DNA from: an uncultured Ruminococcus sp.
GTDB taxonomy: Bacteria > Bacillota > Clostridia > Oscillospirales > Acutalibacteraceae
Assembly: GCA_902774325.1 (NCBI GenBank)
Contig: CACYIC010000001.1
Coordinates: 15,403 to 79,402, forward strand
Reading direction: 5' to 3'
DNA: 64,000 nucleotides
Shown here: positions 1-64,000 of the stretch, one piece after another
Layout: the number at the start of each line of letters is the position of its first letter
How positions within the stretch are numbered: position 1 is the first letter of the stretch
Notes under the pieces: model-generated
Database searches by the model: none
The model's input: the letters and a program-made list of their open reading frames with translations, nothing else
Told to the model about the DNA's origin: nothing
Position numbers and translations under genes: made by a program

Positions 1-360
1 GCGAATATAAGGGTGAAGATATCCGAGGGAACCGAGAGCAACGAGTATGATTCGATGTTCTTCTACGACCATCTCGACGAGGACGACAAATATCCCGTTT
101 TCATCGACGGAAACCACGCCTTGACCGAGATCACGAACTCTAAGGCGAAGGGCGGCACGATCGTCCTGATAAAGGACAGCTTCAGCCACTGCCTCGCGCC
201 GTTTCTGGCGGAGAATTACAAAAAGGTCATCCTTGTTGACACCCGCTACTACAAGCAGAGCATTTCCGAGATAGTCAACAGGGAGCGCCCCGAGCAGGTC
301 GTGGTGCTCTACGGAATAGACAACCTCGCGACCGATACGGATATCGTCTGGCTGAAGTGA
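1..360 (+). CDS. DHHW-family (AlgX/SGNH-like) protein, C-terminal part; gene begins before the window
   Basis: Frame open from base 1; motif LIKDSFSHCLAPFLAENYKKVILVDTRYY resembles the C-terminus of DHHW-family proteins. Confidence 0.6.
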   Translation, partial: ANIRVKISEGTESNEYDSMFFYDHLDEDDKYPVFIDGNHALTEITNSKAKGGTIVLIKDSFSHCLAPFLAENYKKVILVDTRYYKQSISEIVNRERPEQVVVLYGIDNLATDTDIVWLK

Positions 361-397
361 TTTGATAATAGTATAAAAACAGAAAAGATACAAAAAT

Positions 398-430
398 ATC
401 CCCGAAAGTCATTACAGACCTTCGGGGATT
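398..430. terminator. Bidirectional intrinsic terminator between convergent genes
   Basis: ATCCCCGAAAGTC-attaca-GACCTTCGGGGAT stem with AT-rich flanks. Confidence 0.7.
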
Positions 431-502
431 ATATTCTTTATGGATATTACCGGCATCACCGGAATTACCGGACTGAGTGCGGATAAAGAAGCAGAGAAAG
501 CC

Positions 503-2035
503 TTACGAGGTCTTTATCATCAGAAAGCTCTGCGGCTGCATGAGGATCTTTCCGTCCCTGATCTCGGCGCTGCCGATTTTGTATATAGCGTCGCCGTCGT
601 AGCGGGTCTCCAGCTCAAAGGGTTCTGCGAGCGGGTTGAAGAACATCACGAGCGAGCCTCTGCGGTAGGCGAAGGGGACTCTGCCCTCCTCGAACATGAA
701 CTCGAGCTCGCCGTTGCCGTGAAGGTCGGGATATCTGTGGCGAAGGGCGATGATGTCGGTGACGACCCTGTAGATGCTGTCGGGATCGTCCTTTTGGTTC
801 TCGACCGTCGGCGCGTCCTCGCTTTGGTCAACGGGCAGATAGGGCTCGTCGCTTTCGGAGAAGCCGAGGTTTTTGCCCGCGCGCCACTGCATGGGAGTGC
901 GCGAGCCGGTGCGCGAGAAGCCGCCCTCCTTGCTGACGAGGTCAGCCTGATAGCGCATTCCGAGCTCGTCTCCGTAGTAGAGGAAGGGCACGCCGGGCAT
1001 GGTGAAGATGAAAGCGTTGACCAGCTTGATCGCCTGCTTGTCGAGATAGGCGGTGACTCGCGGCATATCGTGGTTGTTGGTCATGAAGCTGATGTAGCCG
1101 TTGTTCTTGGTGAGGTTGTAGTTGGGCAGGTATTCGTCGGCGAAGAGCTTGATATTGCCCATTCCGTTCTTGTTGAAAACCGCCAGATCGCCCCACTCGC
1201 CGTAGCGGAAAAGGCGCGAATAGCCGTTGCCGTAGTGGTCGAGATAGAAATCCATGTGGAAGCCCGCGTCGTTTATCGCGCGCCGGGGATTGCACCACTC
1301 GGCTACCATTGCCGCCTCGGGATATTCCGCGTCGAGCATATCGCGCACGCCGCGCCAGATCTTGGCGGTGGCGATTTTTTCGTCATCGTTCTTGACGAGA
1401 GAATCCGCCATATCGACCCTGAAGCCGTCGGCGCCCTTGTCGAGCCAGAAGCGCATGATATCCTTGATCGCCTCGGCGGTTTTGAGGCAGTCGGGATGGT
1501 CGGGGGGAAGCTGCCAGTCGGGATGGGTGATCTCGTTAAAGCCGTAGTTGAGCGCGGGCTGAGAGCTGAAATAGTTCACCATGTAGTTGCCGTTGCGCTC
1601 ACAGATACCGCACATCATGCGGTATTGCGGCGGTGCGTCCCAGACGGTTTTGGTAAATATGTAGCGGTTGCTGTACTCGTTTTCCGCGGCTTTTTTTGCC
1701 TCGAGGAACCACGGATGGGTGTCGCTGGTGTGACCGGGAACGAGGTCGAGGAGTATCCTGATGCCCTTGGAGTGAGCCGCCCTGAACAGCTCGACAAGAT
1801 CCTCGTTGGTGCCGTAGCGCGGCGCGACCCTCTTGTAGTCGCGGACGTCGTAGCCGGCGTCCATGAAGGGAGAATCATAAACGGGATTGAGCCAGATCGC
1901 GTTGCAGCCCAAGCCCTTGACATAGTCGAGCTTCCCGATGATTCCCGCGAGATCGCCGATACCGTCGCCGTTGGAATCGCAGAAGCTCTGCGGATAGATT
2001 TCATAAAATACTGCGTCATTGAGCCATGAAGGCAT
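503..2035 (-). CDS. GH13 alpha-glucosidase/alpha-amylase family glycoside hydrolase (oligo-1,6-glucosidase/trehalose-synthase-like)
   Basis: FYEIYPQSFCDSNGDGIGD, DAGYDVRDY, LDLVPGH, catalytic GFRVDMA, AEW, NNHD, YYGDELGM, RTPMQW. Confidence 0.9.
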   Translation of the reverse strand: MPSWLNDAVFYEIYPQSFCDSNGDGIGDLAGIIGKLDYVKGLGCNAIWLNPVYDSPFMDAGYDVRDYKRVAPRYGTNEDLVELFRAAHSKGIRILLDLVPGHTSDTHPWFLEAKKAAENEYSNRYIFTKTVWDAPPQYRMMCGICERNGNYMVNYFSSQPALNYGFNEITHPDWQLPPDHPDCLKTAEAIKDIMRFWLDKGADGFRVDMADSLVKNDDEKIATAKIWRGVRDMLDAEYPEAAMVAEWCNPRRAINDAGFHMDFYLDHYGNGYSRLFRYGEWGDLAVFNKNGMGNIKLFADEYLPNYNLTKNNGYISFMTNNHDMPRVTAYLDKQAIKLVNAFIFTMPGVPFLYYGDELGMRYQADLVSKEGGFSRTGSRTPMQWRAGKNLGFSESDEPYLPVDQSEDAPTVENQKDDPDSIYRVVTDIIALRHRYPDLHGNGELEFMFEEGRVPFAYRRGSLVMFFNPLAEPFELETRYDGDAIYKIGSAEIRDGKILMQPQSFLMIKTS

Positions 2036-2251
2036 AAAACCACCCTTTCATTAGATGTTGTCCCCCGATGATAACCGCAAGGCGCTTGTTCGGAGGGGTA
2101 AAATATTCCGACTTTATTCTATCATCTTTTTTCTTATTTGGCAATATAATTTCCAATAAAAATTACTTGCGGGGACAAGTTTTTGCGCATAAAATAGTAT
2201 CAGCGAAGAAGGGCGGCGCCGCGCGTTCCGGGCGCGGGGTGCTGCTCAGGG

Positions 2252-2818
2252 ATGGGAAGTGGTTGTTTGACGGTCAGCAAGCTCGACGAGAGCAGGGTGC
2301 TAATCGTGCTGGGCGAGGTGGATATGAGCAGGCTCAGCCTCGAGGCGGAGAGCTTTGATTTCAGGGATACGAGGCAGCGCGACGCGATACTCAGCCTGAC
2401 AAAAAACGCCTGCGCGGGCTCGGGGATAGAGACCGACGGCAGGCGGGTGAATATCGAGGCTCTGTCGCTCGGGCAGAGCTTTTATCTTCTTGTGACGGTC
2501 AGTCGCAGGCAGAGGGTCTACCGCCGCAAAAGGGACGGCGGGCTGTGCTGCAGCTTTGAGAACGCGGGCGATCTTCAGGAGGCTTCTCTCAGACTTTGCA
2601 GAGCGGGGCTCTGCTGCGAAAAAGCCTCGGTTTACCGACTCGGCAGCCGCTATTATCTGCTGCTCGATTATCCCGCTCTGCCGGCGGGCGCCGCGCGAGT
2701 GCTCTCGGAATACGGCACGCTCAGGCGCGGCGCTCTGCGGTGCGCCGCGCTGCGTGAAAGAGGTATCCCGGTCTGCGAGCGGGACGCGCTGCGCAGGATA
2801 GGGACGCCGCTGCTATAA
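2252..2818 (+). CDS. mecA: MecA-family adaptor protein (ClpC adaptor); possible TTG start at 2267
   Basis: N-terminal ...LIVLGEVDM..., central FENAGDL, C-terminal YYLLL...LSEYG pattern of clostridial MecA. Confidence 0.6.
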   Translation: MGSGCLTVSKLDESRVLIVLGEVDMSRLSLEAESFDFRDTRQRDAILSLTKNACAGSGIETDGRRVNIEALSLGQSFYLLVTVSRRQRVYRRKRDGGLCCSFENAGDLQEASLRLCRAGLCCEKASVYRLGSRYYLLLDYPALPAGAARVLSEYGTLRRGALRCAALRERGIPVCERDALRRIGTPLL

Positions 2819-3244
2819 AAACGCCCTCATCTCGCGGATATGCTCCTCCTCGGTGTCGAGCAGCTTTTTGGCGAGCAGAGTTATGTTGCTGTCGGAGCGG
2901 TCGTATTTCCTCATGCTGTGCGCCAGCTTGTTGACTCCCATTGTGTTGCCCTTTATCATCATCTCGGCAACATGAGAGGCGGAGCAGTCGCGCTTCAGGT
3001 CGCGCTTCGCGGTGAATTCCGAGAGCTTGCGCGAGACGGGGCTTATATGGTTGATCTCGGCGCCCCGGCTGTGGAGCATTCCCGCGGCAACGCGGTAGAT
3101 CTTGCCGTAGCGGGTGAGCTGTTCTCGCAGCAGCTTGTCTACGGAGCGCTCGGAGCTGATATTTTTTCGCACGTCCGCGACCCCCTGACAGCCCATCTCG
3201 GCGTTTTGCAGGATACAATTGAGCATTTCAACATCATTTAGCAT
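2813..3244 (-). CDS. Conserved hypothetical four-helix (ferritin-like) protein
   Basis: RBS GAGGTGA before ATG 3244; ILQNAEMG, AEMMIKGNTMG, EEEHIREMRAFL. Confidence 0.6.
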   Translation of the reverse strand: MLNDVEMLNCILQNAEMGCQGVADVRKNISSERSVDKLLREQLTRYGKIYRVAAGMLHSRGAEINHISPVSRKLSEFTAKRDLKRDCSASHVAEMMIKGNTMGVNKLAHSMRKYDRSDSNITLLAKKLLDTEEEHIREMRAFL

Positions 3245-3376
3245 TTCAGTCACCTCAATAAAGAGTATAGACGAAATTTTTTTATTTATACGGTTGCAAG
3301 CCGCGTATTTTTGTGAGATAATAAAGGCAGCGCCGCACACTTGAAATGCGGTATTGCTTTGACGCGGTGATGAATC

Positions 3377-4177
3377 ATGAAGGACTCGAAATTATACGAA
3401 ATATTTTTGCCCTATCCCGATATGCCGGACAGACGGGTGCGCGTTTTTGTGCCCGCGCATGAGGAGGGCGAGCTGCTGCCCGTGATCTATATGACCGACG
3501 GGCAGAATCTGTTTGATGAGGAGAGCGCCGCCTGGGGCTGCTGGCACACGATGGAGGCGGTCGAGAACGAGCGGGTCAACGGACTCGGCGCGGCGGTCAT
3601 AGTCGGTATCGACCACGGCGGAAAAAACCGCGACAACGAGCTGACGCCCGCGGGTATCGGCGAGGTGGTCAACGTTGCGGATATGGATAATTTCACCGCT
3701 CCCGAGGGCGAGGTGTTCGACCGCTTCGTGACCGGCGTGGTGATGCCTTATATCGAGGAGAATTTTCCCGTTAAGAAGGGCAGAAAATTTACCGCCTTCT
3801 GCGGAAGCTCCTCCGGCGGGCTGCAAAGCATATTCACGGGGCTTGAGCACCGCGACAGATTCTCGATGCTCGGCGTTTTCTCGCCCGCAATGCTGCTCTA
3901 CAGGGAGGAGGATATCCGCGGATGGCTGCTCAAAAACCTCTCGGGCGAGCTTCCGTATATTTACCTCTATACCGGAAACGGGGACGAGCTTGAGGGAAGG
4001 ATCTTCGTTTCCACCGAGCTCACTTATGACATCCTGACGGAGCTCGGCTATCCTTACGACCGGCTCAACGAGGTCGTAATGCTCGAATACCGCCACAACG
4101 AGCAGGCTTGGGAGGAAATATTCCGCGATTTTCTGCACACCTTTATCTACAGATGTTCGCAAAACAAAAACGCCTGA
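3377..4177 (+). CDS. Alpha/beta-hydrolase (putative esterase)
   Basis: VIYMTDGQNLFD, nucleophile elbow GSSSGG, C-terminal H(NEQAW). Confidence 0.85.
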   Translation: MKDSKLYEIFLPYPDMPDRRVRVFVPAHEEGELLPVIYMTDGQNLFDEESAAWGCWHTMEAVENERVNGLGAAVIVGIDHGGKNRDNELTPAGIGEVVNVADMDNFTAPEGEVFDRFVTGVVMPYIEENFPVKKGRKFTAFCGSSSGGLQSIFTGLEHRDRFSMLGVFSPAMLLYREEDIRGWLLKNLSGELPYIYLYTGNGDELEGRIFVSTELTYDILTELGYPYDRLNEVVMLEYRHNEQAWEEIFRDFLHTFIYRCSQNKNA

Positions 4178-4284
4178 TCCGTGGGATCGGACGTTTTACG
4201 AAATAATAAGGGCGCCCCGGTAAAGGGCGCCCCGAAAGCCTTGTTATGGCAAGGCTCGTGATTCGCGCGCGTTAAGGCTTTGGA

Positions 4285-4854
4285 TCAGGCGATGATCTCG
4301 CCCTCGACGTAGCCCGCGATACCTGCGGCGTTGGACTCGTCGGTGTCGATGTGCATGGCGGGAGCGTACTTTGTGCTTACGCGGCAAACGACGTCGCCGA
4401 AGGTGATATCTCTGCCGGTTCCGGCGTTGACCCTTACGGAAACGACCTGCTTGTCAACCAGACCGAACTCCTCGGCGGTTTTGGGATCGAGGTGAACGTG
4501 CCTTTTGGCGATGATGATGCCCTGAGCGATCTCGACCTCACCCTTGGGTCCCACGAGCTTGCAGCCCGGGGTGCCGGCGACGTCGCCGGACTCGCGGACG
4601 GGAGCGGTAACGCCGAGCTTTCTCGCGTCGGTCAGGCTGATTTCGATCTGATCGTCGGGACGCTCGGGTCCGAGGATGGACATGGTCATCTCGCCCTTGG
4701 GACCTACGACCGTGACCTTCTCAAAGCAGGCGAACTGTCCGGGCTGAGAGAGATCCTTCTTGTTGGTGAGCTGATAGCCCTCGCCGTAGAGCGCGTCAAG
4801 GGTAGCTCGGGTAACGTGAATGTGATGAGCTGAGGTTTCTACCATAACTTTCAT
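4285..4854 (-). CDS. pduL: PduL-type phosphate propanoyl/acetyltransferase
   Basis: ETSAHHIH, KDLSQPGQFA, ILGPERP, RESGD..GTPG, AKRHVH, MHIDTDESNAAG; sigma-A promoter TTGAAA-17-TAAAAT at 4919-4891. Confidence 0.9.
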   Translation of the reverse strand: MKVMVETSAHHIHVTRATLDALYGEGYQLTNKKDLSQPGQFACFEKVTVVGPKGEMTMSILGPERPDDQIEISLTDARKLGVTAPVRESGDVAGTPGCKLVGPKGEVEIAQGIIIAKRHVHLDPKTAEEFGLVDKQVVSVRVNAGTGRDITFGDVVCRVSTKYAPAMHIDTDESNAAGIAGYVEGEIIA

Positions 4855-4948
4855 AACTTTAACCACCAATCATAAAATTTGATTATTTTTATTTTACTAC
4901 GAAAACTTTGATATTTCAACACTATCTTTTAAAATAAGGGGAATTTTT

Positions 4949-5536
4949 ATGTACAAGAGCTGGGACGAACTGAAAACCGCCTGCGAGGGCTGCCGCAAAT
5001 GCGGGCTTTGCGAAACGCGTCACAACGTCGTTGTCGGAGTCGGGAACCCGAACGCCGAGGTGATGTTTATCGGCGAGGGTCCGGGCGAGAACGAGGATAT
5101 CCAGGGCGAGCCTTTTGTGGGCAGAGCCGGAAAACTGCTCGACAAAATGCTGCTGGCGGTCGACCTTGAGCGCGGCAAAAACATTTATATCGCGAACATC
5201 GTAAAATGCCGTCCGCCTCAGAACCGCGACCCCAAGCCGGAGGAGCAGGAGCAGTGCATTGATTGGCTCAGGGAGCAGGTGAGGCTGATAAGACCGAAGA
5301 TAATCGTCTGCCTCGGAAGGATCGCCGCCCAGAGGATAATAGACCCCGATCTGAAGATCACGAGGGATCACGGCAAGTGGTTCCAAAAGGGCGGTATCCT
5401 TATGATGCCGATGCTTCATCCCGCTGCCCTGCTGCGCGATCCCCGAAGAAAGCCCGAGGCATTTGAGGATTTTCTGGCGCTGCGCGAGAAAATATACGAG
5501 GTCTGCGAGCACACCTATCCGATCGGCATGATTTGA
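4949..5536 (+). CDS. Uracil-DNA glycosylase family 4 (Fe-S)
   Basis: CxxCxL, FIGEGPG, PFVGRAG, NIVKCRPP.NR, HPAALLR. Confidence 0.92.
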   Translation: MYKSWDELKTACEGCRKCGLCETRHNVVVGVGNPNAEVMFIGEGPGENEDIQGEPFVGRAGKLLDKMLLAVDLERGKNIYIANIVKCRPPQNRDPKPEEQEQCIDWLREQVRLIRPKIIVCLGRIAAQRIIDPDLKITRDHGKWFQKGGILMMPMLHPAALLRDPRRKPEAFEDFLALREKIYEVCEHTYPIGMI

Positions 5537-5555
5537 AAAACTCTCGATAAAACTA

Positions 5556-5584
5556 TTGATTGAGCGGGCAAGTTGTGATATAAT
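5556..5584 (+). promoter_or_regulatory. Sigma-A promoter of the aspS transcript
   Basis: TTGATT-17 bp-TATAAT. Confidence 0.7.
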
Positions 5585-5589
5585 AACTT

Positions 5590-5762
5590 GGTAACCGCCG
5601 ATTAATTAACGCCTGTAGCCCGGCGCTCATCTCGCTTGCGTCTTTTCCGACGTATTGCCCCAAAATCCTCAGTAATACGTCAGTATTACCCCGGACTGCT
5701 TGAACGCTCGGACGAAAAATCCGACTGCGCAATATGAGCGCCGTAATTAATCAGTGCTTACC
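5590..5762 (+). repeat. ~173-bp long imperfect palindrome with central GTCA-loop hairpin (clostridial repeat or structured RNA)
   Basis: GGTAACCGCCGATTAATTA pairs with TAATTAATCAGTGCTTACC; CGGCGCTCAT (5621-5630) pairs with ATGAGCGCCG (5734-5743); apex GTAATAC-GTCA-GTATTAC (5672-5689). Confidence 0.75.
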
Positions 5763-5794
5763 TTGGAGTAGGCAAAATATCTGTGAAAGGATAG

Positions 5795-7549
5795 TTGTAT
5801 AGAATGATAAAGGCAAACAAGTACCGCACCGTGAGCTGCGGTGAGTTAAGAGAAGAAAATATCGGTCAGCAGGTCAGGATCGCGGGCTGGGTCGAGAATA
5901 TCCGCGACCACGGCGGAGTCATGTTTCTCGATATCCGCGACCAGTACGGCGTGCTCCAGGTCGTTGTCCACGACGACGAGCTTCTCAAAAATATAAACAA
6001 GGAATGCACCGTCACGCTCAGCGGCGTTGTCGTGAAGCGCGACGAGGATACCATCAACAGGAAGATCGCGACGGGATACGTTGAGGTCCACACCGAGGAC
6101 ATCACCGTACTCGGAAAATGCAAAAACGTGCTCCCCTTTGAGGTCGCGACCTCTACCAATACCGGAGAGGACGTGCGCCTGAAATACCGCTTCCTCGATC
6201 TGCGCAACCCCAAGGTCCACAGGAATATAATGCTTCGCTCTCAGGTGATAGCTTTCCTGCGCGAGCAGATGAATTCAATGGGCTTCACCGAGATCAGCAC
6301 CCCGATCCTCTCGACCTCCTCTCCCGAGGGCGCTCGCGACTATCTTATCCCGAGCCGCAAGCATAAGGGCAAGTTCTACGCCCTGCCCCAGGCTCCCCAG
6401 ATCTTCAAGCAGCTGCTGATGGTCTCGGGCTTTGATAAATATTTCCAGATCGCTCCCTGCTTCCGCGACGAGGACGCCCGCGCCGACCGCTCACCGGGCG
6501 AATTCTATCAGCTCGACTTTGAGATGGCTTTCGCCACTCAGGAGGACGTTTTCGACGTCGCCGAACAGGTGCTCTATGAAACCTTCAAAAAATTCACCGA
6601 TAAAGAGGTCTCAAAGCCTCCCTTCAAGAGGATCCCCTTTGCCGAGTCGATGGTAAAGTACGGAACCGACAAGCCCGACCTGCGTAACCCGCTGCTCATC
6701 GTTGATATCAGCGATATGTTTGAGGAAACCGACTTCGCGCCCTTCCGCAAAAAGTGCGTGCGCTCGATCAACGTTCCCGGCGCCGCCGCCCAGAGCAAGA
6801 AGTGGTTCAAGCGCATGGAGGAGTTCGCGCTTTCGATAGGCATGAAGGGACTCGGATACGTCAAGGTCGAGGATGATCTCAGCTTTGACGGCCCCATCGA
6901 CAAATTCCTCAAGGAGGGAGATCGCGAGGAGCTTATAAAGAGAAATTCCTCAAAGGCGGGCGACGTTATCTACTTCATCGCCGACACCGCTCAGGAGGCT
7001 CCCAAGCTCGCGGGACAGATCCGCACCGAGGTCGCGGAGCGCCTCGGACTGATCGACAAGAGCCGCTTCGAGATGTGCTTCATCGTGGACTTCCCGATGT
7101 TCGAGCGCGACGACGACGGCAAGATCATCTTCACTCACAACCCCTTCTCGATGCCCCAGGGCGGTCTCGACGCTCTCAATAATCAGGATCCCGAAACGAT
7201 CCTCGCCTATCAGTACGATATCGTCTGCAACGGCGTTGAGCTTTCCTCCGGCGCTGTCCGCAACCACGATATCGAGATCATGAAAAAGGCGTTCGATATG
7301 GCGGGCTACAGTGAGGACGACCTCAAGGCGAAGTTCTCGGCTCTCTACAACGCCTTCCAGTACGGCGCGCCGCCTCACGCGGGCATGGCTCCCGGCGTGG
7401 ACAGGATGCTCATGCTCATCACCGATGAGGAGAATATCCGCGAGGTCATCGCCTTCCCGATGAACTCCAACGCCCAGGACGTGCTCCTCGGCTCTCCCGG
7501 AGAGGTCACGGAGCAGCAGCTCAGAGAGGTACACATCAAGCTGAGATAA
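5795..7549 (+). CDS. aspS: Aspartate-tRNA ligase, probably non-discriminating (Asp/Asn)
   Basis: RDHGGV in the anticodon-binding OB fold, PEGARDY, LPQAPQIFKQ, CFRDED, GAPPHAG; adjacent to gatCAB. Confidence 0.95.
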   Translation: MYRMIKANKYRTVSCGELREENIGQQVRIAGWVENIRDHGGVMFLDIRDQYGVLQVVVHDDELLKNINKECTVTLSGVVVKRDEDTINRKIATGYVEVHTEDITVLGKCKNVLPFEVATSTNTGEDVRLKYRFLDLRNPKVHRNIMLRSQVIAFLREQMNSMGFTEISTPILSTSSPEGARDYLIPSRKHKGKFYALPQAPQIFKQLLMVSGFDKYFQIAPCFRDEDARADRSPGEFYQLDFEMAFATQEDVFDVAEQVLYETFKKFTDKEVSKPPFKRIPFAESMVKYGTDKPDLRNPLLIVDISDMFEETDFAPFRKKCVRSINVPGAAAQSKKWFKRMEEFALSIGMKGLGYVKVEDDLSFDGPIDKFLKEGDREELIKRNSSKAGDVIYFIADTAQEAPKLAGQIRTEVAERLGLIDKSRFEMCFIVDFPMFERDDDGKIIFTHNPFSMPQGGLDALNNQDPETILAYQYDIVCNGVELSSGAVRNHDIEIMKKAFDMAGYSEDDLKAKFSALYNAFQYGAPPHAGMAPGVDRMLMLITDEENIREVIAFPMNSNAQDVLLGSPGEVTEQQLREVHIKLR

Positions 7550-7575
7550 TAAGGCTTTGGATCATTGATTTTTCG

Positions 7576-7610
7576 GAAACGCTTGTTTTATCACAGGCGT
7601 TTCTTTTTTT
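7576..7610 (+). terminator. Intrinsic terminator after aspS
   Basis: GAAACGCTTG...CAGGCGTTTC followed by T7. Confidence 0.7.
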
Positions 7611-7617
7611 ACTTATA

Positions 7618-7776
7618 ATACTATCTTCTAATAAAACACATTAACATCTGTCGCGTAAAATTCCGCATAGCTGCGTTGTCGTCCTCGGAATCCGTCAGGA
7701 TTCCTGCGTCCTCCGCCTTGCTCTGCGAAATTTTCCGCTGACATCTGTTTTAATGCGTTTTATCAGAAAACAGTAT
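7618..7776. repeat. 159-bp MITE-like long palindrome; most complete copy of a dispersed repeat family
   Basis: Ends ATACTATCTTCTAATAAAAC and GTTTTATCAGAAAACAGTAT are 17/20 complementary; apex GGAATCC-GTCA-GGATTCC; arms recur at 48882-48949, 50418-50437 and 57398-57446. Confidence 0.8.
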
Positions 7777-7784
7777 AAAAAGTA

Positions 7785-7813
7785 TTGAAACCTTTGTTGA
7801 AATCGTGTATAAT
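7785..7813 (+). promoter_or_regulatory. Sigma-A promoter of gatCAB
   Basis: TTGAAA-17 bp-TATAAT with TG extension. Confidence 0.75.
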
Positions 7814-7845
7814 AAATAAGATATACAATCGGAAAGGGTGACATC

Positions 7846-8124
7846 ATGGTAACAAGAGAAGATGTAGAAAATATCGCTTTGCTTTCCAAGCTGTTTGTTC
7901 CCGAGGAGGAGCTTGACAGCCTTACGCAGTCTATGCAGGAAATAATCAATTTTGCGGACGAGATAAACAAGGCGGACGCCGACGAAGAGGGCTTTGACAA
8001 CATCAACAACCTCTCGAACGTCTTTCATGAGGACGAGGTAGTTGAGTCATATCCCGTTGAGGAGATCCTCAAAAACGCCCCCGAACAGGCGGAGGATCAT
8101 TTCCTTGTGAGAAACAGAGAGTGA
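7846..8124 (+). CDS. gatC: Asp/Glu-tRNA amidotransferase subunit C
   Basis: VTREDVENIALLSKL...NVFHEDEV...ILKNAP; size and position. Confidence 0.92.
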   Translation: MVTREDVENIALLSKLFVPEEELDSLTQSMQEIINFADEINKADADEEGFDNINNLSNVFHEDEVVESYPVEEILKNAPEQAEDHFLVRNRE

Positions 8125-8132
8125 GGCGCGAA

Positions 8133-9590
8133 ATGGGAACGATTTCAAAAATCCATGAAATGCTCGTGAGCGGGGAGTGCTCCTGCGCCGAGCTTACCAA
8201 GAGCTATCTTGATGAAATAGAAAAAGCAAACCCCGAGCTTAACGCCTACGTCAACGTCACTCCCGACGAGGCTATGAGGGCGGCTCAGGCTGTCGATAAG
8301 AAGCTCGCCGCAGGCGAGGAGATCGGAATGCTCGAGGGCGTTCCGATGACCCTCAAGGACAACCTCTCGACCAAGGGCATAGAAACCACCTGCTGCTCAA
8401 AGATACTCACGGGCTACAAGCCGATCTTTGACGCGACGGTGTGGGAGATATTGAAATCCCGGAACGCCGTTATGCTCGGCAAAACAAATATGGACGAGTT
8501 CGCGATGGGCTCCTCCTGCGAGACCTCGTACTTCGGCGGCGCGATGAACCCCGTGAATACAAATCACGTCGCGGGCGGCTCGTCGGGCGGCGTTTCGAGC
8601 GCGGTCGGCGGCAATATCGCGGCTTACGGTCTGGGCTCGGACACCGGCGGCTCTATCCGCCAGCCCGCCTCCTTCTGCGGAGTCGTGGGCTTGAAGCCCA
8701 CCTACGGCTCGGTATCGCGCTACGGTCTGATCGCCTACGCCAGCTCGCTCGACCAGATCGGTCCGATCACAAAGAGCGTTGAGGATGCTTCTATCGTTTT
8801 CGACGCGATCTCCGCTCCCGACAGACGCGACTCCACCTGCAAGGGAAACGTCGGGGGAGCTACCTATCCGACGCTTGACAACGACATCAAGGGCATGAAG
8901 ATCGGAATCGCCCGCGAATATCTCGACGGCGTCCGCGACGACGTAAGGGAGGCTGTGCTCGAGGCGGCAAAGGTCTATGAAGCCCTCGGCGCCGAGATCG
9001 TTTACTTCGATCTGCCGATCCTGAAATTCGCGCTTCCCGTTTACTATATCATCGCCTGCGCGGAGGCTTCCTCGAACCTCGGGCGCTACGACGGAATCCG
9101 CTACGGCTACAAGACCGCGCATTACAACGGCACTCACGATATGATCTGCCGCACCAGGAGCGAGGGCTTCGGCGAGGAGGTCAAGCGCAGGATACTGCTC
9201 GGAACCTACGTCCTCTCGGCGGGCTACTACGACGCCTATTACAAGAAGGCGCAGAACCTGAGGGGAACCATCGTCAAGGCGTTCGACAGGGCTTTTGAGC
9301 AGTGCGACGTTATTCTGGCGCCCACCGTTCCCATGACGGCGTTTGAAAAGGGACACGCTGTCAGCGACCCGATCGAAACCTATCTCACCGATATCTGCAC
9401 CGTTCCCGTAAATATCGCGGGACTTCCGGGCGTTTCCGTGCCCTGCGGCTTCAACTCGAAGGGTATGCCCATCGGTATGCAGCTGATCGGCAAGAGCTTC
9501 GGCGAGGCTCAGATACTCAACGCCGCCTATAAATACCAGCAGGCGGCTCCCGATAAATTTATGGATACAAAGTGGGGTGTCAGGCTGTGA
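8133..9590 (+). CDS. gatA: Asp/Glu-tRNA amidotransferase subunit A
   Basis: Amidase signature KDN, GKTNMDEFAMGSS, GGSSGG, GSDTGGSIRQPA. Confidence 0.95.
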   Translation: MGTISKIHEMLVSGECSCAELTKSYLDEIEKANPELNAYVNVTPDEAMRAAQAVDKKLAAGEEIGMLEGVPMTLKDNLSTKGIETTCCSKILTGYKPIFDATVWEILKSRNAVMLGKTNMDEFAMGSSCETSYFGGAMNPVNTNHVAGGSSGGVSSAVGGNIAAYGLGSDTGGSIRQPASFCGVVGLKPTYGSVSRYGLIAYASSLDQIGPITKSVEDASIVFDAISAPDRRDSTCKGNVGGATYPTLDNDIKGMKIGIAREYLDGVRDDVREAVLEAAKVYEALGAEIVYFDLPILKFALPVYYIIACAEASSNLGRYDGIRYGYKTAHYNGTHDMICRTRSEGFGEEVKRRILLGTYVLSAGYYDAYYKKAQNLRGTIVKAFDRAFEQCDVILAPTVPMTAFEKGHAVSDPIETYLTDICTVPVNIAGLPGVSVPCGFNSKGMPIGMQLIGKSFGEAQILNAAYKYQQAAPDKFMDTKWGVRL

Positions 9591-10999
9591 AATACGAATT
9601 GGTTTCGGGTTTTGAAACCCATATCGAGCTTTCCACAAGGACAAAGATATTCTGCAACTGCACAACGCAGTTCGGCGGCGAGCCGAATACTCACTGCTGT
9701 CCCGTCTGCATCGGTCTGCCGGGCACGCTTCCCGTGCTCAACCGCGAGGTCGTGCGCTACGCGATCAAGGCGGGTCTTGCGGTTCACGGCGAGATAGCGG
9801 AGATCGCCAAAATGGACAGAAAGAACTATTGCTATCCCGATCTTTCAAAGGCGTACCAGATCAGCCAGCTCTACGCTCCGCTGATAATCGGAGGATATGT
9901 CGAGCTTTCAAACGGCAGAAGGATCCGCCTGCACCATATCCACATCGAGGAGGACGCCGGAAAGCTGATCCACCAGCACGGCGACACCTACGTTGATTAC
10001 AACCGGGGCGGAGTCCCGCTCATCGAGATCGTTTCCGAGCCGGATATCCGCTCGATCGACGAGGCGAAGGAATACGTCGAAAGGCTCCAGCAGGTAATGC
10101 GCTATATCGGGATCTCCGACTGCAAGATGCAGGAGGGCTCGATGCGCTGCGACGTAAATATTTCGGTTCGTCCCGAGGGAAGCGAGAAATTCGGCACCCG
10201 CACCGAAATAAAGAACATGAACTCCATCGCGAATATCGCGAAGGCTATGGAATATGAGTACGACCGCCAGGTCGATCTGATCGAGAGCGGCGGAAAGGTG
10301 ATCCAGGAGACCCTGCGCTACGACGACGCGACCGGCACGACCTCTCCGATGCGCAGCAAGGAGGACGCTCACGACTACCGCTACTTCCGCGACCCCGACC
10401 TTGTGACGATCAACGTTCCGCGCGAGGAGGTCGAAAGGCTCAGAGCCGAGCTGCCCGAGCTGCCGATGGACAAGTGCAGGCGCTACGTCAACGAGCTCGA
10501 GATCCCTGAAAAGGACGCTCTGCTGCTCACGAAGTACAGAAGGATAAGCGAGTATTTCGACGAGGCGATAAAGGGTGTCAAGTCGCCAAAGACGGTTTCC
10601 AACTTCATTATCGGGCAGATGTTCCGCCGCACCGAGACCGAGAGCGACAAGGAGCTTTTTGAGCTCGCGACAAGTCCTGCTCAGCTCAACGAGCTTGTAA
10701 GGCTGCTCGACAGCGGAAAGATCCGCAATAATCTAGCAAAGTCCACGCTCGAAAAAATGCTCGACAGCGGAAAGGGCGCACTTGAGTTCATCAGCGAGAG
10801 CGATATGGGCGGCGTGGATGAAAACGCTCTGCTCGAGCTTTGCAGGAAAGCGATAGAGGGCAACCCCAAGGCGGTCGAGGACTACAAAAACGGCAAGGAA
10901 AAGGCGATAAAATCCCTTGTCGGAAACGTCATGAAGAACAGCCGCGGCAAGGCTGACGCGATGGCTGCCGAGGCTAAGATCAAGGAATTGATAGGATAA
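9587..10999 (+). CDS. gatB: Asp/Glu-tRNA amidotransferase subunit B (GTG start overlapping the gatA stop)
   Basis: GFETHIEL, CPVCIGLPG, HIEEDAGK, DYNRGGVPLIEIVSEPD, EIKNMNS, DYRYFRDPDL. Confidence 0.95.
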   Translation: MKYELVSGFETHIELSTRTKIFCNCTTQFGGEPNTHCCPVCIGLPGTLPVLNREVVRYAIKAGLAVHGEIAEIAKMDRKNYCYPDLSKAYQISQLYAPLIIGGYVELSNGRRIRLHHIHIEEDAGKLIHQHGDTYVDYNRGGVPLIEIVSEPDIRSIDEAKEYVERLQQVMRYIGISDCKMQEGSMRCDVNISVRPEGSEKFGTRTEIKNMNSIANIAKAMEYEYDRQVDLIESGGKVIQETLRYDDATGTTSPMRSKEDAHDYRYFRDPDLVTINVPREEVERLRAELPELPMDKCRRYVNELEIPEKDALLLTKYRRISEYFDEAIKGVKSPKTVSNFIIGQMFRRTETESDKELFELATSPAQLNELVRLLDSGKIRNNLAKSTLEKMLDSGKGALEFISESDMGGVDENALLELCRKAIEGNPKAVEDYKNGKEKAIKSLVGNVMKNSRGKADAMAAEAKIKELIG

Positions 11000-11019
11000 T
11001 CCAAATCCGAAAAAAAGAT

Positions 11020-11095
11020 ACGGCGTCCGGTTCGTTGGATCGGACGCCGTTGCTGCTGAAAACAGGGGATCGGTTCTTTTTGAGCCGATCCCCTG
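11020..11095. terminator. Two strong hairpins between convergent gatB and trpB2
   Basis: ACGGCGTCCG/CGGACGCCGT (11020-11050) and CAGGGGATCGG/CCGATCCCCTG (11063-11095). Confidence 0.75.
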
Positions 11096-11140
11096 AAATA
11101 ATTTATTTTTTGAAATCACAACGTTTTGGATGATGGCGAT

Positions 11141-11197
11141 GCTTTTTGTTCGGACATCATAAGGCAGCGGACAGAACGATTTTTGACCCGCCGTCGC
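11141..11197. repeat. Decayed solo copy of the 110-bp tandem-array unit
   Basis: Ungapped 41/57 match to the array core at about 35398-35454, including an exact 17-mer TTTTGACCCGCCGTCGC. Confidence 0.65.
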
Positions 11198-12574
11198 TTA
11201 TAAGTCTATCTTGGGCAGACCCGCGAAGCCCTTTTCAAGATCCTCGTCGGTGGGGATATAGTCGGACATCTCTCCGTCGTTGTACTTCTGATAGGCGACC
11301 ATATCGAAGTAGCCCGTGCCGGTAAGACCGAAGAGGATGGTTTTCTCCTCGCCTGTTTCCTTGCACTTGAGAGCCTCGTCGATAGCGGCGCGGATCGCGT
11401 GGCTGGACTCGGGAGCGGGAAGGATGCCCTCAACTCTCGCGAACTGCTCGGCGGCGGCGAATACCGAAGTCTGCTCAACGCTGACAGCCTCCATCAGACC
11501 GTCGTGATAGAGCTGGGAGAGGGTGCTGCTCATGCCGTGATAGCGCAGACCGCCCGCGTGGTTGGCGGAGGGAATGAAGCCTGAGCCGAGGGTGTACATC
11601 TTGGCGAGCGGGCAGACCATGCCGGTGTCGCAGAAGTCGTATGCGAACTTTCCTCTGGTGAAGCTGGGGCAGGAAGCGGGCTCGACGGCGATGATGCGGT
11701 AATCAGCCTCGCCTCTGAGCTTCTCGCCCATGAAGGGAGCGATGAGTCCGCCGAGGTTAGAGCCGCCGCCGGCGCAGCCGATGATAACGTCGGGCTTGAC
11801 GCCGAGCTTGTCGAACGCAGCCTTAGCCTCAAGACCGATAACGCTCTGGTGCAGGAGCACCTGATTGAGCACGCTGCCGAGAACATAGCGGTAGCCCTCG
11901 GAGTGAGTAGCGACCTCGACAGCCTCGGAGATAGCGCAGCCGAGGCTTCCGGTGGTGCCGGGGTGAGCCTCAAGGATCCTCTTGCCGATCTCGGTAGTGG
12001 TCGAAGGGGAGGGGGTAACGTCCGCGCCGTAAACGCGCATTACCTCGCGGCGGAAGGGCTTCTGCTCGTAGGAGACCTTTACCATGTAAACCTTGCAGTC
12101 AAGTCCGAAGTAGGAGCAAGCCATTGAGAGAGCTGTGCCCCACTGACCCGCGCCGGTCTCGGTGGTAACTCCCTTGAGTCCCTGCTTCTTGGCGTAATAT
12201 GCCTGGGCGATAGCGGAGTTGAGCTTGTGGCTGCCGCTGGTGTTGTTGCCCTCAAACTTGTAGTAGATCTTGGCGGGGGTGTCGAGCGCCTTCTCGAGGA
12301 AGTAGGCGCGGACAAGGGGAGAGGGACGGTACATCTTGTAGAAGTCGAGGATCTCTTCCGGGATGTCGATGTAAGCGTCGGTGTTGTTGAGCTCCTGGGC
12401 GATAAGCTCCTCGCAGAATACGGGAGCAAGCTCCTCGGCGGTCATGGGCTCGAGGGTTCCGGGATTGAGCAGCGGAGCGGGCTTGTTTTTCATATCCGCT
12501 CTCATATTGTACCATTTTGTGGGGATCTCGTTTTCATCAAGATAAGTTTTGTAAGGAATTTTGTTTTCTGACAT
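11198..12574 (-). CDS. trpB2: TrpB2-type (TrpB-like PLP-dependent) tryptophan synthase beta chain
   Basis: YYKFEGNNTSGSHKLNSA (PLP lysine), ETGAGQWG, GGGSNLGG, HAGGLRYHG, PAPESSHA; ~458 aa as typical of TrpB2. Confidence 0.9.
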   Translation of the reverse strand: MSENKIPYKTYLDENEIPTKWYNMRADMKNKPAPLLNPGTLEPMTAEELAPVFCEELIAQELNNTDAYIDIPEEILDFYKMYRPSPLVRAYFLEKALDTPAKIYYKFEGNNTSGSHKLNSAIAQAYYAKKQGLKGVTTETGAGQWGTALSMACSYFGLDCKVYMVKVSYEQKPFRREVMRVYGADVTPSPSTTTEIGKRILEAHPGTTGSLGCAISEAVEVATHSEGYRYVLGSVLNQVLLHQSVIGLEAKAAFDKLGVKPDVIIGCAGGGSNLGGLIAPFMGEKLRGEADYRIIAVEPASCPSFTRGKFAYDFCDTGMVCPLAKMYTLGSGFIPSANHAGGLRYHGMSSTLSQLYHDGLMEAVSVEQTSVFAAAEQFARVEGILPAPESSHAIRAAIDEALKCKETGEEKTILFGLTGTGYFDMVAYQKYNDGEMSDYIPTDEDLEKGFAGLPKIDL

Positions 12575-12725
12575 TTTTAATAACCTCCAATATACCATAT
12601 CAGCTTTCGCTGCTGTTTATAAAATTATAATGACGTTTTATAATGATTCTCGCGGACGGCTTCAGCGCCATCGCCTTGTCATCAGATACATAAAATCACT
12701 GCTTTCAAAAAAAGTAATAACAAAT

Positions 12726-12995
12726 AAAAAAACTGTCCCTGGCAAATAAATGCCGGGACAGGTAAATCCTGCGGTGCCACCCTGCTTGGCGCTTTCGCGC
12801 CCACTCAACACGTACTTCATACGCTGACCTTTGATCACGGAGAGCCGCACTCCGTCTCACATACTCCGCTTTCGCGTTTCCGTTCGCCCTCGGAAGTCCA
12901 TTCGATAATGCTTTCTCTGCCGCGCTCCCACCGTCCGCGGCTCTCTGAAAGAGAAGGTGCAGAACCTACTCACTCTTCCTCATCGGTTTTGATAT
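12726..12995 (-). promoter_or_regulatory. Tryptophan T-box riboswitch leader
   Basis: Minus strand: AG box (AGAGA), GGTGGGA, specifier GAA-TGG-AC (TGG at 12900-12898), T-box AGGGTGGCACCGCAG (12783-12769), terminator CTGTCCCGGC...GCCAGGGACAG-T7. Confidence 0.92.
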
Positions 12996-13001
12996 GTGTG
13001 C

Positions 13002-13030
13002 ATTATAGCGCATAAATTTTTTCATGTCAA
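13002..13030 (-). promoter_or_regulatory. Sigma-A promoter of the T-box/trpB2 transcript
   Basis: TTGACA-17 bp-TATAAT, perfect consensus. Confidence 0.9.
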
Positions 13031-13218
13031 GAGCTTTTTTGAAATTTTTTATCTGTTTTTTCAAAAAAATGCAGGGCAAATAGTCATATCCTGCAAAATG
13101 TTCTTTCGCTTTTTTGGACAGAATGACAGAAAGTCAATTACTGTTTGACATCATCAGACAAAAATGCTAAAATACTTTTGCAAAAAATCAAAGCGTAATA
13201 ATGAAAAGAGGTCTTTTT

Positions 13219-13983
13219 ATGTATTGCAGCAAATGCGGCGCTCAGCTTCCGGACGACGCGACCTTCTGCTTCAACTGCGGTCAGTCCCAGTCGGCTGCCA
13301 CTCAGCAGGCTTATCAGCCTCAGATTCGTCAGAATCAGTATCAGCAGCCCTCCAATGCTCTCGAGCAGCCTAACGGCAGGGTCAGGACCGTCGCGGACAA
13401 GGTGATAATGATTATACTCATGGTGTTCACCCTCGGTGGCGCGCTTCTGCCCTTCGCTCCCTGGGCGGTCATCCCGCTCAACAGCGATATCACGAGCTTC
13501 CTCGGCAGCGCTGATTACGCGGGTCCGGTGAACGTGTTCGGCGTTATCGGCTTCCTCGACAGGTTACTCAAAACCCTCGGCGACACCCTGATCTCGGCGA
13601 ATATGGATCCCACGGGCATCGAGATGCTCTGGCTCGTAGTGATATTTATGAGGGTTATCGCGGTCATGATGGTCATTTCAATGGTGCTTTCGTTTGTGAT
13701 GATAATTCTCGGGCTCTGCTTCCAATACAAGCCCTCCTGCGTTTTCTCGATGATCTCGGCGGTGACGATGTTTATTTCCTCGATCAGCTACACGATCTTC
13801 CTGGTCATTTTCAGCATGACCAATCTCTATACGGAATCAGATATGTTCGCGACAATGACCCTGATACCGGTTTTGGCGATACTCGTTTCGTTGGTAAACG
13901 TTGTGCTGACGATAGTCGCGATGGTTCTCACCACAAGGGCGAGAAACAAAAAGCTCGCGGCAAAAAGCGGCAGACTCTTATAA
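13219..13983 (+). CDS. Zinc-ribbon membrane protein (CxxC...CxxC, Q-rich linker, about 4-5 TM helices)
   Basis: MYCSKCGAQLPDDATFCFNCG; hydrophobic segments; promoter TTGACA-17-TAAAAT at 13145-13173; terminator 13997-14034. Confidence 0.75.
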   Translation: MYCSKCGAQLPDDATFCFNCGQSQSAATQQAYQPQIRQNQYQQPSNALEQPNGRVRTVADKVIMIILMVFTLGGALLPFAPWAVIPLNSDITSFLGSADYAGPVNVFGVIGFLDRLLKTLGDTLISANMDPTGIEMLWLVVIFMRVIAVMMVISMVLSFVMIILGLCFQYKPSCVFSMISAVTMFISSISYTIFLVIFSMTNLYTESDMFATMTLIPVLAILVSLVNVVLTIVAMVLTTRARNKKLAAKSGRLL

Positions 13984-14114
13984 CCTGATATAACGCCAAG
14001 GGCTCGGAGCTTATGACCGAGCCCTTGTTTTTTTGAAGGGAGTCGCAGCGCTCCGTATAAAGGCAAAACATTTTTGTGAAAATCAAAAGAGCAAAAAAAT
14101 ATTCATGCGAATTA

Positions 14115-14143
14115 TTGAAAATGGCTTAGCAGTATGGTAGAAT
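14115..14143 (+). promoter_or_regulatory. Sigma-A promoter of the small-ORF/VWA unit
   Basis: TTGAAA-17 bp-TAGAAT with TG extension. Confidence 0.65.
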
Positions 14144-14174
14144 AAAAGGGAAAAATTTGTTATGAGGTGAGATC

Positions 14175-14360
14175 ATGCCATTCGGAAGCTATACCGCATA
14201 TTACGGCTCGGACAAAATCCTTGCCGGAGGTCTCGCGGGAGCGATCCCGCTTCCCAGACCCGATTATATCAACGCGTCAAGCTCAAAAAAGCTGCCCTCC
14301 GATTACTACACCAAGCAGACGCCGCAGGGCGTTCCGAGGGATTTTAACCCAAAAAGCTGA
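14175..14360 (+). CDS. 61-aa hypothetical small protein
   Basis: Strong RBS GAGGTGA 4 nt before the ATG, directly downstream of a consensus promoter; no recognised family. Confidence 0.55.
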   Translation: MPFGSYTAYYGSDKILAGGLAGAIPLPRPDYINASSSKKLPSDYYTKQTPQGVPRDFNPKS

Positions 14361-14402
14361 ACGGTCAGGATTTTTCAGGCGATAAGGTAAGGGAGAAAGC
14401 TT

Positions 14403-15677
14403 ATGAAAGACAGAAGATTTGATTTATTATCCGCGATCGTTTCGTTCGCGGCGGCGCTTATCGTGCTGGTGCCCATGGTCGCGCTTAGTTATTTTTCGGA
14501 GCCTCTGGGCTGGTTCGTTCAGGCGCTCTTTGTGGGACTCACGCTTCCTGTCGCGGCTCTGGCGGGCTTCGGAGCGGTTCATCTGCTCTGCCGTTTAAGG
14601 CGCGGCATGAAAATCGAGCTGCCCGGTTTGTTCACGGGCGGCGGTGCGATCTTCCTCGCGCTGCTGTTCCTCGCGGGAGCCGTCGGACAGATCGTTTATT
14701 CGCTTCATCTTGAGCAGAGGGTCACTTACAGGGAGGAGACCGTCCAAACTACGACTCCTGTCGTCAACGGTCACGCGCCCTGCGACATCGCTCTGCTGAT
14801 CGATTCCTCCGGCTCGATGATCGACAAGACGGATATCGTCGTAAGAGCGTCGGACGCGTTTGTTGACAGCCTTCCCGACTCCGCCGATCTCGCTCTTGGC
14901 ATTTTTACCAGCAAGGTGACTCCGAGCTGGGGACTCAGGAAGATGGACGCCGCGGGCAAGGAGGAAACCAAGAAGAACCTCCGCGAGGACGGAGAGGGCG
15001 CGACTACCGAGATCGCCGAGGCGCTCGAGTGGGCTTACGACACCCTCAGCGCGGCGGACGACGGGACGCGCAATCAGTTTGTGGTCATAGTCACCGACGG
15101 CGTGTCGCCCCTTCATCAGAGCGTAATCGAAAAATACGACAGGACTAAATGCGATATAAAGGTTTATTCCATCCTCACCGTTGACGAGCTTTATGATTCG
15201 TGGCTGGGCGAAAGCGTAACTACAAAGAGGTTCGTCGATTTTGTCGACAGCACCGGAGGCTTCAATTCGGAGGTCAGGACGGGAGACGACGAGGAGGCGG
15301 CGATCGCGGAGCTCACAAAGGTGTTCAATAACATCTCGTCGGAGAATATCACCCCGACAGACAATGTCAAGAGGGTTCGCGAGGTGAGCACCGGACTCGG
15401 CTTTGCCAACGGAACCATCCTTCACGACGATTTCAGCGTCAGGATCTTCGGAATAATCATGCGCTTTGTATTCTTCTTCATCTTCGCGGGGCTTATGCAG
15501 CTCTATTATTTCAGGGATTTCCGCTTGTCAAAGCTCCTTATCTGCCTGGGAGAATCGGCTGTCGCGACGGCGCTCGTCACCCTCGGCGGTATCCTTGGCG
15601 CGGCGATGATCTCGATCATCGCGCTGGCGCTGTGCCTGTTCGCGCTGTTCGCGGTGCTTGAGATCCCGGAATACTGA
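14403..15677 (+). CDS. Membrane protein with von Willebrand A domain
   Basis: 3 N-terminal TMs, MIDAS LLIDSSGSM...T...VIVTDG, 3-4 C-terminal TMs. Confidence 0.85.
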   Translation: MKDRRFDLLSAIVSFAAALIVLVPMVALSYFSEPLGWFVQALFVGLTLPVAALAGFGAVHLLCRLRRGMKIELPGLFTGGGAIFLALLFLAGAVGQIVYSLHLEQRVTYREETVQTTTPVVNGHAPCDIALLIDSSGSMIDKTDIVVRASDAFVDSLPDSADLALGIFTSKVTPSWGLRKMDAAGKEETKKNLREDGEGATTEIAEALEWAYDTLSAADDGTRNQFVVIVTDGVSPLHQSVIEKYDRTKCDIKVYSILTVDELYDSWLGESVTTKRFVDFVDSTGGFNSEVRTGDDEEAAIAELTKVFNNISSENITPTDNVKRVREVSTGLGFANGTILHDDFSVRIFGIIMRFVFFFIFAGLMQLYYFRDFRLSKLLICLGESAVATALVTLGGILGAAMISIIALALCLFALFAVLEIPEY

Positions 15678-15746
15678 TCTGACGGACGGTTTAATAAAGG
15701 CGTGCGCCGTGAACTGCGCGGTGTTGCCTGAATTGAATGAGCATTA

Positions 15747-15795
15747 AAAGAAATCGCTTCCTTGGGAGTATATCTCCCGTGGAAGCGATTTTTTC
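15747..15795 (+). terminator. Terminator after the VWA gene (probably bidirectional)
   Basis: AAATCGCTTCC...GGGAG tata TCTCCC...GGAAGCGATTT then T-run. Confidence 0.7.
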
Positions 15796-15831
15796 TTCAA
15801 AGCTTTGCTTTTATCAAAGCAAGCAGTGCGC
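15795..15831 (+). repeat. 37-bp repeat, inverted partner of 18427-18463
   Basis: CTTCAAAGCTTTGCTTTTATCAAAGCAAGCAGTGCGC; 35/37 identical to the reverse complement of 18427-18463. Confidence 0.8.
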
Positions 15832-17206
15832 CGCGCCGCGATTTCGGGAGCGCCTTTTTTTCTCTGTCCGGCGCGTCGGGTCGGACTATACGCTTGCCGC
15901 GCCATCTTCCTCTTCTCCATCGCGCCAGCATCAGCGCGCCTCGGACACATTCATCCGCGGCGAGGGCGATCCACATCCCGTAGAGCCCCATTCCGAACAC
16001 GACTGCCATCAGATAGGAGCCGAGCACGCTGAGGAGCCAGTTGGAGAAGATCGCGCACATGGTCGGGAAATAAACATCCCCCGCTCCGCGCATACAGGCG
16101 ATCAGAACCAGATTCGTTGTCCTGCCCAGCTCCAGGACGCAGTTGAGCAGGATTATGTCGGCGCAAACAGAGATGACCCCGGGGTTATCGGTGAACAGCC
16201 CGATCAGCTGTTTTCTGAGCAATACGCCGACAGCGCAGGTTATCGCCGTTATCAGCAGCGCCGTCCTGTGAGAGCGGCGACCCTGACGGTACGCCTCGTC
16301 GGTCTTGCCCGCGCCGACAAGATGCCCGATCATGATCTGAGAAGCCTGACCTATGGCGAGCGAGCAGAGATAAAACAGCATCGTGACGCTCTGGACATAG
16401 GTCTTGGCTATCAGCTCGTTCTCCGAAAGACAGTTTAGCACGATAGCCGTGATGACGAGCTGAGAAAGATTATAAAGAAAGGTCTCCGCGGCGGAGGGCA
16501 CGCCGACCTTCAGCATCATTGCGAGCTGCCTGAACGGAAACGGCATCAGCGTTTTAAAGACAGAAGGCTTTTCTATCTTCGTAAACAGTATGACGGTCAA
16601 AAGCGCGCAGCCGATCAAACGACCCGCGCACGTAGCGAGCGCCGCGCCCGCAACGCCCAGCCTCGGCACCAGCACAAGATCCGCCGCCGTGTTGAAAAGG
16701 TTTATCCCCACGGAGACGTACATCATGATCCGGGTGAGTCCGTGGTTGCGGATGATCACCGAAAGCGCGGTTATCGCCGCCTGTAAAAAGATAGTCCCTC
16801 CGACGATCGACAGGTACTGACCGGCAAAGTCAAGCAGCTGACCGTCCGTGCCGATCAGCGTCAGCAGCGGGCGGTTGAAAAGCAAAAAGATCAGGCTGAT
16901 GAGGAGCCCGAAGCATAGTTGCAGTACGATGGACAGCGCTGCGGTCTGTGAGGCGGACTCTCTTTTTCCCGCCCCGAGATACTGAGAGATCATCACGGCG
17001 CTCGCCGTGGATATGATATTGAACACGATGGTGACGATGGACACCGCCTGATTTGCAGTGCCGACCGCGGAAGCCGCGAGGTCGTCGTATCCGCTGAGGA
17101 TCCAAACGTCTATCATACCGAGCAGCATGAACAGCGCCGTTTCGATAAAGATAGGCCACGCAAGGCTGAAAAGCGTCATTTTTTTCATAGCTTCGCCTGA
17201 TTTCAT
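15797..17206 (-). CDS. MATE-family efflux transporter (alternative start 17188)
   Basis: SLAWPIFIE, ASAVGTAN, SQYLGAG, GVAGAALAT, GLYGMWIAL; about 12 TMs. Confidence 0.92.
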   Translation of the reverse strand: MKSGEAMKKMTLFSLAWPIFIETALFMLLGMIDVWILSGYDDLAASAVGTANQAVSIVTIVFNIISTASAVMISQYLGAGKRESASQTAALSIVLQLCFGLLISLIFLLFNRPLLTLIGTDGQLLDFAGQYLSIVGGTIFLQAAITALSVIIRNHGLTRIMMYVSVGINLFNTAADLVLVPRLGVAGAALATCAGRLIGCALLTVILFTKIEKPSVFKTLMPFPFRQLAMMLKVGVPSAAETFLYNLSQLVITAIVLNCLSENELIAKTYVQSVTMLFYLCSLAIGQASQIMIGHLVGAGKTDEAYRQGRRSHRTALLITAITCAVGVLLRKQLIGLFTDNPGVISVCADIILLNCVLELGRTTNLVLIACMRGAGDVYFPTMCAIFSNWLLSVLGSYLMAVVFGMGLYGMWIALAADECVRGALMLARWRRGRWRGKRIVRPDAPDREKKALPKSRRGALLALIKAKL

Positions 17207-17269
17207 TTTGAGAATACTTGCATTATACTATTATATGATGTATAATTCTTGCATAAAATAACCGAGGTC

Positions 17270-17325
17270 TTAACACAAAATGATCTCTGTAGATCGTTTA
17301 TGAGATCATCCCGATTTTGTGTTAA
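17270..17325. promoter_or_regulatory. Nested palindrome in the divergent MATE/AraC promoter region
   Basis: TTAACACAAAAT (17270-17281) and ATTTTGTGTTAA (17314-17325), perfect; inner TGATCTC/GAGATCA. Confidence 0.55.
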
Positions 17326-17463
17326 TCAGAAAATACAATAGTGATAGTTTATTACGGCGAATTGATTTATAATGATCTTATAATGGGAATCAAGCTCCTT
17401 TTTAGAGCAATATAACACGGTTCGCGGTGCTGCCGTAATATAAAACGATGATCGAGGTAAAAA

Positions 17464-18336
17464 ATGTCTGTTTATCAGGAAACCAAGGTACACGGGACAA
17501 CTTCTTTTCCTTACGCGGTATATTGGGGACTCATTCCGGACTGGCTGAGCGGTTTTCCGCTTCACTGGCACGAGGAAATGGAGATCATCTGTGTGCGGGA
17601 GGGAAGCATCAGCGTCTCCGTCGGAAATAACGAATATACGGTTAACAGCGGAGAGCTTCTCCTGATACATCCGCAGATGATCCACTCCATCAGGCAGCAC
17701 GAAAACCGCCGGGGCTTATATGTGAATATTCTGTTCCGCTTTTCCATGCTGGAGAGCGGCTCGGAGGACGTGTGCCGCGAAAAGTATCTTGAGCCGATCT
17801 ACAGCCGCAGATTGTTGATGCCGGAGTATGTTTCTCTCGAGCATCCGCTGAATCCGCGCGTCGCGCCGATCATCAAGGAGCTGGCGGACAAAGCCGGTGT
17901 TGAAAGACCGGGCGACGAGCTGAGGATCAAAGGAAAGCTGTATGAGCTGATGTCCGTGATAATCGGATACTGCGAGGCTTCCGGCAACGCGCAGGCTAAT
18001 GAGGATATCATTTTTGAAAAGCTGAAATATTCTTTGGATTATATCAAAGAGAACTATGCCGAAAATATCGGTGTAGATACGATGGCGGCGGTCAGTAATT
18101 ATTCGGTGAGTCATTTTTCAAAGCTGTTCAAGCAGCTGACGGGAGCTTCATTTACGCAGTATTTGAAAAACTACCGGCTTGAGACCGCCGCGAACCGGCT
18201 GAGGAATGAAAGCGCGACGATCTCGGAGATCGCGTTGTCGTGCGGCTTCTCAAATCTTTCGTATTTTACCCGCGCGTTTTACAAGAAGTATAATATGACG
18301 CCGTCGCAATACAGAAGGAATCAGAGAAGCGTATAA
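17464..18336 (+). CDS. AraC-family regulator with N-terminal cupin domain
   Basis: PLHWHEEMEII; C-terminal HTH HFSKLFKQLTG...IALSCGFSNLSYFTRAFYK. Confidence 0.92.
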   Translation: MSVYQETKVHGTTSFPYAVYWGLIPDWLSGFPLHWHEEMEIICVREGSISVSVGNNEYTVNSGELLLIHPQMIHSIRQHENRRGLYVNILFRFSMLESGSEDVCREKYLEPIYSRRLLMPEYVSLEHPLNPRVAPIIKELADKAGVERPGDELRIKGKLYELMSVIIGYCEASGNAQANEDIIFEKLKYSLDYIKENYAENIGVDTMAAVSNYSVSHFSKLFKQLTGASFTQYLKNYRLETAANRLRNESATISEIALSCGFSNLSYFTRAFYKKYNMTPSQYRRNQRSV

Positions 18337-18426
18337 CAAATCAGATAATTTCCCCCGCCTCTATAGGCGGCGTCCGTTATCCGAAATCGGCGGTGGGATA
18401 CATCCCCCCGCTGAATCCGCAGTGCT

Positions 18427-18463
18427 GCGCGCTGCCTGCTTTGATAAAAGCAAAGCTTTGAAG
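18427..18463 (-). repeat. 37-bp repeat, inverted partner of 15795-15831
   Basis: GCGCGCTGCCTGCTTTGATAAAAGCAAAGCTTTGAAG. Confidence 0.8.
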
Positions 18464-18642
18464 CGGTCGGTACGCCGCACGGCTTGCTTGGATTATGCGG
18501 TACAGCCTTGATCCGACGTCCGGGAAAAGCCCGGAGATCCCTGTTTCATAAAGCGCTCGATCCTGTCCGCTTTGTCGCGTATAGGCGCACGCGAGCGAGC
18601 GCGTAAAAATACCGGAAACAATACTATTTAGGAGGTTTTGAA

Positions 18643-20625
18643 ATGAAAAAATTATTTGCTGTCATCCTCGCCCTGACTCTGACGCTCGGCACGGCGGGCT
18701 CTCTCTGCGCCGGAGCCGAGGATGAAGCACCGGCAAAGCCCACGGGCTTCGGCGCGGACGGCGGGTTGTTCGCTCACGCGGTGAGTGGTTCCGCCGACGG
18801 CGAGGCATGGCAGCGCTGGCAGTGCGAGCACGACGAGGACTTTGAGAACGTAAACGAAAACGATATGTATTTCTTCCTGCCATCCTCAGCCAAAGGAAAC
18901 GCGGTCGAGATCTACAACGGCTATTCTCAGAGCGTCACCCTCGCCGGCGTAACGATCGGCGCGAAGGAGACCAAAGCCGTGACCTGCAAAACGGGCGAAA
19001 CCTACAGCGTGACCGTAGAAGGCGCGACCCGCAGCCTCACCTGTCTGCGCTCGGGCGCGGAGGCAGCCGTCTATATCAACAACCCCAACGCGGACGACAA
19101 GGGCACCGAGCTTGCGGCTTATCTCGCTCAGAGCAAGAGCAATTCCGCCTCCGCGACGGGTGCGATAGTAACGCCCGACGGAAAAATAGACAACACCGCG
19201 ATCAAAAAGATCAAGGGCAGGGGCAACACCTCGTGGGACAAGCCCAAGAAGGGCTTCAACGTCACCTACAGCTCAAAGGTCAGCGTCGCGGGCATGACCG
19301 CGAACAAAAAATACTCGCTGCTGGCTAACTACCAGGACGACTCCCTCTCCCGCAACCGCTTCCTCTACGACCTCTCGGACGCGGTCGGCATGCCCTACGC
19401 CTCGGATTCCAGATATATCGATTTCTACATCAACGGCTATTATTACGGCAGCTACCAGATGTGTGAAAAGGTCGAGCCCGGAAGCCTCGTCACGGATGTT
19501 GACGATAAGGGTTATCTCAACAAGGACGGCACTCTCAAGGACGATTTCAGCTTCATAGCCGAGGTGGACGCGAGCGCCGCCGAGGACGATTATTATTTCT
19601 ACGCCGCCAACGGCAGCAAGATCACGATCAAATCCCCCGAGATCGACCCCGGCAAGCCCTTCTATGACGAGGTGAAGAGCTACGTCAAAGAAAAATACGA
19701 CGCCTTTGCCGCCGCTCTGAAGAGCAGGAAAAGCGATCTCGCGGCGGTCGCGGACGTCGAAAGCCTCACAAAGCTCTGGCTGATCAACGAGCTGGGCAAG
19801 AACTGGGACAGCGGCGTTTCGAGCACCTTCTTCACCTACAAGCCCGACAAAAACGGCGATTACAAATTCTTCGGCTCGCCCGTCTGGGACTATGACAACA
19901 CCCTCGGCAACGCCAACGGAATAGCCGGAGATCTGAACTATATCGGCGTAAAGGATTACACGGAATATACCGGCTGGTGGTGCAAATTCAAGGGCAAGGG
20001 TCAGAGCGAGCGCGCCTCAAAGAACAATATGATCAACTTCATCTCTCAGCACAACAGCGTCGCCGCCGTCGCTCCCGGAATCTGGTTCAGGGATTTCGTG
20101 CCCGCGATCGAGCACTTCTCGGGAAAGGCGTTTGACGAGTATATCGACACCGAGCTCAAAACCGCAGATGAGTACTATGAGCTTCTCACCGACAGCGCCG
20201 AGATGAACTACAAAAGCGGCTGGCTGCTCAAAACCGGAAAATGGATCGCCGACCACACCTCGCTGAACAAGGCGGAATTCGACCTTTCCACCCTCACCTA
20301 TACGGTCAGCGACAAGGCGACCGCTTACGACCAGAACGACTTTACGGATATGTACCGCTACGCCGCCGACTGGATGACCTCCCGCGCCGCCTGGATCTCC
20401 GAGCAGTACAAGGCGAGCTATACTCCGCCGGAGGCGGGGCTTTTGGGCGACGTTGACGGCAACAACAAGGTCGATATAACCGACGCCACCCTCGTGCAGA
20501 TGAAAGCCGCGAGACTCATTCTCTTCAAGGCGAGCCAAAGAGCCGTCGCCGACTTCAACCATGACGGCAAAATAGACATCACCGACGCCACCCTCATCCA
20601 GATGAAGGCGGCGGGTATCGGCTGA
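18643..20625 (+). CDS. Secreted CotH-family atypical kinase with C-terminal dockerin
   Basis: Signal peptide; KGRGNTSW..PKK, LLANYQDDSLSRN, PVWDYD; duplicated EF-hand-like GDVDGNNKVDITDATLVQ / ADFNHDGKIDITDATLIQ. Confidence 0.88.
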   Translation: MKKLFAVILALTLTLGTAGSLCAGAEDEAPAKPTGFGADGGLFAHAVSGSADGEAWQRWQCEHDEDFENVNENDMYFFLPSSAKGNAVEIYNGYSQSVTLAGVTIGAKETKAVTCKTGETYSVTVEGATRSLTCLRSGAEAAVYINNPNADDKGTELAAYLAQSKSNSASATGAIVTPDGKIDNTAIKKIKGRGNTSWDKPKKGFNVTYSSKVSVAGMTANKKYSLLANYQDDSLSRNRFLYDLSDAVGMPYASDSRYIDFYINGYYYGSYQMCEKVEPGSLVTDVDDKGYLNKDGTLKDDFSFIAEVDASAAEDDYYFYAANGSKITIKSPEIDPGKPFYDEVKSYVKEKYDAFAAALKSRKSDLAAVADVESLTKLWLINELGKNWDSGVSSTFFTYKPDKNGDYKFFGSPVWDYDNTLGNANGIAGDLNYIGVKDYTEYTGWWCKFKGKGQSERASKNNMINFISQHNSVAAVAPGIWFRDFVPAIEHFSGKAFDEYIDTELKTADEYYELLTDSAEMNYKSGWLLKTGKWIADHTSLNKAEFDLSTLTYTVSDKATAYDQNDFTDMYRYAADWMTSRAAWISEQYKASYTPPEAGLLGDVDGNNKVDITDATLVQMKAARLILFKASQRAVADFNHDGKIDITDATLIQMKAAGIG

Positions 20626-20666
20626 TCCCGGGCTTTTCGGAAAAGCCGGTGAAATAATACGGAAAT

Positions 20667-20716
20667 AAAGCCGGGCGGAAGGGCAAGCGTACCGCAAGCT
20701 CCTTCCGCCCGGCTTT
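20667..20716 (+). terminator. Terminator after the CotH-dockerin gene
   Basis: Perfect 16-bp stem AAAGCCGGGCGGAAGG / CCTTCCGCCCGGCTTT. Confidence 0.75.
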
Positions 20717-20767
20717 TGCCGCCCTCCGCGGCAAACGATCGGTTATTGAATGAAGCATACAAGACAA

Positions 20768-20809
20768 ATAAAAAGAGGCTGCCACGGGATCGTGTTCCGT
20801 GACAGCCTC
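20768..20809 (-). terminator. Terminator of the GTPase-GTPase-ARH operon
   Basis: GAGGCTGCCACGGGA / TCCGTGACAGCCTC stem with an A-run on its left (T-run on the minus strand). Confidence 0.65.
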
Positions 20810-20890
20810 GGCTTCTTTGTTTTGACGTAGAGAGCGCCCGCCGCCGAAAAGGAGGGAGAGCGCCCGCCTGCGCTTATAATACTATTTTCT

Positions 20891-21973
20891 TTACTGATTT
20901 GTCAGGTTATAGAGCTCGTCCGCGACGTCTATGAGCAGTGGGTAAAGCTCGAGCTTGGTCTTCCATTTTTCCTCGATCGCGTCGAGCCCGAGCATGGCGC
21001 CGAGGATATTTCCGGTGATCGCGCCCGTGGAATCGCTGTCGCCCTTGTGGTTGACCGAGGCGATCACGGCGGCGGAAAAGTCGTCGGGATGGCGCAGACA
21101 GCAGTAAAGCGAGATGTAGAGCGCCTCGTCGCCGACCCAGCCCTCGCCGAGACGGTGGATATTATCGAGATCCGCTCTGTCGTTTTCGGAAAGCTCTATC
21201 GCGAGGTCGATAAAATCGGTGAGCTCTCTGATGTTTTTGTCGTCGGCGAAGATCCTTCCGACGGTATCGCGGGCTTCGGTCACGATCTCCTTTAGGGTCA
21301 GACCGCGCTCGTTGTAAACGCATTTGCGGACAACGTCGGCGAGCACCGCCGCAGGCATATAGCCCAGCGAATGGCAGTGAGTGTACGCCGCGGCCTCCGC
21401 CGCGAGCAGATCGGTTTCCTCGACGCTCATTCCTCTGATCAGTCCGACGGGCGCGACGCGCATTATTCCGCCGCAGCCCTTGCTGTTGTTGAGCTTTGAT
21501 TTGAGATAGCTTTCCGCGCCTAAGTCTCCGCGCTCTCTTCTTGAGCGGAGAGCGGAGAGGCAGGTTATACCCGGCGCTCTTCGCTTGTATAGCTCGGGAA
21601 CGCTCATGAGCTTTGGCAGGGAATAGGCGTTGTCGAAATTGCCGAGATAACCTTCCGCCTCGTCGAAATAGACCTCCTGAGTGAGAAGCCATTCCATGTA
21701 AGCCTCGGCGACAGCCCTCATCGGGGAATTGTCCTGAGGCTTTTTAAAATAGTCGATCAGACCGCCCGCGGTGAATATCGTCATCTGGGTGTCGTCGGAG
21801 ATTATAGCCTCTCCCTTGGGGCGGCTGAGGCTGTACTCCGTGATGCCGTCCTTGCCGTATTCTCCGAAAATGGTCTTTTCGGAAACGAATTCCACCGCGT
21901 AGCCGAGGGCGTCGCCCGCAGCTCCGCCGACAAGACATCCTCTGAATTTGTTTTTGACGCTGTTGTTTGTCAT
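20891..21973 (-). CDS. ADP-ribosylglycohydrolase (DraG/ARH family)
   Basis: GGAAGDALG..VEF, SDDTQMT, NSKGCGGIMRVAP, GDSDSTGAITGNILGA. Confidence 0.92.
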   Translation of the reverse strand: MTNNSVKNKFRGCLVGGAAGDALGYAVEFVSEKTIFGEYGKDGITEYSLSRPKGEAIISDDTQMTIFTAGGLIDYFKKPQDNSPMRAVAEAYMEWLLTQEVYFDEAEGYLGNFDNAYSLPKLMSVPELYKRRAPGITCLSALRSRRERGDLGAESYLKSKLNNSKGCGGIMRVAPVGLIRGMSVEETDLLAAEAAAYTHCHSLGYMPAAVLADVVRKCVYNERGLTLKEIVTEARDTVGRIFADDKNIRELTDFIDLAIELSENDRADLDNIHRLGEGWVGDEALYISLYCCLRHPDDFSAAVIASVNHKGDSDSTGAITGNILGAMLGLDAIEEKWKTKLELYPLLIDVADELYNLTNQ

Positions 21974-22020
21974 TTTTATTCCCCTCTTTCAAACCTCAGT
22001 TATTGCTTTTTGAATAGGTG

Positions 22021-23718
22021 TCAAAGGCGCTCCTTGTGGATCTCCTCGATCAGAGCGCGGCAGTCCCTGAGGATCCCCTCAAGCTCCTTCGCCTTTTCGC
22101 TTTTTGCTGTGCTCGCGGCGCGGATAGCCTCAAGCTTGCTGTCGAGCTCCGCGATATACTGCCCGAGGGCGGCGTCAAGCTGCGCCTCGAGGAAGCTTCT
22201 TCCGAAGTCGGTCAGCTCTCCTGCGAAGCCGTTGAACTCCGAGCGGATGTCCTGCTGATATTTTTTGAGCTCCATGCTTCGCGCCTGAGCGTCAAAGTCG
22301 TCCTTGATCTGCATAGCCGCGTCGAGAAATACCGCCGCCACGCTCATCGCGACGCCGATCTTGTTCACCCTGCGGGCGAGCTTCTCGGCTTGCCAGGGCT
22401 TGAATTTGTAATTGAAGGCGTTGCCCAGGTCGAGCACCGCCTGACGGACGTCGCTGCCCTTGTAGCCCGCGAGCACCAGCGCGTTTGTCGCCTCGGACGC
22501 CGCCGCGCCCTCCAGCAGCATTTCGCTCATGCTTTTCATTATCCCGCCGGCGCCCAGAAGCAGCTCGCGGATGCTGTCGGGCAGCTCGCCGTAGTGACCC
22601 TCAAGGCGGCTTTTGAGCTTCATTGTAAAGGGCGACTGTTCGATATCGGCTATGCCGCGCTCGACCCTCGCGAGTCCCTCAGCCAGCATCCGCTGCGCCT
22701 GCGCCTGACAGTCGTTGGCGGCGGCGTTGGTTTCGTCTATTTTTTCGTCGAGCTGTTTTTCGAGGGCTTCCCTGTCGCGCGCCTCCGCTATTATCCTTGC
22801 GGCGTCGAGTCCGGTCTCGCGGATCTTGCAGGCGGTGTTATAGAAAACGTTCTGCACGTCGCGGCGCAGGCTGTTCCTCGCGTCCGCGAGAAGGTAGCGC
22901 TGCTGCAGATAGTTTTCCTCAAGGGCGCCGACGTCGCTGTTCTCAAAGCTTCTTTCAAGTCCTCCGAGCGCCTTCTGGAGCGCGTCCTCCGCGATATACA
23001 GCTCGGTCGTCAGCCGCGAGGCGAGACCCTTTTCCTCAACAAAGCGGTTCAGAGCCTCGATGAAGGCGTCGCAGCCGCTGCGCTCGATCAGCCTTTGCGC
23101 GCGCTCGGGAGATGAAGCCGCTTTTTCCATCCCGTCGAGGCAGCTCTTGGCGTCGAGGAAGCACAGGCGCATATCCTCGGGCGTATAGGGCGCGATGACC
23201 TTCGCGATATCGCCCCTGATGACCTCCCGCTGGTGAGGCGTATTGCCTTCGGCGGTCTTGTTCATTTTATTTACGACGAGCAGCATCTCGCCCGCCTTGT
23301 CGTTTTCGATAGCCAGCTTGCGGAAGTGCGCGGCGATGTTCGCGTCGAACATCTGACTTGTCACGACAAATACCAGCACGTCGGCGGCGGCGATCGCCTT
23401 GTAGGAGATCTCGTCGTGGTCGGGGCGCTGCTCGGTGTGGATGCCCGGCGTGTCGGTGATGAGCATACCGTTCCATTCGTAGGTCGCGGTCTGCTCGGTG
23501 GTGATGCCCGCTCCGACCGCAATATCGTTTCTGCCCGTGAGCATTCGGATGATGGTGGATTTGCCGGCGCTGTACTGCCCGACAAATACCAGATTAATCG
23601 GCTTGTCCTCGGGCGACCGCGCCGAGTAGGGCACGCCGGTGCCGCGCAGAGCTTCCTCGGCTCGGCTTTGGATTTCCTGTTTTCTGCGGGAAAACTCCGC
23701 GATTTTTATCTCTCGCAT
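22021..23718 (-). CDS. Dynamin-like GTPase, LeoA-like
   Basis: G1 GQYSAGKS, G2 ITT, G3 DTPG, G4 NKM; long helical stalk; C-terminal KFKPW plus hydrophobic paddle recalled from the LeoA/HP0731 family. Confidence 0.75.
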   Translation of the reverse strand: MREIKIAEFSRRKQEIQSRAEEALRGTGVPYSARSPEDKPINLVFVGQYSAGKSTIIRMLTGRNDIAVGAGITTEQTATYEWNGMLITDTPGIHTEQRPDHDEISYKAIAAADVLVFVVTSQMFDANIAAHFRKLAIENDKAGEMLLVVNKMNKTAEGNTPHQREVIRGDIAKVIAPYTPEDMRLCFLDAKSCLDGMEKAASSPERAQRLIERSGCDAFIEALNRFVEEKGLASRLTTELYIAEDALQKALGGLERSFENSDVGALEENYLQQRYLLADARNSLRRDVQNVFYNTACKIRETGLDAARIIAEARDREALEKQLDEKIDETNAAANDCQAQAQRMLAEGLARVERGIADIEQSPFTMKLKSRLEGHYGELPDSIRELLLGAGGIMKSMSEMLLEGAAASEATNALVLAGYKGSDVRQAVLDLGNAFNYKFKPWQAEKLARRVNKIGVAMSVAAVFLDAAMQIKDDFDAQARSMELKKYQQDIRSEFNGFAGELTDFGRSFLEAQLDAALGQYIAELDSKLEAIRAASTAKSEKAKELEGILRDCRALIEEIHKERL

Positions 23719-23748
23719 ATTGCTGCCTTTCTGTAAATATCGAAGGTT

Positions 23749-25842
23749 TTATTTTGTTATGATGATCTCGCACAGCTGCTGCGCGAGCTTTGCTTTGTTG
23801 ACTGCCGAGGGAGAGCTTTTGTCTGTGAGCAGTTCAGCCGAGGGGACGCCGCCGCTGAGCCTTTTGAGCCTGACGGCGTTTTCTCCCAGGAGCCTTTTTA
23901 TCAGCTCCTCGGAGGAGCAGCCTCCGGTCACGGCGCGTACGGTGACTCCCAGAATGGACGCGAGCTTTTTCAGAGCGTCGGAGGGAAGCGAAGCGCCCGG
24001 TACAAGTATCAGGCAGCATTCGGCTCCCGGGATAACGCCGACGTCCTCTATCCTGAGCGAGAGCTCCGGACAGCCCTGCAGCGCCAGAGCCTCGCGCACC
24101 AGTCCTCGGTTCAGCTCTCTGAGGCTGCGGGAGAGCTTTTGCGCCAGCGTATATTGAGTGAGCGAAAGCGCGGATACGACCCCGCCGATCTCGCCCGTTT
24201 CGGCTTCGAGGGAGCGGAGATTGCCGAAGAGCTCCCTGAGGCTTTTTTCGATAGAATCTCTGAGCCTGTCGCAGTTGGCGTTGACGTTGCGGCGCAGCTT
24301 TTCCTCGAGCTCGCCCTTTGCCGACGCCTCGAGGCTGTCTTTAGTCGGCAGGAATCTGTCCGCGAGCATCCTAACGCCGCCTATCCCGAAGGAAACGAGG
24401 GTGAAGATTATACCCAGCGGCGGGACGATCGGCAGCAGGATAGTTCCCGCGACCGCGAAGCCGCCGCCCAACAGGATGGAAGCCCAGTCGACGGTCCTCT
24501 TCACGTCGAGGATCCTCTTGCCCCTGAGCGTCTCCTCTGAGGCGAAGCTGACGGCGAATTTCAGCTCGGAGGAAAGCGAGCGCGTGATCTCGCGGATCTC
24601 TCCGTTCGCCTGCGCGGTGAGGTCGTCGATCAGCTCTTTGGCGCGGGCGTCGAGCCCTTGGCTCTTTATAAAAGCCTTCCACGCGTCGGCGCTGTTTTTG
24701 TCCGAGATATGCTCCGCGGCAAAGTCGCCCGCGCCCGAATACAGGGTGCTGCGGCAGTCGGCGATGAAGCTTTCCGCACGCTCATAGGCGCTTTTTTCAA
24801 ATTCGGTGATCCAGGCGCACAGCTTCCTTTGCTTGTCGGCGATGATCTCAGCCTGCAGGCTGTTTGCGAGGCACTGCTCGAGCAGCAGCCCGGCGACGTT
24901 CTCCACAGGGCGGCTGACCGCGTCGATATAAGCCTTCGCGCGGTAAAACTCGCCGTTTTCGGCGATGATGCCCGCGAGCGCGTCGGTGAGAGAGTCGATA
25001 CCGCTCGCCCTTTCGAGCAGCCGGCGCTTTTCGGGATCGTCGGTCTGCTGCGCCAGAAAAGCCGAGCGCAGATGGGTATAGACAAACGGCACGCCGTTCC
25101 AGTCCTGACCCGCGAGAGCGCCGTACTTTACAAACTGCGCGCGGATCTCTCCGAGCCGTTCGATGTCAAAGGCGTCGTCGATCTCCTCGGTGATGAAGGC
25201 GGGATCGTCGTTTATATCGACGCTCGCCTTGACGTTTATGACGCAGAGCACGGGCTTGCCCAGCTCGCGGACCGTGCGGAACCACTCCGCCTCCTGCGAC
25301 TGAACGCCATCGTCCGACATCAGAAAGAGTATCAGGTCGGCGGCCTTTGCCGCCTTGTACGCCTCGTCCTCGTCCTTCTGCCCCTCGTAGGCGCCGATAC
25401 CGGGCACGTCGGTGATGCACAGCCCGTTCCATTCGTAGGAGCGGATGTCGCGCGTGGTGCGCTGAGAGCCGTTTCCGATCGACTTTCCGTCTCCGTGGGT
25501 CAGTATCTCCATGAGGGTGGATTTTCCGGTCATCGTCCTTCCGAATAGGACGACCGTGAATTTTGACAGGTTGTCCCTGAGAGCCTTCAGCTCCTCGCGC
25601 GATTTGACGGAAACCTTGTCAAAGGTTTTGGATATCTGTTTCAATTGGGAGGAGAGCTGCTTGTTGAGCTCGGAGAGCTTCGCCTTCTTGCCGCCGAGCT
25701 CCTTCACCGAAGCCTCGGTGCGGTCGCGCGCCTCGCCGAGCACCTTTTCTATTTCTCCGAGCCTTATATCGGCGATCTCGTATCCCTTTGCCGCGCCTCT
25801 GCGGCAGCGGATCAGGGCTGACGAAAGATTGTAGGTTCGCAT
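23749..25842 (-). CDS. Dynamin-like GTPase, LeoBC-like, with hydrophobic paddle and extra C-terminal region
   Basis: N-terminal coiled coil; G1 GRTMTGKS, QRTTRD, G3 DVPG, INVK; hydrophobic hairpin WASILLGGGFAVAGTILLPIVPPLGIIFTLVSFGIGG. Confidence 0.75.
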   Translation of the reverse strand: MRTYNLSSALIRCRRGAAKGYEIADIRLGEIEKVLGEARDRTEASVKELGGKKAKLSELNKQLSSQLKQISKTFDKVSVKSREELKALRDNLSKFTVVLFGRTMTGKSTLMEILTHGDGKSIGNGSQRTTRDIRSYEWNGLCITDVPGIGAYEGQKDEDEAYKAAKAADLILFLMSDDGVQSQEAEWFRTVRELGKPVLCVINVKASVDINDDPAFITEEIDDAFDIERLGEIRAQFVKYGALAGQDWNGVPFVYTHLRSAFLAQQTDDPEKRRLLERASGIDSLTDALAGIIAENGEFYRAKAYIDAVSRPVENVAGLLLEQCLANSLQAEIIADKQRKLCAWITEFEKSAYERAESFIADCRSTLYSGAGDFAAEHISDKNSADAWKAFIKSQGLDARAKELIDDLTAQANGEIREITRSLSSELKFAVSFASEETLRGKRILDVKRTVDWASILLGGGFAVAGTILLPIVPPLGIIFTLVSFGIGGVRMLADRFLPTKDSLEASAKGELEEKLRRNVNANCDRLRDSIEKSLRELFGNLRSLEAETGEIGGVVSALSLTQYTLAQKLSRSLRELNRGLVREALALQGCPELSLRIEDVGVIPGAECCLILVPGASLPSDALKKLASILGVTVRAVTGGCSSEELIKRLLGENAVRLKRLSGGVPSAELLTDKSSPSAVNKAKLAQQLCEIIITK

Positions 25843-25872
25843 GATTCAACCTCCGGATTGCTTTCTCTGTTT

Positions 25873-25901
25873 ATTATAGCAATTTTATAATGAGGTTTCA
25901 A
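25873..25901 (-). promoter_or_regulatory. Sigma-A promoter of the GTPase-GTPase-ARH operon
   Basis: TTGAAA-17 bp-TATAAT. Confidence 0.8.
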
Positions 25902-25946
25902 TTGTTTTTTTAAAAACGAGCGGCAGTCTTTAGGCAATTTTTTCTA

Positions 25947-25975
25947 TTGACTAATGCGAAAAAATATCGTAGAAT
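25947..25975 (+). promoter_or_regulatory. Sigma-A promoter of the DUF815 unit
   Basis: TTGACT-17 bp-TAGAAT. Confidence 0.7.
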
Positions 25976-25997
25976 AATATGGAATAGGATGATTGAG

Positions 25998-27233
25998 ATG
26001 GAAAAGGTAATGAAAATCAGGCTTGAGCTAGCATCTCTCTCGGTTTTCAGAGGGGTGATGAGCAGGAGCGTGCCGGCGGCGTTCTATGAGCTGCTTTGCG
26101 CTCTCGACAAGCCACCGGAGGAATTTTTAAGAGCCTACGGCAATTTCTTTTCGCTGCTCTGCGAAAGAGGCTGCGCGGATTCGCTTGCGCGCGCCATGAC
26201 CGAGACCGCCCTTTTTGACGACAACTGCTTCACACGCGCCGCTGCGGAGGGCAGGGAGAAGGAGCTCGGAGAAAATATCATAAACGCCGCGAGGCATGAC
26301 TGCGCGGCGATCCTTTCGGCGTCCAAGCTCGAGGCTCAAGAGGTGCTCGGCGCCTATCACGACCCGATCCGGCTGGAGGGCGTGCGCTACGGGCTGCCTG
26401 TCTGGAGCTGCGGCGAGGCTGCGGAAGCGTTCGAGGGCTTTGACGGCTCGATGGACGCGATCTCCGCTTATTACCGCAAAAACGGCTGCGGGATGTTCGC
26501 GCGTTACCGCGCCTTTGTATGGCGCGAGGGCGATATCCGCCCGATTGAGAACTACGACGCCGTCAGCCTGGAGGATTTCACGGGCTATGAAAGGCAGCGA
26601 AAAAAGGTGCTCGACAATACCGAGGCGTTCCTCGACGGCAAAACCTGCAACAACTGCCTGCTCTACGGCGATATGGGAACGGGAAAAAGCTCGACGGTCA
26701 AGGCTATCGGCAATCACTTCCGCGACAGAGGTCTGCGTCTCGTTGAGATGCCTAAGGAAAGGCTGATGGATTTTCCGCTTCTGGTCGATAAGATCGCCAA
26801 GCTGCCCATGAGGTTCATCATCTTCATCGACGATCTGTCTTTTCAGCATCAGGATCAGTCCTTCACCTCACTGAAGGCTGTGCTCGAGGGCGGGCTTGCC
26901 GCCCGACCCGCAAACGCCCTGATCTACGCGACCTCCAACCGCAGGCACATCGTCAGGGAAAAGCTCTCCGACCGCTCGATGTCGGTCGACGACGTGAACA
27001 CCCGCGACAATATGCAGGAGACCCTGTCGCTTTCCGATCGCTTCGGGCTCGCGGTTTGCTTCACCGTTCCGGGCAAAAAGGAATATTTGGAAATCGTCCG
27101 CGCGATGGCAGCGGATAAAGGTATAAAAATTGAGGACAGCGAGCTTGTCGGAGGCGCGGAGCGCTTCGCGCTGACGAGAGGCGGTCGTTCACCGCGCTGC
27201 GCTAAGCAGTACGTTGAATCGCTGTTCTGCTGA
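25998..27233 (+). CDS. DUF815-family AAA+ ATPase (start 25989, 25998 or 26010)
   Basis: LLYGDMGTGKSSTVKA, FIIFIDDLSF, LKAVLEGG, IYATSNRRH, SLSDRFG. Confidence 0.88.
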   Translation: MEKVMKIRLELASLSVFRGVMSRSVPAAFYELLCALDKPPEEFLRAYGNFFSLLCERGCADSLARAMTETALFDDNCFTRAAAEGREKELGENIINAARHDCAAILSASKLEAQEVLGAYHDPIRLEGVRYGLPVWSCGEAAEAFEGFDGSMDAISAYYRKNGCGMFARYRAFVWREGDIRPIENYDAVSLEDFTGYERQRKKVLDNTEAFLDGKTCNNCLLYGDMGTGKSSTVKAIGNHFRDRGLRLVEMPKERLMDFPLLVDKIAKLPMRFIIFIDDLSFQHQDQSFTSLKAVLEGGLAARPANALIYATSNRRHIVREKLSDRSMSVDDVNTRDNMQETLSLSDRFGLAVCFTVPGKKEYLEIVRAMAADKGIKIEDSELVGGAERFALTRGGRSPRCAKQYVESLFC

Positions 27234-27246
27234 TGGGAGGATATAT

Positions 27247-28563
27247 ATGAAAAAAACAGCAGCAATAATTCTCGCCGCCGCTCTTATTCTTACCTCGCTG
27301 TTCGCGCTCGCGGGCTGCGGCGACGGCAACTACCCCGTAACGGTCGCCAATCTTACTATCAAGAAGGCGCCGACGGCGATCGCGGTGCTAGATCCCTGCG
27401 TCGCCGACATCATCTCATACATCGGATATGATACGACCATGGTGGGCAGAAGCGACGAGGTAGATCAGTCGTATATGCAGGTCGTTCCCAGCGTCGGCTC
27501 CGAGAGCGAACCGAATCTGTCGAAGCTCATCAGCCGCGCTACGGAGATCGTTTTTTCAAGCGACGCGCTGTCCGACGACACCAAAAAGCAGATCGAGGAT
27601 CAGAATATCCAGGTCGTCAGGGTCACCTTTGCCGACGACGCAAAGCAGCTCGAAACCAACTACCGCACCCTCGGAAAGATCCTCGGCGGCGCGGTGACGG
27701 GCGACAACAAGGGCGCTCAGGCTTATTCCAAGCTTTTTGACTCGATGGCAAAGCTCAAGTCCTCGGTTCCCGCCGAGACGCTTTACACCGCCTGCTATCT
27801 CTATCTTGACGAGCACGGCAAGCTGTGCCACACCACAAGCGGCACCTACGGCGATATCCTGCTCGGATATACGGGCGCGGTAAACGTTGCCGTCAATATC
27901 GAGGAGCCCGTCGTGGACGTCAGCACGCTCAAGGTCGCGAACCCCAACTACATTTTTTACGCCGACGACGCGACGCTCAAATATATCAAGGACAACAAGG
28001 ATCTTTCCAAGCTCGACGCGATAAAGAATAAGAAGTCTCTGCTGATCACAGAGGCGGAAATGACCCGCCAGGGCTTCACCGCGCTCGAAACCATCCGCAA
28101 GATGATCGAGTTCATGCACCCCGAGCTCAAGGCTACCCCCGATTCCGCTAGCGCGGAGACCACCGCTCCCGCTGTAAAGGCGACCGAGAGCACCGGCTCA
28201 AAGTCCGACACCAAGCCTGCGGAGACCACAAAGCCCGCCGAGACAAAGCCCGCGGAGGGCTCGACTCAGCCCGCGACCCAGGCGGCGACAAAGGCGGAGT
28301 CGCTTGCGGAGAAGTACAAGATCGACCTCAAGGATCTCACCCTCAAGTACAAGGACGACAACGACAAGGTCAAGGCTATGCAGCAGCGCCTCTATGACCT
28401 CGGCTATGTCGACGACAAGGAAAATATCACCGGCTATTACGGCGATGTCACCAAGAAGGCTGTCGCCGAGTTCCAGAAGAAGAACGGTCTGAAGGAAAAC
28501 GGTGAAACCGCGGACAACGAAACGCTGACCAAGATGTTCAGCTCCGACGCGGTCAAAAAATAA
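27247..28563 (+). CDS. Lipoprotein: TroA/BtuF-like solute-binding domain, Thr/Pro/Ala linker and C-terminal peptidoglycan-binding domain
   Basis: Lipobox LAGC; IAVLDP..ADII...VGRS...PNL; VKAMQQRLYDLGY...GYYGDVTKKAVAEFQKKNGL. Confidence 0.8.
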   Translation: MKKTAAIILAAALILTSLFALAGCGDGNYPVTVANLTIKKAPTAIAVLDPCVADIISYIGYDTTMVGRSDEVDQSYMQVVPSVGSESEPNLSKLISRATEIVFSSDALSDDTKKQIEDQNIQVVRVTFADDAKQLETNYRTLGKILGGAVTGDNKGAQAYSKLFDSMAKLKSSVPAETLYTACYLYLDEHGKLCHTTSGTYGDILLGYTGAVNVAVNIEEPVVDVSTLKVANPNYIFYADDATLKYIKDNKDLSKLDAIKNKKSLLITEAEMTRQGFTALETIRKMIEFMHPELKATPDSASAETTAPAVKATESTGSKSDTKPAETTKPAETKPAEGSTQPATQAATKAESLAEKYKIDLKDLTLKYKDDNDKVKAMQQRLYDLGYVDDKENITGYYGDVTKKAVAEFQKKNGLKENGETADNETLTKMFSSDAVKK

Positions 28564-28587
28564 TGCGGTAAAAACAATAAAACAGAA

Positions 28588-28620
28588 AAAAGAGCCCGGT
28601 TTCCGAATCGGGCGCTTTTT
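28588..28620 (+). terminator. Intrinsic terminator
   Basis: AAAAGAGCCCGGTT...AATCGGGCGCTTTTT. Confidence 0.6.
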
Positions 28621-28769
28621 TACCATTCCGGGAAATATCTGCCTATTGATTATTCAATAATAAAGTGGTATAATATATAGTCGGCAAAAATTTTTCAGAT
28701 AGATTTTTCTGATGTATAAATTATTGGATATTAAGTTTTCGGATCGAAAACAGATTAACGGTGATAGGT

Positions 28770-30065
28770 ATGAAAAGGATCCTTGCGCTGATTCTTTGCG
28801 GCTCAATGCTCGCGCTCCTGTTCGGCGCCTGCGCCTCGAAGGATGAGGCGAATCCCGAGCAGCCTCAGACGGAGAGCAAAAGCGCGGTTGAAACAAAATC
28901 AAATAAAGAAACAAAGACTGTTCCCACGGCATCGACCGCTCACGACAGCGGGAAGAAGGCGGGAACGAAGCCCGAAACGAAGCCGACGGAAGCCGAAAAG
29001 CCGGAGGACAGCGCCATAAAAGACGTTTTTGACGGCGACGTTGCCGAGGCGGGCTTTGACGGAGTCGTGTGCGCTGAGAGCGACGGCAGGCTGATATATG
29101 AAAGCGAAGCCTCGCGCTACTCGAGCGACACCTTTTTCCGCATAGCCTCGGTTTCAAAGCAGTTCACCGCCGCGGCGGTGCTCATGCTCTGCGACGAGGG
29201 CAGACTCAGCGTCAACGACGCCATAGACAAATTCTTTCCCGAATTTTACGAGCACAGCAGATATATGCGGGACGGGACCCCGCTCAGCGACGAAACGATG
29301 CAGAGGCTGCGCGACAATAAGGTGACCGTCCATCACCTTCTTTGCATGCGCTCCGGGATCCCGGACTATCTTACGCTCGCCTATTACGACGATTCCGACG
29401 GCGATTCGATCCCGGATGTCGTAAGCGACGTCAGTCCCGCCTATTCCTCGGAGAAAAACCGCGCGGCGGTCAAGCAGTGGCTCTATACCACGGAGCTTTC
29501 GCTGCCCGATCAGACCTTTGATTACAGCAACTCAAACTACCTCCTGCTCGGAGAGATCATCGAACAGGTCTCCGGTATGCCCTACGAGGATTTTATAACC
29601 GAAAGGATACTTGAGCCTCTGGGGATGAACAACACCTATTTCGGCGAAAAAACGGATATTTCGTCGCTCAAATTTGCTCACCCCGACGCTGAGAACTCCG
29701 AAAACGTCTGGTTCCGGCTCAACGGGGTGCGCTACGGCTGCGGAGATATGATCTCCATAGCCTCCGACCTCATGATATGGGCGAGAGAGCTCATGGACGG
29801 AACCGAAAAAAAGGTCCTCACAGACAGCATGATAAGCCGCATGACGACAAACTATTCAGGCGGCGGTTACGGTTACGGCCTTTCGATAAATGAAAATATG
29901 GGTATGATAAGTCACGAGGGCAGTTTGCCGCCGTTTTCATCCATTCTCGCGGTGATCCCCTCACAGCGCTTCGCGCTTGTGATGTTCGACAACAGGTACG
30001 ATTCGGCATTGAAGGGACTTTCGCAAAAGCTCTGCTCGGATTTCATGCGCGGCAGGAACGCATAG
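28770..30065 (+). CDS. Serine hydrolase lipoprotein (AmpC/beta-lactamase-like family)
   Basis: Lipobox FGAC; FRIASVSKQFTA (SxxK), LLCMRSG, YSNSNY (YxN), HEG. Confidence 0.85.
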   Translation: MKRILALILCGSMLALLFGACASKDEANPEQPQTESKSAVETKSNKETKTVPTASTAHDSGKKAGTKPETKPTEAEKPEDSAIKDVFDGDVAEAGFDGVVCAESDGRLIYESEASRYSSDTFFRIASVSKQFTAAAVLMLCDEGRLSVNDAIDKFFPEFYEHSRYMRDGTPLSDETMQRLRDNKVTVHHLLCMRSGIPDYLTLAYYDDSDGDSIPDVVSDVSPAYSSEKNRAAVKQWLYTTELSLPDQTFDYSNSNYLLLGEIIEQVSGMPYEDFITERILEPLGMNNTYFGEKTDISSLKFAHPDAENSENVWFRLNGVRYGCGDMISIASDLMIWARELMDGTEKKVLTDSMISRMTTNYSGGGYGYGLSINENMGMISHEGSLPPFSSILAVIPSQRFALVMFDNRYDSALKGLSQKLCSDFMRGRNA

Positions 30066-30076
30066 GAGGAACTATC

Positions 30077-32980
30077 TTGAAACTTGGACTTGATATCGGC
30101 TCGACCACGATAAAGTGCGTCGTGCTTGACGATAAAAATGAAATAATCTACAAAACCTACGAGCGCCATTATTCGCAGATCACCGACAAGATAGCTCAGC
30201 TGCTCGAGCGCGTGCGCTCCGAGATAGAGGGCGTCGAGGAAGCCTCGGTCGCCATGTCCGGCTCGGCGGGCATGGGCGTTGCCCAGGACTGCGGCATCGA
30301 CTTTGTCCAGGAGGTCTACGCCACCAGAGTCGCGGCGAACACCTTCATCCCCGGCACCGACGTAGTTATCGAGCTGGGCGGCGAGGACGCGAAAATACTT
30401 TTTCTCACAAACGGACTCGAGGTGCGCATGAACGGCACCTGCGCGGGAGGAACGGGAGCCTTTATCGACCAGATGGCTACGCTGCTCAACGTTCCGCTCG
30501 AAAAGCTCGACGAGCTGGCGCAGCGCCATGAAAAGACCTACTCCATCGCCTCGCGCTGCGGAGTTTTCGCTAAAACGGATATCCAGCCCCTGCTCAACCA
30601 GGGAGCGAGAAAGAGCGATATCGCCGAGAGCATATTCAACGCCGTTGTCAGCCAGACCGTCGCGGGACTTGCTCAGGGACGCGAGATCGAGGGTCAGATC
30701 GTCTATCTCGGCGGGCCTCTCACCTTTATGAGCGAGCTGCGCCGCTGCTTTGACAAGACCCTCAAGACCAAGGGGATATGCCCCGAGAACTCGCTCTATT
30801 ACGTCGCCTGCGGAGCGGCGATCTGCGCCGACTCCGGGATCGACTTTGACGCGGTGATCGAGGCGGTAAAAAAATACCGCGGCTCGGGCAACTTCGCCTT
30901 CAATCCGCCTCTTTTTGAAAACCGAGAGGACTACAAGGCGTTTTGCGAGCGTCACGCCAAGGCAAACGTCGAGCAAAAGGAGCTCAAGGGCTACCGGGGC
31001 AAGGCTTACATAGGAATGGACTCCGGCTCTACCACGGTCAAGGGCGTGGTTTTGGGCGCGGAGGGCGAGCTGCTTTTCTCTAAATATCTGCCCTCAAAGG
31101 GAAATCCCGTCGAGCTCATCAAGGACTTTCTGGAGGAGATCTACGAGATAAATCCCGATCTGAACATCGTTTCCTCAGCCGTTACGGGCTACGGCGAGGA
31201 TATCATAAAGAACGCCTTCAACGCGGATTACGGTATCGTTGAGACAATAGCTCATTTTACCGCCGCGAAATATTTTATGCCCGACGTTGAATTTATTATC
31301 GACATCGGCGGGCAGGATATAAAATGCTTTAAGATCCACAACGGCGCGATCGACAATATCTTCCTCAATGAAGCCTGCTCCTCGGGCTGCGGAAGCTTTT
31401 TGCAGACCTTCGCGAACGCTCTCGGCTACGATATAGAGGAGTTTTCAAGGCTGGGTCTTTTTGCCGAGCGCCCCGTTGATCTGGGCTCGCGCTGCACCGT
31501 CTTTATGAATTCGAGCGTCAAGCAGGCGCAGAAGGACGGAGCCACCATCGAGGATATCTCGGCGGGACTTTCGCTGAGCGTGGTCAAGAACGCGCTCTAC
31601 AAGGTCATCCGCGCCTCCAGCCCGGACGAGCTGGGCAAGAGGATCGTCGTTCAGGGAGGAACCTTCCTCAACGACGCGGTGCTGCGCGCCTTTGAGCAGG
31701 AGATGGGAGTCGAGGTCGTGCGCCCGAATATCGCGGGACTCATGGGAGCCTACGGAGCCGCGCTCTACGCGAGGAAAAAGAGCAAAGGCAGCGGCAAAAG
31801 CGGTCTCTCCGACCTTGAGGAGCTGAAAAGCTTCAAGCATGATATCAGGGTCGTCAACTGCGGGATGTGCAACAATAACTGCCGCCTGACGGTCAATTCC
31901 TTCGGAAAGGGAAGAAAGTTCATCGCGGGCAACCGCTGCGAGCGCCCGATCACCCGCAAGGCGCCCGCCTCAAGGCTCAATATCTATGAATACAAGCTCG
32001 GTCTGCTCGATGAATTCAAGCCGGTCGAGGGCTTGCGCGGCAAGCTCGGCATACCGATGGGACTTAATATGTTCGAGCTCTATCCGTTCTGGTACCGCTT
32101 CTTCACCGAGCTGAAATTCGAGGTTTTCCATTCACCCTTCTCCAACCGCAAGCTCTACCGCCGGGGTCAGCAGACCATCCCCAGCGACACCGTCTGCTTC
32201 CCTGCGAAGCTCATGCACGGACACATCCAGACCCTCATAGACGACGGAGTGGAAAATATCTTCTACCCCTGTCTTTCCTATAATTTCGACGAGCACCTCG
32301 GCGACAATCACTACAACTGCCCGGTTGTGGCTTACTATCCCGAGGTCATCAAAAACAATATGAAGGATATCCGAAAGGTCAACTTCATCAAGGAGTATTT
32401 CGGTATCCACCGTCCCAAGGATTTCCCGCAGAAGGCGTTTGAGCGGCTTTCGTTCCATTTCCCCGACCTCACCCTCAACGAGGTCAGAGCCGCCGCCAAG
32501 AAAGCCTATGAGGAGCAGGAGCTCTATATGCGCAGGATCCGCGAAAAGGGCGACGAGATAATCCGCGAGGCGGAGGCTCAGGGCAAAAAGATCTTTGTGC
32601 TCGCGGGCAGACCCTATCATATCGATCCCGAGATCAACCACGGCATCGACAAGCTGATCGCGGGCTTCGACGTCGCGATAATCAGCGAGGACGTGGTTTC
32701 CCCGAGGGTGGAGCGCTTCCGCACTCACGTCCTCAATCAGTGGACCTACCATTCGCGACTGTACGCGGCGGCAAAGTACGTTTCGACGCGCCCCGATATG
32801 GAGCTGGTGCAGCTGGTTTCGTTCGGCTGCGGAGTCGACGCGATCACGACCGACGAGGTGCGCGAGATCCTCGAGGAAAACAACAAGATATACACCCAGA
32901 TCAAAATCGACGAGATCACAAACCTCGGCGCGGTCAAAATCAGGATCAGAAGTCTGCTTGCCGCGATAGACAACGACTGA
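30077..32980 (+). CDS. 2-hydroxyacyl-CoA dehydratase activator (two ASKHA ATPase domains plus DUF2229-like region); TTG start
   Basis: GLDIGSTTIK, CAGGTG, RCGVFA; second GMDSGSTTVK, DIGGQD, CSSGCG, RCTVF; VSFGCG. Confidence 0.88.
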   Translation: MKLGLDIGSTTIKCVVLDDKNEIIYKTYERHYSQITDKIAQLLERVRSEIEGVEEASVAMSGSAGMGVAQDCGIDFVQEVYATRVAANTFIPGTDVVIELGGEDAKILFLTNGLEVRMNGTCAGGTGAFIDQMATLLNVPLEKLDELAQRHEKTYSIASRCGVFAKTDIQPLLNQGARKSDIAESIFNAVVSQTVAGLAQGREIEGQIVYLGGPLTFMSELRRCFDKTLKTKGICPENSLYYVACGAAICADSGIDFDAVIEAVKKYRGSGNFAFNPPLFENREDYKAFCERHAKANVEQKELKGYRGKAYIGMDSGSTTVKGVVLGAEGELLFSKYLPSKGNPVELIKDFLEEIYEINPDLNIVSSAVTGYGEDIIKNAFNADYGIVETIAHFTAAKYFMPDVEFIIDIGGQDIKCFKIHNGAIDNIFLNEACSSGCGSFLQTFANALGYDIEEFSRLGLFAERPVDLGSRCTVFMNSSVKQAQKDGATIEDISAGLSLSVVKNALYKVIRASSPDELGKRIVVQGGTFLNDAVLRAFEQEMGVEVVRPNIAGLMGAYGAALYARKKSKGSGKSGLSDLEELKSFKHDIRVVNCGMCNNNCRLTVNSFGKGRKFIAGNRCERPITRKAPASRLNIYEYKLGLLDEFKPVEGLRGKLGIPMGLNMFELYPFWYRFFTELKFEVFHSPFSNRKLYRRGQQTIPSDTVCFPAKLMHGHIQTLIDDGVENIFYPCLSYNFDEHLGDNHYNCPVVAYYPEVIKNNMKDIRKVNFIKEYFGIHRPKDFPQKAFERLSFHFPDLTLNEVRAAAKKAYEEQELYMRRIREKGDEIIREAEAQGKKIFVLAGRPYHIDPEINHGIDKLIAGFDVAIISEDVVSPRVERFRTHVLNQWTYHSRLYAAAKYVSTRPDMELVQLVSFGCGVDAITTDEVREILEENNKIYTQIKIDEITNLGAVKIRIRSLLAAIDND

Positions 32981-33005
32981 CCGCACGGAAAGAGGAAGAC
33001 AGAAT

Positions 33006-34304
33006 ATGGCTGAGTTAAAATACGACAAAAAAACAGGCAGGCTGCTGTTTACAAAGCAGATGAAGAAGGATTACACCATCCTGATCCCGAACATGGCGCC
33101 GATCCACTTTCAGATGCTCGAGAACGTCTTTAAGCATTACGGCTACAAGGCGGAGCTGCTGCGCTTCACGGGACCCGAGATCGCCCAGACGGGACTTAAA
33201 TACGTTCACAACGATACCTGCTATCCCGCGCTCCTGGTTATAGGTCAGTTTATCTACGCGCTCCAGAGCGGCAAATACGACCCGCACAAGACCGCGCTGA
33301 TGATCACCCAGACGGGCGGAGGCTGCCGCGCCTCGAACTATATTTTCCTGCTGCGCAAGGCTCTCAAAAAGGCGGGCTATCCCTTTGTTCCCGTAATCTC
33401 GCTCTCCTTCGGGATGGAAAAGAACCCCGGCTTCGCCCTCACCATCTCGCTGGTGCGCCGCTTTGTGGGCGGCGTGGTCTACGGCGACCAGCTCATGCTG
33501 CTCTCAAACCAGATCAAGCCCTACGAGGTCAACAAGGGAGAAACGATGGCGCTTGTAGACAAGTGGGTCCAAAAGCTCTCGGATATGCTCGTAGCCGGAA
33601 AGGGCTACACGCTCGAGGAGATCGACGAGAACCTTCACAAGCTGACAAAGGATTTCTCGAAAATCGAGGTCGACCGCACGCCTAAGATCAAGGTCGGCAT
33701 CGTCGGCGAGATATATGTAAAATACTCCGAAATGGCAAATAACGGACTCGAGAAATTCCTCGCGGAGCAGGATTGCGAGGTCTGTATTCCGGGACTTATG
33801 GGTTTTGCCGCCTTCAAGGTGGACAACCGCATAGAGGATTACAAGATGTTCGGCGGAAACAGGATCAAATACGAATTCTGCAAAATGCTGCTCGATTACG
33901 TCACCAAGCTGGAGACCATAATGGTCGAGAGCGCCAAGCGCTTCAACTTCGTCCCGCCGCAGCAATATTCCCATACAAAGGAGCTCGTAAAGGGCGTCAT
34001 CGGCTACGGAAGCAAGATGGGCGAGGGCTGGCTGCTCACAGCCGAGATGATCGAGCTTGCCGATATGGGCTATGAAAATATCATTTGCACTCAGCCCTTC
34101 GGCTGTCTGCCAAACCATATAAACGGAAAGGGCGCGATCCGCAAGATCAAGGAGATCCGTCCCAACGCCAATATCGTCACTATCGACTACGACCCCGGCG
34201 CTCCCAAGGTCAATCAGGAGAACCGCATAAAGCTCATGCTGGCGGTCGGCAGAGAAGAACTGGAGAAGAAGCTCAAGGAAAATGAAGAAGAATCCCGGAA
34301 ATAA
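33006..34304 (+). CDS. 2-hydroxyacyl-CoA dehydratase-like protein
   Basis: NDTCYPA, TQTGGGCRASNY, VGEIYVK, GEGWLL, QPFGCLPNH. Confidence 0.85.
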   Translation: MAELKYDKKTGRLLFTKQMKKDYTILIPNMAPIHFQMLENVFKHYGYKAELLRFTGPEIAQTGLKYVHNDTCYPALLVIGQFIYALQSGKYDPHKTALMITQTGGGCRASNYIFLLRKALKKAGYPFVPVISLSFGMEKNPGFALTISLVRRFVGGVVYGDQLMLLSNQIKPYEVNKGETMALVDKWVQKLSDMLVAGKGYTLEEIDENLHKLTKDFSKIEVDRTPKIKVGIVGEIYVKYSEMANNGLEKFLAEQDCEVCIPGLMGFAAFKVDNRIEDYKMFGGNRIKYEFCKMLLDYVTKLETIMVESAKRFNFVPPQQYSHTKELVKGVIGYGSKMGEGWLLTAEMIELADMGYENIICTQPFGCLPNHINGKGAIRKIKEIRPNANIVTIDYDPGAPKVNQENRIKLMLAVGREELEKKLKENEEESRK

Positions 34305-35118
34305 CGGTATCAGGCAAAAGCTTTTGAAGGCGGTCAATTTCGAGGATATGCGCAGGCACAAGGTAAAGGCGGCGGTATATATCGTGATCCGCGTCCTTAC
34401 CGTCGGAGTGATGGTGTTCAGCATAGTCAGAGGCAACTGGGAAAATACTATGACCTGCGCCTTGACGCTGTTCCTGTTTTTGATCCCCTCGTTTATCAAC
34501 AACAGGATGAAGATCGAGCTGCCGAGCGTGCTGGAGATCATAATGATAGTCTTTGTGTTCTCGGCGAATATCATGGGCGAGATATCCTCGTTCTATGAAA
34601 AATTCCCCTATTGGGACGCCGTGCTCCATACCCTCAACGGTTTTATCTGCGCGGGCGTGGGCTTTGGGCTCGTCGACATCCTCAATCGCGAAAAGGCGGT
34701 GAGGGTCACGCTCTCGCCCGTTTTCGTCTGCCTGTTTTCCTTCTGCTTCTCCATGACCGCGGGCACCGTTTGGGAGTTCTTTGAGTTCGGCATGGATATG
34801 CTTTTCGGCAAGGATATGCAGAAGGACGCGGTCGTAGGCTTCATCAATTCCACGCTGCTCGCCGAGGGAGGCGAAAAGATCCACCGCGTCAGGGATATTT
34901 CGCAAACCGTCGTCAACGGCGCCGAGCTGAATATCAACGGCTACCTCGATATCGGTCTGATCGACACGATGAAGGATCTGATCGTCAATTTCATCGGCGC
35001 GGTGGTGTTCAATACCGTGGGGTATTTTTATCTGCTCGGCAGAGGAAGACACACCGGCTTTATCAAAAACTTTATTCCAACCAAAATCCCGGAGAATGAA
35101 AAAAACGCTCAGCCTTGA
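34282..35118 (+). CDS. Conserved integral membrane protein
   Basis: YWDAVLHTLNGF, WEFFEF, DTMKDLIVNFIG; multiple TMs; overlaps the preceding stop. Confidence 0.75.
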   Translation: MKKNPGNNGIRQKLLKAVNFEDMRRHKVKAAVYIVIRVLTVGVMVFSIVRGNWENTMTCALTLFLFLIPSFINNRMKIELPSVLEIIMIVFVFSANIMGEISSFYEKFPYWDAVLHTLNGFICAGVGFGLVDILNREKAVRVTLSPVFVCLFSFCFSMTAGTVWEFFEFGMDMLFGKDMQKDAVVGFINSTLLAEGGEKIHRVRDISQTVVNGAELNINGYLDIGLIDTMKDLIVNFIGAVVFNTVGYFYLLGRGRHTGFIKNFIPTKIPENEKNAQP

Positions 35119-35216
35119 AGCCGAGCGTTTTATTTTTTTATGAAGGAAATCACAGCGTTACGCATAGCGGAAATACCTCTTATACAGGAAGTAATGACGC
35201 AGCGCAAAGAAGAAGG

Positions 35217-35730
35217 ACTTCTGACCCGCCGTCGCAGGGGTTTGCGGCTCAACTCAACCTCAATAAAGAGGATAATGCGCTTTTGGCGCTTTTTGCTGGA
35301 ATTAAAAGAGGCGACGCATAAATCAACTTCTGACCCGCCGTCGCAGATGGTCTGCGGTTTATCACAACTTTTAAAAAGGCGGCTGGAGCGCCTTTGGCGC
35401 TTTTTGTGGGAATTAAAAGAGGCGGCGCATAAATCAACTTTTGACCCGCCGTCGCAGGGGGTCTGCGGCTCAACTCAACCTCAAAAAAGAGGATAATGCG
35501 CCCTTGGAGCTTTTTGTGGGAATTAAAAGAGGCGGCGCATAAATCAACTTCTGACCCGCCGTCGCAGGGGTTTGCGGTTCAACTCAACCTCAAAAAAGAG
35601 GATAATGCGCCCTTGGAGCTTTTTGTGAGAATTAAAAGAGGCGACGCATAAATCGACTTCTGACCCGCCGTCGCAGAAGGTCTGCGGTTTATCACAACTT
35701 TTAAAAAGGCGGAGAAAGCGCCTTTGGCGC
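35217..35730. repeat. Tandem array of about 4.7 copies of a 109-111-bp unit, two unit types in order A-B-A-A-B
   Basis: ACTT(C/T)TGACCCGCCGTCGCAG at 35217, 35326, 35437, 35547 and 35656. Confidence 0.95.
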
Positions 35731-35731
35731 A

Positions 35732-37153
35732 TCAGGCGAGGTGCAGAACGTTTATCAGCAGCACCCAGCTCAGTCCGTAGTAGGTGACGACCGCGACGAG
35801 GTCGTTGATCGTGGTGATCAGGGGACCCGAGGCTACGGCGGGGTCGATTTTTATTTTTTTGAAAAACAGCGGGATGGTGGTGCCGACTACGCTCGATATC
35901 ACCATGGCTGTCAGCAGCGACGCTCCGATGCAGCCCGAGACGGCGAAGGCGAAGAAGAAATCCCGTCCTCTGAAAAGCATGATATAAAGTCCCAGAAAGA
36001 CAACCGAAAGCGTGCCGAGGATCAGACCGTTGAAGAAGCCGACCCGCGATTCCTTCGCTACGAGTCTGAATTTTTGCGCGGCGGTGAGGTTTTCATCCAT
36101 CAGGACGCGGATGGTGACCGCCAGCGACTGCGTTCCGACGTTACCCGACATATCGAGGATGAGCGACTGGAACGCCATGATGAGCGTGAGCTGCTCGACG
36201 ACCCTCTCGAACGCGCCGACGACGGTGGAAACCAGTATGCCCAGACCCAGCAGCGCCAGAAGCCAGGGCATGCGCTTTTTTATGCTTTGGAGCAGCGGCT
36301 CCTTCAAGTCCTCCTCGGCGGTAAGACCGGCGAACATCGCGTAGTCCTCGCCGAGCTCTTCATCAACGACCTCGATTATGTTCTGCGCCGTGATGACTCC
36401 GAGAAAGGTATTGCTGTTGTCGAGCACGGGCACGGAGTCCTCCGAATAGTCCTTTAGCTTTTCGATACAATCGTCGATGCTCTCGTGACCGTAGACGTAC
36501 GGGAACGAGGTCGCGATCAGGTTCTCGAGCGGCTCCTCGGGCTTTGCCGTGAGCAGGTCGCGCAGATCGACGGCTCCGTAAAAGGCGCCGCTGTCGTCAA
36601 CGACGAAAAGCGTGTTGAGGTTATCGTTTTCCCTTGCCTGCCTTACAAGCTCGGCGGTAGCCTCTCTTACCGTGAGGTTTTCGCGCAGCACGATGCAGTT
36701 TGTCGTCAGGCGGCTGCCGATCTCGTCCTCGTCAAAGGCGGCGATTATCCTCAGATCGCTGCGCGCCTCGGGATCGAGCTCGTCGATGATGACCGTGCGC
36801 TTTTCGCGTGAGATCTCGCGGAGAATATCAGCCGCGGTGTCGGTCTCGAGCATCGAGATCACTGCAGCTTCTTTTTTAAGATCCATCTCGTCGAGGTAGC
36901 CTACTGCTTCCTTCTCGTCAAGGTGCTCGAACGCCTCGGCGAGCATTTCGACCGTGCATATCCTGTAGAGCTTCTTGCGCTCCGCGACGCTCAGCCCTTC
37001 CATAGTCTGGGCGAGGTCGCTGCCGTGGTAATCCTCGAGCAGCTTCTGCGCCGCCTTGGGGGAGCGGTTGCTTTTGATGATGCCCAGTATCTCGCTTTCG
37101 TAGTCGGGCCTTTCGATTACTTCATTCCCGACCATGGCTTTGTTGTTTTCCAT
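35732..37153 (-). CDS. mgtE: Magnesium transporter MgtE
   Basis: N-terminal repeats, CBS pair, MSGNVGTQS, DPAVASGPLITTINDL. Confidence 0.95.
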   Translation of the reverse strand: MENNKAMVGNEVIERPDYESEILGIIKSNRSPKAAQKLLEDYHGSDLAQTMEGLSVAERKKLYRICTVEMLAEAFEHLDEKEAVGYLDEMDLKKEAAVISMLETDTAADILREISREKRTVIIDELDPEARSDLRIIAAFDEDEIGSRLTTNCIVLRENLTVREATAELVRQARENDNLNTLFVVDDSGAFYGAVDLRDLLTAKPEEPLENLIATSFPYVYGHESIDDCIEKLKDYSEDSVPVLDNSNTFLGVITAQNIIEVVDEELGEDYAMFAGLTAEEDLKEPLLQSIKKRMPWLLALLGLGILVSTVVGAFERVVEQLTLIMAFQSLILDMSGNVGTQSLAVTIRVLMDENLTAAQKFRLVAKESRVGFFNGLILGTLSVVFLGLYIMLFRGRDFFFAFAVSGCIGASLLTAMVISSVVGTTIPLFFKKIKIDPAVASGPLITTINDLVAVVTYYGLSWVLLINVLHLA

Positions 37154-37204
37154 TTTTTGCCCTCCGTTCTACAATATTAGTCATAGAAACGGACAAGCGG
37201 ACGC

Positions 37205-37231
37205 AAAAATACCCCCGTCAAACAGGGGCAT
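37205..37231 (-). terminator. Attenuator-type terminator in the mgtE leader
   Basis: Minus strand ATGCCCCTG-tttga-CGGGGGTAT then T-run, 52 bp upstream of the mgtE ATG. Confidence 0.7.
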
Positions 37232-37325
37232 CGGTTATCGGCGCAGGGAAACGGCGCGAACCGCCGATCCCGTCCGGCCCTCGCCCGACGCTTCCGTTTG
37301 ACCCGTAACTGTCACTGCCGTTCAC
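37218..37325 (-). CDS. Putative 35-aa mgtE leader peptide MNGSDSYGSNGSVGRGPDGIGGSRRFPAPITDAPV
   Basis: RBS GAGGTGA, 5-nt spacer, GTG start; stop TGA lies in the terminator loop. Confidence 0.5.
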   Translation of the reverse strand: MNGSDSYGSNGSVGRGPDGIGGSRRFPAPITDAPV

Positions 37326-37361
37326 CTGCTTCACCTCACTTGATTTAGGATTTACGCCTCC

Positions 37362-37390
37362 ATTGTACCACAAAAGATGATGCTTGTAAA
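37362..37390 (-). promoter_or_regulatory. Sigma-A promoter of the leader-mgtE transcript
   Basis: TTTACA-17 bp-TACAAT with TG extension. Confidence 0.7.
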
Positions 37391-37468
37391 GGCAATTCGG
37401 ATATTGAGGGCGTATTATCCGGGCTTTATTTGTCCGCAATAATTCGGGCGTTCTTTGGCTGTCCCCAC

Positions 37469-37497
37469 TTGAAATAAGCGTCAAAATGTGGTATACT
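37469..37497 (+). promoter_or_regulatory. Sigma-A promoter of gltX-glnS-fabG
   Basis: TTGAAA-17 bp-TATACT with TG extension. Confidence 0.75.
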
Positions 37498-37528
37498 ATC
37501 GTGGAATATTTTATTTAAGGGTGATTTT

Positions 37529-38989
37529 ATGGCAGAAAAAACCGTTCGCACACGATACGCTCCGAGTCCGACGGGATTCATGCACGTCGGAAACCTCAGA
37601 ACCGCGCTGTATGAATACCTTGTGGCAAAATCTCAGGGCGGGAAATTCATCCTCCGCATCGAGGATACCGACCGCGAAAGGCTCGTTGAGGGCGCGGTGG
37701 AAATAATCTACGACACCTTGAAGCTCGCGGGACTGCGTCACGACGAGGGTCCCGATATCGGCGGCGATTTTGGTCCCTACGTACAGTCGGAGCGCAAGGA
37801 TATGTACCTGCCTTACGCCGAGCAGCTTATCCGCGAGGGCAAGGCTTACCGCTGCTTCTGCTCAAAGGAGAGGCTTGAGCGGATCCAGAACGAGACCGTG
37901 GGCGGCGGCTACGACCGTCACTGCCGCGAGCTCCCGGAGGAGGAGATCCAAAGGAACCTCGAGGCGGGCGTGCCTTACGTTATCCGCCAAAAAATGCCGC
38001 TCGAGGGCAGCACGACCTTTGTCGACGCGGTTTTCGGCGAGATCACCGTTGAGAACAGCGAGCTGCAGGATCAGATATTGATAAAGACCGACGGCTACCC
38101 CACCTATAATTTCGCGAACGTCATCGACGATCATACAATGGGCGTCACTCATGTTGTCCGAGGCAGCGAGTACCTCAGCTCAACGCCAAAGTACAACCTG
38201 CTTTATGAGGCGTTCGGCTGGGAGCTTCCCACCTATATCCATCTTCCGCTCATCATGGGCAAGGATGAGGACGGCAACGTTTCAAAGCTCTCGAAGCGCC
38301 ACGGCGCGACGGGCTTCTACGACCTGATCGACGACGGCTATCTGCCTCAGGCGATAATCAATTACATCGCCCTGCTCGGCTGGTGCCCCAAGGACAACAG
38401 AGAGATATTCACGCTTTCGGAGCTTGAGAAGGCGTTTGATATCGGCGGCATCAGCAAGTCGCCCTCTGTCTTTGACTACGACAAGCTGTCGTGGTTCAAC
38501 GGCGAGTATATCAAGGCGATGAGCACGGAGGAGTTCACCGCCGCCGCCATGCCCTACTACAAAAGGGTTTTCGGCGACAGGGAAATGCCTTACGAAAAAT
38601 TCGCGGCTATCCTCCAAAAGCGCGTGACTCAGCTCACGCAGATACCCGAAATGCTCGACTTTTTCGCAGGGCTTCCGGAGTACGGCAGGGAGCTTTTCGT
38701 CAACAAAAAGAGCAAGACGAATCTCGAGAACGCCCCGGCGCTTTTGAGAGAGGCTTACGAGCGTCTCAAGGCGCTTCCCGAGTGGAACGCCGACGCCGTT
38801 CATGACTGCCTGATAAATATGGCGGCCGAAAAGGAGCTCAAAAACGGCACGGTGATGTGGCCTGTCCGCATCGCGGCGGCGGGCAAGACCGTAACGCCCG
38901 GCGGCGCGATAGAGATCCTTGACATCCTCGGCAGAGAGGAATCGCTCAAAAGGCTAGAAAAGGGCATGGAAATACTGAAGAGTCAATAA
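37529..38989 (+). CDS. gltX: Glutamate-tRNA ligase
   Basis: RYAPSPTGFMHVGN, RIEDTD, KLSKR. Confidence 0.95.
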   Translation: MAEKTVRTRYAPSPTGFMHVGNLRTALYEYLVAKSQGGKFILRIEDTDRERLVEGAVEIIYDTLKLAGLRHDEGPDIGGDFGPYVQSERKDMYLPYAEQLIREGKAYRCFCSKERLERIQNETVGGGYDRHCRELPEEEIQRNLEAGVPYVIRQKMPLEGSTTFVDAVFGEITVENSELQDQILIKTDGYPTYNFANVIDDHTMGVTHVVRGSEYLSSTPKYNLLYEAFGWELPTYIHLPLIMGKDEDGNVSKLSKRHGATGFYDLIDDGYLPQAIINYIALLGWCPKDNREIFTLSELEKAFDIGGISKSPSVFDYDKLSWFNGEYIKAMSTEEFTAAAMPYYKRVFGDREMPYEKFAAILQKRVTQLTQIPEMLDFFAGLPEYGRELFVNKKSKTNLENAPALLREAYERLKALPEWNADAVHDCLINMAAEKELKNGTVMWPVRIAAAGKTVTPGGAIEILDILGREESLKRLEKGMEILKSQ

Positions 38990-39005
38990 TAAAAGGAAAA
39001 CGACT

Positions 39006-40688
39006 ATGGCTGAAAATATTAACAACGAAATTAATACCGGAAATTTTATCCACACCTTCATTGAGGAGGATATCGCCGAGGGAGGCAGATTTGAGGGAAA
39101 GAGAGTTCATACCCGATTTCCTCCCGAGCCCAACGGCTACCTTCACATCGGACACGCCAAGGCTGTCTGCATAAACTTCGCGACCGCCGAGAAGTTCGGC
39201 GGGATCTGCAATCTTCGCATGGACGACACCAACCCCACCAAGGAGGACGTCGAGTACGTCGACGCGATCAAGGAGGATATCCGCTGGCTGGGCTTCGACT
39301 GGGACGACCGCTTCTACTATGCCTCGGAGTATTTTGAGCAGATGTACGAATACGCGGTCGAGCTGATAAACAAGGGCCTTGCCTACGTCTGCGAGCTGAA
39401 CGCCGAGCAGATGCGCGAGTTCCGCGGAGACACCAAAACTCCCGCGAAAAGCCCCTTCCGCGACCGTCCGGTCGAGGAGAGCCTTGAGCTGTTCGAGCGC
39501 ATGAGGAACGGCGAGTTCCCCGACGGAAGCATGACGCTGCGCGCGAAGATCGACCTCGCCTCGGGCAACTTCAATATGCGCGATCCCGTTATCTACAGGA
39601 TCAACCGTATGCACCATCACCGAACCGGCGATCAGTGGTGCATCTATCCCATGTACGACTTCGCCCATCCGATCGAGGACGCCATCGAGGGTATCACCCA
39701 CAGCCTTTGCTCGCTTGAGTTCGAGGCTCACCGCCCGCTCTACGACTGGGTGATCGAGAATATCTCCGCTCCCTGCAAGCCGCGCCAGATCGAATTCGCG
39801 CGGCTGGGAATAAACAACACCGTAATGAGCAAGCGCAGGCTCCGCGCGCTGGTCGAGGGCGGCTTCGTCAGCGGCTGGGACGACCCTCGTATGCCCACGC
39901 TCTGCGGACTTCGCCGCCGCGGATATACCCCCAAGTCGATCCGCTCGTTTATCGAACAGATCGGAGTATCAAAGGTCAATTCGATCGTCGAGTACAGCTT
40001 CCTCGAGCACTGCCTGCGCGACGATCTGAACGAGTGCGCCGAGAGAGCGATGTGCGTCATTCATCCGGTGAAGCTCGTTATCACAAACTACCCCGAGGGC
40101 AAAACAGAGGAATTTGAGGTCGAGAACAATCCCAACCGCCCGGAGGACGGCACGCGCAGGGTGACCTTCAGCCGCGAGTGCTGGATCGAGGCTGAGGACT
40201 TCATGGAGGAGCCGGTCAAGAAATACCAGAGGCTCTATCCCGGCAACGAGGTTCGCCTCAAGGGAGCGTATATCGTCAGGTGCACGGGCTGCGTCAAGGA
40301 TGAGAACGGCGCTGTCACCGAGGTCCGCGCGGAATACGATCCCGCGACCACAGGCGGCAACACTCCCGACGGCAGAAAGGTGCGCGGCACTATCCACTGG
40401 GTCGACGCGAACAACTGCGCCGACGCCGAGGTAAGGCTCTACGATAACCTCTTCACAGTTCCCGATCCCGACGTGGGCGACCGCGATTTTCTGGACTTCC
40501 TCAACCCCGATTCGCTTGAGGTACTCGAGGGCTGCAAGGCGGAGAAAAGCCTTGCCGACGCCGTGGCTCCCAAGAGCTTCCAGTTTATGCGCCTGGGCTA
40601 CTTCTGCGTGGACAATAAGGACAGCTCGCCCGAGCACCTTGTTTTCAACCGCAGCGTGAGCCTCAAGGACGGCTTCAAGAAGAAATAG
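39006..40688 (+). CDS. glnS: Glutamine-tRNA ligase
   Basis: TRFPPEPNGYLHIGHAK, MDDTNP, YPMYDFAH, VMSKR, WDDPR, FQFMRLGYF. Confidence 0.95.
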   Translation: MAENINNEINTGNFIHTFIEEDIAEGGRFEGKRVHTRFPPEPNGYLHIGHAKAVCINFATAEKFGGICNLRMDDTNPTKEDVEYVDAIKEDIRWLGFDWDDRFYYASEYFEQMYEYAVELINKGLAYVCELNAEQMREFRGDTKTPAKSPFRDRPVEESLELFERMRNGEFPDGSMTLRAKIDLASGNFNMRDPVIYRINRMHHHRTGDQWCIYPMYDFAHPIEDAIEGITHSLCSLEFEAHRPLYDWVIENISAPCKPRQIEFARLGINNTVMSKRRLRALVEGGFVSGWDDPRMPTLCGLRRRGYTPKSIRSFIEQIGVSKVNSIVEYSFLEHCLRDDLNECAERAMCVIHPVKLVITNYPEGKTEEFEVENNPNRPEDGTRRVTFSRECWIEAEDFMEEPVKKYQRLYPGNEVRLKGAYIVRCTGCVKDENGAVTEVRAEYDPATTGGNTPDGRKVRGTIHWVDANNCADAEVRLYDNLFTVPDPDVGDRDFLDFLNPDSLEVLEGCKAEKSLADAVAPKSFQFMRLGYFCVDNKDSSPEHLVFNRSVSLKDGFKKK

Positions 40689-40689
40689 G

Positions 40690-41427
40690 ATGAAAAATGT
40701 ACTGATAACCGGCGGCTCGGGCGGTATAGGCGGCGCGATCGCGGAAGCCTTCGCCCGGGCGGGCTGCAATATCGCCGTCCATTATCACGGCGGCGGCGGG
40801 AGAGCGCGCTCTCTCGCGGCAAGGCTCCGAGAGGATTACGGCGTGGACGCTGTGGCGGTTCAGGCGGACGTATCCGATTCCGGGAGCGTAAAAAGGATGT
40901 TTGACGAGATCGACCATACCCTCGGCTCGGTCGACGTTCTTGTAAACAATGCGGGAATAGCCCAGCAGAAGCTCTTCACCGACCTTACCGACGAGGATTG
41001 GAGAAGGATGACGGGCGTTGATCTCGACGGCGTGTTCTACTGCTGCCGCGAGGCGCTGCGCCGCTATATGCTGCCTGAGCACAGCGGAGCTATCCTCAAT
41101 ATCAGCTCGATGTGGGGACAGGTCGGCGCCTCCTGCGAGGTTCACTACAGCGCGGCAAAGGCGGGCGTGATAGGTCTTACAAGGGCGCTTGCCAAGGAGG
41201 TCGGTCTTTCCGGGGTGAGGGTGAACTGCATCGCTCCCGGAGTGGTGATGACCGAAATGATGAGCGGCTTTGACGAGCGGACCGTCGCCGCTCTGAGGGA
41301 GGATACCCCGCTCGATTCTCTCGGGACCCCGAAGGATATCGCGGACGCGGCGCTCTTCCTCTGCTCCGACAGCGCGAGGTTCATCACCGGGCAGGTGCTC
41401 GGCGTGAACGGCGGCTTTGTGATCTGA
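40690..41427 (+). CDS. fabG: SDR 3-oxoacyl-ACP reductase (FabG-like)
   Basis: TGGSGGIG, VNNAG, YSAAK, VNCIAPG; terminator 41493-41517. Confidence 0.85.
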   Translation: MKNVLITGGSGGIGGAIAEAFARAGCNIAVHYHGGGGRARSLAARLREDYGVDAVAVQADVSDSGSVKRMFDEIDHTLGSVDVLVNNAGIAQQKLFTDLTDEDWRRMTGVDLDGVFYCCREALRRYMLPEHSGAILNISSMWGQVGASCEVHYSAAKAGVIGLTRALAKEVGLSGVRVNCIAPGVVMTEMMSGFDERTVAALREDTPLDSLGTPKDIADAALFLCSDSARFITGQVLGVNGGFVI

Positions 41428-41619
41428 CGCCCTCGGGCTTATGGGTCGCGGAGCGCGAAAGGCATGGATAGGCAATAGTCCGAAAGGATGAGGAACCGCG
41501 GCGACGCGGTTCTTTTTGTATATCGGACTGCAAATACCAACAATTATGCTGATCGTTCGCGGTTTTAGGATAGCGAAAAATATTTAAAGTGATAAAAATT
41601 GTAAACTAAAGAAATATAC

Positions 41620-41648
41620 TTGAAAAATGTTTTTTTATGTTGTATAAT
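41620..41648 (+). promoter_or_regulatory. Sigma-A promoter of the EPS regulatory genes
   Basis: TTGAAA-17 bp-TATAAT with TG extension. Confidence 0.8.
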
Positions 41649-41761
41649 ATCAACTGTATGCTATGCTGACGTAATAATGCGCACATTTTGACAGAGCCCG
41701 AAAGGGCTTGATATCAGGAGCAGTTCCGGCAGCGCCAAATCTCAGGAAGGTGATGAAACTT

Positions 41762-42523
41762 ATGGAAGAAAAAGACGAAATTATCATATCTCCAAAGGTG
41801 ATATGGGATGTGCTCAGACGAAACCTGATTTTTATTATTGTTGCAACAATGGTGTTCGCGATCGGCGCCTTTGTGTATACAAAGGTGTTTGTTACAAAGC
41901 GCTACACATCGAAGATGTCTTTGTATGTTGAAACCAACTATGAGATCAACGAGTCGGATAAGGATTCCCAGAAGGTAGTTCAGTCGATGAACGAGACCAG
42001 CTTTGCCAGACGAATGGTCGCGACCTGTGTCAAGCTGCTCGATACCAATACCTTCTACACCGAGCTTTCAGAGCAGCTCGACAACGACTATACTCCCGGT
42101 CAGCTCAAGAGCATGATCAGTTACGTTGTCGACGATGAAAAGACCATCGAGATATTCGACGTTCAGGTGACCTCAAATTCCCCGAACGAATCCAAGCGCG
42201 TCGCGGATGAATTCGCGAAGGTGGCTCCCGGCAGGATCAGCGATATCACTAAGAATATCACGCTCAAGCTCGCGGATCCGGGACAGGTCCCCGTTAATCC
42301 TTCTTATCCGCACACCACGAAAAATGTTATTCTCGCGGCGGGCATCGCGCTGCTGCTTTCGCTTATTATAGCGTTTGTCCGTCATTTTGCCGACAAGAAG
42401 ATCAAATACAGCGAGGAAATGACCGAGATCTATGATATTCCCGTCCTCGCGGCTATCCCCAACTTCGACAGCTATGTCCAGAAGGCGGGCGACACTCAGA
42501 AAAAGACCAAACGGGAGGAATAA
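41762..42523 (+). CDS. Wzz/CpsC-type chain-length and kinase-activator membrane protein
   Basis: Two TMs, P.YP...KN, KIKYSEE...IPVLAAIP. Confidence 0.88.
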   Translation: MEEKDEIIISPKVIWDVLRRNLIFIIVATMVFAIGAFVYTKVFVTKRYTSKMSLYVETNYEINESDKDSQKVVQSMNETSFARRMVATCVKLLDTNTFYTELSEQLDNDYTPGQLKSMISYVVDDEKTIEIFDVQVTSNSPNESKRVADEFAKVAPGRISDITKNITLKLADPGQVPVNPSYPHTTKNVILAAGIALLLSLIIAFVRHFADKKIKYSEEMTEIYDIPVLAAIPNFDSYVQKAGDTQKKTKREE

Positions 42524-42526
42524 ACG

Positions 42527-43264
42527 GTGGCTGCGAATAATAAAAAGAAAAAGAACGAAAGAGTAGAGAACCCGATCAATCTTGAAACCATCGCGTTTCA
42601 GATCAGAGAGTCCTACAAGACGGCCCGTACCAATATCGCCTACTCGGTGATCAAGAAGGGCTGCAAGAAGATCTCCTTTACAAGTACCAGCAAGAGCGAG
42701 GGAAAAACCGTTACCTCGGTCAACGTGGCTATCGCGCTGGCTCAGCAGGTGAACACCAAGGTCATCGTTATCGACTGCGACCTTCGCCGTCCGCAGCTCC
42801 ACAACGCGCTTTCGATCGCTCCTACCCCCGGTATCACCAACTATCTCAACGGAGAATGCACCAAGAGCGAAATAATCAAGAGCACCAATGTCGCGAACCT
42901 CTCGGCGGTAACCTACGGCGCTATCCCGCCGAACCCCTCCGAGCTTCTCGCCAGCGACCTCATGGCGGAGTTTATCCGCGGCCTTGAGGCTGAATACGAT
43001 TATATTATTTTTGATACTCCGCCTATCGGCGTCGTTATCGACGCCACGCCCATCCTCAAGGACAGCGACGGCGTGGTTCTTATTGTCAAGCATAACCAGA
43101 CCACATATCCGGGCCTTAAAAAGGTCATCGGTATCCTCGAGAGAAACGACGCCAAGATCCTCGGGATCATCGTCAACAGCGTTGACGCTATCAGGCGCAG
43201 AAAGTACGGCAGAGGCTACGGTTACGGCTACGGCTACGGTTACGGCTACGGTTATTACGCGTAA
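42527..43264 (+). CDS. CpsD/CapB-type BY tyrosine kinase
   Basis: ESYKTARTNI, Walker A SEGKT, IDCDLRRP, FDTPP, C-terminal cluster YGRGYGYGYGYGYGYY. Confidence 0.92.
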   Translation: MAANNKKKKNERVENPINLETIAFQIRESYKTARTNIAYSVIKKGCKKISFTSTSKSEGKTVTSVNVAIALAQQVNTKVIVIDCDLRRPQLHNALSIAPTPGITNYLNGECTKSEIIKSTNVANLSAVTYGAIPPNPSELLASDLMAEFIRGLEAEYDYIIFDTPPIGVVIDATPILKDSDGVVLIVKHNQTTYPGLKKVIGILERNDAKILGIIVNSVDAIRRRKYGRGYGYGYGYGYGYGYYA

Positions 43265-43316
43265 TTACGCTTGAGGAGTGGTTTTCCGCGGCTTTGAGCG
43301 GAAAAACGGAGAGATT

Positions 43317-43979
43317 ATGGAAGAAGAGAGAACGACAGCCTCCATTGCGGGCAAGATCCCCGCGGTGGAGCCTAAGCCCTTTTACAATTTTATAAAGAGA
43401 GCCTTTGATATTGTCGGTTCATCGCTTTTCATGATCCTGTTTTTCTGGCTTTTCCTCATTGTGGCTCTCGCGATAAAAATCGACGACGGCGGTCCCGTGT
43501 TCTATCTGAGCACGAGGATCGGTAAGGGCGGAAAACCCTTCCGCTTTTACAAGTTCCGCAGCATGAGGGTAGACGCGGACGATATGAAGGATGATGTCCT
43601 CCATCTCAACGAGATGCAGGGCGATCTCTTTAAGATCAAGGACGATCCGAGGATAACCCGCGTGGGCAAGCTTCTCAGACGCACCAGCATCGACGAGCTG
43701 CCGCAGATATTCAACATCCTCAAGGGTGATATGAGCTTTGTGGGTCCGCGCCCGCCGCTTCCCGAGGAGGTCGAGAACTATACCGGCGACGCTTTTTACA
43801 AGCTTTCGGTGATCGGCGGTCTTACCTGCTACTGGCAGGTCGGAGGCAGAAGCCTGCTCGACTTTGAGAAAATGGTTCGCCTGGACAAGAAGTATATCAT
43901 GGAGCGCGGAGTTTGGACTGATATCAAGCTCCTGTTCAGGACGATACCCGCCGTGTTCAAGGGCGACGGAGCGTACTGA
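43317..43979 (+). CDS. Priming phosphoglycosyltransferase (Bac_transf; CpsE/WcaJ C-terminal type)
   Basis: KRAFDI, FYKFRSM, DDPRITRVG..LRRTSIDELPQ..NIL.GDMS.VGPRP; terminator 44006-44033. Confidence 0.92.
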   Translation: MEEERTTASIAGKIPAVEPKPFYNFIKRAFDIVGSSLFMILFFWLFLIVALAIKIDDGGPVFYLSTRIGKGGKPFRFYKFRSMRVDADDMKDDVLHLNEMQGDLFKIKDDPRITRVGKLLRRTSIDELPQIFNILKGDMSFVGPRPPLPEEVENYTGDAFYKLSVIGGLTCYWQVGGRSLLDFEKMVRLDKKYIMERGVWTDIKLLFRTIPAVFKGDGAY

Positions 43980-44043
43980 TATCAAAAATTAGTATTTGTC
44001 ATAACAGAGAGACGTCGACCGTCTCTCTTTTTTGCGTCAAGCA

Positions 44044-44072
44044 TTGCATATTTTTTTTGTATATGATATAAT
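44044..44072 (+). promoter_or_regulatory. Sigma-A promoter of the nucleotidyltransferase-rml unit
   Basis: TTGCAT-17 bp-TATAAT. Confidence 0.65.
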
Positions 44073-44164
44073 CACTATGTATGATTAATTTCCGAAACCT
44101 AAAAAAGCAGGCAATCTTTGCGGTCTGATTTCTATCAGGAACAGGTATTGAAGGAGAGTAACGA

Positions 44165-45310
44165 ATGAACGCGACCCAAAAACTGACAATATATTTACTG
44201 CGCTGCGCCCTGAACAAAAAGATCCCGGACGCAAAGAAGCTTGAGAACGCCGATTTCGACGCAATAATGAGCTTCGCGGAGCATCACAGCATTTCGGCTC
44301 TTGTCTCCCGCGCAGTGAGCTCGATTTCCGAGTATGAAGGACTGATGACCGACGAGCAGATGAAAAAGTGGAAGAGGGCGAAAAACAACGCCGTCCGCCA
44401 CTTCATGCTGCAAAAGCAGGAGGCTCAGAATGTTTTTGACGCGCTCGAGGAGGCTAAGATAGCTTATCTCCCGCTCAAGGGCTGTATCCTCAGCAAATAT
44501 TACGAGTTCGGTCTGCGCGAGATGTCGGACGTCGATATCCTTTTTGACAAGACGCGTCAGGAAGATTCGCGCGATATCATGGTAAAGCTGGGATATGAGA
44601 TCACCGAGTTCGGCGAGGATTACCACGATGCATATTTCAAGCCGCCGATGTACAACGTCGAGCTTCACAGATATCTTTTCGCTCCCGAAAAATACCCCGC
44701 CTATATCGAGTATTACAGTGATATTTTTGAAAGATCGCAGAAGCGAAAGGGCAGGGAGTACGAATATGTCCTCGATACGGACGAGTTTTATATTTTTGTG
44801 ATGACCCACGCGGTCAAGCATTTTGACGGCCCCGGCACGGGACTGCGCTCTCTCGCGGATCTTTATATCTATGAAAAAAGGGAGAAGCTTGACGAGGACA
44901 GGCTTCGCGACGTCTTTGAAAGGCTCGGGACAACAAAGAGCGCCTCGCTCCTGCGCAGGCTGGCTAATACGGTCTTTGACGAGGAAAACGATTTGGACGC
45001 CCTTCCGCTCAGTGAGGAGGAGTTTAAGAAGCTCGATTTTATCATTGAATCGGGAACTCACGGCAGCGACGACCATCGGCTTGACAAGAAGATCAAGGAG
45101 GTCGAGGAGTCCGACGATGTAAGGAAGGCGAAGCTGAAATATGTTCGCGGCAGAATGAAGCTGACCCCGAGACAGATCGAAATAACCTATCCGTTTTTCT
45201 ATAAGCACAAATGGGCGCGCCCCTTCCTGATTTTCGGAAGGATCCACAGGGGCTTGACCGTAAACAGGAAAAAGCTCCACAGGGAAATGGATATGCTCAA
45301 GAAGAAATAA
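44165..45310 (+). CDS. Uncharacterised nucleotidyltransferase (NTP_transf_5-like)
   Basis: YLPLKG...REMSDVDILF, VELHRYLF, H..KH...G.GLR...D. Confidence 0.85.
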   Translation: MNATQKLTIYLLRCALNKKIPDAKKLENADFDAIMSFAEHHSISALVSRAVSSISEYEGLMTDEQMKKWKRAKNNAVRHFMLQKQEAQNVFDALEEAKIAYLPLKGCILSKYYEFGLREMSDVDILFDKTRQEDSRDIMVKLGYEITEFGEDYHDAYFKPPMYNVELHRYLFAPEKYPAYIEYYSDIFERSQKRKGREYEYVLDTDEFYIFVMTHAVKHFDGPGTGLRSLADLYIYEKREKLDEDRLRDVFERLGTTKSASLLRRLANTVFDEENDLDALPLSEEEFKKLDFIIESGTHGSDDHRLDKKIKEVEESDDVRKAKLKYVRGRMKLTPRQIEITYPFFYKHKWARPFLIFGRIHRGLTVNRKKLHREMDMLKKK

Positions 45311-45328
45311 GCCTATGGAGATGTTTTT

Positions 45329-46225
45329 ATGAAAGGAATAATTCTGGCGGGCGGCTCCGGAACAAGGCTCTACCCGCTCACAAAGGTGACGTCAAAGCAG
45401 CTTTTGCCCGTTTATGACAAGCCGATGATCTATTACCCGCTTTCGGTGCTCATGAACGCGGGGATCAGGGATATCCTGATCATCTCGACCCCGCAGGACA
45501 CCCCGAGGTTCGGGGAGCTTCTTGGCGACGGCAGTCAGTTCGGCATCAGTCTTTCCTACGCCGTTCAGCCCTCGCCGGACGGACTGGCGCAGGCTTTTTT
45601 GATCGGCGAGGATTTCATCGGCGGCGACTGCGCGGCGATGGTGCTCGGAGATAACATCTTCGCGGGTCACGGTCTGAAAAAGCGGCTTAAAAACGCTGTA
45701 AGGAGCGCCGAGCAGGGCGGCGGCGCAACCGTTTTCGGATATTATGTCGACGATCCCGAGCGCTTCGGCATCGTGGAGTTTGACTCGGAGGGCAAGGCGG
45801 TTTCGATAGAGGAAAAGCCCGAGAAGCCCAAGACAAATTACTGCGTTACCGGCTTGTATTTTTATGACAACAAGGTTGTGGAATACGCAAAGAGCCTGAA
45901 GCCCTCAAAGCGCGGCGAGCTCGAGATCACCGATCTCAACCGTATCTATCTGGAGCGCGGCGAGCTCAACGTCGAGCTGCTGGGACAGGGCTTCACCTGG
46001 CTCGATACCGGCACTCACGAAAGCCTTGTCGACGCGACCAATTTTGTCAAGAACGTCGAGGATCACCAGCACCGCAAGATCGGCTGCCTCGAGGAGATCG
46101 CCTACTTCAACGGCTGGATCTCAAAGGAGGACGTGCTTGAGGTTTACGAGGAGCTTAAAAAGAATCAGTACGGTCAGTATCTCAAGGATGTGCTCGACGG
46201 AAAATATATAGATCCCCTGAGATAA
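45329..46225 (+). CDS. rmlA: Glucose-1-phosphate thymidylyltransferase
   Basis: [28 protein letters not shown]. Confidence 0.95.
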
Positions 46226-46235
46226 GGAGAAGAAA

Positions 46236-47255
46236 ATGACAATAATCGTTACCGGCGGAGCGGGCTTCATCGGCTCCAACTTCGTCTTTCATATTCTGAA
46301 CAAATATCCCGAATACCGAGTGGTCTGCCTCGATAAGCTGACCTACGCGGGCAATCTCTCAACTCTCAAAGGCGTAATGGATGATCCGAATTTCCGCTTT
46401 GTGAAGCTGGATATCTGCGACAGAGAGGGAGTTTACAGGCTCTTTGAGGAGGAAAAGCCCGATATTGTCGTAAATTTCGCGGCTGAAAGCCATGTTGACC
46501 GCTCCATTGAGAATCCCGAGATATTTTTGCAGACAAATATCCTCGGCACCCAGGTGCTGATGGACGCCTGCCGCGAATACGGCGTCACCCGATATCATCA
46601 GGTTTCCACCGACGAGGTTTACGGCGATCTGCCGTTGGACAGACCCGACCTCTTTTTCACCGAGGAGACCCCCATCCATACGAGCAGCCCCTATTCGTCC
46701 TCAAAGGCGGGCGCCGATCTTCTGGTGCTCGCTTATCACCGCACCTACGGACTGCCCGTGACGATCTCGCGCTGCTCAAATAACTACGGCCCCTATCATT
46801 TCCCCGAGAAGCTGATACCGCTGATGATAGCAAACGCGCTTGCGGACAAGCCTCTGCCCGTTTACGGCAAGGGCGAGAACGTACGCGACTGGCTTTATGT
46901 TGAGGATCACTGCAAGGCGATCGACCTGATAATCCACAAGGGCAGGGTCGGCGAGGTTTACAATGTCGGCGGGCATAACGAGATGGCGAATATTGATATT
47001 GTAAGGCTTATTTGCCGCGAGCTCAACAAGCCCGAGAGCCTGATAACCTTTGTGACCGACAGAAAGGGTCATGATCTGCGCTACGCGATCGACCCGACAA
47101 AGATCCATAATGAGCTCGGCTGGCTGCCCGAAACCAAGTTTGAGGACGGGATCAAAAAGACGATCAAATGGTATCTTGACAACAGGGACTGGTGGCAGGA
47201 GATCATCAGCGGAGAGTATCAAAACTATTACGAGAAGATGTACGGTAACAGATGA
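46236..47255 (+). CDS. rmlB: dTDP-glucose 4,6-dehydratase
   Basis: [34 protein letters not shown]. Confidence 0.95.
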
Positions 47256-48139
47256 TGAGGGTATTTGTAACCGGAGTCGGCGGTCAGCTCGGCTTTGACG
47301 TGATGAACGAGCTGAAAAGACGAGGGATCGAAGGTATCGGCTCTGATATAATTGAAAAGTCAGACGAAAACTATATTCAAATGGATATTACCGACGAGGC
47401 TGAGGTCGAAAAGACGCTGAACGAGATCAAGCCCGACGCAGTGATCCATTGCGCCGCGTGGACTGCGGTGGACGACGCCGAGGATGAAGGGAACCGCGAG
47501 AAGGTCTTTGCTGTCAACGCAGTCGGCACCAAAAATATCGCCGGCGCTTGCAGGGAGCTCGGCTGCAAAATGCTGTATATCAGCACGGATTATGTTTTTG
47601 ACGGTCAGGGTACCGAGCCGTGGAAGGCGGACTGCAAGGCTTATTCTCCGTTAAATGTGTACGGTCAGAGCAAGCTCGAGGGAGAGTTGGCTGTTGCCGA
47701 AGCACTGGACAAGTATTTCATTGTGAGGATAGCGTGGGTTTTCGGACTCAACGGCAAAAATTTTATAAGGACTATGATAAACGTCGGCAAGACTCACGAC
47801 GTTGTCCGCGTGGTGAACGACCAGATCGGAACGCCCACCTATACCCTCGATTTGGCGCGCCTGCTTGTCGATATGATAGGAAGCGACAAATACGGTTATT
47901 ATCACGCCACAAACGAGGGCGGATATATCAGCTGGTATGATTTCTGCCGCGAGATCTACAGACAGTACGGATTGTCAACCGAGGCGATTCCCGTGTCAAC
48001 CGCAGAGTACGGGCTAAGCCGCGCGGCGCGTCCGTTCAACAGCCGGCTTGACAGGAGCAAGCTGGTTGAAAAGGGCTTTGAGCCGCTTCCCGATTGGCGC
48101 GACGCGGTAAAAAGATATTTGGAGGAAGCAAAGCTGTAA
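47252..48139 (+). CDS. rmlD: dTDP-4-dehydrorhamnose reductase
   Basis: [35 protein letters not shown]. Confidence 0.95.
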
Positions 48140-48741
48140 TGGGACAGATAAAGGTAAGCAAGGCTCCGATCGAGGGGCTGTATATAATAGAGCCGAAGGT
48201 CTACGGCGACAGCCGCGGATATTTTGTTGAAACCTATAACCAAGAGGATATGCTCAAGGCGGGGCTCGGCATGGTTTTTGTCCAGGACAACCAGAGCAAG
48301 AGCCGCAAGGGTGTGCTCAGAGGTCTGCATTTCCAGAAGCAGCATCCCCAGGGCAAGCTAGTCAGGGTGCTCGAGGGAGAGGTTTTTGACGTCGCGGTCG
48401 ACCTCAGAAGGGACAGCGAAACCTACGGAAAATGGTTCGGGGTCATCCTCACCGCCGACAACAACAAGCAGTTTTATATTTCGGAGGGCTTTGCTCACGG
48501 CTTTCTGGTGCTCTCTGATTCCGCGACCTTCTGCTATAAATGCACCGATTTCTACCGCCCCGACGACGAGGGCGGTCTCGCGTGGAACGATCCCGAGATC
48601 GGAATAGACTGGCCCGAGCTGACGGGAGAGTACAGCGGAAGCTGTTCCTCAGAGGGCTACGCGATGAGCGACGGCACGCCGCTCAACCTCAGCGACAAGG
48701 ATCAGAAGTGGCTGGGCTTGAGGGACACCTTTTCCTTTTGA
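48139..48741 (+). CDS. rmlC: dTDP-4-dehydrorhamnose 3,5-epimerase
   Basis: DSRGYF, QDNQS, LRGLHFQ, GFAHGF. Confidence 0.95.
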   Translation: MGQIKVSKAPIEGLYIIEPKVYGDSRGYFVETYNQEDMLKAGLGMVFVQDNQSKSRKGVLRGLHFQKQHPQGKLVRVLEGEVFDVAVDLRRDSETYGKWFGVILTADNNKQFYISEGFAHGFLVLSDSATFCYKCTDFYRPDDEGGLAWNDPEIGIDWPELTGEYSGSCSSEGYAMSDGTPLNLSDKDQKWLGLRDTFSF

Positions 48742-48749
48742 TTTCAAGG

Positions 48750-48857
48750 CAAGCGGCGCTTTAGCCCGCTTGTCCTTTCCCCGCAACGCCCTTTGGCGTT
48801 GTGGGGAGAGGAGGAGCCGCAACGCGCGCACGACAACGGTCACGCTTGACCGTTGTC
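48750..48857. repeat. Cluster of three hairpins adjoining a repeat arm
   Basis: CAAGCGG/CCGCTTG; TCCTTTCCCCGCAACGCC/GGCGTTGTGGGGAGAGGA; perfect GACAACGGTCA/TGACCGTTGTC. Confidence 0.6.
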
Positions 48858-48881
48858 AGCAAGCACAGTGAGCGACGACGA

Positions 48882-48949
48882 GACGACAACGCAGCTATGC
48901 GAAATTTAACGCGACAGATGTTAAAGTGTTTTATTAGAAGATAGTATTA
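48882..48949 (-). repeat. Copy of the left arm of the 7618-7776 element
   Basis: Reverse complement is 65/68 identical to 7616-7683. Confidence 0.9.
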
Positions 48950-48974
48950 CATAAAAAGAGTAGGAGAAAATAGT

Positions 48975-50282
48975 GTGAAACGCGTATCGGTAATAGCTTT
49001 ATTTGTCATAATGGTTTGTCTCAGCGTTTTTCCCGCCTCGGCGGTGGATTATATGTTTGACGCGGAGACCGTATCGAAATCTGTATATCTGGAGAGCCTC
49101 AGCGCCAAGACTGTCGTTTATGAGAAGGACGCCGACCGGCGGAGCTATCCCGCTTCTACCACAAAGATCATGACTTACATCATAACTGCGGAGAATGTTT
49201 CCGATTTTGATCAAACCGCCGTCACCATAAGGCAGGATGCGATCGAGGGACTTGACCCGGAAAGCACGGTCATGGGCTTGTCGTCGCATATCGGCGAGCA
49301 GGTCTCTGTCAGGGATCTGCTGTACGGTCTTATGCTCCCGTCCGGCAATGACGCGGCGCTGGTGCTGGCGGATTATGTCGGCGGAAGTATCCCGGAATTT
49401 GTGTCGAAGATGAACGCCAAAGCCGCGGAGCTTGGCTGCACTAACACGCATTTTGTCAATCCCCACGGGCTTTTTGACTCCGAGCACTATACTACCGCCC
49501 GTGATATGGCTCAAATCGCCAAGTACGCCATGACGCTCCCCGGCTTCATGGAGATATGCAATACGGTCTATTATACGCCTGACGGCTTCGACACCCTGCA
49601 CAACACCAATTATATGCTTGACGAGTACGCGGAGGACGGCGCGTACTACTACCCTTATACCAGGGGCATCAAGACCGGATATCTTGACGAGGCGGGCAAG
49701 TGCCTGGTGACCTCCTCCGATAAGGAAGGCGATCAGTATATCTGCGTGTGCCTCGGAGCGGATTATTCGTTCTCGGAAAACATCAACTACGCGATGAAGG
49801 ACACCGCGAAGCTCTATGACTGGGCGTATGAGAATTTGGGCGTGCAGACGATCTACAGCCCTTCGGACAGCCTTGCTTCCGTGGATGTTAAGTATGTCCG
49901 GGAAGGAAAGACGCTGAGCGCGGTCCCCGAAAAGGAGATCACAGCCTTTCTTCCGAAGCAATACGATAAAAACCGCTTGGATACCCGAATCAGCTGCCCC
50001 GATCAGGTCGAGGCGCCCGTTAAAAAGGGAGATGTTCTCGGAACGGTCAGCGTTCGGTATGAGGATCTGGAGCTGGGTACGGTCAACCTTGTCGCCACCG
50101 AGGATGTCGAGCGCAACGTCTCGCACTTGAGGGCGTTCGTCCAGGAGCATACCAAGCTGACTGTGATCTCAGCCGTGTCGCTGCTCCTGCTCATCATTTT
50201 TCTGATAGTTCTGATCCGTATTAAGTCCGTCCGCAAGCGTCGCGGTAAGCGTCCGAGCAATGGCCGCAGATACAGAGATTGA
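48975..50282 (+). CDS. D-alanyl-D-alanine carboxypeptidase (peptidase S11) with C-terminal TM anchor
   Basis: PASTTKIMT (SxxK), LMLPSGNDAA (SxN), IKTG; terminator 50372-50402. Confidence 0.92.
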   Translation: MKRVSVIALFVIMVCLSVFPASAVDYMFDAETVSKSVYLESLSAKTVVYEKDADRRSYPASTTKIMTYIITAENVSDFDQTAVTIRQDAIEGLDPESTVMGLSSHIGEQVSVRDLLYGLMLPSGNDAALVLADYVGGSIPEFVSKMNAKAAELGCTNTHFVNPHGLFDSEHYTTARDMAQIAKYAMTLPGFMEICNTVYYTPDGFDTLHNTNYMLDEYAEDGAYYYPYTRGIKTGYLDEAGKCLVTSSDKEGDQYICVCLGADYSFSENINYAMKDTAKLYDWAYENLGVQTIYSPSDSLASVDVKYVREGKTLSAVPEKEITAFLPKQYDKNRLDTRISCPDQVEAPVKKGDVLGTVSVRYEDLELGTVNLVATEDVERNVSHLRAFVQEHTKLTVISAVSLLLLIIFLIVLIRIKSVRKRRGKRPSNGRRYRD

Positions 50283-50417
50283 TTCGATCATCGACGGAGA
50301 AAGCGCCCATCGGCGCGGCGCCGATTCGGAAATGCGTTGCCTTTCCGATCGGCAGTTTAGGATAATGACATGGGCGGCTTCCGAATAAGGAGCCGCTCTT
50401 TTGATTTGTATTATCTT

Positions 50418-50437
50418 ATACTATCTTCTAATAAAAC
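50418..50437 (+). repeat. Isolated terminal 20-mer of the 7618-7776 element
   Basis: ATACTATCTTCTAATAAAAC identical to 7618-7637. Confidence 0.7.
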
Positions 50438-50439
50438 CC

Positions 50440-50490
50440 TTGACTATGTAAATGTTAAGTGATATGATATAAGAAACGAATATATGTTCG
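50440..50490 (+). promoter_or_regulatory. recQ promoter with LexA/DinR (SOS) box
   Basis: TTGACT-17-TATGAT (50440-50468); CGAATATATGTTCG (50477-50490) has one mismatch to the Firmicute SOS box CGAAC-N4-GTTCG. Confidence 0.75.
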
Positions 50491-50511
50491 CAAAAATAGG
50501 GCGGTGATTTG

Positions 50512-52563
50512 ATGGTGTCGGATAAGCTTGAGGTATTAAAAAAGTATTTCGGTTACAGCTGTTTTCGCAACGGGCAGGAGGAGCTGATCGACTCTCTGCT
50601 TGCGGGACGGGACGTCCTCGGAATAATGCCGACAGGCGCGGGCAAGTCGCTTTGTTATCAGATCCCGGCTATTATGACGGACGGTATGACCCTTGTGATC
50701 TCGCCGCTGATCTCGCTGATGAAGGATCAGGTCAACTCCTTGGTTCAGCAGGGAGTCAGCGCGGCGTATCTCAACCGATCCCTGACCGACGGGCAGTTTC
50801 GCAAGGCGCTCATGAACGCCGCAAACGGGAAATACAAGATAATCTATGTCGCTCCCGAAAGGCTTGAATCGAGCTCTTTTTTATGGTTTGCGATGAACGC
50901 CGATATCTCTCTGATCGCGGTTGATGAAGCGCACTGCGTTTCGCAGTGGGGACAGGATTTCCGTCCGAGTTATCTTAATATCAATTCATTTATCTCAAAG
51001 CTGAACCGCCGCCCTGTTATCGGCGCGTTCACCGCGACAGCCACCGAGGAAGTCAAGAACGACATCGTAAGCTTATTGGATCTGAACGATCCTCTCAGAG
51101 TAACAACCGGCTTTGACCGTCCTAATCTGTTTTTCTCGGTAATGAAACCGAAAAGCAAATCCGATAAGCTGCTTGAGCTCATCAGGGAAAGAAACGGACA
51201 GTCAGGCATCGTCTACTGCTCGACCCGTAAGAGGGTGGAAGAGGTCTGCGCATTACTGAACAGTAACGGGATTTCCGCGACGCGCTATCACGCGGGTCTG
51301 GAGGATAATGAGCGCGTTAAGAATCAGGATGATTTTGTCTACGACCGCAAGACTGTGATGGTCGCGACAAACGCTTTCGGAATGGGTATCGACAAATCCG
51401 ACGTGCGTTTTGTTATCCACTACAATATGCCGAAAAACATTGAAAGCTACTATCAGGAGGCGGGTCGCGCGGGACGTGACGGATTGGACGCGGATTGCGT
51501 TTTGCTTTACTCTAGAGCGGACGTCAGCACCTGCAAATACTTCATAGAAAATATAGAGGACAACGAGGAGTTATCCCAAGAGCAAAAGGAGCTTTTCAGA
51601 CAAAAGGAAGAGGAACGCCTGAAGCAAATGGTGTTCTACTGCACTACAAGCAACTGTCTGCGCGGATATATGCTGAGATACTTCGGCGATGAATATAAGG
51701 AGTCCTGCGGCAAATGCTCAAATTGCCTGACTGAATTTGAGACTGTGGATGTCACCGTTGAAGCGCAGAAGATACTCTCCTGCGTCATCAGGACAGGGCA
51801 GAATTACGGCGTTAAGATGATAACCGACGTTCTGAGAGGAGTATCCTCGGACAGAATAACAAGGGCGAGGCTCGACCGCCAATCGACCTTTGGCATTATG
51901 AAGGACGTAAAGGCGGCGGAGATAAAATACATCATAGAAAAGCTCGAGGAACAGGAGTACATCATTTCTGTCGGGGCGGGAAAACCGATCCTGCGCGTAA
52001 CCGAAATGAGCTATCCGGTATTGAGAGGCAGCGCGAGCGTTAAGATTCGCAATGCGAAACAGCTCATTTCAAAAGCTCAAAAAGCAGATATCCAAGCCGT
52101 TGATCCGGAGCTGTTCGATGCATTGAAGGTCGTAAGAACGGAGTTTGCGAAGAAGAAGGGAGTGCCCGCGTTCGTTATCTTCTCCGACGCGACTCTTGCC
52201 GATATGTGCCGTGTCATGCCGACAACAGAAGCTGAATTTCTGTCCGTCAACGGCGTAGGCGCAAACAAGCTTGAAAAATACGGCGAGGCGTTTTTGAAGG
52301 TCATCAGAAAATATGCTGAGACTGTAGAAGCGGAAAACGACAATGCGATCGAACCGCAAAAGACGTATTCGGTCGAAAAGATCAGGGCAAAGGGTCTGTC
52401 TTGCGCGTACGCTCCGTGGACAAACGAGGAAGCGAAAAGATTGGAAGAAGAATACGCCGCGGGCATCCCGATTAAAGAATTATCGAAGCTCCACGGCAGA
52501 TCAGAGGGAGCGATAAGAGCAAGGCTAAAGAAGAATGAGTCGGCAAGCTTAGGCAACGGTTAA
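50512..52563 (+). CDS. recQ: RecQ helicase with RQC, HRDC and an additional C-terminal HTH-like extension
   Basis: PTGAGKS, VDEAHCVSQWG.DFRP, ATNAFGMGIDK, QEAGRAGRDG, C..C Zn region, PAFVIFSDATL. Confidence 0.95.
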   Translation: MVSDKLEVLKKYFGYSCFRNGQEELIDSLLAGRDVLGIMPTGAGKSLCYQIPAIMTDGMTLVISPLISLMKDQVNSLVQQGVSAAYLNRSLTDGQFRKALMNAANGKYKIIYVAPERLESSSFLWFAMNADISLIAVDEAHCVSQWGQDFRPSYLNINSFISKLNRRPVIGAFTATATEEVKNDIVSLLDLNDPLRVTTGFDRPNLFFSVMKPKSKSDKLLELIRERNGQSGIVYCSTRKRVEEVCALLNSNGISATRYHAGLEDNERVKNQDDFVYDRKTVMVATNAFGMGIDKSDVRFVIHYNMPKNIESYYQEAGRAGRDGLDADCVLLYSRADVSTCKYFIENIEDNEELSQEQKELFRQKEEERLKQMVFYCTTSNCLRGYMLRYFGDEYKESCGKCSNCLTEFETVDVTVEAQKILSCVIRTGQNYGVKMITDVLRGVSSDRITRARLDRQSTFGIMKDVKAAEIKYIIEKLEEQEYIISVGAGKPILRVTEMSYPVLRGSASVKIRNAKQLISKAQKADIQAVDPELFDALKVVRTEFAKKKGVPAFVIFSDATLADMCRVMPTTEAEFLSVNGVGANKLEKYGEAFLKVIRKYAETVEAENDNAIEPQKTYSVEKIRAKGLSCAYAPWTNEEAKRLEEEYAAGIPIKELSKLHGRSEGAIRARLKKNESASLGNG

Positions 52564-52658
52564 ATTCTTACGCCCGGTGCGGCAAACAGGTTTTTGCGGG
52601 CAAATGGGGCTAACAAACAACAAACCGAGATGGTTACATATCGGTATCGCTTGGCGAT

Positions 52659-52697
52659 AAAAAAACAGCCGCGTCAATTTTTCGGTTGACGCGGCTG
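52659..52697. terminator. Strong hairpin downstream of recQ
   Basis: CAGCCGCGTCAA / TTGACGCGGCTG perfect 12-bp stem, A-run on the left. Confidence 0.65.
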
Positions 52698-52953
52698 AAC
52701 TGATATACCAACCTTATCGGCGTTGAGAGGAGCCGGAAATTTTACAAATTTTTCAAATCATAAATCGGACGTTTCTTCTAACAATACTATTGCGACGCGA
52801 AATTGCGAAGGCAAAGCGCCGCTTGAGATAGATGAAAGCCGGTTTCATTTTTCTGTTTTCAAAAGCTGAAAAGCAGCATCGCCTCGGAGAGAGCAAAAGC
52901 CTCTGCCGGTCGGGTGATGATGAGATCGGCAGAGTGAAAAAGGAGAAAGAACG

Positions 52954-53154
52954 ATGTCAAACAACAACAACAACCAGCTCAACGTGCCCGAGGCAAGAGA
53001 AGCTATGAACCGCTTCAAGATGGAGTGCGCGAACGAAGTCGGCGTAAACCTCAAGCAGGGCTACAACGGCGACCTCTCTTCCAGAGAAGCAGGCTCCGTC
53101 GGCGGTCAGATGGTCAAGAAAATGATTGAGTCCTACGAGAACAGCATGAAGTAA
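52954..53154 (+). CDS. Alpha/beta-type small acid-soluble spore protein
   Basis: FKMECANEVGV, GDLSSREAGSVGGQMVKKMI. Confidence 0.95.
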   Translation: MSNNNNNQLNVPEAREAMNRFKMECANEVGVNLKQGYNGDLSSREAGSVGGQMVKKMIESYENSMK

Positions 53155-53317
53155 TTTTCCGAAGTCTTTGACTTTGGGATCGCTTCCCTGTTTTTGGGAA
53201 AGCGGGGGATGGGCGCTCTCCGATAGGGGGGCGCGGAAAACCGCAAAAAACGGCTGTATCGGGCGTTTGCCCTTGATACAGCCGTTGATTTTTTGTTTGA
53301 TGTTATGGATCGCGCGG

Positions 53318-54871
53318 TTATTTCGCGAAGTCGGAGGCGCGGCTCTCTCGGATGATATTGACCTTGATCTGTCCGGGATAGTCGAGCTCGTTTTCGATTT
53401 TTTTGCAGATCTCACGCGCGAGGGGAATCATGCGCTCATCCTTGACGACCTCGGGCTTGACCATGACTCTGACCTCGCGGCCTGCCTGGATCGCGAAGCT
53501 GCGCTCAACGCCGTTGAAGGAGGAGGCGACCTCCTCGAGCTTCTGGAGACGCTTGATGTAATTCTCAACATTCTCGCGTCTTGCTCCGGGACGCGCCGCG
53601 GACAGGGCATCCGCCGCCTGGACGAGAATAGCGACGATAGTCTTTGCCTCAACATCGCCGTGGTGGGCGTGGATGGCATGGATGACCTGTTCGCTTTCCT
53701 TATATTTTCTGGCGAGGTCTACGCCGATCTGGATGTGCGTTCCCTCAACCTCGTGATCGATTGATTTTCCGATATCATGAAGCAGACCCGCGCGCTTCGC
53801 GACGGTGGGATCAAGTCCCAGCTCGCTCGCCATGGTTCCCGCGAGATAAGCCACTTCAATTGAGTGATTAAGTACGTTCTGTCCGTAGCTGGTACGGTAA
53901 CGCAGTCTTCCGAGCAGCTTGACAAGCTCGGGATGGATATTGTGGATGCCGAGCTCAAGCACGGCGCGTTCGCCCTCGCGCTTGATGGTCTGGTCAACCT
54001 CTCTTCTTGCTTTTTCGACCGTTTCCTCGATCCTGGCGGGATGAATACGTCCGTCGGAAATGAGCTTTTCGAGCGCGACCCTGGCGACCTCGCGCCTGAC
54101 GGGTTCAAAGCACGACAGAGTGATCGCCTCCGGCGTGTCGTCGATAATAAGATCAACGCCCGTGAGCGTTTCAATGGCGCGGATATTTCTTCCCTCGCGT
54201 CCGATGATCCTGCCCTTCATCTCATCGTTGGGCAGCGGTACGACCGAAATCGTAGCCTCAGCAACCTGCTCGGCGGCAAGCCGCTGGATTGAAAGTGAAA
54301 TGATGTTTCTTGCCTTTTCGTCTGCTTCTTCCTTGAGCTGCTCCTGATACTCCATGATCTTCACGGACTTTTCATGAGTGAGCTCGTCCTCGAGCTGTGA
54401 AAGCAAATAGCCCTTTGCCTGTTCGGCGGTATAGCCCGAAATCTTTTCGAGCATTTCAAACTGACTCTTCTTGATGGTCTCGATCTCGGCGAGCTTGGAG
54501 TCAGCGTCCTTCAGCTTCTTGTTTACCTTTTCCTCTTTCTTCTCGACATTGTCGAGCTTGCGGTCAAGGGTCTCTTCCTTCTGCTGGATCCTGCGCTCCT
54601 GGCGCTGAACGTCCTTGCGGCGATCGGCGATCTCCTTTTCGCTTTCGCTGCGGAACTTCTGGACCTCTTCCTTGCCCTCGAGGATGACCTCCTTCTTGCG
54701 GGACTCGGCGGATTTGATAGCGTCGGCGACGATCTTCTTCGCTTCTTCCTCAGCGCTGCCGATTTCCTTTTCGGCGGTATTCTTGCGGATCTGTATTCCC
54801 ACAAGGATTCCGATCGCCGCGCCCGCGAGTATTCCGACGATGATCAAAACAATAGCAAGCGGCATTTCCAT
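53318..54871 (-). CDS. rny: Ribonuclease Y
   Basis: N-terminal TM, coiled coil, [23 protein letters not shown]; promoter TTGACA-17-TAAAAT at 55164-55136. Confidence 0.95.
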
Positions 54872-55308
54872 TTCACTAGCACCTCCTTCTTTTTTGATTT
54901 GTTGTTAATTTCATAATTAATCAATCAAATAGCTTCAAAAGGTGCCGTTAATACGATATTCAATTTTCAAAAAATATTTTTTATAAAAGCGTTCGCGCGG
55001 AACTCCCCGAAAAAATAATGAATCTATAAAAAATATCTATATATAACGGCTCTTTTAAAGAGTCTGATTATAAAAGAGCAAGGGATGACAATTCTCCCGT
55101 GCACAGCCCATAAGCCCATAATACGGACTATACATATTTTATATTACTTTGTCCTCGTTGTCAAGTCGGTAAGAGGGGTTTTGTGAAAATAATTTTGTTT
55201 TGGAAAAATAAAAACAACAATCGTCAACAGAGCGGCAAGAAATTTTAATTAATTGGCGCCCTATAGTCGTTTTTAACGAAAAAATATTGCTAAAATACGC
55301 CAAGCCTA

Positions 55309-55337
55309 TTGATTAAATGAAAAAAATGTAATATAAT
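55309..55337 (+). promoter_or_regulatory. Sigma-A promoter of gap
   Basis: TTGATT-17 bp-TATAAT. Confidence 0.7.
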
Positions 55338-55370
55338 ATATCTATCTTAATTATTTAGGAGGAATTTTTT

Positions 55371-56402
55371 ATGTCAGTAAAAGTTGCTATCAACGGCTTC
55401 GGCCGTATCGGTCGTCTTGCTTTCAGACAGATGTTCGGCGCAGAGGGCTATGAGGTCGTTGCCATCAACGATCTTACCAACCCCAAGATGCTTGCCAACC
55501 TTCTCAAGTACGACACCGCTCAGAAGGGCTATTGCGGAACGATCGGCGAGAACCTTCACACCGTAGAGGCAGGCGAGAACTCCATTATCGTTGACGGTAA
55601 GGAGATCACCATCTACGCCGAGCCCGACGCTTCCAAGCTTCCCTGGGGCGAGCTCGGTATCGACGTTGTTCTCGAGTGCACAGGCTTCTACTGCTCAAAG
55701 GCTAAGAGCCAGGCTCACATCGACGCAGGCGCCAAGAAGGTAGTTATCTCCGCTCCCGCGGGCAACGATCTTCCCACCGTTGTATTCAGCGTTAACGAGA
55801 ACACCCTCACCGCTGAGGACACCATCATCTCCGCTGCTTCCTGCACCACCAACTGCCTCGCTCCCATGGCTGATACTCTCAACAAGTACGCCGAGATCCA
55901 GAGCGGCATCATGAGCACCATCCACGCTTACACAGGCGACCAGATGATCCTCGACGGTCCCCACAGAAAGGGCGACTTCAGAAGAGCGAGAGCCGGCGCT
56001 GCCAACATCGTTCCCAACTCAACAGGCGCTGCCAAGGCTATCGGTCTTGTAATCCCCGAGCTCAACGGCAAGCTCATCGGATCCGCTCAGCGTGTTCCTG
56101 TTCCCACAGGCTCCACCACCATCCTCACAGCTGTTGTTAAGGGCGACGACGTTACCGTAGAGGGCATCAACGCCGCTATGAAGGCTGCCGCTTCCGAGTC
56201 CTTCGGCTACAACGAGGATCCCATCGTATCCTCCGACGTTATCGGCATGAGATACGGCTCGCTCTTCGACGCTACCCAGACAATGGTTTCCAAGGTTGCC
56301 GACGGTCTGTATGAGGTTCAGGTTGTTTCCTGGTATGACAACGAGAACTCCTACACCAGCCAGATGGTCAGAACCATTAAGTATTTCGCAGAGCTCGGCT
56401 GA
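55371..56402 (+). CDS. gap: Glyceraldehyde-3-phosphate dehydrogenase (type I)
   Basis: [27 protein letters not shown]; terminator 56433-56459. Confidence 0.97.
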
Positions 56403-56513
56403 TCGCTGACTTCTGAAATCCAATATCGCTTCAGGGCTGTCCGAAAGGGCAGCCCTTTTGCCGCGCACTTTTGCGCAGCGGAAAGATTTGTCCGCCGCTG
56501 AAAACAGGCGGAG

Positions 56514-56557
56514 TGCGCCCGCTTGAGCTTTAAGTTGCGCCCGCTTGAGCTTTAAGT
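56514..56557 (+). repeat. Perfect tandem duplication of a 22-bp unit directly upstream of a -35 box
   Basis: TGCGCCCGCTTGAGCTTTAAGT twice. Confidence 0.9.
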
Positions 56558-56561
56558 ATTA

Positions 56562-56590
56562 TTGACAAGCAATCTCAATAGTACTATAAT
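56562..56590 (+). promoter_or_regulatory. Perfect sigma-A promoter
   Basis: TTGACA-17 bp-TATAAT. Confidence 0.85.
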
Positions 56591-56658
56591 GTTTATTGAA
56601 TCAAGATCCACCCACGCGAGGAAAGCGTTTCTTTATTAATTGAAAGCGAGGAAATACG

Positions 56659-57378
56659 ATGCTTGTTAAATTCTTCTGCACAAAATGCGGCAATAAGATC
56701 GAATCGGACGATTCGAGGGAAAGCATTTTCTGTATGCGCTGCGGATCCCGCGAGACTGTTCCGAGAAGAGGCTTTGCGCAGCAGACCGCCGCGCCTGCTC
56801 AACCCGCCGCGCCTGCTCAGACCGCCGCGCCCGTTCAGCCGGCGCCGAAGGAGCCTAATCTTGTTGTCAGCTATATGTCCATCAATCCGTCCGTGACCAT
56901 GATCCTCGAGATCCCCGCTATAACCCAAAGCTTCATGTTCCAAAGCGGCTATAGGGGCGCTTATTCGCTGGTGCCGGGTCAGCACCGCATCGTCCTTCAG
57001 ATCGGAAGGAAGCGCTACGCGCGCAACGTCTTTCTCTCCTCGCAGGGTCAGCCAGTTATAGTTGACGCGAGCTGGGACGGCAGGGCGCGCATAGACGTCA
57101 AGCAGCCCTTCATAACAGTTCCCGGTTATCCCGCGCCCGAGCCCGTTCCTTATCAGCAGGGTGCGCAGCAATATCCGCAGCAGCCCGTTGAGCCGTCTTA
57201 CGCGCAGCAGCCTGTTCAGCCCGAGCCCTCCGCTCCCACGACAAGGCTGGCTCCTCCCGCCGAGGAAGCCGCCGCGCTTCCGGCGCCTGCCAAAGAGCCC
57301 GACGCTCCGACGACCAGCCTTGCTCCGACGCCCGCCGCGCCCGAGCCCGCCGCTGCGATCGACGACGAGACGTTTTGA
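56659..57378 (+). CDS. Zinc-ribbon protein with Pro/Ala/Gln-rich low-complexity regions
   Basis: CTKCG...CMRCG; 3 x 18-bp minisatellite at 56782-56835 (QTAAPA/QPAAPA); RBS GAGG. Confidence 0.7.
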   Translation: MLVKFFCTKCGNKIESDDSRESIFCMRCGSRETVPRRGFAQQTAAPAQPAAPAQTAAPVQPAPKEPNLVVSYMSINPSVTMILEIPAITQSFMFQSGYRGAYSLVPGQHRIVLQIGRKRYARNVFLSSQGQPVIVDASWDGRARIDVKQPFITVPGYPAPEPVPYQQGAQQYPQQPVEPSYAQQPVQPEPSAPTTRLAPPAEEAAALPAPAKEPDAPTTSLAPTPAAPEPAAAIDDETF

Positions 57379-57446
57379 TACTATTCTCAATTAAAAGATT
57401 AAAACAGATGTCAGCGGAAAATTTCGCAGAGCAAGGCGGATGACGC
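57378..57446 (-). repeat. Copy of the right arm of the 7618-7776 element
   Basis: 57398-57446 is 48/49 identical to the reverse complement of 7706-7754; degenerate terminus ATACTATT starts at the upstream gene's stop codon. Confidence 0.88.
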
Positions 57447-57467
57447 CGAAAAAATAATCCAAGAAAA

Positions 57468-57516
57468 TAAACAAGGCAGCGCTTTACCGCTAGGGTAGGC
57501 GCTGCCTTGAGTTTTT
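57468..57516. terminator. Bidirectional terminator
   Basis: CAAGGCAGCGC / GCGCTGCCTTG with A- and T-rich flanks. Confidence 0.75.
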
Positions 57517-57523
57517 GTATCGC

Positions 57524-58951
57524 TTAATTCCAGTTGAGAGTATCGTTGTAGACGTTGATATAGTCCTGAGCGGAACGCTCCCAGCTGTTGTCGCTCATCA
57601 TGGCTCTCCACATGAGCTGGTGCCAGCCGCGGTCATCCTGGATGCCCCACAGCGCGCGGCGAATGGCGTGCTGCATATCGGCTGTATAGTAGTTCTTGAA
57701 GGTGAAGCCGTTGCCGTAGTTGTCGGCTGAGTCGAATACGCTGTCCTTGAGACCGCCGACCTCGCGGACTACGGGGATGGTGCCGTAGCGCAGGGCGATC
57801 ATCTGGGCAAGACCGCAGGGCTCCTGAGCGGAGGGCATGAGGAAGATGTCCGCGCCGGAGTAGATCTTGCGGGCGAGCTCGGGAACGAAGCCGTGGCAGA
57901 AGCAGAGCCTGCCGGGATACTTAGCCTGCATGAAGTTGAAGAAGTCCTCGTATTCCTTGTCGCCGGAGCCGAGAATAACGAACTGCATATCCTCGGTGTT
58001 CATGAGCTCCTCGAGTCCCATGCGGACGAGGTCCAGACCCTTGTGGGAAACAAGGCGGGTGACCATGCCGACGATCGGGGTGTTCCAGCGCTGCTCGAGG
58101 CAGAGACGCTCCTGGAGCTTCTGCTTGCAGACGCCCTTGCCGCTCATATCCTCCTTGGTGTAGTTGCAGTAGAGCTGGTAGTCAGTGGCTGGATCGTAGC
58201 TTGCCTGGTCGATGCCGTTCTTGATGCCGCAGAGCTTGTAGTGGCGGAGATTGAGCTCGTCATGCAGTCCCCAGCTGTACCAGGGATCCTTGATCTCGGC
58301 GGCGTAGCTGGGAGATACGGTGGAAACGCGGGTCGAGGTCTCGATGGCGCCCTTCATCATGTTGAGCTTGCCGTTCATCTCGAGGATCTTGGTCTCGCTG
58401 GCGGGAATACCTACGCATTCGGTGTTGGTTTCCCAGCCGTACTCGCCCTGATACTGGATGTTGTGGATGGTGAACAGGCTCTTGATGTTGTAATACCAGG
58501 GTCTGTGAGAATAGAACAGATAGTAGTAAACGGGAACAAGAGCTGTCTGCCAGTCGTTGCAGTGGATCATATCGGGGTGGAAGTCGATATAGGGAAGCAT
58601 CTCCAGAATAGCGCGTGAGAAGAACGCGAAGCGCTCAGCATCGTCATAGTGACCGTAAAGGGTGCCGCGCTTGAAGTAATACTCGTTGTCGATGAAGTAG
58701 TAGGTGCAGTCGTTCCAGCGTGCCCAGAACAGTCCGCAGTACTGGTGGCGCCACGCGACGGGAACGGTGAAGTTCGTAATGAAATTCATCTGGTTTTTAA
58801 GATCCTGCGGGATCGTGCCGTAGAGCGGAACAACTATGCGGCAATCCTGACCCTTTCTGCAAAGGGTATGGGGAAGGCTGCCCGCAACATCGGCAAGTCC
58901 GCCGCTGCCGCAGAAGGGATTGGCTTCCGAAGCGCAATAAAGTATTCTCAT
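57524..58951 (-). CDS. glgA: Glycogen synthase
   Basis: SGGLADV..SLP, HCNDWQT, TIHN..YQG, EPCGL.QMIALRYG. Confidence 0.95.
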   Translation of the reverse strand: MRILYCASEANPFCGSGGLADVAGSLPHTLCRKGQDCRIVVPLYGTIPQDLKNQMNFITNFTVPVAWRHQYCGLFWARWNDCTYYFIDNEYYFKRGTLYGHYDDAERFAFFSRAILEMLPYIDFHPDMIHCNDWQTALVPVYYYLFYSHRPWYYNIKSLFTIHNIQYQGEYGWETNTECVGIPASETKILEMNGKLNMMKGAIETSTRVSTVSPSYAAEIKDPWYSWGLHDELNLRHYKLCGIKNGIDQASYDPATDYQLYCNYTKEDMSGKGVCKQKLQERLCLEQRWNTPIVGMVTRLVSHKGLDLVRMGLEELMNTEDMQFVILGSGDKEYEDFFNFMQAKYPGRLCFCHGFVPELARKIYSGADIFLMPSAQEPCGLAQMIALRYGTIPVVREVGGLKDSVFDSADNYGNGFTFKNYYTADMQHAIRRALWGIQDDRGWHQLMWRAMMSDNSWERSAQDYINVYNDTLNWN

Positions 58952-59030
58952 TGGTTTGTCCTCCTATTGGAAAGAATTTAAAAACTATCAGGCAATACCG
59001 CATAAATCAGATGTGCGGATTGCGAAGCAG

Positions 59031-60140
59031 TTATACAACGGATTTCTTGGCAATATAGATGGGGTACGAGTCAAAGCCCATGAGCGAGCGCTCGTCCTTG
59101 ATCGTAACATCCTTGTCAATGATCACGTAGTTGAGCTTGGTGTCGGCGCCGATCTTGGTGTCCTGCATGACGATGCAGTTTGAAAGCTTCGCGCCGCTGC
59201 CGACATAAACGCCCTTTGAGATGATGCAGTTCTCAACCTCGCCGTCGATCACGCAGCCCTGAGCGATGATCGAGTTCTTTACCTTGCTGTCGAGGCCGTA
59301 GCGAGAGGGAGCGTCGTCGCGTACCTTGGTGTAGATCGGGCGCTTGGGGTTGAACAGCTCGTCGCGCACCGACTTCTTCATGAGATCCATATTGAAGTCA
59401 AAGTAGGAGTTGATCGAGCTGATGACCGCGGTGTAGCCCTTGTTCTCGTAGGCGTAAACGCTGTATTTTTCGACCGACTTCTGGATCAGGCGCTTGATGT
59501 CCAGCTCGTTGAGGCTGAGCGCCTTTCGGATCTCCTCCATGAGAAGGGATTTCTTGATAAGAACGGTGCCGCAGACATGGTTCACGACCTCGTCGGTGTT
59601 GCCGGGAGCCACAAATACCTGCTTGACCTTGCCGTCGTCGGCTATGTCAAAGGTGATGGGACGGTCGTAGCCGGCGGGAACAACACGCCTCTTGTAGAGG
59701 AAGGTGATGTCGGCGTTGTGCTTCGCGTGGAAGTCAAAGAGCTGGGTGTAGTCGAAATTCGAGATCACGTTGCCGGGTGAAATGAGGATATATTCCTCGC
59801 GGCAGTGCTCGATGTAGCCGTGCATGTTGTAGATTATCTCAACATAGTTTGAGAAATTCTTGCCGCCGTAGGGCGTGAGAAGGGTGAGGTTGCTTCTTCT
59901 CTTTGAAAGGTCGTAGGCGCTTCCGGAGCCGACGTGGTCGGTCAGCGAAAGGAAGTTGCTCTTGGCGCAGATGCCTACGTTGTTTATGCCCGAGTTTGAC
60001 ATACTCGAGAGCACAAAGTCAATAATTCTGTACTTGCCGCCGATGGGGATACTCGCCATTGTGCGGGTAGCCGCCAGCTCGGGGACCTTATCGTCAAGTG
60101 TGTCGGCGAAAATAAAGCCTAATACGTCGTTACTTCTCAT
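59031..60140 (-). CDS. glgD: ADP-glucose pyrophosphorylase regulatory subunit
   Basis: [23 protein letters not shown]; left-handed beta-helix tail. Confidence 0.93.
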
Positions 60141-61342
60141 TTAGCTGTCACCTCGCTGTCTATCATTTCCTTTGCCTTGACCACGGCGTTTTCGGGGATA
60201 ACGGTGTTTTCACCGATAACGGCGATGCCCCAGTTGTCGCGGTTCTCCACTTCCTCGGGGCTCTGACCGATCTTTGCGTTCTTTCCGATCACAGTGTTTT
60301 CGGCGACGATGGCGAACTGAACGTCTGCGCCCTCCTCGATAACAGCGCCGGGCATGATGATCGATGAGTTGATGGTCGCGCCCTTGCCGACGGTAACGCC
60401 CGAGAAGAGGATCGAGAATTCGAGGTTGCCCTCGACGTTGCAGCCGTCCGCGATCAGGGAATTCTGGATGTTGGCGTCGGGCGAGATGTAGTGCGGCGGC
60501 ATCATGGGATTGCGCGAATAGATGTCCTTGAGGTCGAGGGTGACGTTGGGATCGAGCAGATCCATGTTAGCCTCCCAGAGGCTGTCGATGGTTCCGACGT
60601 CCTTCCAGTAGCCCTCAAAGGGATAGGCGAACATCCTCTCGCCGGAGTTGAGCATGGCGGGGAGCACGTCCTTGCCGAAGTCGTGGCTTGAGTTTTCAAG
60701 CTCGGCGTCGTCGGTGAGGTACTTTCTGAGCTCCTTCCAGCTGAAGATGTAGATGCCCATAGAGGCGTTGGTGCTCTTGGGATGCTCGGGCTTCTCGTCA
60801 AACTCATAGATCTCGCCGTCCTCGTGGGTGTTGAGGATACCGAAGCGTGAAGCCTCCTCGAGCGGAACGTCGATGACCGCGATGGTGCAGGCGGCGTTCT
60901 TTTCCTTGTGGTACTCAAGCATCTTGTTGTAGTCCATCTTGTAGATGTGGTCGCCCGAGAGGATGACAACATATTCGGGATCATAGCGCTCGATATAGTT
61001 GATGTTCTGATAGATGGCGTTAGCGGTTCCGGAGTACCAGTCCGCGCCCTTGATGGCCTGATAGGGGCTGAGGCAGTTAACGCCCGAGTGCATTCCGTCG
61101 AGATCCCACGGCTGACCGTTTCCGATGTACTCATTGAGAATAAGCGGCTGATACTGTGTGAGAATACCCACAGCCTCGATGCCGGAGTTTACGCAGTTTG
61201 ACAGGGGAAAGTCAATAATGCGATACTTGCCGCCGAACGGTACGGCAGGTTTGGCCAATTTTTTTGTGAGCACGCCCAGGCGAGAGCCTTGACCGCCCGC
61301 GAGAAGCATGGCCACAACTTCCTGTTTTGGGAATGTTTGCAT
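60137..61342 (-). CDS. glgC: ADP-glucose pyrophosphorylase catalytic subunit
   Basis: [12 protein letters not shown]...[31 protein letters not shown]. Confidence 0.96.
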
Positions 61343-61372
61343 GCAAATACCTCCGATTTTATTGAAATTTAG

Positions 61373-61436
61373 GGGCACCTCTAAAAATTCCCTGTTGTTC
61401 AGAGGTGCGGATATTTTATATTTGATTCCTGTCAAA
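61373..61436 (-). repeat. Conserved upstream module, copy 1 (before glgC)
   Basis: Minus strand TTTGACA-N18-TCCGCACCTCTGAACAACAGGGAATTTTTAGAGGTGCCC. Confidence 0.85.
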
Positions 61437-61571
61437 GCTTAAAAGGGATATCGGCTGATCTAAAGAAGCTTTGGCAGAGAGTTGCTGTGAAGGATTTGTG
61501 AGTTCGGGCGGCACGGATTTTGGAGTCGCCCTTTTGCGGCAGCGGATTCATTTCTCGGAGAGGCGCCCGGT

Positions 61572-63473
61572 TTAACCGGCGTTTTCTCCGGAAAATTTCA
61601 GATATATAACGCCCATCGGCGGCAAAGAGAGCGAAACGCTCTGGTTGCAGCCGTGGATCTTTTCCTGCTGCGTTTGGATCAGGTGTCCGTTTGTGACTCC
61701 GGAGCCGCCGTAGCGCAGATCGTCGGAATTGAACACCTCGTCATAAACGCCCGACTGAGGCACGCCAATGGAGTAGTTCTCGTGGCTTTCGGGCTTGAAG
61801 TTGCAGACCGCGATGATCTCGCTCCCGCTTTCGTCGCTGCGCTTGAAGGCGATGACGGAATTGGTGTAGTCGTCGTGGTGGATCCAGTCGAAGCCCTTCC
61901 ATATCGAGTCGCGCTCATAAAACGCCGGCGTTTCCTTGTAGAACAGGTTCAGCTCACGGAAGAAAACCTGGAGCTGGGCGTGGTTCTTGCTGTCCAGCAT
62001 CTCCCAGTCAACGATTCCGTCAACGTCCCATTCCTCGATCTGTCCGATATCGGTGCCCATGAAGAAGAGCTTTTTGCCCGGGTGGGCGAACATATAGGTT
62101 ATGAACGCGCGCAGACCCGCCAGACGGTCGCCGCCGTTTCCGGGCATCTTGCTGAGCAGCGAGCCCTTGCCTATGCTCATTTCGTCGTGCGAAACGGGCA
62201 GGATGAAGTGCTCCGAGAAAGCGTAGAAGAAGCTGAAAGTCAGGTTGTCGTGATTGAAGGGTCTCCACTTGGGCTCGAGCGTCATATAGCGGAGCATATC
62301 GTTCATCCAGCCTCGGTTCCACTTGTAGTTGAAGCCCAGACCGCCCTCCTCGATGCCGTGGGTGAGCTTAGGCCAGGAGGTCGTTTCCTCGGCGATCATA
62401 AGCACCTCGGGATGATAGAGGTGGACCGCGGTGTTGAGCCGCTTGACGAAATCGATCCCCTCAAGGTTCTCCTTGCCGCCGAATTTGTTGGGCGTCCACT
62501 CGCCCTCGCTTTTGCCGTAATCGAGATAGAGCATGGACGACAGCGCGCCTATGCGGATGCCGTCGAGGTGGTACTTCTCGATCCAGAATACCGCGGAGGA
62601 AACCAGAAAGCTCACTACCTCGGGACGCTCGAAATTGAACAGGCAGGTGTCCCAGAGAGGCTGTTCCCCGAGGCGGGGATCCTCGTTTTCGTAAAGCGCC
62701 GTGCCGTCGAATTTGCTCAGCGCGAAGCTGTCCTTCGGGAAGTTGGAGGGAACCCAGTCCATAATGACGCCGATGCCGTTTTGGTGGAGCGTGTCGATCA
62801 GGAACATCAGATCCTCGGGAGTGCCGTAGCGCGAGGTCGCGGCAAAATAGCCCGTGGTCTGGAAGCCCCAGCTTCCGTCGTAGGGGTGCTCCATCAGAGG
62901 CATGAACTGGACGTGGGTGTAATTCATGTCGAGCAGATAGGCGGTCAGCTCATCCGCGAGCTGTCTGTAGCTGTAGTAGCCGCCGTCCTCGCCGCGCTTC
63001 CATGAGCCCGCGTGGACCTCATAGATATTCATGGGTGACTTGAGGCTGTCGGCGCTTCTGCGGCGCTCAATCCAATCGCCGTCCCCCCAGCTGTAGGAAT
63101 CAATATCAAAGACGCGCGAGGCGTTGTCGGGACGAAGCTCCGCAAAGAAGGCAAAGGGATCGGATTTCAGAAGCTTCTCGAACCAGGGGGTCTCGACGCA
63201 GTATTTGTAGGAATCGCCTGCCGCGACGCCCTCGATGAAAAGCTCCCAGATCCCGTTTTCTGCCCTGCGCATGAAGTGAGCGTTTTTGTTCCAGTTGTTG
63301 AAGCTGCCCGTGACCGAAACGCTCTGCGCGTTTGGCGCCCAGACCCGGAACATGACGCCGTCACTTCCGCCGCGGCTTTCAGGTCTCGCGCCGAAGAAGG
63401 TGAACGCCCTCGTGCCGTCGCCCGTGAAAAACAGCTCGCTCTGGCTTCGCTCATCGCTGAAACGGTAGTCCAT
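61572..63473 (-). CDS. glgB: 1,4-alpha-glucan branching enzyme
   Basis: FRVWAPNA, YEVHAGSW, GSWGFQ..GYFA, LDGIRIGA, AEETT, PVSHDE. Conserved positions read SN at the usual W.P.H and GIRIGA at the usual RVDA nucleophile, so activity should be checked. Confidence 0.9.
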   Translation of the reverse strand: MDYRFSDERSQSELFFTGDGTRAFTFFGARPESRGGSDGVMFRVWAPNAQSVSVTGSFNNWNKNAHFMRRAENGIWELFIEGVAAGDSYKYCVETPWFEKLLKSDPFAFFAELRPDNASRVFDIDSYSWGDGDWIERRRSADSLKSPMNIYEVHAGSWKRGEDGGYYSYRQLADELTAYLLDMNYTHVQFMPLMEHPYDGSWGFQTTGYFAATSRYGTPEDLMFLIDTLHQNGIGVIMDWVPSNFPKDSFALSKFDGTALYENEDPRLGEQPLWDTCLFNFERPEVVSFLVSSAVFWIEKYHLDGIRIGALSSMLYLDYGKSEGEWTPNKFGGKENLEGIDFVKRLNTAVHLYHPEVLMIAEETTSWPKLTHGIEEGGLGFNYKWNRGWMNDMLRYMTLEPKWRPFNHDNLTFSFFYAFSEHFILPVSHDEMSIGKGSLLSKMPGNGGDRLAGLRAFITYMFAHPGKKLFFMGTDIGQIEEWDVDGIVDWEMLDSKNHAQLQVFFRELNLFYKETPAFYERDSIWKGFDWIHHDDYTNSVIAFKRSDESGSEIIAVCNFKPESHENYSIGVPQSGVYDEVFNSDDLRYGGSGVTNGHLIQTQQEKIHGCNQSVSLSLPPMGVIYLKFSGENAG

Positions 63474-63617
63474 TTTATCCCTCCCTCGTTAAAAAGAGCA
63501 AAAAGCGCCGGTGGGCGCTCTCTCCCGCCCGTCTGAACCTGAACGTGTTCAACGGCGGGGTCAAGAGATCTCATTAAAGAAAACCCATAGCTGATAAAGA
63601 ATACTTTTATCTGATTT

Positions 63618-63681
63618 GGGTACCTCTGAAAATTCCCTGTTGTTCAGAGGCGCGGAAACAAAATAATAGATTTATGTCAAA
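63618..63681 (-). repeat. Conserved upstream module, copy 2 (before glgB)
   Basis: Minus strand TTTGACA-N18-TCCGCGCCTCTGAACAACAGGGAATTTTCAGAGGTACCC; 39-bp core is 36/39 identical to copy 1. Confidence 0.85.
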
Positions 63682-63784
63682 ACGACGAAATCATGCCGAC
63701 GAATAACAGGAAGATTCGGCAGAAAAATGCCGTAAAAGATCTGCGGCTATGGGCGGCGAGAAATCTTTAAAGCTGTCCATATAT

Positions 63785-63813
63785 ATAATACCAAAATATT
63801 ATGTGAATTTCAA
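63785..63813 (-). promoter_or_regulatory. Candidate distal sigma-A promoter of glgB
   Basis: TTGAAA-17 bp-TATTAT with TG extension. Confidence 0.55.
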
Positions 63814-64000
63814 GCAAATTCAAAAATTTTCAAACTAAATTTTGGTGTAATTTTTATAAATAATAACCAAAAATAATTGAATCTCAGGTCGCTCCGTCCG
63901 ATTGAAGCCCGAGATATATACAAAAATCATTGATTGCCAATTGCCTGCGGCGGTCAAAACCCGCCTCGCGGGGACTCGTCGCCGGAAAATATCTGGCTTG

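Follow-up and report, generated by a model that had tools for sequence, protein, structure and literature searches.

Directly behind a pair of dynamin-like GTPase genes in an uncultured cattle-gut Clostridia species (genome 2.1 Mb, 52.8% GC) lies a gene for an ADP-ribosylglycohydrolase (ARH), raising the question of whether three genes form one system or whether the ARH is a neighbor of a two-gene one. The two-gene system is Eleos (formerly "Dynamins"; the name Eleos is given in bioRxiv 10.1101/2022.12.12.520048), of which the Bacillus vietnamensis LeoBC and LeoA have been tested against phages and P-loop mutants in both GTPases abolish defense (Millman et al. 2022). The first-pass annotation of the window (the whole 64,000-nucleotide stretch of DNA that was analyzed) proposed the ARH as a dedicated third component. 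If the ARH is a partner, ADP-ribosylation would be a signal or a counter-defense acting on bacterial dynamins, providing a testable biochemical step for Eleos, and an ARH recruited into it would be its first enzymatic accessory and offer a first mechanistic handle on the system. The comparative evidence from sequence argues against the ARH being a true partner.

The three open reading frames called in the first-pass annotation are recovered unchanged, all co-oriented on the minus strand, with the LeoBC-type gene (P0001, 697 amino acids) at 23749–25842, the LeoA-type gene (P0002, 565 amino acids) at 22021–23718 and the ARH gene (P0003, 360 amino acids, ARH/DraG fold, PF03747) at 20891–21973. 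Upstream of LeoBC, the single consensus promoter that had been claimed corresponds to a sigma-70-type promoter-like site at 25901–25873 (minus strand), which reads TTGAAA-17-TATAAT with 11 of 12 consensus matches and an extended −10 TG. The claimed terminator after the ARH (20766–20809, minus strand) is likewise found and is composed of a GC-rich 13-bp stem at 20809–20775 followed by a U-tract, UUUUUAUUU, with a folding energy of −26.5 kcal/mol (z −5.57) that is equaled in none of 200 shuffles. Gaps of 30 bp (LeoBC-LeoA) and 47 bp (LeoA-ARH) separate the genes and, as had been noted, hold no hairpin, their folding being no better than that of shuffles (z −0.46 and −0.19, respectively). The ribosome-binding site reported before the ARH start is the RBS-like GAGGGG, and GGAGG precedes the LeoBC start. 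No promoter-like site is present upstream of the ARH in the promoter scan of the locus, and folding of the gap against shuffles identifies no terminator between LeoA and the ARH. Since nothing halts transcription ahead of it, the ARH is probably read from the promoter of the pair and carried on the same transcript, as judged from this gene anatomy. Exact-match fragments for all three genes occur in rumen metatranscriptomes, with lengths of 150–350 nt and none spanning a junction.

The identification of the pair as a LeoBC-LeoA Eleos system is strongly supported because both GTPases match the PADLOC models near full length, P0001 matching LeoBC with an E value of 1.7e-93 (312.8 bits, residues 37–632 covered) and P0002 matching LeoA with an E value of 3.9e-107 (357.6 bits), in agreement with the Leo pair proposed in the first-pass annotation. 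Pfam matches are to MMR_HSR1 and Dynamin_N in P0001 and to DLP_helical (PF18709) and Dynamin_N in P0002. The G1, G3, and G4 motifs ascribed to both proteins are all located in LeoA (P-loop GQYSAGKS at residue 47, DTPG at 89, and a canonical G4 NKMN at 150); in LeoBC the P-loop GRTMTGKS at 101 and the G3 motif DVPG at 145 are likewise intact, but the G4 position is non-canonical (NVKA at 203). Similarly, of the two hydrophobic paddles described, hydropathy analysis places a strong double hydrophobic segment, consistent with a hairpin, at about residues 451–495 of LeoBC, whereas the LeoA segment (about 451–472) is weakly hydrophobic. The KFKPW motif assigned to the second GTPase is located at residue 438 of LeoA, and its K, P, and W are invariant among 15 homologues. 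LeoA falls outside the NCBIfam family NF041922 (LeoA/HP0731 dynamin-like GTPase subfamily), scoring 62.3 bits against a curated cut-off of 325. Of 82 other loci, 78 have LeoBC followed by LeoA; the remaining four have no strong co-oriented upstream LeoBC match, and at least three of these end at a contig edge.

The pair is accessory because it is absent from all related genomes searched, with no true LeoA homologue in any of the 60, 36 of which belong to the same genus. Synteny with a conserved DUF815-PBP pair ends exactly at LeoBC, bearing out the accessory insertion suggested earlier, and a convergent CotH-dockerin gene is the neighbor beyond the ARH. In the same-genus genomes the DUF815-PBP pair is kept while the other neighbor varies in every relative, and CotH-dockerin paralogues are placed elsewhere. 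No clean empty site, which was sought to tell whether the three genes arrived together, is present among these genomes. A search for island borders found no direct or inverted repeats in the flanks, no tRNA genes, and no integrases; the ten flanking genes give zero PADLOC matches and hence no defense island is seen, and the locus flanks contain no ADP-ribosyltransferase domain. The GC richness attributed to the GTPase genes holds as a mild elevation (0.60–0.61 compared with a genome ORF mean of 0.549, z 1.6–1.7), but their codon usage is not atypical. GC3 lies at the 91st–94th percentile for the Leo genes (z about 1.2) and is average for the ARH (z 0.4). Composition and codon usage were also examined for a signature of co-transfer and gave nothing decisive, with all three genes inside the range of the genome.

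The ARH matches PF03747 over its full length (E value 5e-61, 207.3 bits compared with a gathering cut-off of 26.2), this being the sole domain found in a Pfam search. The motifs GDALG..VEF, SDDT (residues 59–62), and GDSDSTG (residues 311–317) align with the DraG structure 3G9D, and the metal-site motifs are intact, with SDDT at 59 and DSDS at 312 corresponding to TDDT and DADT in DraG; from these motifs the protein is predicted to be a catalytically competent Mg-dependent ADP-ribose hydrolase. It is not a member of the DraG equivalog TIGR02662 (74.6 compared with a cut-off of 337.05) or of the Tri1 equivalog NF041672 (53.4 compared with 490), and it is matched by no PADLOC model. The family is very large, with at least 8000 matches in the homologue search, and many of the matches listed are fused to macro, PARG-like, or NADAR domains. 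ARH homologues are patchy in the genus, occurring by tblastn at 43–50% identity at non-syntenic sites in 6–7 genomes that lack Leo genes. The best matches outside the species, among those listed, are 55–61% identical compared with 43–50% within the genus; the window ARH is therefore not a vertical orthologue of the same-genus proteins, and so it may have arrived alongside the pair, from a donor that has not been sampled.

The linkage of an ARH to Eleos pairs elsewhere was surveyed by hmmsearch with an ARH profile over 707 kb of sequence flanking the 82 other LeoBC-LeoA loci, of which 67 have at least 1.2 kb downstream of LeoA and are informative for adjacency. An adjacent co-oriented ARH downstream of LeoA occurs in none of these 67 loci. 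An ARH lies within 7 kb in two of the 82 (L069 and L109), in each case at a distance of about 2 kb and in a transcription unit that converges from the opposite strand, and the number expected from background density is 0.27–1.06 compared with the two observed (P 0.03–0.29). The pair is present without an ARH in the three closest metagenomic LeoA relatives (62–64% identical) and in genome loci at 61–62%; a scan of metagenome contigs with LeoA for nearer relatives returned one distant locus (33% identity), and the nearest Bacillus locus sampled (L115) is about 36% identical. The genes downstream of LeoA in the other loci are heterogeneous. The first-pass annotation had named a lack of linkage elsewhere as a result that would refute its proposal of a dedicated third component; the survey gives that result, the nearest relatives included, and the proposal is unsupported. 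That the survey can detect a genuine third gene is shown by one Eleos clade (L066–L085), in which a conserved ORF of about 196 amino acids was picked up downstream of LeoA at all 20 loci, serving as a positive control. This unannotated gene is possibly a better lead in its own right.

The LeoBC-LeoA-ARH trio was found in no other species and appears to be fixed in this one. It is present with identical flanks in three other assemblies (ARH identity 98%), contigs from four independent studies span every junction, and no credible variant having the pair without the ARH, or the ARH without the pair, is found in four DNA metagenomes. Apparent deletion joints in these data are flanked by at most 37 nt and derive from paralogues of other organisms. 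Conservation of the trio within the species reflects shared ancestry only.

The best explanation, with a probability of about three in four, is that the species acquired a canonical two-gene Eleos system horizontally and that the ARH is a neighbor and not part of the Eleos mechanism, as it adjoins the pair in this species only. By analogy with the tested B. vietnamensis system, both GTPases would require an intact P-loop, LeoBC would act at the membrane through its hydrophobic hairpin and LeoA through its helical paddle, and together they would block certain phages. The ARH comes from a very large and mobile Clostridia family and most likely has a role of its own, taking ADP-ribose off proteins, nucleic acids, or small molecules. 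Set against the ARH being a neighbor, the genes do have an operon-like layout (same strand, 47-bp unstructured gap, RBS, one flanking promoter-like site, and one terminator), the trio is kept with identical flanks in every sampled strain, the two Eleos loci with an ARH nearby slightly exceed the lowest background estimate, and ARH-fold proteins do work in defense, for example DarG3 in the anti-phage operon DarHTG, which consists of a helicase, DarT, and the ARH-fold antitoxin DarG3 (PMC13069673).

Close ARH homologues sit in many unrelated contexts, including the same-genus genomes without Leo genes, and some of these contexts suggest that the ARH could be a conflict gene in its own right, acting like Tri1 or DarG3 as an orphan antitoxin or an immunity enzyme against the ADP-ribosylating toxins of phages or competing bacteria, that is placed beside Eleos by defense clustering and shares its promoter but not its mechanism. 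The nearest homologue outside the species (61% identical, among the matches listed) follows genes for a Tpt1/KptA ADP-ribosyltransferase-fold protein and a Schlafen-type helicase, a layout similar to that of DarHTG (PMC13069673), and among the neighbors of other close homologues are Apyc1-like, MazE, HIRAN, integrase, TraG, and phage-lysozyme genes. The patchy distribution in the genus is consistent with such a gene, as are the ARH genes found about 2 kb from two other Eleos pairs, at one of these loci with an AAA-ATPase/PD-(D/E)XK gene. However, the ARH matches no PADLOC model, no other defense gene is present in the flanks, the enrichment near Eleos is not significant at realistic ARH densities, and the macro and PARG-like fusions in many family members suit general ADP-ribose turnover, so that an independent conflict gene is considered unlikely. 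Separately, the Tpt1-helicase-ARH cassette at the 61% homologue is possibly a better lead.

A lineage-specific functional add-on, in which the ARH gates the dynamins by taking off an inhibitory ADP-ribose, or reverses ADP-ribosylation by phages of the Leo proteins or of the membrane targets of these, in a three-gene variant of Eleos, would account for the tight layout between one promoter-like site and one terminator, for the fixation of the trio across the sampled strains, for the exact metatranscriptome matches to all three genes, and for the intact active-site motifs. It is made highly improbable by the absence of conserved linkage in the 82 other loci, nearest relatives included, by close ARH homologues that function in many contexts without Leo genes, by the lack of an extra domain with which the ARH could dock onto the dynamins, and by the lack of an ADP-ribosyltransferase in the locus. 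Equally slim is the chance that the ARH was recruited into the Eleos transcript as a working accessory, which might clear ADP-ribose added by phages to the dynamins or to their membrane targets and so keep the system from being switched off. Finally, it is very doubtful that the pair is a housekeeping dynamin for membrane repair or fusion, comparable to DynA of B. subtilis, with an unrelated ARH. In favor of this reading, an anti-phage role is demonstrated for one homologous system only (B. vietnamensis), the window has no defense neighbors, and the genes are expressed at a low level in rumen metatranscriptomes with no phage trigger known. Against it, the pair is missing from all 36 same-genus genomes, which would not be expected of a housekeeping gene, the match to defense-system HMMs is strong, and the family has a sporadic distribution among phyla, its members elsewhere lying beside WYL regulators, helicase-nuclease genes, and recombinases.

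The analysis leaves a well-delimited and divergent example of Eleos from a rumen bacterium that is uncultured, and with it a worked case in which an operon-like arrangement seen in one species does not count as evidence for a system of several genes.

Compared with DarHTG, the window locus shares an ARH-fold enzyme in a putative anti-phage operon, and the 61% ARH homologue has a comparable layout of helicase, ADP-ribosyltransferase-fold, and ARH genes; the window locus differs in having neither an ADP-ribosyltransferase toxin nor a helicase, the partners being dynamin-like GTPases. Among the DraG/ARH3/Tri1 proteins (PF03747), the window ARH is a full-length match with conserved di-metal site motifs but is below the equivalog cut-offs and has no DraT, nitrogenase, or T6SS effector partner nearby. 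LeoABC from ETEC H10407 (Michie et al. 2014) is very distant, the phmmer match of the window LeoA to the LeoA structure 4AUR being weak (E value 3.9e-4), and its LeoB and LeoC are fused into one 697-amino acid protein in the window; the dynamin-like fold is nevertheless shared, with the helical region 433–533 of the window LeoA aligning to 4AUR and the KFKPW region conserved in common. The window locus differs from other Eleos systems in the ARH that follows LeoA on the same apparent transcript, an arrangement unseen in the 82 other loci, and in its position outside a defense island as judged by PADLOC on the ten flanking genes. In its other features it resembles Eleos closely, with adjacent co-oriented GTPases, LeoBC first, matches to both PADLOC models, intact P-loops, and a sporadic accessory distribution.

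The window holds a new instance of the already known Eleos system (formerly "Dynamins"; name from bioRxiv 10.1101/2022.12.12.520048), whose published definition comprises two genes. Three minus-strand ORFs lie exactly where the first-pass annotation placed them and encode a LeoBC-type GTPase (P0001, 697 amino acids, 23749-25842), a LeoA-type GTPase (P0002, 565 amino acids, 22021-23718) and an ADP-ribosylglycohydrolase (ARH; P0003, 360 amino acids, 20891-21973). The gaps of 30 bp (LeoBC/LeoA) and 47 bp (LeoA/ARH, no hairpin), the promoter-like site and the terminator were all recovered as described there. The promoter-like site TTGAAA-17-TG-TATAAT (minus strand, 25901-25873, 11/12 consensus match) is the sole strong one on that strand, and a search upstream of the ARH found none. 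Folding places a hairpin 3' of the ARH stop (minus strand, 20809-20775) with a 13-bp GC-rich stem followed by UUUUUAUUU, and its stability (-26.5 kcal/mol, z -5.6) is equaled by 0 of 200 shuffles, whereas both intergenic gaps show no excess structure over shuffled sequence (z -0.46 and -0.19). With one strong promoter-like site, a terminator after the ARH and unstructured, promoter-free gaps, the three-gene layout thus has the anatomy of a single operon as judged from consensus matches. Just past the convergent CotH-dockerin gene a perfect 16-bp inverted repeat with 18-nt spacing (20667-20716) is probably the terminator of that gene, which would give the convergent units separate terminators ~60 bp apart.

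The Eleos identity of the GTPase pair is supported by the PADLOC models, with P0001 matching LeoBC over residues 37-632 (E 1.7e-93) and P0002 matching LeoA over residues 27-562 (E 3.9e-107). Pfam assigns MMR_HSR1 and Dynamin_N to both proteins and the dynamin-like helical domain PF18709 to P0002. Complete G motifs had been ascribed to both; the P-loop and DxxG are intact in each and G4 is a canonical NKxx (NKMN) in LeoA, but at residue 203 of LeoBC the sequence is NVKA rather than NKxD, and LeoBC may be less selective for guanine given this change. Similarly, the hydrophobic paddle claimed for each protein is a strong double segment in LeoBC (about residues 451-495) but a weak one in LeoA (about residues 451-472), directly after the KFKPW motif, whose K, P and W do not vary among 15 homologues. 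The alignment of P0002 with the crystal structure of ETEC LeoA (PDB code 4AUR) is weak (E 3.9e-4), and P0002 scores 62 bits in NCBIfam LeoA/HP0731, far below the cut-off of 325, so that by these scores it is a distant LeoA-type protein outside the narrow LeoA/HP0731 subfamily. The Bacillus vietnamensis pair guards Bacillus subtilis against the jumbo phages AR9 and PBS1, and a P-loop mutation in either protein ends defence (Millman et al. 2022). By homology, the LeoBC/LeoA assembly would most likely act at the membrane, driven by GTP.

The source genome (2.1 Mb, 74 contigs, 52.8% GC) belongs to a species whose locus occurs in bovine gut and rumen metagenomes. Beyond the ARH lie a convergent CotH-dockerin protein, AraC, MatE and VWA genes, and beyond LeoBC a divergent DUF815 AAA ATPase, a PBP/PG-binding protein and a β-lactamase-fold protein; none of these flanking genes matches a PADLOC model, and the locus is therefore not a defence island. 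At its borders, a search for tRNA genes, integrases and flanking repeats found nothing. All 60 related genomes searched, 36 of them congeneric, lack a real LeoA homologue and give only GTPase-domain matches at E 1e-12 or weaker, and the DUF815-PBP pair is kept across the genus with synteny ending exactly at LeoBC, in agreement with the proposed accessory insertion. The GTPase genes, previously called GC-rich, are raised in GC and GC3 but only mildly (z 1.1-1.7) with ordinary codon usage, and so the phyletic pattern, not composition, is the real evidence for horizontal gain of the Leo genes.

Three other assemblies of the species carry the same three-gene arrangement within the same flanks. Contigs of four metagenomes from four different studies tile the locus, most pieces being ~99% identical, and bridge the CotH-ARH, ARH-LeoA and LeoBC-DUF815 junctions; with no credible deletion or empty-site joint in these four, the three genes appear to be fixed in the species, which reflects common descent and is no independent sign of function. 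A same-species contig from one DNA metagenome run, about 99% identical elsewhere in the locus, carries 11 listed substitutions within ~40 bp in the 5' part of the ARH (21811-21851), which may be a small recombination tract. Exact-match metatranscriptome fragments fall on all three genes, none across a junction, showing low-level expression of each, allowing for possible DNA carry-over.

LeoA homologues are abundant, and the neighbourhoods of 79 loci (one genome per species) and the three closest metagenomic relatives were surveyed. A co-oriented LeoBC lies directly upstream of LeoA in 78 of the 82; the other four are without a strong upstream LeoBC match, at least three of them ending at a contig edge. 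P0003 and, after it, a profile of seven ARH sequences were run against all ORFs, yielding an ARH in two loci only (L069 and L109, both confirmed as PF03747), each of them encoded on the other strand ~2 kb beyond LeoA as part of a separate convergent unit. In 67 loci the sequence continues for 1.2 kb or more past LeoA, and none of these has an adjacent co-oriented ARH. By this count the proposal that the ARH is a dedicated third Eleos component fails the refutation test set in the first-pass annotation, linkage of the ARH to the pair in other genomes. The window's order has a background of about 0.38 ARH genes per Mb (115 in 150 genomes), so that 0.27 would be expected over the 707 kb of flanks, or 1.06 with fourfold density in other taxa; the probability of two or more is 0.03 to 0.29 under these densities, indicating at most weak, island-type co-location. 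In L109 (Anaerobiospirillum MAG) the ARH and an AAA-ATPase_like/PD-(D/E)XK protein together make up a two-gene unit (8932-11793) converging on the Eleos pair.

That the survey can detect true third genes follows from a ~196-residue ORF (~190-200) without Pfam match: in one Saccharofermentans/Ruminococcaceae clade (L066-L085; e.g. L068:8726-9319 and L070:7312-7899), all 20 of 20 loci have it co-oriented and starting no more than a few tens of bases past LeoA, while the flanks further out differ. This ORF, a candidate for a genuine third gene in that Eleos subclade, has no homologue in the window's genome. The three closest relatives (62-64% LeoA identity) all have LeoBC-LeoA with no ARH after it, LeoA being followed by an opposite-strand unannotated gene, a dockerin protein or a DUF4230 gene. 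A DUF4230 gene adjoins the pair in two of them (L038:3161-3892 and L040:3010-3762), one lying upstream in the same orientation, the other downstream in the opposite orientation. Elsewhere the genes 3' of LeoA are mixed, including WYL-WCX regulators, an SF1 helicase with RNase H, an AAA ATPase, a molybdopterin oxidoreductase, DUF3592 and unknowns. WYL-WCX (HTH) regulators directly follow LeoA in two unrelated loci (L103:5570-6577 and L117:8538-9488), a placement common among regulators of defence systems. In L063 two LeoBC-LeoA pairs stand in tandem, and in L091 a second LeoA lies ~5 kb off on the opposite strand.

P0003 is a full-length PF03747 match (207 bits) with no extra domain in the domain search. 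Its motifs GDALG..VEF, SDDT and GDSDSTG can be aligned to the DraG metal site (PDB code 3G9D), and it scores under the equivalog cut-offs of both DraG and Tri1. Its homologues number at least 8000, and many of those listed are fused to macro, PARG-like (PF10021), NADAR or HD domains. The sole near-identical match listed (98%) is from the same species, in three other assemblies; the next best (61%) sits after genes for Tpt1/KptA and a Schlafen-type helicase, and matches of 56-58% adjoin unknown genes near an integrase, a HIRAN gene, or an Apyc1-like gene with MazE. Within the genus, 6-7 genomes that lack Leo genes altogether have homologues of 43-50% identity (tblastn), located at non-syntenic sites beside UvrA/DUF1846/MscS or TraG/GNAT/phage lysozyme. 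From these varied contexts and Leo-free genomes, the ARH itself is to be read as a patchy, mobile gene working without dynamins.

The likeliest reading of the ARH is a stand-alone enzyme, predicted to be a Mg-dependent ADP-ribose hydrolase, that rides the Eleos transcript. Since its relatives have conflict-flavoured neighbourhoods, a role as an orphan antitoxin or an immunity enzyme, like that of Tri1 or the ARH-fold DarG3 of DarHTG (PMC13069673), is plausible; general ADP-ribose turnover is the alternative. Genuine lineage-specific recruitment into Eleos function is very improbable. The 61% match, the closest one listed from outside the species, belongs to locus L122 (2510-6533), where it shares a co-oriented run with Tpt1/KptA, which has an ADP-ribosyltransferase fold, and with a Schlafen group-3 helicase; MazG-like and Smr genes come next. 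This cassette resembles the published helicase-DarT-ARH layout of DarHTG (PMC13069673) but with a different transferase.

Follow-up and report, generated by a model that had tools for sequence, protein, structure and literature searches.

The tandem array described here lies in a 64,000-nucleotide stretch of DNA (the window) from an uncultured, Ruminococcus-like bacterium of the cattle rumen, whose assembly comprises 2.11 Mb in 74 contigs at 52.8% GC. It sits between two convergent genes, as an earlier note on this DNA had stated. The first is an open reading frame on the plus strand (34282-35118) that encodes 278 amino acids; the product matches no Pfam domain at E <= 0.001, and its stop codon falls inside the stem of its own terminator. 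That terminator (35102-35131) is strong, intrinsic and bidirectional, with an inverted repeat of 12-nt arms that our scan scores as 13 pairs plus a T-run, and it forms the left border of the repeat-bearing intergenic region. The second gene is mgtE (35732-37153, minus strand), with the Pfam domains MgtE_N, CBS and MgtE, which has no canonical terminator of its own. The array occupies the 3' region of both flanking genes, where the earlier note had placed it.

Tandem Repeats Finder reports a single array at 35217-35689 with a period of 109, 4.3 copies, 86% matches and a score of 700. A 31-nt core pattern occurs four times in the array with at most one mismatch, compared with 0.00 expected occurrences in shuffled sequences. 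Anchoring the unit starts on the invariant GACCCGCC places them at 35223, 35332, 35443, 35553 and 35662, with the spacings of 109, 111, 110 and 109 nt given in the earlier note, and all five units are direct, head-to-tail copies. The order A-B-A-A-B assigned to two unit types is also correct: modules are 90-95% identical among units 1, 3 and 4, 89% identical between units 2 and 5, and 72-75% identical between types A and B. Upstream of unit 1, and nowhere else in the array, lies a 5'-terminal module on the plus strand (35140-35222) composed of TATGAAGGAAATCACAGCGTTACGCATAGCGGAAATACC... and a degenerate 21-nt box. The internal units lack the 5' box, and what is repeated runs from the T-run behind one GC hairpin to the next GC hairpin. 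Because the sequences between the cores themselves repeat as types A and B, with no unique spacers, the locus is not a CRISPR, in line with the earlier assessment. A coding reading of the open reading frame 35140-35496 was rejected since the frame runs through units with a period of 109-111 nt, which is no steady multiple of three.

Each unit is organized around two stems, termed P1 and P3 and defined below from other species. Type B units, all on the plus strand like the others, are canonical. In unit 2 (35332-35442), P1 pairs 35335-35339 with 35378-35382 around an inner CGCAGA/TCTGCG hairpin, and P3 (35388-35400) is followed by TTTTTG; the unit folds at -26.8 kcal/mol with both stems, is terminator-like in the scan and scores 102 bits with our covariance model, R1. 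Unit 5 (35662-35731), which lacks a linker, pairs 35665-35669 with 35708-35712 in P1, carries P3 at 35718-35730 and has the top R1 score in the window (107 bits). In type A units, the 3' strand of P1 has changed from GGCGG to AGAGG, and in units 3 and 4 the 3' strand of P3 has also changed from GGCGC to GGAGC. Unit 1 (35223-35331; 65 bits) has AGAGG at 35267-35271 and a terminator-like P3 at 35277-35289 followed by TTTTTG. Unit 3 (35443-35552; 84 bits) has AGAGG at 35488-35492 and a weakened GCGCC/GGAGC P3 at 35498-35510, while unit 4 (35553-35661; 83 bits), whose module is 95% identical to that of unit 3, has P3 at 35607-35619. With P1 destroyed and P3 weakened, type A is best described as a decayed derivative. 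The small hairpins listed in the earlier note are indeed present, as CGCAGA-nnn-TCTGCG in the B units and as a GCGCC-TTT-GGCGC hairpin ending at 35730. This last GC hairpin is separated by the single base 35731 from the mgtE stop codon (TCA on the plus strand, 35732-35734), so that the array does end 1 nt from the stop.

The segment formed by units 1 and 2 matches that formed by units 4 and 5 at 92%, a higher-order repeat that, together with the 95% likeness of units 3 and 4, suggests that the array grew by re-duplication of both the A-B dimer and single units. The same likeness of units 3 and 4 could instead reflect misassembly of a true locus with one or two units, as could the fragmentation of this metagenome-assembled genome (MAG) into 74 contigs, with family copies at contig ends (C15:1-100, the end of C42 and C17:116). 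Against an artefact, all five units differ from one another, A and B by as much as their 72-75% identity implies, which argues against simple assembly duplication. Unique sequence borders the array on both sides within an 86-kb contig, and comparable arrays occur in independent assemblies of other species. We therefore consider an assembly artefact very improbable.

The array bears on how transcripts of both neighbours could end. Downstream of the mgtE stop, the first structure is P3 of unit 5 read on the minus strand, followed by UUUCUCCGCCUUUUU. This combination misses the criteria of the terminator scan, which finds no minus-strand terminator before 35131. With a non-canonical hairpin at unit 5 and the next terminator at 35131-35102, the mgtE 3' end would lie either at the unit 5 hairpin or about 600 nt further on, at the far side of the array; for the array's minus strand, folding gives z = -2.95. 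The mgtE of the closest relative (78% amino acid identity; L091:1500-1545) has an ordinary terminator, GACGGGCG-AGCG-CCCGTC-TTTTT, directly after its stop, where the source genome has the GC hairpin of unit 5, and no element. An empty-site comparison at mgtE is impossible because synteny is not conserved. Read on the plus strand, the first two units look like terminators in the scan, and units 3 and 4 keep the T5 tail after a stem that is weaker; transcription running on towards mgtE is predicted to meet several hairpin-plus-T5 sites. A scan restricted to the sigma70-like type found no promoter on either strand between 34950 and 35900. The possibility that each unit is a small-RNA gene, with a TTGTGG-N18-CATAAA promoter and a terminator, was rejected given the absence of a promoter in the scan and the random orientation of copies elsewhere; by eye, the TTGTGG/CATAAA hexamers lack the required -10 positions.

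Conservation between species covers no more than about 67 nt of the unit: CCGCC-GTTG(C/A)(A/T)G, a variable stretch of about 25 nt, CAAA-GGCGG-AGAAA-GCGCC-CACC-GGCGC. This module forms a long imperfect hairpin (P1 CCGCC/GGCGG, TTG/CAA and a variable inner stem), followed by AGAAA and the 5-bp GC hairpin P3. The earlier note's division into core and linkers was sound as to the repetition and the two types, A and B, but cut out of register with the true family module. What it had called the core combines a species-specific linker with the 5' half of the family module, and its linkers A and B are the 3' half of that module, canonical in B and degenerate in A.

When 28 sequences from other species are aligned without gaps on defined anchors, P3 is 100% paired, and two of its positions switch from C-G to U-A in nine and four sequences with no unpaired intermediate; its covariation score exceeds those of all 500 shuffles and of all slid controls. 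Variants of the P3 stem include GCGCC/GGCGC, GTGCC/GGCAC, GCGTC/GACGC, GCACC/GGTGC, GACGC/GCGTC and GCAACG/CGTTGC. P1 is invariant in this alignment and so uninformative on covariation there, and rare compensated variants are found elsewhere (GCGCC/GGCGC in L013; CCCGCC/GGCGGG in L019 and in L089 of G002). A fixed-register inner helix, P2 (GAAAGG/CCTTTC), was dropped because it is 69% paired, no better than a slid control at -1; the inner region of each copy still folds into a stem that continues P1 through TTG/CAA. RNAalifold run on a plain MAFFT alignment returned almost no structure, and the anchor-based gapless alignment was required. Between species whose proteins are about 70% identical, P1, the junction nucleotides, the P3 loop (CACC) and P3 pairing are all conserved, leaving two hairpins and about 25 nucleotides invariant. 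Such conservation indicates that something selects for the hairpins, either a host function or a requirement for spread. Compared with shuffled sequences, entire units fold more stably on either strand (z of -2.1 and -2.0), and this equality makes folding energy silent on which strand matters and on whether DNA or RNA is the relevant form.

The array belongs to a dispersed family. The earlier note's reading depended on further genomic copies of the core, and these exist: BLAST with one unit yields 36 matches in the source genome, and R1, built from 28 paralogues, yields 37, with copies on at least 15 contigs. In the source genome, the copies are composite elements. Behind the upstream gene's own terminator and T-run, each begins with a 5' box (GTATGA..AATCACAACGTTCCG..GGCAATAC) and continues with a 21-nt box (TAAGGCGGCGGACAGAACGA) present one to five times, one to five cores and one to six copies of a 26-nt 3' hairpin module (AAAGGCGGATAAAGCGCCnnnGGCGC). 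The 5' box is restricted to the 5' end of the element; its AATCACAACGTTCCG..GGCAATAC form precedes about eight other copies in the source genome and is never found without a core 32-169 nt downstream. Sub-modules also build mini-arrays of their own, with five 21-nt boxes at C15:28240-28345 and six 26-nt modules at C4:32600-32900 (G000).

The window holds further copies outside the array. A truncated one on the plus strand (11118-11197; 31 bits) comprises the 5' box, a 21-nt box and GACCCGCCGTCGC, and is followed at once by the stop codon of a convergent gene. The copy at C20:29849 breaks off at the same point, after GACCCGCCGTCGC, which may be a preferred breakpoint. A short variant on the minus strand (63500-63592; 30 bits) places P3 and a T-run in the 5' leader of a 633-amino-acid gene, putative glgB (61572-63473), directly before the ribosome-binding site (RBS). 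Its GC hairpin, followed by TTTTTGCTCTTTTT, amounts to an intrinsic-terminator-like site directly ahead of the gene. Two weak model matches on the plus strand, 50254-50321 (17.7 bits) and 56466-56533 (12.6 bits), may be degenerate relics of the family or chance.

The family is confined to a narrow group of bacteria. Within the rumen Ruminococcus-like genus of the source organism, 25 of 61 species-level genomes carry it, with copy numbers across the genus of 0-45, and a search of 119 other genera in the same bacterial family found it in none. Copy numbers are 37 in the source genome, 30 in G046, 23 in G057, 18 each in G002 and G055, and 16 each in G050 and G073. All named genomes with the exact motif are rumen Ruminococcus or Ruminococcaceae, among them the complete genome of the cultured Ruminococcus sp. 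JE7B6, which has 18 copies. Searches of Rfam 15 returned no relevant match, either for the window array at E <= 5 or for canonical arrays of relatives at E <= 1, and the signature sequences appear in no paper in the searchable full-text literature. A phage or plasmid origin is unsupported, as known phages and plasmids contain no match.

Tandem growth is a habit of the family. Three other species carry arrays of bare cores with a 66-68-nt period and three to five units, all direct, in which there is no linker and P3 of one unit abuts CCGCC of the next. These bare-core arrays lie at L031:1159-1583 and 2595-2841 (five and three units), L052:2863-3160 (four), L060:1003-1300 (four) and L045:3050-3267 (three); another locus, L056, has three units of 107 nt. 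Separately, one species (RUG13966) shows head-to-head inverted cores, CAACGGCGGGTC-N14-GACCCGCCGTTG, at L034:7454-7615 and L060:~1003-1045, with a 14-nt spacer that is itself palindromic (GAACC-ACTGA-GGTTC).

Genomic context was scored with each array counted once per locus. In the source genome, 14 of 24 loci lie between convergent genes, compared with 198 of 976 intergenic regions overall (odds ratio 5.8, p = 3.8e-5), and in other species the figure is 19 of 44 scorable loci. Most copies stand after terminators or between convergent genes. In pneumococci, such enrichment between convergent genes has been reported for BOX and RUP and is most marked for SPRITE (PMC3049150). In co-directional regions of the source genome, the element is oriented with the genes at all eight loci (p = 0.008), whereas in other species nine loci are co-oriented and 11 anti-oriented; the bias hints at a strand-specific constraint in the source genome, and reflects either its composite subfamily or a small-sample effect. 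At six of the eight co-directional loci, a clear promoter of the downstream gene's own lies between element and gene. Three copies stand directly in 5' leaders with P3 and the T-run before the RBS, upstream of putative glgB (the 63500-63592 copy), a ThiF-like gene and an unknown gene, which share no common theme. The glgB leader copy is absent upstream of 16 orthologues of the 633-amino-acid gene.

These counts also bear on whether the ~67-nt module is a functional structured RNA, such as a multi-copy small-RNA locus, a protein-titrating RNA or a 5'-leader transcription attenuator. In the attenuator variant, a formed P1 would leave P3 free to terminate, and an open P1 would let its 3' strand GGCGG form an antiterminator with CGCC of P3. 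Compensatory changes in P3, the rare compensated P1 variants and the conserved junction nucleotides speak for such an RNA, and the uniform orientation in the source genome, the terminator-like P3 and T-run of units 1 and 2 and the three copies directly before an RBS and ATG point the same way. However, orientation is unbiased elsewhere (9 versus 11), both strands fold equally well, no sigma70-like promoter was found, and most copies follow terminators or lie between convergent genes. Furthermore, leader positions and almost all others differ from species to species, the flanking genes lack a theme, congeners range from 0 to 45 copies, and the inner stem is just 69% paired in a fixed register. 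A functional RNA of this kind is therefore unlikely.

Insertion sites are mostly species-specific. Downstream of mgtE, no convincing family member occurs in any of 10 orthologues from the genus (68-74% amino acid identity) or in any of the 13 closest metagenomic relatives (<=78%). A search of metagenomes for contigs of the same species found none, the best match having 78% amino acid identity. Of the copies compared in G002, 1 of 15 is at a syntenic site that also holds a copy in the source genome; at well-conserved genes flanking G002 copies (74-97% amino acid identity), the source genome has no copy. Arrays in other species sit beside housekeeping genes that are unrelated to one another, and no toxin, nuclease, recombinase or transposase recurs among these neighbours. 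Judged from its patchiness and these non-conserved sites, the family is probably mobile. A MITE would have terminal inverted repeats, a target-site duplication and a related autonomous element; here the P1 arms resemble short inverted termini, and no target duplication or empty site is definable where orthologous intergenic regions cannot be aligned.

The hairpins could be single-stranded DNA recognition sites for a hairpin-binding recombinase or transposase, in the manner of REP/RAYT, IS200/IS605 ends or attC, with both spread and tandem growth driven by the enzyme. Hairpin pairing under selection while the stem sequence changes would suit such a site, as would the energetic strand neutrality expected of a DNA palindrome, the patchy distribution at species-specific sites, the two truncated copies that break at the same point after GACCCGCCGTCGC and the head-to-head inverted cores of one species. 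No mobilising enzyme was found among the candidates examined. The link to a RAYT/IS200-like transposase suggested by the earlier note fails, as PF01797 (Y1/RAYT) has no match in the source genome or in six further repeat-rich ones (the complete G002, and G046, G057, G055, G050 and G073), and is present in 19 of 35 repeat-free genomes. A link to the GxxExxY nuclease (PF13366) was likewise rejected, since that domain occurs in 1 of 61 genomes of the genus and does not track the family. No recombinase or nuclease recurs beside arrays, there is no phage or plasmid match, and the order of GTT.../...AAC-like arms, read from the sequence, is the reverse of that in attC. Enzyme-driven spread through such sites is thus rather unlikely.

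Taken together, the array probably arose when one copy of a selfish, non-coding interspersed repeat, restricted to this genus and resembling BOX, SPRITE and REP, was amplified locally in tandem. In the proposed course of events, one composite element would have landed downstream of the upstream frame's terminator; an A-B dimer would have arisen and been re-amplified, by replication slippage or unequal recombination, into A-B-A-A-B; and the cluster would have expanded up to the mgtE stop, displacing the gene's own terminator. The element would have no dedicated cellular function, and its hairpins at mgtE would be incidental. Side effects may nevertheless follow on both strands. On the plus strand, the hairpin-plus-T5 sites of units 1-4 could stop residual read-through towards mgtE. 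On the minus strand, the unit 5 GC hairpin with its U-rich tract, and then the whole array, may provide a structured mgtE 3' end, with the bidirectional terminator at 35131-35102 as its outer limit. Across the family, copies collect at the least harmful places, behind genes and above all in convergent intergenic regions. Points against this reading are the conserved hairpins, which a host function could explain, the uniform co-orientation at the eight co-directional loci of the source genome, the three leader copies with a terminator-like P3 and the lack of a match to the candidate mobilising enzymes.

A more far-reaching interpretation is that a new trans-acting factor recognizes the 67-nt module, or that the module has a switchable terminator function. 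Such a factor could be a hairpin-specific DNA enzyme, not related to RAYT/IS200, that copies and reiterates the module, or it could act in RNA binding or termination. This interpretation is decidedly unlikely; if a trans-acting factor does exist, some copies, namely those before putative glgB and the ThiF-like gene and after mgtE, could be switchable terminators operating through P1/P3 competition. Under the preferred reading of a locally amplified interspersed repeat, the direct importance of the locus is small: BOX/REP/SPRITE-type elements gain one more, apparently undescribed family, confined to one genus of uncultured, Ruminococcus-like bacteria of the rumen. Its presence accounts for broken contigs in MAGs of this group and for spurious open reading frames such as 35140-35496, and it cautions against taking such arrays for regulatory RNAs or CRISPR-like loci. 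Should array length vary, the locus may also serve as a strain-typing marker. A puzzle is that two hairpins and invariant nucleotides are kept, yet the repeat-rich genomes examined contain no known hairpin-dependent transposase.

Several known systems share features with the family. A BIME/REP-like mosaic, as the earlier note had proposed, is right in the general sense of a hairpin-forming, mosaic extragenic repeat. Like REP, BIME and REPIN sequences, the family consists of extragenic imperfect palindromes in tens of copies, arranged with linkers in mosaic clusters at 3' ends, and may serve transcripts as 3' hairpins or attenuators. However, REP-type repeats are palindromes of 20-40 nt with a GTAG-type head in alternating orientation, whereas the Ruminococcus unit is about 67 nt long, has two hairpins and no GTAG head, and is repeated directly. 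Unlike the REP/BIME repeats of proteobacteria, which are associated with RAYT transposases, it occurs in a source genome and other repeat-rich genomes that contain no RAYT gene. NsiR1 of Nostoc/Anabaena is a tandem small-RNA array at one conserved locus, with a regulated promoter for each unit. Its head-to-tail units of ~100 nt, each ending in a terminator-like hairpin, are like those described here, but the Ruminococcus unit has no detected promoter and is dispersed at about 25 loci that differ between species. A type III toxin-antitoxin RNA array, with tandem RNA repeats directly before a toxin gene of the same orientation, was rejected: the array faces the 3' end of mgtE, and in relatives the neighbours of arrays are housekeeping genes without a common theme.

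BOX elements of Streptococcus pneumoniae have the structure boxA-boxB(n)-boxC, and BOX-type repeats also occur in S. suis (PMC3049150). The likeness to BOX is one of build, not homology: both are non-coding, modular and intergenic, with distinct terminal modules and internal modules in variable tandem number, and both have predicted stem-loops, are enriched between convergent genes and are limited to a narrow group of related species. Unlike BOX, to which it has no sequence relationship, the Ruminococcus repeat reiterates whole units rather than just an internal module and carries a separate short GC hairpin, and no IS-like inverted termini were found in it, the candidate enzyme families checked being Y1 and PF13366. 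SPRITE elements are similarly dispersed, with a hairpin that sometimes has a U-rich tract; they favour gene 3' ends and convergent gene pairs most strongly of all and may be recruited as terminators (PMC3049150). SPRITE has one 18-bp duplex and a long U tract, whereas here a T-run follows P3 in the window array and a few copies and is absent from most copies in other species; tandem arrays are no described feature of SPRITE. The family is apparently undescribed and works like BOX, SPRITE and REP while being a member of none, and its nearer analogues than REP/BIME are the modular BOX and terminator-like SPRITE elements of pneumococci (PMC3049150).

Follow-up and report, generated by a model that had tools for sequence, protein, structure and literature searches.

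A candidate leader-peptide transcription attenuator upstream of one mgtE clade in gut Oscillospirales

In Firmicutes, riboswitch control of Mg2+ uptake is textbook knowledge, and mgtE is normally controlled by an RNA Mg2+ sensor, the M-box. To our knowledge, translation-based Mg2+ sensing is known solely from the enterobacterial mgtA and mgtCBR, and mgtA uses Rho-dependent termination. For MgtL of E. coli, it was reported that translation aborts within the first six residues when Mg2+ is low, and that an empty exit tunnel favors destabilization of the ribosome (bioRxiv 10.1101/2021.02.02.429294). A structured RNA known as the "mgtE motif" riboswitch candidate (SRC-65-1) is confined to Thioalkalivibrio, a genus of Gammaproteobacteria (PMC11109978). 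Our survey of the literature on mgtE in connection with leader peptides, attenuation or ribosome stalling returned no description of the element reported here, which lies upstream of an mgtE gene in a 64,000-nt stretch of DNA (the window). A preliminary description of this locus had proposed that the gene is controlled by a leader-peptide attenuator analogous to MgtL rather than by an M-box.

All features of the locus are on the minus strand. The gene itself (35732-37153, ATG at 37153) encodes a protein of 473 aa with MgtE_N, CBS and MgtE domains (Pfam, E = 5e-32), so that its assignment as a genuine mgtE was confirmed. A sigma-70-type promoter (37362-37390), composed of TTTACA (37390-37385), a spacer of 17 nt and TACAAT (37367-37362), agrees with the consensus at 10 of 12 positions and has TG immediately 5' of the -10 box; transcription is predicted to start at ~37355. 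It is followed by the Shine-Dalgarno (SD) sequence GAGGTGA (37331-37337), which is complementary to the 3' end of 16S rRNA and nearly invariant among 62 aligned leaders, and, after a 5-nt spacer, by the GTG start codon (37325-37323) of a leader ORF of 35 codons (37218-37325). The ORF encodes the peptide MNGSDSYGSNGSVGRGPDGIGGSRRFPAPITDAPV, and its stop codon TGA (37220-37218) is located in the loop of an intrinsic terminator (37205-37231), the stem of which is formed by 37231-37223 and 37217-37209. The terminator hairpin (37231-37209) was calculated at -13.8 kcal/mol and is followed by the U-tract UUUUU (37209-37205). Promoter, SD, ORF and terminator were thus all found where they had been placed before. 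Promoter-like sites were also detected in 56 of 66 related leaders, at a median of 25 nt 5' of the SD, indicating that the transcript has no space for an aptamer 5' of the ORF.

Between the terminator and mgtE, an anti-SD, UCCGUU (37193-37188), pairs with AACGGA (37168-37163) of the mgtE SD region to form another hairpin (37163-37193). An anti-SD at this place 3' of the terminator is conserved, and the probability that the mgtE SD is unpaired was <0.3 in 37 of 50 leaders. The stem sequence itself varies among relatives, being GUCCGUU/AACGGAGG in most of them and CCCUUUCUAU/AUAGGAGGG in others. We considered that the 3' arm of the terminator, when freed by antitermination, might open this hairpin; this was rejected because the calculated accessibility of the SD was not different in the two states (0.20 vs 0.21).

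We then asked how widely the leader is distributed. MgtE orthologues with 56-72% identity were present in 5 of 24 sampled genomes of the same genus and in one genome of another family in the order. The source genome also has a second MgtE paralogue (G000:C2), which is 28% identical and for which no Rfam match was obtained. A scan of one genome per species yielded at least 80 loci encoding MgtE at 65-78% identity, a set that leaves out ~280 further mgtE relatives. These loci come chiefly from metagenome-assembled genomes of rumen and other gut origin labelled Ruminococcus, Oscillospiraceae or Clostridia, and three of them from cultured isolates, namely Ruminococcus sp. JE7B6, Ruminococcus sp. 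JL13D9 and Lachnoclostridium sp. MSJ-17. The regions upstream of the orthologous mgtE genes gave 69 distinct leaders, all of which have GAGGTGA-N5-GTG and an ORF of 26-60 codons, and ~11 orthologues are instead preceded by an ordinary short 5' UTR. Note that the 69 leaders are phylogenetically related, so that the counts given below are not counts of independent events, although the stretch in which the frame is preserved is too diverged to be aligned among them. The recurrence of the SD-start-ORF-terminator layout in 69 distinct leaders, with frame 0 alone kept open, is beyond chance.

When 222 species genomes of the genus were scanned with a sequence-only model of the block from the SD to codon 13 (R1), 38 had a match, always a single one, and all 30 matches that were fetched lie immediately 5' of an mgtE orthologue. 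Among 401 genomes drawn evenly from the order, the source genome alone was matched; weak order-wide matches (L116-L123) were treated as spurious since none of them is near mgtE. The linkage of the leader element to the mgtE clade is exclusive. When the leader DNA was used as a BLAST query, homologous leaders of relatives were not recovered, as the leader diverges too fast for a nucleotide search; the only matches were two short ones (35-46 nt), both on contigs that lack mgtE. In a distant variant from another family (L007) the layout is apparently kept, with a 6-bp match between codons 10-12 and the 5' arm of the terminator that was found by hand. Metatranscriptome contigs were too sparse for transcript 5' or 3' ends to be placed; one 151-nt piece runs across the ORF and the terminator, and it may represent read-through RNA or contaminating DNA.

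The M-box (ykoK, RF00380) was searched for with its covariance model, a score at or above the gathering score of 44 bits being taken as a match. It was absent from the source genome and from the 24 sampled genomes of the same genus, and scores of 100-144 bits were obtained in control genomes and in three genomes from other families. The M-box does occur elsewhere in the order, in three other families, and its position in genome G040 is 5' of that genome's mgtE. When the whole window was examined at Rfam gathering scores, no family was matched, and at E <= 10 the leader gave three chance-level matches only (E of 5-7), so that the exclusion of ykoK and other metal riboswitches on which the preliminary description depended was borne out. 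A riboswitch outside the known families might still be considered, in which Mg2+ or another ligand would shift the balance between antiterminator and terminator by RNA alone and the ORF would be incidental. Such a reading, to which the usual control of mgtE by the M-box, the conserved nucleotides, the covarying long-range helix described below and a leader fold moderately more stable than that of shuffled sequence (z = -2.24) would be congenial, is in our judgment highly improbable given the empty Rfam result and the properties of the ORF.

In all 69 leaders, frame 0 stays open for 26 codons or more, whereas frame +1 closes earlier in 56 and frame +2 in 60 of them. Sequences from codon 13 on, through which the frame is selectively open, are unalignable between relatives; there, frame 0 closes within 13 codons in none of the 69 leaders, and the other two frames do so in 27 and 29. 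This frame-specific avoidance of stop codons through unconserved sequence disfavors a pure riboswitch, as do the conserved SD and start spacing with in-frame indels, and the lack of a conserved multi-helix core in the leaders, whose helix-enclosed region cannot be aligned.

The N-terminal coding block (codons 1-12, 37290-37325) is conserved, with the consensus M-[TA]-N-[GS]-D-S-[CYH]-G-[SPGA]-[NKGD]-G-R over the 69 leaders. Asp5 (GAC in 51, GAU in 18) and Ser6 are invariant, the latter being encoded by AGU in 66 leaders and never by UCN, and Gly8 is found in 65 leaders, encoded by GGG, GGC, GGU and GGA. Codon 7 is YRY in 62 of 69 (Cys, Tyr or His, with Cys UGY commonest), which is the exact wobble complement of GUG, either that of the start codon or that inside the SD. 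Entropy has a period of three, the second codon position being least and the third most variable, and the only indels between the start codon and codon 12 are of 3 and 6 nt (62 aligned leaders). Both the conservation of the ORF in relatives, without a frameshift in any of the 69 leaders, and the synonymous bias expected of a translated ORF, with variation mostly at third codon positions, are consistent with the proposal of a leader ORF and an intrinsic terminator before an mgtE that lacks an M-box. Judged by these patterns, the leader ORF is a genuine coding frame that is presumably translated. At the same time, the N-terminal conservation acts partly at the RNA level, codons 8-12 being a strand of a helix (see below) and codon 7 complementing GUG.

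The nucleotide conservation of the 5' block, RCAAACRGYGAYAGUYRYGGG, which includes a partial repeat (CAAACGG twice, 21 nt apart), raises another explanation, in which a trans-acting protein would bind the block and select antiterminator or terminator in the manner of TRAP or PyrR, and the ORF would be translated without being the sensor. We regard this as improbable. About 20 nearly invariant nucleotides do lie outside the antiterminator helix, a direct repeat, ACAAACGGCGA and UCAAACGGGCGA, is present in the consensus, and Ser6 is encoded almost exclusively by AGU; however, the block varies with a three-nucleotide period and by conservative amino acid exchanges (T/A, N/S, G/S), the repeat is missing from several subclasses, and no candidate regulator gene was seen adjoining the locus, where gltX is the upstream neighbor. 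The first CAAACGG copy (codons 2-4) was also tried as a second antiterminator strand and rejected, as it preferred the 5' half of the terminator in just 13 of 51 leaders.

The peptides themselves provided few clues to a known family. Five representative leader peptides searched against Pfam and NCBIfam at E <= 10 matched chance rpoC fragments only. The Pro-rich C-terminus, on which the analogy to MgtL had been based, occurs only in the source genome and its closest relative (L034), and the conserved N-terminus is free of Pro, so that this part of the preliminary description did not hold across relatives. A K/Q-P-P-H/N motif at ~codons 20-22 is conserved in a subclass of ten leaders. There are no clusters of codons for a regulatory amino acid, just scattered Gly, Ser and Asn, and the regulated gene encodes a cation channel. 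Two further ideas were dropped. The conserved block makes repeated use of NAY codons (Asn, Asp, Tyr/His), which queuosine-modified tRNAs decode, but the commonest residue at codon 7 is Cys (UGY). A released small membrane regulator such as MgtR or MgtS was also rejected, as the C-terminal two-thirds of the peptide is unconserved and contains no hydrophobic segment of transmembrane length.

We next turned to RNA structure. A terminator was called in 66 of the 69 leaders; some calls were doubtful, and 21 were set aside in one analysis. The folds described below are those of 51 leaders with a confident terminator. On the alignment, the terminator helix is 87.8% paired and contains compensatory changes. 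As the middle of the leaders is unalignable, hardly any structure was predicted by RNAalifold from the raw MAFFT alignment, and per-sequence folding with explicit pair counts was used instead. Specifically, each leader was folded up to the terminator loop, that is, as a nascent transcript in which the 3' arm of the terminator does not yet exist. In these folds, the 5' arm and loop of the terminator pair with codons 8-12, and the resulting helix encloses the rest of the ORF. Pairing of at least 5 bp between the 5' half of the terminator and the window of codons 6-15 was observed in 40 of 51 leaders, the nascent folds of the other 11 being without this antiterminator helix. When full-length leaders were folded, the minimum-energy structure included the terminator in 46 of 51.

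Several comparisons support this pairing. In 35 of 51 leaders, a sliding-window scan placed the start of the best partner of the 5' half of the terminator 0-11 nt downstream of the first base of the Asp codon. In alignment A1, columns 47-58 and 218-228 are 76.6% paired, as compared with 29-54% when the partner is slid, and none of 500 shuffles reached the observed pairing or the covariation score. The pair 50-226 of A1 occurs as UA, GC, AU, GU, UG and CG, for example in UCA:UGA, GCA:UGC and ACA:UGU. Furthermore, native partner duplexes have a mean of -18.8 kcal/mol vs -15.3 +/- 0.4 for species-permuted ones, and 0 of 5000 permutations were as low. The 5' strand of the antiterminator comprises codons 8-12 in relatives and extends through codon 14 in the source genome (37285-37302), and its partner, the terminator 5' arm and loop, is ~60-130 nt downstream (~70 nt in the source genome). 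The source-genome helix consists of two segments, GUCAAACGG (37302-37294) with CUGUUUGAC (37225-37217) and GCGUCGG (37291-37285) with CCGAUGC (37234-37228), jointly worth -23.3 kcal/mol; its 3' strand (37217-37234) overlaps the terminator from the 5' arm across the loop to the base at which the 3' arm begins. As predicted from the sequence, the antiterminator is mutually exclusive with the terminator, and we infer that the choice between them depends on ribosomes.

Two alternative pairings had been put forward previously, namely AUCGGCG (37268-37262) with CGCCGAU (37243-37237), which would leave the terminator free, and GGGAUCGG (37271-37264) with CCGAUGCCC (37234-37226), which would sequester its 5' arm. 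Both are present in the sequence, at -10.4 and -10.6 kcal/mol, the latter as against -23.3 kcal/mol for the conserved helix, but they are not conserved and do not constitute the covarying switch; the covariation that could be detected is that of the terminator and of the codon 8-12 antiterminator. When the GGGAUCGG/CCGAUGCCC helix was forced, the structure was ~9 kcal/mol above the minimum-energy nascent fold and the conserved outer helix persisted. The UGA in the terminator loop was likewise true of the source genome but not general. The stop lies inside the loop in only ~5 of 51 leaders, the source genome included, where it is the UGA of a conserved UGAC that pairs with GUCA, while stop codon and terminator, measured to its first base, are 12-18 nt apart in 24 of 51 leaders (range -18 to +44). 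The conserved feature is an ORF that runs across most of the antiterminator-enclosed loop, not a stop codon in the terminator loop.

The element is very probably a translated-leader attenuator. We propose the following working model, in which translation leads to termination. From a promoter ~25 nt upstream, a leader of ~200 nt would be transcribed in which a very strong SD and GUG come first, and codons 8-12 would serve both as coding sequence and as the 5' strand of the antiterminator. In a nascent transcript free of ribosomes, the antiterminator would form first and RNA polymerase would enter mgtE. Translating ribosomes, on the other hand, would cover codons 8-12 (a ribosome at ~codons 4-16) and then occupy or unfold the enclosed loop, so that the long-range helix would be blocked, the terminator would form and mgtE would be off. 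Inefficient or aborted initiation or early elongation would let the antiterminator persist and mgtE be transcribed. The expected trigger is low Mg2+, which destabilizes 70S ribosomes carrying very short nascent chains, and the conserved N-terminus, with its small residues and invariant Asp-Ser, may render early elongation especially sensitive to Mg2+. The polarity is suggested by thermodynamic folding alone, and we infer the Mg2+ signal and any role of the peptide sequence. The complete scheme, that is, a leader-peptide transcription attenuator of one mgtE clade with both this polarity and an Mg2+ signal, is held with moderate confidence, its prospects being evenly balanced.

Several observations bear on how the favored model might operate. 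Against it stand the wholly comparative and thermodynamic nature of the evidence and the peptide, in which one acidic residue (Asp) and no Pro in the conserved block leave the known DE/P destabilizing motif unmatched. In those leaders whose ORF reaches the terminator loop (~5 of 51, including the source genome), a close ribosome would melt rather than favor the terminator. Transcription-translation coupling is reported to be poor in Bacillus subtilis; were it as poor here, a mechanism based on ribosome position would hinge on pausing of the polymerase. A NusG-type pause motif (TTNTTT) before the terminator was not enriched, being found in 9 of 51 leaders and in 7 of 64 control windows. A more specific version of the model, which we put forward tentatively and consider unlikely, is that the invariant early peptide, with its small residues, Asp-Ser, Cys/Tyr/His and Gly among residues 1 to 8-12, is itself a nascent-chain Mg2+ sensor. 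With enough Mg2+, a ribosome bearing this very short chain would stall on the antiterminator strand, and in low Mg2+ it would drop off or fail to elongate.

The opposite polarity, in the style of trp or erm leaders, should also be weighed. In such a scheme, a ribosome paused in the loop past codons 8-12 would free that strand and cause read-through, and termination would follow either when an unhindered ribosome reaches the stop beside the terminator or when an untranslated leader is held in local pairings; candidate pause sites would be the Pro-Pro of one subclass or the Pro-rich end of the source genome. The layout is suggestive in this regard, as the loop is in every case spanned by the ORF, the stop of which is most often 12-18 nt short of the terminator and may be compared with the trp stop codon beside segment 2, and ten leaders have the K/Q-P-P-H/N motif. 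Pro is, however, unconserved beyond that subclass and the two closest relatives, although slowing of ribosomes at Pro codons in low Mg2+ would bring this scheme nearest to the MgtL analogy of the preliminary description. Local pairings are available, since codons 8-13 can find partners in mid-leader windows too (best pairing at a median of -13.3 kcal/mol vs -15.9 kcal/mol for the 5' half of the terminator), and these windows are transcribed earlier, but a conserved anti-antiterminator was not found in the leader folds, and the antiterminator is already present in the ribosome-free nascent folds of 40 of 51 leaders. In addition, the conserved peptide block is on and just 5' of the antiterminator 5' strand, and a ribosome held there would block antitermination. 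Taken together, we consider the opposite polarity rather doubtful and favor the one in which translation leads to termination.

If this reading is true, a gut lineage of Oscillospirales that lacks the M-box has independently reached leader-peptide control of mgtE, with a design that combines an intrinsic terminator with a conserved coding block doubling as an antiterminator strand. If the nascent-chain sensor were also true, it would be an independently evolved counterpart of MgtL destabilization, of Gram-positive type, with an intrinsic terminator and a different peptide chemistry. The ~70 natural variants from species-level genomes of cattle-gut and other gut bacteria, together with the three cultured carriers, are a resource for asking by what means ribosome occupancy is read out in hosts whose transcription and translation may be loosely coupled, and whether a short Pro-free nascent chain can report Mg2+. 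As for annotation, the gain is a previously unannotated small ORF and a cis-regulator class, and this candidate class appears new and is well supported by comparison.

How, then, does the element relate to described systems? With the M-box it shares the regulated gene family and an output in which an intrinsic terminator is set against an antiterminator, whereas the leader here has neither a covariance-model match nor a multi-helix aptamer and is filled by a translated ORF. SRC-65-1 is likewise a non-M-box candidate cis-regulator 5' of mgtE (PMC11109978). It differs in having no uORF and in acting by sequestration of the main ORF's SD and AUG, and its sequence and host lineage are unrelated. 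With the leaders of trp and his, the ilvB uORF of Corynebacterium and the erm and cat leaders, the element has in common a promoter-proximal translated small ORF, an intrinsic terminator, an exclusive antiterminator and a stop codon near the terminator; the ilvB uORF motif has been described in these same attenuator terms (PMC11109978). Unlike the classical attenuators, it lacks runs of codons that specify a regulatory amino acid, its antiterminator 5' strand is within the conserved N-terminal coding block, its ORF crosses the whole enclosed loop, and its polarity is likely one in which translation leads to termination. The closest parallel in logic is with MgtL of mgtA (Salmonella and E. coli) and MgtP/MgtM of mgtCBR, where a short ORF also lies in the leader of an Mg2+-transporter gene and translation picks among alternative RNA structures on which continued transcription depends; with MgtL, even the proposed signal, Mg2+-dependent failure of very early elongation, would be common. 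However, there is no sequence similarity to MgtL, nor any NCBIfam or Pfam match for the leader peptides. MgtL has EPDP and Pro codons, whereas the conserved block here is Pro-free with one acidic residue; the terminator here is intrinsic, unlike in the mgtA leader; the regulated gene encodes the channel MgtE and not a P-type ATPase as mgtA does; and the host is a gut anaerobe of Gram-positive type with no sign of PhoPQ control. Membership in the MgtL group thus fails despite the similar logic, given the missing Pro/acidic motif, the lack of homology and the intrinsic terminator, and from sequence comparison the element is best classed as leader-peptide attenuation that is not a relative of MgtL.

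At codon 7 of the leader ORF (window 37305-37307, minus strand), a YRY triplet, encoding Cys, Tyr or His, was found in 62 of the 69 distinct related leaders. YRY is the exact set of codons able to pair with GUG when wobble is included. Initiation may be tuned by a weak hairpin in which codon 7 pairs either with the GUG start (GUGRC...GUYRY) or with the GUG inside the Shine-Dalgarno (SD) sequence. Either the peptide or the RNA may be what is constrained at this codon. In a subclass of ten leaders (L062, L063, L068, L069, L073, L074, L075, L083, L086 and L088), the N-terminus of the leader ORF was two codons longer, and the conserved peptide was also longer, reading ...GDSCGGKCES/DxTxSKPPHG..., with one Pro-Pro pair and two Cys residues.

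A hairpin-forming element is located 3' of the terminator on the minus strand (window 37163-37193), where a UCCGUU anti-SD pairs with the SD region of mgtE. This hairpin was kept in most related leaders, with a stem sequence varying among relatives, and may represent a second, translational layer of control on mgtE. On the other side of the leader, a 375-bp intergenic region is common to the mgtE leader promoter and a divergent promoter-like site on the plus strand (window 37469-37497; TTGAAA, 17 nt, TATACT, with TG) that serves as the candidate promoter of gltX (window 37529-38989, plus strand). As read from the sequence, a tandem array of about five 110-bp units (window about 35217-35730) directly follows the mgtE stop codon and sits between convergent genes.

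Elsewhere in the window's genome, a second mgtE paralogue (L114, G000:C2:35663-36946) is 28% identical, and no Rfam match was obtained in its region. The M-box was absent from the window's genome and 24 sampled congeners, while M-box riboswitches scoring 100-144 bits (L154-L156, in G035, G033 and G040) were present in three further families within the order. In G033, the M-box (C1:86733-86887) lies upstream of an mgtE match (G033:C1:87528-88385) that, with five in-frame stops, reads as a pseudogene; in G040, the M-box (C48:1900-2056) likewise precedes an mgtE match (G040:C48:2305-3630).
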